This document shows positions 1-24,000 of a stretch of DNA of 24,000 nucleotides, piece after piece. The translations under genes and the position numbers were made by a program. A model generated the notes under the pieces. It was given only the letters and a program-made list of their open reading frames with translations. It searched no databases and was not told the origin of the DNA. Each line of letters opens with the position of its first letter. Position 1 is the first letter of the stretch. Source of the stretch: Miltoncostaeaceae bacterium (GTDB taxonomy: Bacteria > Actinomycetota > Thermoleophilia > Miltoncostaeales > Miltoncostaeaceae); contig CAWIGI010000009.1 in the NCBI GenBank assembly GCA_963835685.1, positions 28,201 through 52,200 on the forward strand. The letters are read 5' to 3'.

Positions 1-2846
1 CGACCGCGGCCTGGCTGGTGCTGCCGGAGGACGGCGGGCGGGCGCGCGCCACGAGCCCCGGCTGGGCGCCGGGCCCCGACGACCTGGAGCGGGCTCGCCG
101 GGCGCTCGCCGAGGAGGGCCCGGCCGTCTGGACCGGTCCGGACGCGACGCGGCTGGCGATCCCGCTCGGGCCGGCCGGTGCGAGCGGGCCGGGCGTCCTC
201 GGGCTCACGCTCGCGCGCGCCGACGGGCTCGACGACGAGGAGCGGGGCTTCCTCGCGGCGTTCGCGACGCAGTGCGGCCAGGCCCTGCAGCGCTCGCGGC
301 TGTTCCAGACCGAGCGCGAGAGCCGCCGCAGGACCGAATCCCTCCAGGCGGCGACCGCCGCGCTGGCGGCCGCCGTCACGCGGCGCGACGTGGGCGAGGC
401 GGTCGTGCGCGAGGCGCTCCGGGCGTTCGATGCCACGTCCGCGTCGGTCCGCCTGCTCGATCCCGACACCCGCGCCCTGGAGACCGTCGCGGTGGGGGGC
501 TTCCCGGACGGCCTCGCCCGGCCGCTCGGCAGCAGCCCGCTCGACGAGCCTTCGCCGACCGCGGACGCGGCGCGGGAGGGGCGCGCGCTCTACCTGAGCT
601 CCGCGGCCGGCGTGCAGGCCCGCTATCCCGGGGTTGACCGCGTCGGGGCGTGGCCCGCGCGCGGGGCGCTGGCGGCGCTTCCGCTGCAGGCGGAGGACCG
701 GGCGATCGGGACGCTCTCGCTGCGCTTCGACCGCTCGCGCGCCTTCGGCGCCGACGACCGCGAGGCGCTCGAGGCCTTCGCGGGGCTCGCCGCCCAGTCG
801 GCGGTCCGGGCGTCTCTGCACGAGGCGGAGCAGCGCCGCCGGGTCGGCTCCGACCTGCTCGCCGAGGCGGGCTTCGCCCTCGACGCGGACCTCGGTGTCT
901 CGGAGCGGCTGCGGCGGCTCGCGGCGCTGCTGGTGCCCAGGCTCGGCGACGCGTGCTGCATCGAGCTCGCCGAGGGCGGATCGGTCGAGGTCGCGGCGGT
1001 GTCCGCGCGCACGCCGGAGCTCGAGGCGCTGGTCCGCGAGATTCGCGAGCGCTTCGTGATCGACGCCGCCCGCGGGCCCGGCATGCGCCGGGTCATGGAG
1101 TCGGGAGAGCCCCTGCACGTGCAGCACGTCTGGCCGTCCGACCTCGAGCGGTACGTCGCCGCGGCCGCGCTGGACCCGGAGACCGCGGGGCGGCTGCGGC
1201 GCTCCCCGCCCCGGTCCATCCTCGTCGTGCCGATCGGCGCGCGCGGGCGCGGCATCGGCGCGATCGGCCTGGTGTCCTGCGCCTCGGCCCGCGCCTACGA
1301 CGCGCAGGACCTCCGGCTGCTCGAGGACATCGGCCGGCACGCCGGGCTCGCCCTCGACAACGCGCGGCTCTACGAGGCCCAGGTGGGCGTGGCCCTCACG
1401 CTCCAGGAGAGCCTCCTCCCTCCCGGCCTGCCCGTGCTGCGCGACCTCGGGCTCGCGGCGCGCTACCTGTCGGCGGCCGTCCACACGGAGGCGAGCGGCG
1501 ACTGGTACGAGGCGGTCGCCCTGTCCGGCGATCGGGTCTTCCTCGCCGTCGGCGACGTGGTCGGGCGCGGCACGGAGGCGGCGGCCGTCATGGGACAGCT
1601 CCGCAGCGCGATGAGGGCGTTCGCGCTCGCGGGGCTGTCGCCGTCCGCTGCGCTGGCGAAGCTCAGCGACTTCGCCGCGGGGGTCCCCGGAGCGGAGGTC
1701 TCCACGGCGGCGGCGGCCGAGGTCAACCTCGCCCGCGGGCGCGTCACCTACGCCTGCGCCGGCCATCTGCCGCCCCTTCTCGTGGGCGCCGGCGGAACGG
1801 CCAGCTTCCTCTCGGAGGGTCGCGGCCCGGCCCTCGGGATTCGCTCTCACGGCTACCGGGAGGCGGTCGAGCCGTTCGAGGAGGGCTCGGCGCTCGTGCT
1901 CTACACCGACGGGCTGGTCGAGCGGCGGCGCGAGCCGCTCGACGCCGGCCTCGAGCGCCTGGCGGCCGTCGCGGCGGCCGCCTCGAGCGCTCGCCCGTCC
2001 GATCTCTGCGAGCGGCTCATCGACGCGCTCGTGGACCGGCGGTCGATCGCCGACGACGTCGCGGTGCTGGTCGCGAGGCGGCAGGCCGCGGTCCGCCCGC
2101 TCGCGCTCACCGTGACCGCCGAGCCCCGTGCCCTGGGAGAGGTCAGGGAGGCCGTCCGGGCCTGGCTGGCCGACGCCGAGGTCGACCCCGCGGCGCGCGA
2201 GGACGTCGTCCTGGCGTGCGGCGAGGCCGTCGCCAATTCCGTCGAGCACGCCTATGCCGGACGCCCGCCGGGGCCGGCGGAGGTCGAGCTGTCCCTCGCG
2301 GAGGACCGTACGTTGCGCGTGCGCGTGCGCGACGAGGGGCGCTGGCGGCCGCCGAGCGAGGACCCCCCCGGGCTGCGGGGCCGCGGCCTCTTCCTGATGC
2401 GGAACCTGATGGACCGGGTGGAGGTCAACCACGACGCGGGGGGCACCGAGGTGCGGATGAGCCTCCGGGCCGGCATGGCGCCGGCACAGGCGCCGGTCCG
2501 GCCGGCGCCGCCCGGGCCCCCGGTGCCGGCTTCCGTGGCGTTCGCCGCCGGCCCCGACGGCACCGTCGTGGGGCTCCTGCGGGGTGAGATCGACGCCTCC
2601 GGCGCGAGCTCGCTCCGCGAGCAGATCGAGCGCGCCGCCGGCCGGGGCGGCGACATCGCGCTCGACCTGGACGGCGTCGGCTACATCGACAGCACGGGGG
2701 CGCGCCTGCTGGTGGACGTCGCGAAGCGGCTGTCGGCGGCCGGCGGCCGGCTCGAGCTGAGGGCGCCGACCGGCAGCCCGGCCCGGCGGCTCATCGCCCT
2801 CTGCCGCCTCGACATGGCCGCGGGGATCACGGTCGACGGCGCCTGA
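1..2846 (+). CDS. Multidomain partner-switching sensor protein: GAF repeats, PP2C/SpoIIE phosphatase, RsbW-like HATPase kinase/anti-sigma domain, STAS anti-sigma-antagonist domain. The 5' end lies outside the window.
   Basis: The frame of the 18..2846 ORF is open back to base 3, so the true start is upstream of the window. The window begins inside a GAF-like block (LGLTLARADGLDDEERGFLAAFATQCGQALQRSRLF). Two further GAF-like blocks follow. PP2C motifs: SGDWYEAV, AVGDVVGRGTEAAAVMGQLR, LVLYTDGLVERR. RsbW-like HATPase motifs: ACGEAVANSVEHAY, GRGLFLMRNLMD. A Pro-rich linker leads to STAS (LDLDGVGYIDSTGARLL) with the phosphorylatable Ser in DSTG. Confidence 0.85.
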   Translation, partial: TAAWLVLPEDGGRARATSPGWAPGPDDLERARRALAEEGPAVWTGPDATRLAIPLGPAGASGPGVLGLTLARADGLDDEERGFLAAFATQCGQALQRSRLFQTERESRRRTESLQAATAALAAAVTRRDVGEAVVREALRAFDATSASVRLLDPDTRALETVAVGGFPDGLARPLGSSPLDEPSPTADAAREGRALYLSSAAGVQARYPGVDRVGAWPARGALAALPLQAEDRAIGTLSLRFDRSRAFGADDREALEAFAGLAAQSAVRASLHEAEQRRRVGSDLLAEAGFALDADLGVSERLRRLAALLVPRLGDACCIELAEGGSVEVAAVSARTPELEALVREIRERFVIDAARGPGMRRVMESGEPLHVQHVWPSDLERYVAAAALDPETAGRLRRSPPRSILVVPIGARGRGIGAIGLVSCASARAYDAQDLRLLEDIGRHAGLALDNARLYEAQVGVALTLQESLLPPGLPVLRDLGLAARYLSAAVHTEASGDWYEAVALSGDRVFLAVGDVVGRGTEAAAVMGQLRSAMRAFALAGLSPSAALAKLSDFAAGVPGAEVSTAAAAEVNLARGRVTYACAGHLPPLLVGAGGTASFLSEGRGPALGIRSHGYREAVEPFEEGSALVLYTDGLVERRREPLDAGLERLAAVAAAASSARPSDLCERLIDALVDRRSIADDVAVLVARRQAAVRPLALTVTAEPRALGEVREAVRAWLADAEVDPAAREDVVLACGEAVANSVEHAYAGRPPGPAEVELSLAEDRTLRVRVRDEGRWRPPSEDPPGLRGRGLFLMRNLMDRVEVNHDAGGTEVRMSLRAGMAPAQAPVRPAPPGPPVPASVAFAAGPDGTVVGLLRGEIDASGASSLREQIERAAGRGGDIALDLDGVGYIDSTGARLLVDVAKRLSAAGGRLELRAPTGSPARRLIALCRLDMAAGITVDGA

Positions 2847-2858
2847 CCCGCTCGCGGC

Positions 2859-3194
2859 CTACGACTTCTTCGCGTCCACCGCCCTCCGCAGCTGCTCCTT
2901 GTTCATGCGCGACCGCCCCTCGATGTTGAGGCGCTTCGCCTCGGCGTAGAGCTGGTCGCGCGTCCGCCCACGCGGCCCCGACCGACCGGACCGCAGCCCG
3001 CCGCGGCGGCCCGACGAGATGTCCTGGGTCAACGTCTTCGACGAGCTGCTCGCCTCGCCGGCGCGGGCCCGCTCCTTGTTGACGGTCCGCGCGGCGATCT
3101 CCTTCGCCCGCTTGTCGGACTTGCCGCTCGCCTTGGCCTGGTCGCGGATGTGCTCGTACTGGCGCTCCCTCTTGGGGCTGCTCCCGCGCGGCAT
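2859..3194 (-). CDS. Small basic protein with a C-terminal Rho_N/SAP-like helix-extended-helix. This family is often annotated as plasmid-stabilisation-like or Rho termination factor N-terminal domain protein.
   Basis: ATG at 3194 is preceded by GAGGAGG on the minus strand. Translation MPRGSSPKRERQYEHIRDQAK...TRDQLYAEAKRLNIEGRSRMNKEQLRRAV matches the family pattern as I recall it. The longer 185-aa version of the ORF (up to 3416) overlaps the divergent gene and looks non-coding. Confidence 0.7.
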   Translation of the reverse strand: MPRGSSPKRERQYEHIRDQAKASGKSDKRAKEIAARTVNKERARAGEASSSSKTLTQDISSGRRGGLRSGRSGPRGRTRDQLYAEAKRLNIEGRSRMNKEQLRRAVDAKKS

Positions 3195-3345
3195 GGCGGC
3201 CTCCTCGCTCCGTGTCGGCTGCTCGTCGTCGTAGCTACCCGGGCCGATCCGCGGCGACACACCCTGACCCGTCACCCGGAAGCGTGAAGGAGCGTCGCGG
3301 CGGGCACTCCGACGTCGATCGGCCACCGACGAAAAGGAGCTCGTC

Positions 3346-3951
3346 CTGAGAGCCGTCGTACTGAACTGCACGCTGAAGCCCTCTCGCCAGGAGTCGAACA
3401 CGGAGGCGCTCGCCAAGGTCGTGATCGAGGCGCTGGAGCAGCGCGGCGTGGAGGTGGAGCTCCACCGCGTCCTCGACTACGACGTGCGCCCGGGCGTCTC
3501 GTCCGACGAGGGCGACGGCGACGAGTGGCCCCAGCTGCGCGAGCGCATCGGCGGCGCCGAGATCCTCGTCGTCGCCTCGCCCACGTGGCTCGGCAAGCCC
3601 TCGAGCGTCGCGCAGCGCGTCCTGGAGCGCATGGACGCGATGCTGTCCGAAACCGACGCCGAGGGCCGGCCGGTCGCCTACAACCGCGTCGCCGGCATCG
3701 TCGTGACGGGCAACGAGGACGGCGCCCACCACGTCATCTCCGAGATCGCGGGCGCCCTCATCGACATCGGCTACACGATCCCCGGCCAGGCGTGGACCTA
3801 CTGGAACATGGGCCCGGGCCCCGGACCGAGCTACCTCGAGAGCACGCACAAGCACGAGTGGTCCAGGAGCACCGGCGAGGCGGCGGCGGCCAATCTGGTC
3901 GCCGTGGCCGAGGCCCTCGCGGCGCGGCCGGTGCCGCCTCCGCCGGGCTGA
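3346..3951 (+). CDS. NAD(P)H-dependent FMN reductase / flavodoxin-like fold oxidoreductase. The start appears to be a non-canonical CTG.
   Basis: Conserved family blocks: LNCTLKPS..SNTEAL, ILVVASPTWLGKPSS, VTGNEDGAHH. The LNCTLK block lies upstream of the first in-frame ATG/GTG (3421). AAGGAG at 3334-3339 sits 6 nt before CTG 3346. An in-frame TGA at 3265 bounds the frame. Confidence 0.8.
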   Translation: MRAVVLNCTLKPSRQESNTEALAKVVIEALEQRGVEVELHRVLDYDVRPGVSSDEGDGDEWPQLRERIGGAEILVVASPTWLGKPSSVAQRVLERMDAMLSETDAEGRPVAYNRVAGIVVTGNEDGAHHVISEIAGALIDIGYTIPGQAWTYWNMGPGPGPSYLESTHKHEWSRSTGEAAAANLVAVAEALAARPVPPPPG

Positions 3952-3964
3952 CCCGTTCGACGAA

Positions 3965-3991
3965 GGAGGCGGCCCTGCCCTGGCCGCCTCC
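3965..3991 (+). terminator. GC-rich hairpin directly after the FMN-reductase stop codon; terminator candidate without a U-tract.
   Basis: GGAGGCGGCC (3965-3974), 7-nt loop, GGCCGCCTCC (3982-3991). Perfect 10-bp stem beginning 14 nt after the stop codon. Confidence 0.45.
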
Positions 3992-4083
3992 CCGCCGTCC
4001 ACCACGCACCTCCTCCCCGGTGCGTTCGCGCGGGCCCGGACGCGGGGGACGACAACCGGCCGGGCGGCGCTGGGGGGCTCTAC

Positions 4084-4137
4084 CCGCCCGCGGCGTGCGC
4101 GAAACAACCGCGGGCGGACGAGCTCGGGGCCGTCCGC
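4084..4137 (-). terminator. Two partly overlapping hairpins immediately 3' of the micro-ORF on the minus strand.
   Basis: Hairpin 1: GCGGACG (4114-4120) pairs with CGTCCGC (4131-4137) and abuts the TAG. Hairpin 2: CCGCCCGCGG (4084-4093) pairs with CCGCGGGCGG (4108-4117) across a 14-nt loop. No U-tract. Confidence 0.35.
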
Positions 4138-4205
4138 TACAGCAGGATGATCAGCAGGATCACGATGATGATGATGAGCGCGAGGGCTCCGATTCCGATG
4201 TACAC
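4137..4205 (-). CDS. Candidate 22-aa ultra-hydrophobic micro-protein (V/M-YIGIGALALIIIIVILLIILL).
   Basis: GGAGGAG lies 3-5 nt upstream of GTG 4205 on the minus strand; an in-frame TTG at 4217 would give 26 aa. 20 of 22 sense codons end in G or C, despite a local GC dip caused by Ile/Leu codons. Hairpins follow the TAG. No homolog recognised. Confidence 0.4.
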   Translation of the reverse strand: MYIGIGALALIIIIVILLIILL

Positions 4206-4364
4206 GATCTCCTCCAAGAGTCCGGGTGCAGCAGACCGTGCCCCCTCGCCGGGCTCGCCAAACGCCGGGGCCTCGCGCCTGGCCGGGCGCTCCGCGACGT
4301 GCGTTCGCCGCGGGGGCCGCCCGGGTATCACGGCCACGCGCCCGTCCTCGTCGTGGAGATTCGC

Positions 4365-4913
4365 GTGAGCAGCTCAGCCGATCGTGGTGCGAGCGAGTTG
4401 CCGGCCGGGATCTCGGCGGAGCGCGACCGCGACCTCGCGGGCCGCGGCCACGAGCCGTGGGTCAGGCGGGCCGTGCTGCTGGCGCTGGTCGCGGTGCTCG
4501 CGCTCGGGCTGGCGAACGTCTTCGGCCAGCGCTCCACGACCTCGGTGGCCGCGGAGCCGGCCGCCGAGCTCACCGTGAGGGCGCCGGCCTCGCTGCGCGG
4601 CGGACTCCTGGGCCAGCTCGTCGTCCGCGTCGACGCGCGTCGTCGCGTCGCGCAGCCCCGCATCGTCCTGGAGCGGGGGTGGCTCGACGGGATCACGCTC
4701 AACACCGTCGTCCCCGAGGCCGCCGACCAGGCCGATGACGAGGGCAGCCTCGTGCTGGCCTACGGCGAGGTGCCGGCGGGCGACAGCCTCACCGTGCGGA
4801 TCGCCTTCCAGGTAAACGCCACCACGCTCGGCTCGAGGCCCGCCGACGTGGTGCTGCGCGACGGCGCCGCGGAGGTCGCGCGCGTCGAGCGCAGCGTGAC
4901 CGTCTTCCCCTGA
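4365..4913 (+). CDS. Hypothetical membrane-anchored protein: one N-terminal TM helix, then a probable beta-rich extracytoplasmic domain.
   Basis: GTG 4365 is preceded by GGAG at 4353-4356. TM segment: WVRRAVLLALVAVLALGLANVFG. The 5' part of the 462-aa track ORF (3525 onward) is Arg/Pro-rich off-frame sequence overlapping the FMN reductase. The start choice is uncertain. Confidence 0.55.
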   Translation: MSSSADRGASELPAGISAERDRDLAGRGHEPWVRRAVLLALVAVLALGLANVFGQRSTTSVAAEPAAELTVRAPASLRGGLLGQLVVRVDARRRVAQPRIVLERGWLDGITLNTVVPEAADQADDEGSLVLAYGEVPAGDSLTVRIAFQVNATTLGSRPADVVLRDGAAEVARVERSVTVFP

Positions 4914-4931
4914 ACCGAGGAGGGACCGCGA

Positions 4932-5378
4932 GTGGACATCATCCTTCGTGCCGCGGCGGTGTTCGTCCTGCTCTTCGTCATCACGAGGACCGTCGGCCGG
5001 CGAGAGCTGGGGCAGATGGAGCCGTTCGACCTGATCCTGATCGTCGTGGTCGGGGACCTCATCCAGCAGGGCGTGACCCAGAGCGACTACTCCCTCACCG
5101 GGGCCGCGCTCGCCGTCGCGACGCTCGCGGTCCTGACGGTCGCCGTCTCCTACGCCTCGTTCCGCTTCCGGAGGCTGCGCCCGGTGCTCGACGGCGAGCC
5201 GATCGTGCTGGTGCACGACGGGCAGCCCATCGACGCCAACCTGCGCCGCGAGCGGATCACGCTGGAGGAGCTCCGGGCACAGGCGCGGCTGCAGCAGATC
5301 CCCGGCCTCGAGGACGTGAGGCTCGCGGTGCTCGAGACCGGCGGCCGGATCAGCTTCATCCCGCGCGAGGCCGGCTGA
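4932..5378 (+). CDS. DUF421 (YetF/YdfS-like) membrane protein.
   Basis: GTG 4932 with GAGGAGG 9 nt upstream. Translation MDIILRAAAVFVLLFVITRTVGRRELGQMEPFDLILIVVVGDLIQQ... and the C-terminal ITLEELRAQARLQ..LEDVRLAVLETGGRISF are typical of the family. Probably co-transcribed with 4365..4913. Confidence 0.8.
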   Translation: MDIILRAAAVFVLLFVITRTVGRRELGQMEPFDLILIVVVGDLIQQGVTQSDYSLTGAALAVATLAVLTVAVSYASFRFRRLRPVLDGEPIVLVHDGQPIDANLRRERITLEELRAQARLQQIPGLEDVRLAVLETGGRISFIPREAG

Positions 5379-5388
5379 GCGCGGACGG

Positions 5389-6402
5389 TTACGCGGCCGC
5401 GCGCTCCTCGAGGCCGCGGCGCAGGAGCGCGAGCACCGCGAGCTCGTCCGAGCTGTGTCCGCGCTTGAGGCGCCGCTCGACCTGCTCGCGGAGCGAGGAG
5501 ATCGTGCGCCCGTCGAGGAAGTGGTCGATCACCCGCGGGTCGATGTAGTTCGCCCGGCAGACGGCGGGGGTGTTGCCGAGCAGCTCGGCGGCCTGCCGGC
5601 ACACGGTCGCGACGGCGCGCTGGCGCTTGCGGGCGCCCTCGACGGGCCCGACCTCGTCGAGCGCCACGGCCGCCGCGACCGTCCCGGCCCAGGTGCGGAA
5701 GTCCTTGGCCGTGAACTCCTCGCCCATGTGCTCCTGGATGTAGGCGTTGACGTCCTCCGAGCGCACGTCCACGACGTCGCCCTCCTCGTCGAGGTACTTG
5801 AGGACCTCGTACCCCGGCAGGTCGTCCATCTCCTGCAGCACGCGCGCGAGGCGCGCGCTCTCGAGCTCGGCGTGCTGGCCGGCCCCGCCCTTGCCCTCGA
5901 AGTCGAGCACGATGAGGTCGTCCTCGATGCTGAGGTGCCGGGAGCGGAAGGTCGCCAGGCCGAAGGTGCCGTGCGCGGCCGCGTACTCCTCGCCGCCGAC
6001 CCGGATGAGGGTGCGGTCGAGGAGCTGCACGGCGGTGGCCAGCGCCACCTCGCGGTCGAGGCCGCGGCGGCGCAGGTGCCGGTTCGTCGTGGCGCGCAGC
6101 GGCGGGAGCCGCTCGGCGAAGCGCAGGATCCGCGCGTACTTCTCACGGCCCCGCTCTTCGTGCCAGGCCGGGTGGTAGCGGTACTGCTTCCGGCCCGCCT
6201 CGTCGACCCCGGTGGCCTGCAGATGACCCCGGGACGACCGGCAGATCCAGACCTCACGCCAGGCGGGCGGGATCGCGAGCGCGCGGATCCGGGCGATCAC
6301 CCTGGGATCGCGGACGGGCCGGCCGCGGTCGTCGAAGTACCGCTCGCCCCGGCCGTGACGGCGGCGGGTGTACCCGGCCTCGCGATCCGAGCTGTGGCGC
6401 AG
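5389..6402 (-). CDS. DNA topoisomerase IB (poxvirus-type bacterial TopIB). The N-terminal boundary is unresolved.
   Basis: Family blocks: IRALAIPPAW..VWI, GRKQYRYHP.W, FRTWAGT, and the catalytic-Tyr block LGNTPAVCRANYIDPRV. The first ATG/GTG is GTG 6300. The conserved N-terminal block LRHSSDREAGYTRRRHGRGERYFDDRGRPV is encoded in frame upstream of it, at 6303-6402. The 6402 boundary is the in-frame CTG. A caller limited to ATG/GTG starts would report 5389..6300. Confidence 0.8.
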   Translation of the reverse strand: MRHSSDREAGYTRRRHGRGERYFDDRGRPVRDPRVIARIRALAIPPAWREVWICRSSRGHLQATGVDEAGRKQYRYHPAWHEERGREKYARILRFAERLPPLRATTNRHLRRRGLDREVALATAVQLLDRTLIRVGGEEYAAAHGTFGLATFRSRHLSIEDDLIVLDFEGKGGAGQHAELESARLARVLQEMDDLPGYEVLKYLDEEGDVVDVRSEDVNAYIQEHMGEEFTAKDFRTWAGTVAAAVALDEVGPVEGARKRQRAVATVCRQAAELLGNTPAVCRANYIDPRVIDHFLDGRTISSLREQVERRLKRGHSSDELAVLALLRRGLEERAAA

Positions 6403-6571
6403 CGCCGGGACGGCGCGACCTACTCTCGCGCCGGCTGCCCGGGCTGCAGCCGCTGTGTCATCTCCGTCGCCGTCGCTCGCCTCCCCGTCCGGCCCGCGCC
6501 GAATCCGGCCGCAGTATTTCCCCGCCGCGCCCCGGCCGAACCATCGGGCCGGGCTCCCGTGCGAGCCGCGG

Positions 6572-7447
6572 CTACGTCTCCGCCGCCGGGCCTTCCTCGA
6601 GCTGGGCGACGACCCGCTCCGCCTCCTCGACGAGCCGGGTCGCCTCCTCGGCCTCCGCCATCGCCCGGGCCTCCGACTCGGCCGCCTGGCCGGCCTCGTC
6701 GCCGCGGGCGGCGCTCGCCCGCTCGGCGTCCTCGAGCTCGGCGCGGAGCCGAACGACCTCGGCCTCCGCCTCCTCTCGCGCCCGCTCGGCCGCCTCGCGC
6801 ACCCGCCGGATCTCGTCCAGCCGGTCCTGCGCGCGCCGCGCGTTCTCCGTCGCCGCGCCGGCGAGCTCGCGGGCCTCGGCGAGGGCCGCGCTCGCCCGCC
6901 GCTGGCGACGGGCGGCGAGCTCGTCCACGGCGGGCGGCTCGGCGGTTTTCCTGGTGGCGGGCCGTCGCGGCTTGGTGGGGGCGGGCGGGGGCGGGCCGCC
7001 GGCGAGGAGGCCGCCCCCGAGGTCAGGCTCGGGATCGTGCGAGAGGCGGCCGCGGCGCAGGTCCTCGCGCTCGTCGTCGCGGCGGGCGGCGGCGCGGACG
7101 GCGGTGCGGACGGCGACGTCGCCCGAGAGCGCGGCGACCGCCTCGGCCTCCGCCTCGGTCGCCGCCCGCAGCTCGTCGGCGCCGGAGCGGCCGTCGAGCA
7201 TGGCCCGCTGGGCCTCGGCGAGGGCCTCCTCGGCGGCGAGCGCGGCGGCGAGGGCCTTCGGCTCCTCGCGGGCCAACCGGTTCAGCTCCGCCGCCAGCTT
7301 GGTCGGCCGTCGCAGCCCGGCGACGCGGTCGGCGGCGCCGCGGTCCCCGGCGGCGCGCAGCTCCTTGACGAGGGCGTCGCGCCCCGGGATGAACTCGCCG
7401 GGGGGTCCGGCGAAGAGGACGTCGAGCTGGTCTTCGAGGTCGTCCAT
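6572..7447 (-). CDS. Hypothetical protein with an Ala/Glu/Arg-rich coiled-coil C-terminal half; upstream of TopIB and co-oriented with it.
   Basis: ATG 7447 gives MDDLEDQLDVLFAGPPGEFIPGRDALVKELR.... The 509-aa track ORF extends to 8101 only because the frame has no stop; that extension is antisense to the CHRD gene. No domain recognised. Confidence 0.6.
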   Translation of the reverse strand: MDDLEDQLDVLFAGPPGEFIPGRDALVKELRAAGDRGAADRVAGLRRPTKLAAELNRLAREEPKALAAALAAEEALAEAQRAMLDGRSGADELRAATEAEAEAVAALSGDVAVRTAVRAAARRDDEREDLRRGRLSHDPEPDLGGGLLAGGPPPPAPTKPRRPATRKTAEPPAVDELAARRQRRASAALAEARELAGAATENARRAQDRLDEIRRVREAAERAREEAEAEVVRLRAELEDAERASAARGDEAGQAAESEARAMAEAEEATRLVEEAERVVAQLEEGPAAET

Positions 7448-7501
7448 CTCGTCCCAGGATGGCGGCCGGCGCGGAGAGCGGCCCACCCTCACCGGCGCGG
7501 T

Positions 7502-7530
7502 TTGACAGCAGGTCGGCCCGAGGATAGAGC
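7502..7530 (+). promoter_or_regulatory. Sigma-70-like promoter candidate for the CHRD gene.
   Basis: TTGACA (7502-7507), 17-nt spacer, TAGAGC (7525-7530). It lies 38 nt upstream of ATG 7568, in the 120-nt divergent intergenic region. Confidence 0.4.
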
Positions 7531-7567
7531 CCGTTCGCCAGTTCCTCTCCAATGGAGGTGATCCGAG

Positions 7568-8110
7568 ATGAGGGGACGCGTGAAGGTCGCGGTCGCGAGC
7601 GCGCTCGTGGCGGGGGCGGCCGTGGCGGGGACGGTCGCGTTCGCGGACGGCGGCAACGGGATCCGCGAGACGCTGACCGGCTACGAGGAGGACCCCCTGG
7701 TCCTCTCGACGACGGGATCGGGTGAGTTCACCGCGTCGATCAGGGCCAAGGGCGACTCGATCCGATACCGACTGAGCTACGCCGATCTCGAGGGCGCCAT
7801 CACCCAGGCGCACATCCACTTCGGCGGGCGCGCGCAGAGCGGCGGCATCTCCGTCTGGCTCTGCGCGAACCCGAGCCCAACCATCAGCCCGCCCCCCGGC
7901 ACGCAGGCGTGTCCGCCCGCGCCGGCGACCATCAGGGGCACGATCCTGCCCGAGAACGTGGTCGGCCCCGCCGGCCAGGGCATCGACCCCGGTCAGTTCG
8001 ACGAGCTGGTCAACGCCGTCCGCGCCGGAGTGACCTACGTGAACGTCCACAGCTCCAAGTACCCGGGCGGGGAGATCCGCGCCCAGCTGGAGCCCTTGCA
8101 CGACCGCTGA
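7568..8110 (+). CDS. Secreted CHRD-domain protein.
   Basis: ATG 7568 with GGAGG 9 nt upstream. Signal-peptide-like N-terminus: MRGRVKVAVASALVAGAAVAGTVAFA. CHRD hallmarks: AHIHFG....GG..V.L and YVNVHSSKYPGGEIRAQL. Confidence 0.8.
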   Translation: MRGRVKVAVASALVAGAAVAGTVAFADGGNGIRETLTGYEEDPLVLSTTGSGEFTASIRAKGDSIRYRLSYADLEGAITQAHIHFGGRAQSGGISVWLCANPSPTISPPPGTQACPPAPATIRGTILPENVVGPAGQGIDPGQFDELVNAVRAGVTYVNVHSSKYPGGEIRAQLEPLHDR

Positions 8111-8118
8111 GCGGCCCG

Positions 8119-8145
8119 CCCGCCTTCCGCCGAGCGGAAGGCGGG
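8119..8145 (+). terminator. Strong hairpin after the CHRD gene.
   Basis: CCCGCCTTCCGC (8119-8130), loop CGA, GCGGAAGGCGGG (8134-8145). Perfect 12-bp stem beginning 9 nt after the stop. No U-tract. Confidence 0.55.
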
Positions 8146-8214
8146 CAACGCCGCCCGGTTGACGCGCGACCGGCGGTGGGCGGAGGCTTGAAGTCCACCG
8201 CGGAAGGGGGCGCC

Positions 8215-9825
8215 GTGAGCAACGGGACGAGCGGTCTCTCGGTCACGATCGAGCCGTGGGGTCCGGCGGCGTCCGGCGTCAACCGGGCCGCGCGGGTCGC
8301 GATGCGGACCCGGGCCGTCCGACGGGCGATCGGGCGCGCGCGGCACCGGCTGCTCTCCACCGAGCTGATCGGCGCCGATGTCAACGGCCGGCGGGCCGCG
8401 GCCGCGCCGCGGGCCATACGGGCGATGATCTACGACTACGACGACGAGCGCGCTCTCCGGGTCGAGGCCCCGCTCAGCGATCCGGCAAGGGCCACGGTCT
8501 CGATCGTCGCCGCGCAGCCGCCGCCCTCCGGCGAGGAGTTTGCCGCCGCGGTCGAGGTGCTCCGGGACGACCCGGAGCTCGGCGACGCGCTGACCGCGGG
8601 CCGGCTCGAGCCGTATCGGCCGATGCCGCCGCTCATCCCCGGCGAGCGCCCGGACGGCGAGGCCGAGCGGGTGATCGCCGTCGGCCTGCGCGCGAAGGAC
8701 CCGGCGGCTGGCCACGAGATCGTCGGGGTGTCGCTCGGCCGGGGCGCGGTCGCGCGCTTCGACCGCGGCGCGCCGGACGGCGCGGCGGCCGGCCCGTCAA
8801 CCTGCGGTCCGCCGGACGCCGGCCAGCCGACGGTCCCCAGGGGCACCCCGGGGGCGGCGCGGATCACCGTGAAGGAGGGCGCCACGACCCTGTGGAGGTT
8901 CATCGCCATCCGCCCCTCGGCATCCAGCGGCGTCGTCGGGTCGGGCGTCGACCTGCGCGCCGTCAACTTCCGCGGCAGGCGGGTGCTGCGGCGGGCCCAC
9001 GTGCCCATCCTCAACGTCGAGTACAAGACCGGCCCCTGCGGACCGTTCCGCGACTGGCAGTGGGAGGAGGGGCGTTTCAAGGCGCAGGGCACGACGGTCG
9101 CGCCCGGCTTCCGCCTGTGCCCCGCCCCGGCGACCACCCTGATGGACTCGGGGGTGGACGCCGGCAACTTCGCGGGCGTCGCCGTCTACGTGCAGGGCGA
9201 TGAGGTCGTCCTTGTGAGCGAGATGGAGGCGGGCTGGTACCGCTACATCAGCCAGTGGCGCCTGCACCGCGACGGGACGATCCGGCCGCGCTTCGGCTTC
9301 GCCGGGATCGACGACTCCTGCATCTGCGACATCCACCACCACCACGCGTACTGGCGGCTGAACTTCGACATCGGCGCCGAGTCCCGGAACTCGGTCCAGG
9401 AGTGGAACGACCACCCCGGGCCGTCGCCGGGCTCGTGGCGCACCATGCGCTTCGAGGCGCGGAGGCCGCGGGCGACCCACATGTCGCGCAAGTGGCGGGT
9501 CGTCAACACGCAGACCGGCGCCGGCTACGAGATCGTCCCGGGCGGCGACGACGGCCAGGCTGACGCGTTCGGCGTGGGCGACTTCTGGGCGCTGCGGCTG
9601 CGAAAGGGCCAGATCGACGACGGGCAGGAGTTCACCTCCTCGCCGGTCCTGGCGCCGGCGCGGATCGACACCTTCGTCAACGGCGACGACATCACGGACC
9701 GGGACGTCGTCGTCTGGTACGTGGGCCACTTCAAGCACGACGTGAACGAGGACCCGCACCACCACGGCGAGGGGCCCGCCCACGGCCATATCGTGGGGCC
9801 CGAGCTGCGGCCGCAGGGATGGTAG
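8215..9825 (+). CDS. Copper amine oxidase-like protein (N2/N3-like domain plus catalytic beta-sandwich domain), with a divergent TPQ site.
   Basis: GTG 8215 follows GGAAGGGGG; the start is uncertain because TTG 8188 is also in frame. Blocks that match the CuAO pattern as I remember it, not from an alignment: LWRF...VDLRAVNFRGRRVLRRAHVPILNVEY, GWYRYISQWRLHRDGTIRPRFGFAG, HHHHAYWRLNFDI, DVVVWYVGHFKHDVNEDP. The track ORF start at 7909 overlaps the CHRD gene and is rejected. Confidence 0.7.
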   Translation: MSNGTSGLSVTIEPWGPAASGVNRAARVAMRTRAVRRAIGRARHRLLSTELIGADVNGRRAAAAPRAIRAMIYDYDDERALRVEAPLSDPARATVSIVAAQPPPSGEEFAAAVEVLRDDPELGDALTAGRLEPYRPMPPLIPGERPDGEAERVIAVGLRAKDPAAGHEIVGVSLGRGAVARFDRGAPDGAAAGPSTCGPPDAGQPTVPRGTPGAARITVKEGATTLWRFIAIRPSASSGVVGSGVDLRAVNFRGRRVLRRAHVPILNVEYKTGPCGPFRDWQWEEGRFKAQGTTVAPGFRLCPAPATTLMDSGVDAGNFAGVAVYVQGDEVVLVSEMEAGWYRYISQWRLHRDGTIRPRFGFAGIDDSCICDIHHHHAYWRLNFDIGAESRNSVQEWNDHPGPSPGSWRTMRFEARRPRATHMSRKWRVVNTQTGAGYEIVPGGDDGQADAFGVGDFWALRLRKGQIDDGQEFTSSPVLAPARIDTFVNGDDITDRDVVVWYVGHFKHDVNEDPHHHGEGPAHGHIVGPELRPQGW

Positions 9826-9976
9826 GCCCGGGCGCCCTTCGGTAAGGGTTTGGACAAGCGCGCGCCGGAGGACTGGCGAATTGGGCCCCGAGTGTGCATC
9901 ATTTGTCACGAGGCGGGTGACGCCGCGGGCAACGGTGCCGCCTCCAACTGCCCAGCCACTCGTGGACTGTGAGCAC

Positions 9977-10012
9977 CGAAGGCCGCCGATGGGGGTACAA
10001 CGGCGGCCTTCG
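9977..10012 (+). terminator. Perfect 12-bp hairpin in the 266-nt intergenic region; a terminator or other structured RNA element.
   Basis: CGAAGGCCGCCG (9977-9988), 12-nt loop, CGGCGGCCTTCG (10001-10012), followed by TCGTTGGTGG. Confidence 0.4.
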
Positions 10013-10079
10013 TCGTTGGTGGACCAGGCCCTGAGCCGCCGCCGGGCGGGCGGTCGCCCGCAACGGCGGGGCCGGATCG

Positions 10080-10085
10080 TAGAGT
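10080..10085 (+). promoter_or_regulatory. Candidate -10 box (TAGAGT) positioned for a leaderless transcript of the first APC-USP gene.
   Basis: TAGAGT fits the actinobacterial TAnnnT -10 pattern and ends 6 nt before GTG 10092. No Shine-Dalgarno sequence lies between them. Confidence 0.4.
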
Positions 10086-10091
10086 TGCGCG

Positions 10092-11993
10092 GTGACGGGG
10101 CGACGCCGCCAGCAGCAGGGGCTCCAGCGCGTCCTCGGAGCGCCCGCGCTGTTCGCGACCGCCTACGGCAACGTCGGCTCGTCGATCTACTACGCCCTCG
10201 GCGTCACGGCGGCCCTGGCCCTCGGGCTCACGCCGCTCGTCTTCATCGTCGCCGGCCTCATCTTCGCGGCGACGGCGGCCACCTACGCCGAGGGGACGGT
10301 GCGGTTCCCGGAGGCCGGGGGCTCGTCGAGCTTCGCCCGCCACGCCTTCAACGAGGTCGTCAGCTTCGGGGCCGCCTGGGCCCAGATGCTCAACTACATC
10401 ATCACGATCGCCATCTCGGCGTTCTTCGTCCCCCACTACCTCTCGATCTTCTGGGAGCCGCTGAAGGAGAACCCGTGGGACGTGATCGTGGGGGCGGCCG
10501 TGATCGCCCTTCTCGTCGGCGTGAACGTCGTCGGGGTGAAGGAGGCGGCGCGACTGAACATCGTGCTGGCCGTCATCGACTTCGCCACCCAGGCGCTGCT
10601 GGTCGTGCTCGGCTTCGTCCTCGTCTTCTCCCCGGAGGTCCTGGTCAACAACGTCAACTTCGGCGTCGCGCCGACCTGGGAGAGCTTCTTCCTCGCGATC
10701 CCGGTGGCGATGATCGCGTACACCGGCATCGAGACCATCTCCAACCTGTCGGAGGAGGCACGCGACCCCTCCCGCGACATCCCGCGCTCCATCCGCCTGG
10801 TCGCGATCGCCGTCTACGCCATCTACTTCACCCTGCCGGCGATCGCCCTCTCGGCCCTTCCGGTCTCGGAGGGTCCCGACGGGTTCACCACCCCGTTGGG
10901 CGAGCCCCCCGAGGAGGGCGGCTTCGCCAACGACCCGGTGCTGGGGATCGTCAACAACCTCGGGGTGGAGGGCGGCTTCCTCACCGTCCTCGAGATCTAC
11001 GTCGGCGTCCTGGCCGCGACCATCCTCTTCATCGCCGCCAACGCGGGCGTCATCGGCGCGTCGCGCATCACCTACGCGATGGCCAGCTACCGGCAGCTCC
11101 CCGAGCCCTTCCGCCGCCTGCACCGCCGCTTCAAGACGCCGTGGCTCGCGCTGGCGCTGTTCGCGGGCGTGGCACCGATCGTGGCCATCCTGCCGGGGGA
11201 GACCGTGTTCCTCGGCACGATGTACTCCTTCGGGGCGATGCTCTCGTTCACCGTCGCGCACGTGTCGCTCGTCGCGCTGCGCGTGCGCGGGCGCGACGAG
11301 GAGCTGATCTACCGCGCGCGGCCGAACGTGCACGTGCGCGGGATCGACTGGCCGCTGTTCGCGATCCTCGGCGGGCTCGCGACGGGCCTGGCGTTCCTGG
11401 TGGTCGTGATCCAGGAGCCGGCCACGCGGTGGGCGGGCCTCGGCTGGCTGGCGCTCGGGTTCGTCATCTACCTCGTCTACCGCCGCAGCGTGCTGCGCCT
11501 GCCGGTGGCCGAGACCGTCCGCGCCCCGGTGGTCGTGCTGACCGACGAGCTGCGGGTGGAGTACCGCACGATCGTCGTGCCCGTGGTGCGCTCGGCCGAG
11601 TCGGAGGAGGCCCTCGTCGTCGCGTCGCGTCTGGCGGCCGAGCGCCGGTCGCGGGTCGCGATCGTGCACGTGCTCGAGATCCCGATGGAGCTCCCGCTGA
11701 CGATCGACCTGCCGTCGGCCGAGCGCGAGGCGAACGACCTCCTCGACGACGCCCGCGCGCTGGTCGAGAGCTACGGGGTCCGTGCGGTCACGCGCCTCGA
11801 GCGCGCCCGCAGCGCGGGCCCGGCGATCGTGGCCGACGCGGTGGCGCGCACCGCCGATCTGGTCGTGATCGGGGCGCCGCGGCGCGGCATCGGCCGGCGC
11901 ACGCCCGTGTTCGGAAAGACCGTGCGGCACGTGCTCAAGCACAGCCCGTGCCGCGTGATCGTCGCCACGACCCGCGAGGAGGCGGCGGCGTGA
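10092..11993 (+). CDS. APC-superfamily permease fused to a C-terminal universal stress protein (USP) domain.
   Basis: About 12 TM segments with APC-type motifs: YGNVGSSIYYALG, FPEAGGSSSFA, AYTGIETISNLSEEARDP. The C-terminal USP block runs YRTIVVPV...VAIVHVLEIP...DLVVIGAPRRG...GKTVRHVLKHSPCRVIV. Confidence 0.85.
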   Translation: MTGRRRQQQGLQRVLGAPALFATAYGNVGSSIYYALGVTAALALGLTPLVFIVAGLIFAATAATYAEGTVRFPEAGGSSSFARHAFNEVVSFGAAWAQMLNYIITIAISAFFVPHYLSIFWEPLKENPWDVIVGAAVIALLVGVNVVGVKEAARLNIVLAVIDFATQALLVVLGFVLVFSPEVLVNNVNFGVAPTWESFFLAIPVAMIAYTGIETISNLSEEARDPSRDIPRSIRLVAIAVYAIYFTLPAIALSALPVSEGPDGFTTPLGEPPEEGGFANDPVLGIVNNLGVEGGFLTVLEIYVGVLAATILFIAANAGVIGASRITYAMASYRQLPEPFRRLHRRFKTPWLALALFAGVAPIVAILPGETVFLGTMYSFGAMLSFTVAHVSLVALRVRGRDEELIYRARPNVHVRGIDWPLFAILGGLATGLAFLVVVIQEPATRWAGLGWLALGFVIYLVYRRSVLRLPVAETVRAPVVVLTDELRVEYRTIVVPVVRSAESEEALVVASRLAAERRSRVAIVHVLEIPMELPLTIDLPSAEREANDLLDDARALVESYGVRAVTRLERARSAGPAIVADAVARTADLVVIGAPRRGIGRRTPVFGKTVRHVLKHSPCRVIVATTREEAAA

Positions 11994-12169
11994 GCCGCGG
12001 CGCGGTGCCGGTGGTCCTCGCGACGGTCGTCGTCCTGCTGGGGGTCGCGCTGATCGCCCGGACGGTCTCGCTGGGAGTGGGCGGCGGGCTGGGGCTCCTG
12101 ATCGGGGGGCTGCTCGTGATCGGTGGCGCGCTGCGCCTCTACCTGCTGCGGCCGTGGCGCAGAAGCTGA
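11990..12169 (+). CDS. Candidate 59-aa two-TM membrane protein, translationally coupled between the two permease genes.
   Basis: GTG 11990 overlaps the upstream TGA (GTGA). The 3' end overlaps the next gene by 16 nt. Translation VSRGAVPVVLATVVVLLGVALIARTVSLGVGGGLGLLIGGLLVIGGALRLYLLRPWRRS has two hydrophobic helices. It is the tail of an otherwise off-frame 762-aa track ORF. Confidence 0.45.
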   Translation: MSRGAVPVVLATVVVLLGVALIARTVSLGVGGGLGLLIGGLLVIGGALRLYLLRPWRRS

Positions 12170-14067
12170 CCCCGCCCGGGCCGGGCCTCCGCGCCCGCTC
12201 GCTCGCGCTGATCGCCTACGGCGAGGTCGGCTCGGCGCTGGCGTTCGCCCTCGGCATCGTGGCGCTCTACGCGGTCGGCCTGACGCCCTGGGTGCTCCTG
12301 GCCGTCGGGCTCCTCGTGCTGGTCGTGAGCCTCTCCTACGCCGAGGGCGCGGCGGCCATGCCGGAGCCCGGCGGCGCCGCGACCTTCGTGCGGCGCGCGT
12401 TCAGCGACCCCGCCGGATTCGTCACGGGGTGGCTGCTGTTCCTCGACTACTTCGTCGTGATCGCCCTGGCGGCGCTGTTCGTCCCCCACTACCTGGGCTC
12501 GGCGCTCGGGTGGGAGGCGGCGCGGGACCGACCCTGGGACGCGCTGATCGGGATCGCGGTGATCCTGGCGATCGCCGGCGTCCGGCGGCTGCGGCGGGTG
12601 AGGCTCTACAAGGTCGCGGTGGCGATGGTCGCCGCCGCCCTGGTCGTCCTGGTCGCCATCGCCGTCATCGGGTTCGCCGCGGTCGTCTCGGCCGACTCGC
12701 TGTCCCTCGGCACCGATCTCGGCACGGCGCCGTCGTGGTCGTCGATCGCCCTTGCCCTGGCCCTCGCGACGCTGGCCTACACCGGCATCGAGAGCGTCTC
12801 CAGCTACGCGGCGGAGGTGCGCGAGCCGGGGCGCACGCTGCCCCGGAGCCTCTTCGTCGGCATCGGCGTCGCCGTGGCGATCAACGTGGCGGTGGCGGTG
12901 GTCGGGGTCTCGGCCTTCCCGGCCGAGCCGGACCCCAGCGCCCCCGACGGCGTCGCGAGCGCCCTGGGGACCGAGTGGCTGAAGGCCCCGCTGGTGGGGA
13001 TCGCCTCGGCCGTCGGCGACGAGATCGGCGCCCGCGAGGCGCTGGAGGTCGTCGCGGGCGTCACCGGGGCCCTGATCCTCATCGCGGCCGTCATCACGGC
13101 CATGGTGGGCGCCGAGCGCCTCGCCCAGTCGATGGCCCGCTACGACATGCTGCCCCACGCCTTCGCCCGGCCGGCGCGGGGGGCCCGGCCGCCGCTGGCC
13201 GGCGCCGTCGCGGTGGCGGCGATCGCGTCGGGCCTCATCGTGCTCGCGGTGACCGCGGGCGACGGCGAGCGCTTCCTCGCCGGCCTCTACAGCTTCGGCG
13301 TGCTCATCGCGCTCACGGCCGCCCAGGCCGCGGTGGTGCGCCTGCGCGCGCGCGAGCCGGGCCTCCAGCGCCCCTTCCGCGTGCCCCTGGCCGTGAGCGT
13401 GCGGGGAAAGGAGATCCCGCTCCCGGCCGTCGTCGGCGCGGTCCTGACGCTCGCGCTGTGGGTCGCGGCGGTGGCGACCAGCGAGGGGGCGAGGATCGCG
13501 GGGCCCGTCTGGCTGGTCGGTGGACTGGCGGTCTACCTGCTGTCGCGGCGTGCCGGCGGGGAGACGCTGTTGGGCCGGGCGACGCCGCCCGAGCCTGACC
13601 TCGTCCCCTCCGCCGAGCCCGACTTCCGGCGGATCCTCGTCCCGGTCAAGCCCGGCGACATCGGGCGCGAGGTGCTCGCGACGGCCCTGAGGCTCGCCAA
13701 GCAGTCCGGCGGCTCGGTGCGCGTGATCCACGTGCTGAAGGTCCCGATGGCGCAGCCCCTCGGCGCCGACCTCGGCGGCGCCGAGCAGGACGGCCTCGAC
13801 GTCGTCGAGGAGGCGCGCGAGACGGGCGCGAACCAGGGCGTCGGGGTCGACGGCGTCGTCGTCCGCGCCCGGTCGCGGAGCGAGGCGATCGTCGCCGAGG
13901 CGGAGGAGATCGGCGCCGACCTCGTCATGATGGGCTCGTCGCCGCGCTGGCGGTCCCAGTCACGCTTCTTCAGCCCGCTCGTAGACGAGCTCTTGCGCGC
14001 GGCGCCCTGTGAGGTGATGGTCGTCACCTATCCCGAGGGCGTCCTCGAGGAGGTCGGCGGCGCATAA
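12154..14067 (+). CDS. Second APC-superfamily permease::USP fusion, a paralog of 10092..11993.
   Basis: Same architecture and collinear motifs: YGEVGSALAFALG, MPEPGGAATFV, AYTGIESVSSYAAEVREP. USP block: RRILVPV...VRVIHVLKVP...DLVMMGSS...LLRAAPCEVMVV. Confidence 0.85.
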   Translation: MAQKLTPPGPGLRARSLALIAYGEVGSALAFALGIVALYAVGLTPWVLLAVGLLVLVVSLSYAEGAAAMPEPGGAATFVRRAFSDPAGFVTGWLLFLDYFVVIALAALFVPHYLGSALGWEAARDRPWDALIGIAVILAIAGVRRLRRVRLYKVAVAMVAAALVVLVAIAVIGFAAVVSADSLSLGTDLGTAPSWSSIALALALATLAYTGIESVSSYAAEVREPGRTLPRSLFVGIGVAVAINVAVAVVGVSAFPAEPDPSAPDGVASALGTEWLKAPLVGIASAVGDEIGAREALEVVAGVTGALILIAAVITAMVGAERLAQSMARYDMLPHAFARPARGARPPLAGAVAVAAIASGLIVLAVTAGDGERFLAGLYSFGVLIALTAAQAAVVRLRAREPGLQRPFRVPLAVSVRGKEIPLPAVVGAVLTLALWVAAVATSEGARIAGPVWLVGGLAVYLLSRRAGGETLLGRATPPEPDLVPSAEPDFRRILVPVKPGDIGREVLATALRLAKQSGGSVRVIHVLKVPMAQPLGADLGGAEQDGLDVVEEARETGANQGVGVDGVVVRARSRSEAIVAEAEEIGADLVMMGSSPRWRSQSRFFSPLVDELLRAAPCEVMVVTYPEGVLEEVGGA

Positions 14068-14074
14068 TGTGGAC

Positions 14075-14488
14075 ATGAAGGCGATCGTCGTCGGTTGTGG
14101 GCGGGTCGGCTCCTCTCTGGCGCGAAGCCTGGCGGGCGAGGGGTGGGAGGTGGTCGTGGTCGAGCAGAAGGAGGAGGCGCTGACGCGCCTCGGCAGCGAC
14201 TGGCGCCAGCCGCTGGTGATCGGTCACGGGATGGACGCCGACGTCCTCGAGGAGGCGGGCATCGACGACGCCGACATGCTCATCGCCGCGACCGACGGCG
14301 ACAACACGAACCTGATCATCGCCCAGGTCGCCACGCGGCGCTACCGCGTCGACCACGTCGCGGCCCGCATCCAGGACCCCGCGCGGGCCGAGGTCTACGG
14401 CAACCGGGGCTTCGAGGTGATCTCGCCGGTGAAGATGGCCATCGAGGGGCTCACCCGCTGGGCCCTGGGCGCGGGAGCGACGACCTGA
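14075..14488 (+). CDS. trkA: TrkA-N (RCK N-terminal, NAD-binding) domain protein, CeoB/TrkA-like.
   Basis: MKAIVVGCGRVGSSLARSL (Rossmann GxGxxG) and IAATDGDNTNLIIAQVA. GTG 14069 is an alternative start two codons upstream. Confidence 0.8.
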   Translation: MKAIVVGCGRVGSSLARSLAGEGWEVVVVEQKEEALTRLGSDWRQPLVIGHGMDADVLEEAGIDDADMLIAATDGDNTNLIIAQVATRRYRVDHVAARIQDPARAEVYGNRGFEVISPVKMAIEGLTRWALGAGATT

Positions 14489-15150
14489 TGTTCACGATCG
14501 TGGTCGGCGGCGGGAAGATGGGGTCCAACCTCACCCGCACGCTCATCGCCAAGCAGCACGAGGTGACGGTCGTCGAGGCCAAGGCGGCGCGGGCCGACGT
14601 CCTCGAGGACGAGTTCGGCCACCGGGTCGTCCACGGCGACGGCACGGAGCTCTACGTGCTGGAGTCGGCCGGCATGACGCGGCCGCCCGACATCGTGGTC
14701 GCCGTCACCGGCGACGACGAGGACAACATGATCATCGCCCAGCTCGCCCGCGAGAAGTACGGCGTGGCCAAGGTCATCGCGCGGGTCAACGATCCCCGCA
14801 ACCAGGTCCACTTCGACCTGCTGGGCATCTCGCCCACGATCTGCCCGACCCAGCGGATCATGGCCCTCATCGAGCACGAGGTCCCCGAGCACGAGCTCGT
14901 CCACCTTCTGGAGCTGCGCCAGGAGAACCTCGAGATCATCGAGGTCGAGGTCGACCCGAGGTGCCCGTGCATCGGCAAGTCGGTCGCCAAGCTCGCCCTG
15001 CCGACCGGCTCCCGCCTGATCTCCCTCGTCCGCGACGGGGTGGCCGAGCTGGTCGATGACGGGACCGTCCTGAACGCGGGCGACCAGGTCCTCGCCATCC
15101 TCGAGCCCGGGCGCGAGGACGAGGTGCGCCGGCTCCTGCTGGGCCGGTAG
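14488..15150 (+). CDS. trkA: TrkA family K+ transport regulatory protein (TrkA-N plus TrkA-C), CeoC/TrkA-like.
   Basis: ATG 14488 overlaps the upstream TGA (TGATG). Motifs: MFTIVVGGGKMGSNLTRTL, VAVTGDDEDNMIIAQLA. C-terminal TrkA-C-like block: IEVEVDPRCPCIGKSVAKLALPTGSRLISLVRDG...GDQVLAI. Confidence 0.85.
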   Translation: MFTIVVGGGKMGSNLTRTLIAKQHEVTVVEAKAARADVLEDEFGHRVVHGDGTELYVLESAGMTRPPDIVVAVTGDDEDNMIIAQLAREKYGVAKVIARVNDPRNQVHFDLLGISPTICPTQRIMALIEHEVPEHELVHLLELRQENLEIIEVEVDPRCPCIGKSVAKLALPTGSRLISLVRDGVAELVDDGTVLNAGDQVLAILEPGREDEVRRLLLGR

Positions 15151-15177
15151 TCGCCGCGGGGCACGTGGCCAAGGCCC

Positions 15178-15213
15178 CGTCGTCACGCCTGTAGGGTCTC
15201 GAACGTGACGACG
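15178..15213. promoter_or_regulatory. Candidate BirA operator (bioO) overlapping the bioB -10 box and start codon.
   Basis: CGTCGTCACG (15178-15187), 16-nt spacer, CGTGACGACG (15204-15213): a perfect 10-bp inverted repeat spanning 36 bp. The spacer contains TAGGGT (15192-15197), which fits the TAnnnT pattern, 7 nt before GTG 15205. There is no Shine-Dalgarno sequence. A wHTH-bearing birA closes the operon. Confidence 0.55.
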
Positions 15214-16203
15214 ATCCTGGAGGGTCTCGAGCGCACCCTGGTCGAGGAGAAGCGGTCCATCGAGGCCGAGGAGGCTCGGCAGCTCGTGGGCCTGCCCGCT
15301 GCGGAGCTGCCGCGCCTCCTCGGCCTCGCTCACGAGGTGCGGCGGCGCTGGTGGGGCGAGGGCGTCGAGCTCGAGTCCCTGATCAGCGCCCAGACCGGGG
15401 GGTGTCCCGAGGACTGCGCCTTCTGCTCGCAGTCGATGCACTACGACGCCCCGGCCCAGCGCCACGCCTTCCTCCCGCTCGACCAGGTGCTCGCGGCCGC
15501 GCGGGCGACCGAGGCCTCCGGGGCCAGCGCGTTCTGCATCGTCGTCGCGGTGCGCGGGCCGGACCGGCGCCTGATGGACCAGGTGCTGCGCGCGATCGAG
15601 GCCATCCACGCCGAGACGGGCCTCGACGTCGACTGCTCGCTCGGCATCCTCACGCGCCCCCAGGCCGAGGCCCTGCGCGACGCGGGGGTCCATCACTACA
15701 ACCACAACCTGGAGACCAGCCGGAGCTTCTTCCCCGAGATCGTCACCACGCACACCTGGGAGGAGCGCGCCGAGACGTGCCGGCTTGTCACCGAGCTCGG
15801 CATGAAGCTCTGCAGCGGCGGCATCCTCGGGATGGGGGAGACCTGGGAGCAGCGGCTCGAGCTCGCCTACGAGCTGCGCGAGCTGGGGCCCGACGAGATC
15901 CCGCTCAACTTCCTCAACCCACGCCCCGGAACCCCGCTGGCCGGCCGGAGGCCGCTCGAGGCACACGACGCGCTGCGCGCGATCGCGATCTTCCGGCTGG
16001 TGTTCCCCGACCGGATCATCCGCTATGCGGGCGGCCGCGAGCTGGTGCTGCGCGACGCCCAGGCCCTCGGCCTGGTCGGCGGGGTGAACGGGATGATCGT
16101 CGGCAACTACCTCACCACCGCCGGCCGCCCCGCGGCCGAGGACGTGCGCCTGGCCCGCGACCTGGGGATGCCGGTGGTCCCGGGCGCGCGCGCGGGCGAC
16201 TGA
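15205..16203 (+). CDS. bioB: Biotin synthase.
   Basis: Radical-SAM CPEDCAFC motif plus [19 protein letters not shown] and [11 protein letters not shown] blocks. First gene of the bio operon. Confidence 0.93.
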
Positions 16204-16214
16204 CGGGGCGGCCC

Positions 16215-17507
16215 GTGGGCCCCCAGGAGGTGCTGGCGCTCGACCGCGCGCACGTCTGGCACCCCTACGCGCCGATGCCCGCCGCCGACCCGCCGCTCGT
16301 GGTCGAGTCGGCGTCCGGCGTGCGGCTGCGCCTCGCCGAGCCGGTCGGCGGGGTGCGGGAGCTCGTGGACGGCATGTCGTCCTGGTGGTCCGCCATCCAC
16401 GGCTACGCCCACCCGGCGCTCGACGCGGCCGCGCGCGACCAGCTCGGCCGGATGAGCCACGTGATGTTCGGCGGGATCACCCACGAGCCCGCCGTGCGGC
16501 TGGCGGCGCGTCTGGTCGAGATCACCCCCGGGCCGCTGCGCCACGTGTTCCTCGCCGACTCGGGCTCGGTGTCGGTCGAGGTCGCGGTGAAGATGTGCCT
16601 CCAGCACTGGCGCTCCCGGGGGCGCCCGGAGAAGCGCCGCCTCTGCACCTGGCGCGGCGGCTACTACGGCGACACCCTCCAGCCGATGTCGCTCTGCGAC
16701 CCCGACGGCGGCATGCACCAGATGTGGGCCGGCGTCCTCCCCGAGCAGGTCTTCGCGGAGATGCCTCCCGCCGGCTTCGGCGCGCGCCCCGACCAGGCGT
16801 ACATCGACCGGCTCGAGGCCACCGTCGCCGAGCACGCCGCCGAGCTCGCCGCCCTCATCGTGGAGCCGGTCGTGCAGGGCGCCGGGGGGATGCGCTTCCA
16901 CTCGCCGGCGTACGTCGCCGCCCTCCGGGAGATCGCGGACCGTCACGACGTCCTCCTCGTCTTCGACGAGATCGCGACGGGCTTCGGGCGCACCGGCGAG
17001 CTGTTCGCCGCCGACCACGCGGGCGTCGCGCCCGACGTGATGTGCGTCGGGAAGGCGATGACCGGCGGCTACATGACCATGGCGGCGGCGCTGTGCACCC
17101 CGGCGGTGGCCGAGGCCATCTCGACCGGAGACGTGCCGGTGCTCGCCCACGGGCCGACCTTCATGGGCAACCCGCTGGCCGCGGCCGTCGCCGGCGCCTC
17201 GATCGACCTGCTGCTGGCCGGCGACTGGCGCGGCGAGGTCGCGCGCCTCGAGGCCGGCCTGCGCGAGGGGCTCGCGCCGGCCGCCGGCCTGGCCGGGGTC
17301 GCGGACGTGCGCGCGCTCGGCGCCATCGGCGTGGTGCAGCTCGACCACGAGGTGGACGTGCCCGCCGCGACCCGGGCCGCCGTCGAGCGCGGCGTCTGGC
17401 TGCGGCCGTTCCGCGACCTCGTCTACACGATGCCGCCCTACGTGGCCGGCGACGACGACGTCGCGCGCATCTGCGAGGCCGCCGTCGCCGCGGCGGAGGC
17501 CGGATGA
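16215..17507 (+). CDS. bioA: Adenosylmethionine-8-amino-7-oxononanoate aminotransferase.
   Basis: Motifs: [45 protein letters not shown], and PLP-Lys block [11 protein letters not shown]. The start is taken at GTG 16215; the track ORF from 15351 is an off-frame overlap of bioB. Confidence 0.9.
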
Positions 17508-18686
17508 GCCGCACCGGCCTCGACTGGCTGCCGGAGGCGCTCACCGACCTCGCCGACCGCGACCTGCTGCGCGTCCTGACCTACTGCCAGGGCGCGCCCG
17601 ACCCCGAGGTCGAGATCGACGGCGTCCCGCACCTCCTGCTCGCGTCCAACAACTACCTCGGGCTCGCCAACGACCCGGCGGTCGTGGCCGGCGCCCGCGC
17701 CGCGCTGGAGGAGTACGGGGCCGGCGCCGGCGCCTCGCGCCTGGTCACCGGCAGCCTCGACCTGCACCGACGCCTCGAGGAGCGGATCGCCGCGCTCAAG
17801 CGCTGCGAGGACGCGCTGGTCTTCCCGACCGGGTTCCAGGCGAACGTCGGCACGATCCCGGCGCTCGTCGGGCGGGGCGACCTCGTCCTCTCCGACGAGC
17901 TCAACCACGCCAGCCTCATCGACGGGTGCCGTCTCTCGGGCGCCGAGGTCGTGCGCTACCCGCACGCCGACGCGGACGCGCTGGAGTCGGCCCTCCGCGC
18001 CGCGGGGCCGCGGCCGCGGCGGCTGATCGTCACCGACACGGTCTTCAGCATGGACGGCGATCTCGCCCCCCTTCCCGCGATCGTCGAGGTCGCCGATCGC
18101 CACGGCTGCATGTTGATGGTCAACGAGGCCCACGCCACGGGGGTGCTCGGCAGCACCGGCGCCGGGGCCCTGGAGCACTTCGGCCTGGAGGGCCGCGTGC
18201 CCGTCGTGATGGGGACCCTCTCCAAGGCCCTCGGCGCCCAGGGCGGCTACGTGGCCGGCGACCGCGACCTCTGCCACTACCTGCGCACCCGCGACCGCGG
18301 CTTCGTCTTCACCACCGCCCTCGCCCCCGCGGCGGCCGGGGCGGCGCTCGCTGCCCTCGACCTCGTGCGCGACCAGCCCGAGCGCCGCGCCCGCCTGCGC
18401 GCGCTCGTGGCGCGACTCGTCGAGGGAGCGCGGGGCCCTCGGCTACACGGTCCTGCCCACCGACTCGGCCGTCGTCGGCGTCCTCGTCGGCGAGTCGGCC
18501 GACGCCCTCGCCGTCGGGGCCTCGCTGCGCCGCGCACGGGTCTGGGCGCCGGCCATCCGTCCGCCGTCGGTCCCGCCGGGCACCGCGCGCCTGCGCCTCA
18601 CCGTCATGGCGACCCACGAGGACCGCCACATCGACTGGGCGCTCGAGGCGCTCGCGGACGCCCGCAACCTGGTGCCGGCCGCGTGA
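17504..18686 (+). pseudogene. bioF: 8-amino-7-oxononanoate synthase, interrupted by a +1 frameshift near 18432-18438 in this sequence.
   Basis: ATG 17504 overlaps the bioA stop (ATGA). The frame used from 17504 gives NNYLGL, FPTGFQAN, SDELNHASLIDG, TDTVFSMDGD and the PLP-Lys block GTLSKALG as far as ...RLVEGARG. The canonical C-terminus (ALGYTVLPTDSAVVGVLVGES...AIRPPSVPPGTARLRLTVMATH...) continues in the next frame to TGA 18684-18686. The span is 1183 nt, one more than a multiple of 3. Confidence 0.85.
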
Positions 18687-19483
18687 TGCTCGGGGAGCCC
18701 GGCATCTTCGTCATGGGGACGGACACCGGCGTCGGCAAGACGGTCGTGACGGCATCCATCGCCCTCGCCGCCCGGGCGCGGGGGCGCGACCCGGCCGTCC
18801 TCAAGCCGGCCCAGACCGGCGACGACGGGACCATCACCGGCGACGCCGAGTTCGTGGCCGCCCTGATCGGGCTCGACGAGCCGTCCGAGGCGATCTGCCC
18901 GTACCGCCTGCGGGCGCCGCTGGCGCCCTCGGTGGCCGCGTCGCTGGAGGGCCGCCGCCTCGACCCTCAGGTCGTTGCACGCTCATACAACGAACTGGCG
19001 GGGCGGCACGACCTCGTGCTGGTCGAGGCTGCGGGCGGCGCGCTCGTGCCGTTCTCGGACGGCGTCGACATGGCCGGCCTGGCGTCGCTGCTGGCCCTGC
19101 CGGTGGTGGTCGCCGCCCGGCCCGGGCTGGGGACGCTGAACCACACGCTCCTCACGCTCGAGGCCCTGCACCGGCGCGGGCTGACGGTGCTCGGCGTGGT
19201 CATCAGCGGCTACCCGGCGGAGCCCGGCCTCGACGCGCTCACGAACCCGGCCGCGCTCGCGCGCCTGACCCCGGTCCCCCTGTTGGGCGCCATCCCCGAC
19301 GACCCCGAGATCGACGTCGAGGCTGGCAGGCCCGGGTCCCTCGCGGAGATCGGCCCGGCCGGGCTCGACCCGCTGCTCGGCGGGACCTTCTCGCCGGCGC
19401 GGTTCCGCCGCCATGGCGAGGCCCGGCTCGCCGCGCTCGCGTCCCACCCGAAGGAGAGGAGCACCGCCCGTGGATCCCACTGA
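18686..19483 (+). CDS. bioD: Dethiobiotin synthetase.
   Basis: MLGEPGIFVMGTDTGVGKT (P-loop), LVEAAGG, GTLNHTLLTLEAL. GTGATG overlaps the restored bioF stop; GTG 18683 is an alternative start. As written, the shifted bioF frame runs straight into bioD, giving a 660-codon ORF at 17504..19483. Confidence 0.88.
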   Translation: MLGEPGIFVMGTDTGVGKTVVTASIALAARARGRDPAVLKPAQTGDDGTITGDAEFVAALIGLDEPSEAICPYRLRAPLAPSVAASLEGRRLDPQVVARSYNELAGRHDLVLVEAAGGALVPFSDGVDMAGLASLLALPVVVAARPGLGTLNHTLLTLEALHRRGLTVLGVVISGYPAEPGLDALTNPAALARLTPVPLLGAIPDDPEIDVEAGRPGSLAEIGPAGLDPLLGGTFSPARFRRHGEARLAALASHPKERSTARGSH

Positions 19484-20159
19484 CGCCGCACACGTGCTGC
19501 AGACGCCGGACGAGTACGCCGGCTTCCTGTCGGGGCTGTCGCCCGCCAAGCGGATCGAGATGCTCAACAGCTTCCGCTGCGCCGAGCTCCAGGGGGCCGA
19601 GGAGCTGCGCGTGCTGTCCGAGACGGTCGACGACCCAGACCTCGCGAGGAAGTTCGCGCGGCACGCCGCCGACGAGGAGAAGCACGGCGCCTACTTCGCC
19701 GAGATCATGCGCCGCCTCGGCGTCGAGCCCTTCGACCCGCCGGACGAGCCCGACCACATCACGATCGGTGGCCGGCTGATCGTGGACACGCTCAACGACA
19801 TCGAGGAGATCCTCCCCCGGCGCGGCGAGACGGTCGGGCTCGACCGGGTGATCCCGATCCTGACCCTCTTCCAGGCCGTTGAGAGCCGGGCGCTCGTGTC
19901 GTTCGAGGCGCACCGGCGCACCTTCGAGCGGGCCGACCCGGTCATCGCCGGGAGGATCGCCGAGATCATCGCCGACGAGAGCCACCACGCCGCATACGTT
20001 CGCAAGCTGCTCGACCGCTGGGCCGAGCAGGGCTGGGGCGACGCCGTGCGCGAGGCTCAGGAGGCGACCGACGCCCGCGAGGAGCGCGCCCGCGAGTGGG
20101 CTGCCGAGCGCCTCGAGGCCGAGCGCCTGCGCGAGGAGGGGGAGCTGTCGGCGACCTGA
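19470..20159 (+). CDS. Ferritin-like (four-helix-bundle, diiron-carboxylate type) protein of unknown function, embedded in the biotin operon.
   Basis: GTG 19470 lies 8 nt after AAGGAGAGGAG and 14 nt inside the bioD 3' end. Putative metal-ligand pattern E...ExxH...E...ExxH, read from AELQGAEEL / ADEEKHGAYF / FQAVESRAL / IADESHHAAYV. The C-terminal tail is highly charged. ATG 19413 is a less likely start. Confidence 0.65.
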   Translation: MDPTDAAHVLQTPDEYAGFLSGLSPAKRIEMLNSFRCAELQGAEELRVLSETVDDPDLARKFARHAADEEKHGAYFAEIMRRLGVEPFDPPDEPDHITIGGRLIVDTLNDIEEILPRRGETVGLDRVIPILTLFQAVESRALVSFEAHRRTFERADPVIAGRIAEIIADESHHAAYVRKLLDRWAEQGWGDAVREAQEATDAREERAREWAAERLEAERLREEGELSAT

Positions 20160-21125
20160 CCTCCGAGCGCAGGGAGCGGGTCCTCGCCGCACTCGTGGGG
20201 GGCGGCGCGGCCGGGGTCTCGGGCGAGGCGCTGGCGGCCGAGCTCGGCTGCTCGAGGGCGGCGGTGCACCGCCACGTCGAGGCGCTGCGGCGGGACGGCC
20301 TGGTCGTCCGCGGCGGCCCGGACGGCTATCGCCTCGACGAGGGCGCCGACCCGGTCGTCCCGATGCTCGTGGCGCCGCGCCTCGCGCCGCCGCTGGCCGG
20401 CCCGGTGGTGTGGCTGGCCGAGACCGGCTCCACGAACGACGAGGCGATCGAGCGCGCGCGCGGTGGTGCCGCGGAGGGGCTCGTCGTCGGCGCCGACCGC
20501 CAGCGCGCCGGCCGGGGGCGGCGCGGGCGCCCGTGGGTGGCCGCGGCCGGGCACGGGCTGCTGGTCTCGGTGCTGCTGCGGCCGGAGGTGCCGCCGGTGG
20601 ACGCCGGGCTCCTTCCGATCGTCGCCGCCGTCGGGGCCGCCGAGGCGCTCGGGCCGGAGGCGCGGATCGTCTGGCCCAACGACATCCTGATCGCCGGGCG
20701 CAAGGTGGCCGGGATCCTCTGCGAGATGTCCGCCGACCAGGAGCGCGTGGAGTGGGCGGTCGCGGGGGTCGGGGTGAACGTGCGCTCCGCCCCGGCGCTC
20801 GACGATGCGCGCTGGGAGCCCGGCGCATTGTCGGACGCCGGCCCGCCGCCGCGCCGGGCCGACCTGCTGGTCGGGCTGCTCGGCGCCCTCGGCCGGCGCT
20901 ACGCCGCATGGGTCGAGGGCGGCCCGCCGGCCGTCCTCGACGCGTACGCCGCGCGCGACGCCCTGCGCGGCCGCCAGGTGGTCGTGAGCCTGGCCGGCGA
21001 GGAGGTGACGGGGCGAGTGCGCCGGCACCGACGCGCTCGGGCGGTTGCGCGTGGGCACCGCGGCTGGTGAGCGCCTGCTGGGAGCGGGCGAGGTCGTGCG
21101 CGTCGGCCCGGCGCCCGAGGGGTAG
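20096..21125 (+). pseudogene. birA: Bifunctional biotin operon repressor / biotin-[acetyl-CoA-carboxylase] ligase (group II, with N-terminal wHTH), interrupted by a +1 frameshift near 21020 in this sequence.
   Basis: wHTH: VSGEALAAELGCSRAAVHRHVEALRRDGLVV. Ligase motifs: ETGSTND, RQRAGRGRRGRPW, WPNDILIAGRKVAGIL. After ...GEEVTGRV the as-written frame gives RRHRRARAVARGHRGW and stops at 21070. The next frame gives the canonical tail AGTDALGRLRVGTAAGERLLGAGEVVRV and stops at 21125. The start is ambiguous: GTG 20096, or CTG 20156 at the position expected for the family. Confidence 0.85.
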
Positions 21126-21134
21126 GTTCAGCCC

Positions 21135-22313
21135 GTGGCGACGGCTCCATCGCTCGCCGGCAGCGACATCTACCTCACCGACGACCTCCTCGCCGACGAG
21201 GAGCGGGCCGTGCGCGACCGGGTGCGCCGCTTCGGCGACGAGGAGGTGCGCCCCGTCATCAACGGCTACTGGGAGCGCGCGGAGTTCCCGTTCGAGCTGA
21301 TCCCCAAGCTCGCCGCGCTCGGGGTCTGCGGCGGGACCATCGAGGGCTACGGGTGCCCCGGCCTCAGCCCGCTCGCCGCCGGCCTGGTGTCGATGGAGCT
21401 CGCGCGCGCCGACGGGAGCGTGAGCACCTTCCACGGGGTGCATTCGGGCCTCGCGATGGGCGCGATCGGCCAGCTCGGCTCCGAGGAGCAGAAGGCGCGC
21501 TGGCTGCCCGGCATGGCGAGCCTGGAGGCCGTGGGGGCCTTCGCCCTGACCGAGCCGGAGCACGGGTCGGACGCCGTCACCCTGGAGACGCGGGTACGGC
21601 GGCTCGGCGACGGCTACGTCATCGACGGCGCCAAGCGCTGGATCGGCAACGCCACCTTCGCGGATCTCACCGTGGTGTGGGCGGGGGACGGGTCGGGGGA
21701 CGTGGGCGCGTACGTGGTCGAGAAGGGCACCCCCGGCGTCGAGGCCCGGCTGATCACGGGCAAGGTCGCCAAGCGCGCCTCCTGGCAGGCCGATCTGACC
21801 CTTCGCGACGTGCGCGTGCCGGCCGAGAACCGCCTGGAGGCCGCCGTCGAGCTTCGAGGATGCGGCGCGGGTGCTCGCCGCCGCGCGGCCCGGCATCGCC
21901 TGGGGCGCCCTCGGCCACGCCGTCGCCGCCTACGAGGCGGCGGTCGCGTACACGCTCGAGCGCGAGCAGTTCGGATCGCCGATCGGCGGCTACCAGCGCA
22001 CCCAGTACCGGCTGGCGAAGATGCTCGCCGAGATCACCGCCATGCGCCTGATCTGCATGCGCCTCGCGGAGCTGGTGGGGCGGGGGAGCTGACGCCGGCC
22101 ATGGCGAGCCTGGCCAAGATGCACAATGCGGCCCGCGCCCGCGCGGTGGTGGCGGAGGCCCGTGACCTGCTCGGCGGCAACGGGCTGCTGCTCCAGCACG
22201 ACGTCGCCCGGCACCTGGGCGACGTGGAGGCCGTCTCGACGGTCGAGGGCACGGACGTCGTCCACGCGCTCATCGTGGGCCGGGAGATCACCGGGATCTC
22301 GGCGTTCAGCTGA
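21135..22313 (+). pseudogene. gcdH: Glutaryl-CoA dehydrogenase-like acyl-CoA dehydrogenase. The ORF is uninterrupted, but its central ~80 codons are out of frame (+1 at about 21840-21847, -1 at about 22082-22086).
   Basis: Outer parts in one frame: GYGCPGLS, FALTEPEHGSD, KRWIGNATFADL, VPAENRLEAA and LTPAMASLAKMHNA...GGNGLL...VEGTDVVHALIVGREITGISAF. The conserved middle (SSFEDAARVLAAARPGIAWGALGHA...REQFGSPIGGYQ..LAKMLAEITAM..) is read only in the next frame (21847-22089). In the main frame this stretch is an Arg/Pro/Gly-rich string. Confidence 0.8.
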
Positions 22314-22321
22314 GCCGGCCC

Positions 22322-23327
22322 GTGCGCGCCGCCGTCTACCAGGGCCAGGGCCGGATCACCGTCGAGGAGCGCCCCGACCCGGTCGCCGGGCCGGGCGAGC
22401 TGGTCGTGCGGGTGCGCGCCTGCGGCCTCTGCGGCAGCGACCTCATGGCCTGGTACCAGGACCCGCGGGCCCCGCTGGTGCTGGGCCACGAGCCGGCCGG
22501 CGAGGTCGTGCAGGCCGGCCCCGGCGCCCCCGTCGCCGAGGGGACGCGCGTGTTCGTGCACCACCACGTCCCGTGCATGACCTGTGACCTCTGCCGCGCC
22601 GGGCGCCACACGCTGTGCCCCGCGTTCCGGCGCAGCCGCATCGACCCCGGCGGCCTGGCCGAGCTGGTCCGGGTGCCGGCGGACAACGTCCGCGCCGACG
22701 TCCTCGCCCTGCCCGACACCCTCCCCGACTGGGCGGCGACCCTCATCGAGCCGCTCGCCTGCGTGGTTCGCGGCCAGCGCTGGGCGGGGGTGGGGCCCGG
22801 CTCGCGCGTGGCCGTGGTGGGCGCGGGAGCGATGGGGCTGCTCGAGATCCGCGCCGCCCTGGAGGCGGGCGCGGCGGCGGTCGCCGCCGTGGAGCCGCGC
22901 GCCGACCGGCGCGCCCTCGCCGAGGCCGCCGGCGCGACGGCGCTCCCCGGGCCGGAGCCGGACGGACTGCGCGCCGCCCTGGGTGGGGAGCTCGCCGATC
23001 AGGTCTTTGTCTGTACGGCCAATCGGGAGGCGATCGCCGACGCCCTCCACCTCGCGGGCCCGGGGGGCGTGGTCCAGCTCTTCGCCCCGACGCCGCCCGG
23101 CGAGCTCGTGGGGCTCGACCTCGGGTCGGTCTTCTTCCGCGAGGTGAGCATCCAGTTCGACCTACTCGGCCGGGCCCTTCGACACGCGCGACGCGCTCGC
23201 GCTACTGGCGTCGGGCGCCGTCGACGCGGCGACGCTGGTCTCGCACCGGCTGCCGCTCGATGAGGTGGCGGAGGCATTTCGCCTCGCACGCTCCGGGGAG
23301 GCGACCAAGGTGGTCGTCGAGCCGTAG
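22322..23327 (+). pseudogene. Zn-dependent medium-chain dehydrogenase/reductase (alcohol/threonine dehydrogenase-like), interrupted by a +1 frameshift near 23156-23162 in this sequence.
   Basis: Motifs: GLCGSD, LGHEPAGEV, structural-Zn block CMTCDLCRAGRHTLC, Rossmann VAVVGAGAMG. After ...FFREVSIQ the as-written frame becomes FDLLGRALRHARRARATGV... and stops at 23263. The next frame gives a typical MDR tail, YSAGPFDTRDALALLASGAVDAATLVSHRLPLDEVAEAFRLARSGEATKVVVEP, and stops at 23327. Confidence 0.8.
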
Positions 23328-23366
23328 GCTGGACGGGGCAACCGGAGCGACAGAAGGGGGAACGAG

Positions 23367-23813
23367 ATGGCCATGGCCGACCGCCGCGCCGAGGCGACCT
23401 GGGCGGGGAACCTCACCGAGGGGGGCGGCACCCTCGATCTGGTCTCCAGCGGGGTGGCGTCATCGCTGCCCATCACGTGGGCCTCGCGCACCGAGCAGCC
23501 CGACGGGCGCACCAGCCCCGAGGAGCTGCTCGCCGCCGCGCACGCCTCCTGCTACGCGATGGCCTTTTCCCACGCGCTCGCCACTGCCGGGAACCCCCCG
23601 GAGCGCCTGCACGTGACAGCCGTCCTCTCCCTCAACCCGAAGGAGGGCGGCGGCGTCGAGGTGACGGACTCGGCCCTCACGGTGACCGGCACGGTCCCGG
23701 GCCTCGACCAGGCGGGCTTCCAGGAGGCCGCCGAGGCGGGCGAGCAGGGGTGCCCCATCTCGAACGCGATTCGGAACAACGTCGCCATCACGGTGAAGGC
23801 CACCCTGGACTAG
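23367..23813 (+). CDS. osmC: OsmC family peroxiredoxin.
   Basis: ATG 23367 follows GAAGGGGGA. Both conserved Cys blocks are present: SPEELLAAAHASCYAMA and EQGCPISNA. Confidence 0.85.
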   Translation: MAMADRRAEATWAGNLTEGGGTLDLVSSGVASSLPITWASRTEQPDGRTSPEELLAAAHASCYAMAFSHALATAGNPPERLHVTAVLSLNPKEGGGVEVTDSALTVTGTVPGLDQAGFQEAAEAGEQGCPISNAIRNNVAITVKATLD

Positions 23814-23834
23814 CGTCCCGGGCAGGCCCCGGCC

Positions 23835-24000
23835 TCAGCCTCCGGCGGCCTTCCGCGCCACGCCGGCCTCGAAACGGGCCCGGTCGACGACGAAGCGCAC
23901 GTGCCGGCCGGCGCAGATGCGCTCGCGCCCGTCGTCGGCCTCGGCCGAGAAGGTCAGCAGGCGGCCGTCCACCTCCTCCAGGCGCACGCGCACCGTCACC
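23835..24000 (-). CDS. 3' end of a hotdog-fold thioesterase-like protein. The gene continues beyond the right edge of the window.
   Basis: Minus-strand translation from 23999: VTVRVRLEEVDGRLLTFSAEADDGRERICAGRHVRFVVDRARFEAGVARKAAGG, then a stop whose complement is TCA at 23835-23837. The pattern V..v..VdGr.l.F...a.D....i..G.H.R.vV is typical of the C-terminus of thioesterase-superfamily proteins. Confidence 0.55.
   Translation of the reverse strand, partial: VTVRVRLEEVDGRLLTFSAEADDGRERICAGRHVRFVVDRARFEAGVARKAAGG

What the first reader, a model, noticed from the sequence alone, without database searches (positions are those of the whole stretch)
19470..20159. Diiron ferritin-like protein of unknown function embedded in bioB-bioA-bioF-bioD-X-birA: candidate missing step of biotin synthesis
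The gene is locked into the operon. Its GTG lies 14 nt inside the bioD 3' end, behind its own AAGGAGAGGAG, and its 3' end overlaps or abuts birA. The protein is about 229 aa and shows the E...ExxH...E...ExxH ligand pattern of four-helix-bundle diiron oxidases/oxygenases (AELQGAEEL, DEEKH, AVESRAL, DESHH). This is the fold class of acyl-ACP desaturases, aldehyde-deformylating oxygenase and CADD.

The window has all four ring-assembly genes. It has none of the known routes to the pimeloyl thioester (BioC/BioH, BioW, BioI, BioZ).

Hypothesis 1: this is an O2-dependent diiron enzyme that generates pimeloyl-ACP/CoA by oxidative C-C cleavage of a longer acyl chain, a functional analog of the P450 BioI.

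Hypothesis 2: it is an iron-handling or repair partner for the sacrificial Fe-S cluster of BioB.

Either role would be undescribed as far as I know.
Basis: inference. Interest (0 to 1): 0.75.

Follow-up and report, generated by a model that had tools for sequence, protein, structure and literature searches.

The report
Unassigned diiron gene in biotin operon
A conserved 229-residue iron-binding helical-bundle protein is always encoded right after bioD in the biotin operons of one group of uncultured soil actinobacteria (Thermoleophilia), and it most likely makes the pimelate starter of biotin, as the recently described enzyme BioE does, although a helper role for biotin synthase is not excluded.

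Summary
Window 19470-20159 (+) encodes a real 229-aa protein, here called X. It is under purifying selection, has an intact ferritin-like E/ExxH/E/ExxH ligand set, and overlaps bioD at its start and birA at its end. The operon is bioB-bioA-bioF-bioD-X-birA behind a conserved palindromic operator.

X forms a narrow family found in 22 GTDB species, all Thermoleophilia/Miltoncostaeaceae MAGs. In every locus it directly follows bioD, while the downstream neighbour varies.

Reader hypothesis 1 now has a published precedent. BioE (PNAS, Dec 2025) is a ferritin-like diiron oxygenase in bio operons that cleaves C14-18 acyl-CoA/ACP to pimeloyl-CoA/ACP.

X is not a BioE family member:
- The BioE HMM scores X at 6.7 bits.
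- Identity is 21%.
- The basic carrier-binding residues of BioE are acidic in X.
- By profile, X's wider clan is as close to Dps-like protein and bacterioferritin as to BioE.

Its ligand register, helix order and operon position do mirror Chlamydia BioE.

A serious rival emerged. The window's BioB is of the mycobacterial type that lacks the Cys128 cluster ligand and needs the auxiliary protein BsaP, and no bsaP lies nearby.

Best reading: an independently recruited pimeloyl-forming oxygenase (about 0.45). Rival: BioB support (about 0.25). Function is untested.

The parts
15182..15209 (+). Palindrome GTCACG-N16-CGTGAC overlapping the bioB start codon. It contains a TAGGGT -10-like hexamer 7 nt before the GTG. 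Candidate BirA operator/promoter of the operon.
   Evidence: It occurs once in the window, against 0.02 expected. It sits at the same place upstream of bioB in 18 related loci. It is absent in L001 and L004; in L004 the nearby BirA lacks an HTH domain. BirA binding is inferred, not shown.
15205..16203 (+). bioB, biotin synthase of the mycobacterial type: E. coli Cys128 is replaced by Asp, and Ser43 and Ser218 by Glu.
   Evidence: NCBIfam TIGR00433 scores 382 bits against a cut-off of 225. Alignment with E. coli and M. tuberculosis-complex BioB. Signature residues taken from PMC11099021.
16215..17507 (+). bioA, adenosylmethionine-8-amino-7-oxononanoate transaminase.
   Evidence: NCBIfam NF004624 scores 571 bits against a cut-off of 494. 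Pfam Aminotran_3.
17504..18686 (+). bioF, 8-amino-7-oxononanoate synthase, interrupted by a +1 frameshift near 18430-18440 in a GGGGCCC run.
   Evidence: Three-frame translation. Pfam Aminotran_1_2 at 5.5e-53 on the N-terminal part. Orthologues in related loci are intact.
18683..19483 (+). bioD, dethiobiotin synthase.
   Evidence: NCBIfam TIGR00347 scores 151.7 bits against a cut-off of 83.3. Pfam AAA_26.
19451..19461 (+). Shine-Dalgarno-like AAGGAGAGGAG, 8 nt upstream of the X start and inside the 3' end of bioD.
   Evidence: Read directly from the sequence.
19470..20159 (+). X: a 229-aa ferritin-like diiron-carboxylate protein with ligands E39, E69, H72, E138, E170 and H173. It is the finding itself.
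   Evidence: ORF and start codon. Pfam Rubrerythrin scores 25.8 bits against a gathering score of 22.8, on residues 38-85 only. The AF2 model has pLDDT 84 and is a four-helix bundle with extra helices. Foldseek best matches are Dps-like protein and bacterioferritin. dN/dS is 0.13-0.26. Synteny.
20096..21070 (+). birA, a biotin-protein ligase with an N-terminal HTH (repressor-type). The start is GTG 20096, or CTG 20156 in the position where homologues start.
   Evidence: NCBIfam TIGR00121 scores 126.7 bits against a cut-off of 83.1. Pfam HTH_11 plus BPL_LplA_LipB.

Best explanation
X is a soluble, O2-activating diiron-carboxylate enzyme that supplies the pimeloyl thioester for this biotin operon. 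It is a functional counterpart of BioE, recruited independently from a different branch of the ferritin-like superfamily.

Proposed mechanism:
1. Two irons are bound by E39, E69/H72, E138 and E170/H173 inside a four-helix bundle.
2. The reduced site activates O2 and oxidises C7-C8 of a long-chain acyl-CoA or acyl-ACP.
3. The C7-C8 bond is cleaved to give pimeloyl-CoA/ACP plus a shorter fatty acid.
4. BioF, BioA, BioD and BioB, encoded just upstream, convert the product to biotin.
5. The whole unit is switched on under biotin limitation through a BirA operator at the bioB promoter.

Shown here: the gene, its conservation, the ligand set, the fold class, the obligatory linkage to bioBAFD, and the operator-like palindrome. 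Inferred: iron binding, O2 dependence, substrate, product and BirA control.
For: **Linkage.**
- X directly follows bioD in 22 of 22 GTDB species loci and in further metagenome loci.
- What follows X varies: birA, a PPDK/PEP-synthase-like gene, pheST, isocitrate lyase or bioA. X travels with bioBAFD, not with its other neighbours.
- X is the only unassigned gene in the conserved module. No known pimelate gene lies in the window or in the flanks examined.

**Precedent.**
- BioE is a ferritin-like diiron oxygenase encoded in bio operons. It makes pimeloyl-CoA/ACP and complements E. coli pimelate-pathway mutants only aerobically (PMC12704756; PMC12915131).
- In C. psittaci the operon is bioB-bioF-bioD-bioA-bioE, with bioE last and overlapping its upstream gene, as X does here.

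**Resemblance to BioE.**
- All six ligands of X align with those of validated CpBioE: E39/E41, E69/E68, H72/H71, E138/E140, E170/E170, H173/H173.
- Second-shell residues are shared and invariant in both families: N-6 and G+3/A+4 around the first Glu, HAA(D/E)ExxHGxY, A(I/V)ExRA and IIx(D/E)ExxH.
- The predicted helix order is colinear, including an extra helix in the long B-C connection and a C-terminal helix.

**Other.**
- Ligands are invariant and dN/dS is 0.13-0.26.
- One operator-like palindrome sits in front of bioB and nowhere else in the window.
Against: - X is not detectably a BioE family member. The BioE HMM gives X 6.7 bits, the X HMM gives BioE at most 15 bits, and pairwise hhalign gives E 0.005 at 21% identity.
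- With a broad profile, X's clan matches BioE (up to 42.8 bits) no better than Dps-like PA4880 (50 bits) or bacterioferritin (44.7 bits). Homology is therefore only at superfamily level.
- The basic carrier-binding residues of CpBioE, K46/K47, are E44/E45 in X. X is acidic (pI 4.75, against 6-7 for BioE).
- The best Foldseek matches of the X model are ferroxidase-type proteins, not substrate-oxidising oxygenases.
- More distant homologues of X are not bio-linked.
- The BsaP-type BioB with no bsaP nearby offers a competing job for X.
Confidence: 0.45

Rival explanations
1. X supports biotin synthase. The BioB of these organisms lacks one ligand of the sacrificial [2Fe-2S] cluster, as mycobacterial BioB does, and needs a helper. 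X, a diiron protein, would replace the small Fe-S protein BsaP, or would handle the iron released and re-inserted at each BioB turnover, or would protect the cluster from O2 or peroxide.
For: - The window's BioB shares the BsaP-associated signature described by Qu et al. E. coli Cys128 is replaced (Asp here, Ala in the M. tuberculosis-complex BioB). Ser43 and Ser218 are replaced by Glu in both.
- No bsaP-like small Cys-rich ORF lies after bioB or within 10 kb of X in the window or in the related loci fetched. In actinobacteria bsaP usually sits directly downstream of bioB.
- X's closest solved relatives by sequence and fold are ferroxidase-type proteins: Dps-like PA4880, bacterioferritin and symerythrin.
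- X has one invariant Cys (C37) next to ligand E39.
Against: - There is no precedent for a ferritin-like protein in this role.
- BsaP uses three Cys to hold an Fe-S cluster and docks through an Arg-rich basic patch on an acidic BioB surface. X has a single Cys and is acidic, pI 4.75.
- X is never adjacent to bioB and always follows bioD, including where the gene order is rearranged.
- bsaP could be encoded elsewhere in the genome.
- Two of the five mycobacterial signature substitutions are not shared: R95 is Ala and Y149 is His in the window.
- X has N-terminal helices, a 40-residue B-C insertion and a long charged C-terminal helix that cage-forming ferritins lack.
Confidence: 0.25
2. X is a genuine but highly divergent orthologue of BioE, that is, a member of the same family by descent, with the same substrates and carrier recognition.
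For: - Profile-profile comparison of the broadened X alignment with BioE gives 96% probability, E 4e-9, over 158 columns that include all ligands.
- The predicted helix order is colinear.
- The operon position is the same as in Chlamydia.
Against: - The same broad profile scores Dps-like protein and bacterioferritin as high as or higher than BioE.
- The BioE HMM scores X at 6.7 bits.
- X's nearest relatives are non-bio-linked proteins (E 2e-19 and weaker), not BioE.
- Carrier-binding residues are not conserved.
- My CpBioE model and my X model pull different best PDB matches: AetD/TenA-like for CpBioE and Dps/Bfr for X. Both sets of matches are weak.
Confidence: 0.1
3. X has no dedicated role in biotin synthesis. 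It would be a general ferritin-like iron-storage or peroxide-detoxifying protein that happens to be co-transcribed with the bio genes in this lineage.
For: - The family is narrow: one cluster at 50% identity, all sequences at least about 74% identical. Conserved synteny could therefore partly reflect recent common descent.
- Distant homologues sit in unrelated contexts.
Against: - Linkage to bioD survives several independent rearrangements of both flanks and of bioA.
- X shows translational-coupling-type overlaps with bioD and birA.
- X sits inside a unit with a single upstream operator-like palindrome.
Confidence: 0.1

Closest known systems
BioE, the ferritin-like diiron oxygenase of Elizabethkingia, Chryseobacterium and Chlamydia (Xu et al., PNAS 2025, PMC12704756; Zhang et al., Adv Sci 2025, PMC12915131)
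   Same: - About 205-240 aa, soluble, with six ligands in the E/ExxH/E/ExxH pattern in almost the same register.
- Shared second-shell motifs.
- Colinear predicted helices, including the extra helix between helices B and C.
- Encoded inside the bioBFDA cluster. In Chlamydia it is the last gene and overlaps its upstream neighbour.
   Different: - 21% identity, and not found by the BioE HMM.
- The relationship is no closer than to Dps-like protein or bacterioferritin.
- The basic ACP/CoA-contact residues are replaced by acidic ones, and the protein is acidic overall.
- No BioL regulator; instead a repressor-type BirA and a palindromic operator.
- Host phylum is Actinomycetota (Thermoleophilia), outside the reported distribution of BioE.
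- Activity is untested.
BioI (CYP107H1) of Bacillus subtilis
   Same: It is the functional model for hypothesis 1: an O2-dependent iron enzyme, encoded in a bio operon, that cleaves the C7-C8 bond of long-chain acyl-ACP to give pimeloyl-ACP (as summarised in PMC12704756).
   Different: BioI is a heme P450, with an unrelated fold and cofactor.
BsaP (Rv1590), the biotin synthase auxiliary protein of mycobacteria (Qu et al. 2024, PMC11099021)
   Same: It is an accessory gene of actinobacterial bio operons that binds iron. It is needed by BioB proteins that lack the Cys128 ligand, which is the BioB type found in this window.
   Different: BsaP is 79 aa, rubredoxin-like, has three conserved Cys and a basic docking patch, and lies directly after bioB. 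X is 229 aa, a four-helix-bundle diiron protein with one Cys, acidic, and lies after bioD.
Bacterioferritin and Dps-like ferroxidases (for example PDB 1nf4, 8w1d/8w1e PA4880, 2vzb)
   Same: These are the best sequence and fold matches among solved structures, and they have the same six-ligand diiron site.
   Different: - X scores below the Pfam Ferritin gathering score (21.5 against 24.5 bits).
- TM-score is about 0.5 over the query.
- X has about 70 extra residues: N-terminal helices, a B-C insertion with an invariant EPDHITIGG...DTLNDIEE segment, and a long C-terminal helix.
- There is no evidence of cage assembly.
- These proteins are not known from bio operons.
Cyanobacterial aldehyde-deformylating oxygenase (cADO)
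   Same: It is a ferritin-like diiron enzyme acting on long acyl chains. The BioE authors name it the closest structural relative of BioE. The X-clan profile matches it weakly (28.6 bits).
   Different: It is not among the top Foldseek matches of the X model. The spacing between helix B and helix C differs (my own knowledge of cADO's ligand positions).

Membership tests
BioE (pimeloyl-forming ferritin-like diiron oxygenase) | Six diiron ligands E, ExxH, E, ExxH, each essential in EmBioE and CpBioE | tested here: met
   E39, E69, H72, E138, E170 and H173 are invariant in 17 homologues. They align with CpBioE E41, E68, H71, E140, E170 and H173.
BioE (pimeloyl-forming ferritin-like diiron oxygenase) | Sequence membership: the authors used more than 40% identity and more than 85% coverage to EmBioE; alternatively, detection by a BioE profile | tested here: not met
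   Identity is 21% over 140 aligned columns, with hhalign E 0.0048. BLASTP against CpBioE gives E 5e-4 over only 58 residues. The BioE HMM gives X 6.7 bits.
BioE (pimeloyl-forming ferritin-like diiron oxygenase) | Specific relationship to BioE rather than to the ferritin-like superfamily in general | tested here: not met
   The broad X-clan profile scores BioE up to 42.8 bits. It scores Dps-like PA4880 at 50.1 bits and bacterioferritin at 44.7 bits.
BioE (pimeloyl-forming ferritin-like diiron oxygenase) | Gene located in or next to the bioF/D/B/A cluster | tested here: met
   X lies between bioD and birA in the window. It follows bioD in 22 of 22 GTDB loci. Reference BioE loci were checked.
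BioE (pimeloyl-forming ferritin-like diiron oxygenase) | Basic residues contacting the CoA/ACP carrier (CpBioE K46, K47, K102; EmBioE R31, K32, K46, R87) | tested here: not met
   The equivalent positions in X are E44 and E45; R102 is kept. X has pI 4.75.
BioE (pimeloyl-forming ferritin-like diiron oxygenase) | MocR-type repressor BioL next to bioE (present in Weeksellaceae, absent in Chlamydia) | tested here: not met
   There is no GntR/MocR gene in the window. A repressor-type BirA and a palindrome at the bioB promoter are present instead.
BioE (pimeloyl-forming ferritin-like diiron oxygenase) | Host genome lacks BioC-BioH, BioW/BioI and BioZ | tested here: inconclusive
   None of these was found in the 24-kb window or in the flanks examined. 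Whole genomes could not be scanned.
BioE (pimeloyl-forming ferritin-like diiron oxygenase) | O2-dependent cleavage of C14-C18 acyl-CoA/ACP to pimeloyl-CoA/ACP, and aerobic complementation of E. coli delta-bioH/delta-bioC | not testable with these tools
   This needs wet-lab work.
Ferritin-like superfamily (diiron-carboxylate four-helix bundle) | Four-helix bundle carrying two E...ExxH half-sites | tested here: met
   The AF2 model has pLDDT 84 and pTM 0.81, with ligand-bearing helices at 25-52, 56-82, 124-152 and 157-222. Foldseek target-normalised TM-scores are 0.64-0.74 to Dps-like protein and Bfr. Pfam Rubrerythrin scores 25.8 bits against a gathering score of 22.8.
Rubrerythrin | Full-length match to the rubrerythrin diiron domain plus a C-terminal rubredoxin-like Cys4 domain | tested here: not met
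   The Pfam match covers residues 38-85 only. X has a single Cys (C37) and no CxxC pair.
Bacterioferritin/ferritin/Dps | Membership of Pfam Ferritin (PF00210) at its gathering score | tested here: not met
   X scores 21.5 bits against a gathering score of 24.5. The best PDB sequence match is 1nf4 bacterioferritin, E 0.0014, N-terminal half only.
Bacterioferritin/ferritin/Dps | Assembly into 12- or 24-subunit cages | not testable with these tools
   No multimer prediction was available.
BsaP (biotin synthase auxiliary protein) | About 80 aa, three conserved Cys (CxxC...C) forming an Fe-S cluster, gene directly downstream of bioB | tested here: not met
   X is 229 aa with one Cys and lies after bioD. 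Criteria are from PMC11099021.

The most novel reading that the evidence does not exclude
X is neither a BioE-type pimeloyl synthase nor a passenger. It would be a new kind of biotin-synthase partner: a diiron protein that replaces the Fe-S protein BsaP for Cys128-less actinobacterial BioB, for example by rebuilding or donating to the sacrificial cluster. That would reveal a second, unrelated solution to the BioB auxiliary-cluster problem.
Probability: 0.2. Interest if true: 0.85.

Novelty: new variant of a known kind. Interest (0 to 1): 0.62.

Why it matters
The source of the pimelate moiety is the most variable step of biotin synthesis, and in many lineages it is still unknown. BioE, found only in late 2025, showed that a ferritin-like diiron oxygenase can supply it.

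If X does the same, then two unrelated branches of the ferritin-like superfamily were recruited independently to this reaction. The route would extend to Actinomycetota, and Thermoleophilia soil bacteria would have an identified pimelate source.

If X instead serves BioB, it would be a new class of biotin-synthase accessory protein for the BsaP-dependent BioB type, which is a drug-target pathway in mycobacteria.

Both outcomes can be tested directly with simple E. coli complementation.

Tried and rejected
- **Exact-sequence look-up.** The window's X is not on record.
- **Family libraries.** Pfam and NCBIfam have no model for X or for BioE.
- **Getting BioE sequences.** They were not directly available. 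I rebuilt fragments from the primer table of PMC12915131 and used them to retrieve real BioE proteins.
- **X as a BioE family member.** Rejected after HMM and calibration tests.
- **Distant homologues.** Contexts of P0045, P0046, P0047, P0048, P0051 and an Embleya replicon showed no bio genes.
- **Possible BioC in L004.** The methyltransferase near birA scores 33-40 bits against BioC cut-offs of 185-342, so it is generic.
- **Extra ORF in L001/L002.** The ORF between bioD and X has only a weak match to an MFS transporter model.
- **My assumption about BioB.** I first assumed the window's BioB had the full E. coli [2Fe-2S] ligand set. Alignment with E. coli and mycobacterial BioB showed this was wrong.
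- **Search for bsaP.** A motif search for small CxxC...C ORFs found nothing credible. No BsaP sequence could be obtained.
- **Promoters and terminators.** The sigma-70 and intrinsic-terminator scans found nothing in 15000-21400.
- **Literature.** Searches found no paper on this family or on Miltoncostaeaceae biotin synthesis.
Full report
**Observation**

The window is 75% GC. Positions 19470-20159 (+) hold an ORF with the composition of a real gene: GC1 0.72, GC2 0.57, GC3 0.91.

- The GTG at 19470 lies 14 nt inside bioD, whose stop is at 19481-19483. AAGGAGAGGAG (19451-19461) sits 8 nt upstream of it.
- All full-length homologues start M/V-DPTDAAHV, which fixes the start codon.
- The stop (20157-20159) overlaps the birA frame.
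- Against seven orthologues dN/dS is 0.13-0.26.
E39, E69, H72, E138, E170 and H173 are invariant in 17 homologues.

The neighbours are bioB (15205-16203), bioA (16215-17507), bioF (17504-18686), bioD (18683-19483) and a repressor-type birA (20096-21070).

**What the protein is**

I call the product X.

- Pfam gives only a half-length Rubrerythrin match (25.8 bits, residues 38-85) and a sub-threshold Ferritin match. NCBIfam gives nothing meaningful.
- The best solved relatives by sequence are a bacterioferritin (E 0.0014) and a Dps-like protein.
- An AlphaFold2 model (pLDDT 84, pTM 0.81) shows helices 3-9, 13-21, 25-52 (E39), 56-82 (E69, H72), a poorly predicted loop at 83-101, helix 102-114, helix 124-152 (E138) and helix 157-222 (E170, H173).
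- Foldseek against PDB returns only generic ferritin-like bundles. The best are Dps-like PA4880 and bacterioferritins, with E 2e-3 and above and query TM about 0.5.

X is therefore a ferritin-like diiron-carboxylate protein with about 70 residues beyond the minimal bundle.

**Family and distribution**

- The word-indexed search found 36 relatives, all at least about 73% identical where full length, named at most 'rubrerythrin' or 'ferritin-like domain'.
- The exhaustive profile search of 1.84 billion representatives found a single 50%-identity cluster plus fragments. After a gap, 151 remote relatives follow from E 2e-19 downward.
- A scan of one genome per GTDB species found X in 22 species. 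All are MAGs labelled Thermoleophilia or Miltoncostaeaceae, apart from one labelled 'Actinomycetes bacterium' and one labelled uncultured Bifidobacteriaceae. The closest locus (L026) is 96-97% identical across the operon.

**Context**

- In all 22 species loci, and in additional metagenome loci, X directly follows bioD.
- The usual order is bioB-bioA-bioF-bioD-X. One lineage has bioB-bioF-bioD-X-bioA.
- The gene after X is birA in 12 loci. Elsewhere it is a PPDK/PEP-synthase-like gene, pheST, isocitrate lyase or bioA.
- Upstream neighbours of bioB also vary.
- Only bioBAFD-X is conserved, and X is its only unassigned member.
- Five remote relatives of X and an Embleya homologue are not near bio genes. 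The bio linkage is specific to the narrow family.
- A palindrome GTCACG-N16-CGTGAC occurs once in the window (15182-15209; 0.02 expected) and overlaps the bioB start. It sits at the same place in 18 related loci. It is missing in L001 and L004; in L004 the nearby BirA has no HTH domain. I take it to be the BirA operator, but binding is not shown.

**Comparison with the literature: BioE**

A full-text search found BioE. It is a ferritin-like non-heme diiron oxygenase of Elizabethkingia, Chryseobacterium and Chlamydia, encoded in bio clusters. It cleaves C14-C18 acyl-CoA/ACP into pimeloyl-CoA/ACP plus the Cn-7 acid. It complements E. coli pimelate-pathway mutants only in air.

Its reported distribution is Bacteroidota families, Burkholderiaceae and Chlamydiaceae, and does not include Actinomycetota.

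BioE sequences were not directly available. I rebuilt fragments from the primer table of PMC12915131 and used them to retrieve the real proteins.

- P0186 is C. psittaci BioE; its numbering reproduces the published ligands.
- Its locus is bioB-bioF-bioD-bioA-bioE.
- A Chryseobacterium locus is bioL divergent from bioE-bioF-bioD-bioB-bioA.

**Is X a BioE?**

Pairwise evidence is marginal.

- BLASTP gives E 5e-4 over 58 residues.
- hhalign of the two family alignments gives E 0.0048 and 21% identity over 140 columns, although all six ligands align.
- The BioE HMM gives X 6.7 bits, and the X HMM gives BioE at most 15 bits.

Broadening the X alignment with its remote relatives raises the profile-profile match to BioE to 96% probability (E 4e-9, 158 columns). 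The same profile scores Dps-like PA4880 at 50 bits, bacterioferritin at 44.7, symerythrin at 33.6, cADO at 28.6 and MiaE at 28.2. BioE sequences reach 42.8 bits. The homology is therefore at superfamily level only.

Features that nevertheless parallel BioE:

- The ligand register is almost the same.
- Second-shell motifs are shared and invariant in both families.
- The predicted helix order is colinear, with an extra helix in the B-C connection and a C-terminal helix.
- The operon position is the same.

Features that differ:

- The carrier-contact lysines K46/K47 of CpBioE are E44/E45 in X.
- X is acidic, pI 4.75 against 6-7.
- My CpBioE model pulls AetD/TenA-like heme-oxygenase-fold proteins as best PDB matches, whereas X pulls Dps/Bfr. 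Both sets of matches are weak.

I conclude that X may work like BioE but is not a member of that family.

**The rival that gained weight**

Qu et al. (PMC11099021) showed that mycobacterial BioB needs the small Fe-S protein BsaP. They tied this to changes around the sacrificial [2Fe-2S] cluster: E. coli Cys128 to Ala, Ser43 and Ser218 to Glu, Tyr149 to Arg, and Arg95 to Glu.

I aligned E. coli BioB, an M. tuberculosis-complex BioB (P0303, retrieved) and the window's BioB. The window's enzyme is of that type.

- Cys128 is Asp.
- Ser43 and Ser218 are Glu.
- Tyr149 is His and Arg95 is Ala.
- The Cys one residue after position 128, present in both the mycobacterial and window proteins, is Val in an X-bearing relative (L004).

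No bsaP-like ORF follows bioB or lies within 10 kb in any locus. X could therefore be the missing BioB helper.

Points against this:

- X has one Cys and is acidic, whereas BsaP has three Cys and a basic docking patch.
- X never neighbours bioB.
- bsaP may lie elsewhere in the genome.
- No ferritin-like protein is known in such a role.

**Verdict**

The most likely function is an O2-dependent diiron oxygenase that produces the pimeloyl thioester, recruited independently of BioE (confidence about 0.45). BioB support is a serious rival (about 0.25). True BioE orthology and a passenger gene are less likely (about 0.1 each).

Nothing here tests activity, and whole-genome absence of the known pimelate routes could not be checked. 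The concept is now known, but the protein family and its host lineage are not described. I rate it a new variant of a known kind, with interest 0.62. Either outcome is quickly testable by E. coli delta-bioC/delta-bioH and delta-bioB complementation.

Noticed in passing
window 18430-18440; 21845 and 22085; 23150-23170: Four frameshifts lie within about 5 kb: one in bioF (a GGGGCCC run), two compensating shifts in the acyl-CoA dehydrogenase gene (21135-22313), and one near the 3' end of the Zn-alcohol-dehydrogenase gene (22322-). Orthologues in related loci are intact. The closest relatives are MAGs whose isolate names begin 'MFD'. The shifts look like homopolymer sequencing or assembly errors rather than pseudogenes. 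X itself is unaffected.
   Followed up: partly
window 15182-15209: A conserved palindrome GTCACG-N16-CGTGAC overlaps the bioB GTG. A TAGGGT hexamer lies 7 nt before the start codon, which suggests a leaderless bioB mRNA in this lineage. Several relatives (L007, L017, L019-L022) instead keep a leader with AAGGAG and a downstream GTGAGCATCCT start. The palindrome is absent from L001 and L004; in L004 the nearby BirA lacks an HTH domain.
   Followed up: partly
window 15205-16203: The BioB is of the mycobacterial BsaP-associated type (E. coli Cys128 to Asp, Ser43 and Ser218 to Glu), yet no bsaP follows it. In the X-bearing relative L004 the adjacent Cys is also lost (Val).
   Followed up: yes
window 10092-11993 and 12154-14067: Two tandem paralogous genes each encode an APC-family amino-acid permease fused to a C-terminal universal stress protein domain. 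Two TrkA-like genes follow at 14069-15150.
   Followed up: no
window 21135-22313: An acyl-CoA dehydrogenase gene follows birA here and in five close relatives (L011, L013, L015, L020, L026). Its best NCBIfam matches are FadE-like. Glutaryl-CoA and pimeloyl-CoA dehydrogenase models match only far below their cut-offs. No link to pimelate metabolism is shown.
   Followed up: partly
PMC12915131 supplementary Table S2 (not in the window): The primers labelled CpbioE come from two different genes. One set matches the Chlamydia pneumoniae protein P0183 (for example ...YAIELRASELYP...). The other matches C. psittaci P0186 (for example ...SAIEMRAAELYPIYHDILK...).
   Followed up: partly
model m2ee626b92297 (CpBioE, P0186): My AlphaFold2 model of C. 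psittaci BioE finds heme-oxygenase-like diiron or TenA-type structures (AetD, 3dde, TenA) as best Foldseek PDB matches (E 0.017-0.1, TM 0.55-0.60). It does not find cADO, which the BioE papers name as the closest structure. All matches are weak.
   Followed up: no
L001 9108-9611 and L002 7241-7855: In one X-bearing lineage an extra ORF of 167-204 aa lies between bioD and X. It has no Pfam family and only a weak match to an MFS transporter model.
   Followed up: partly
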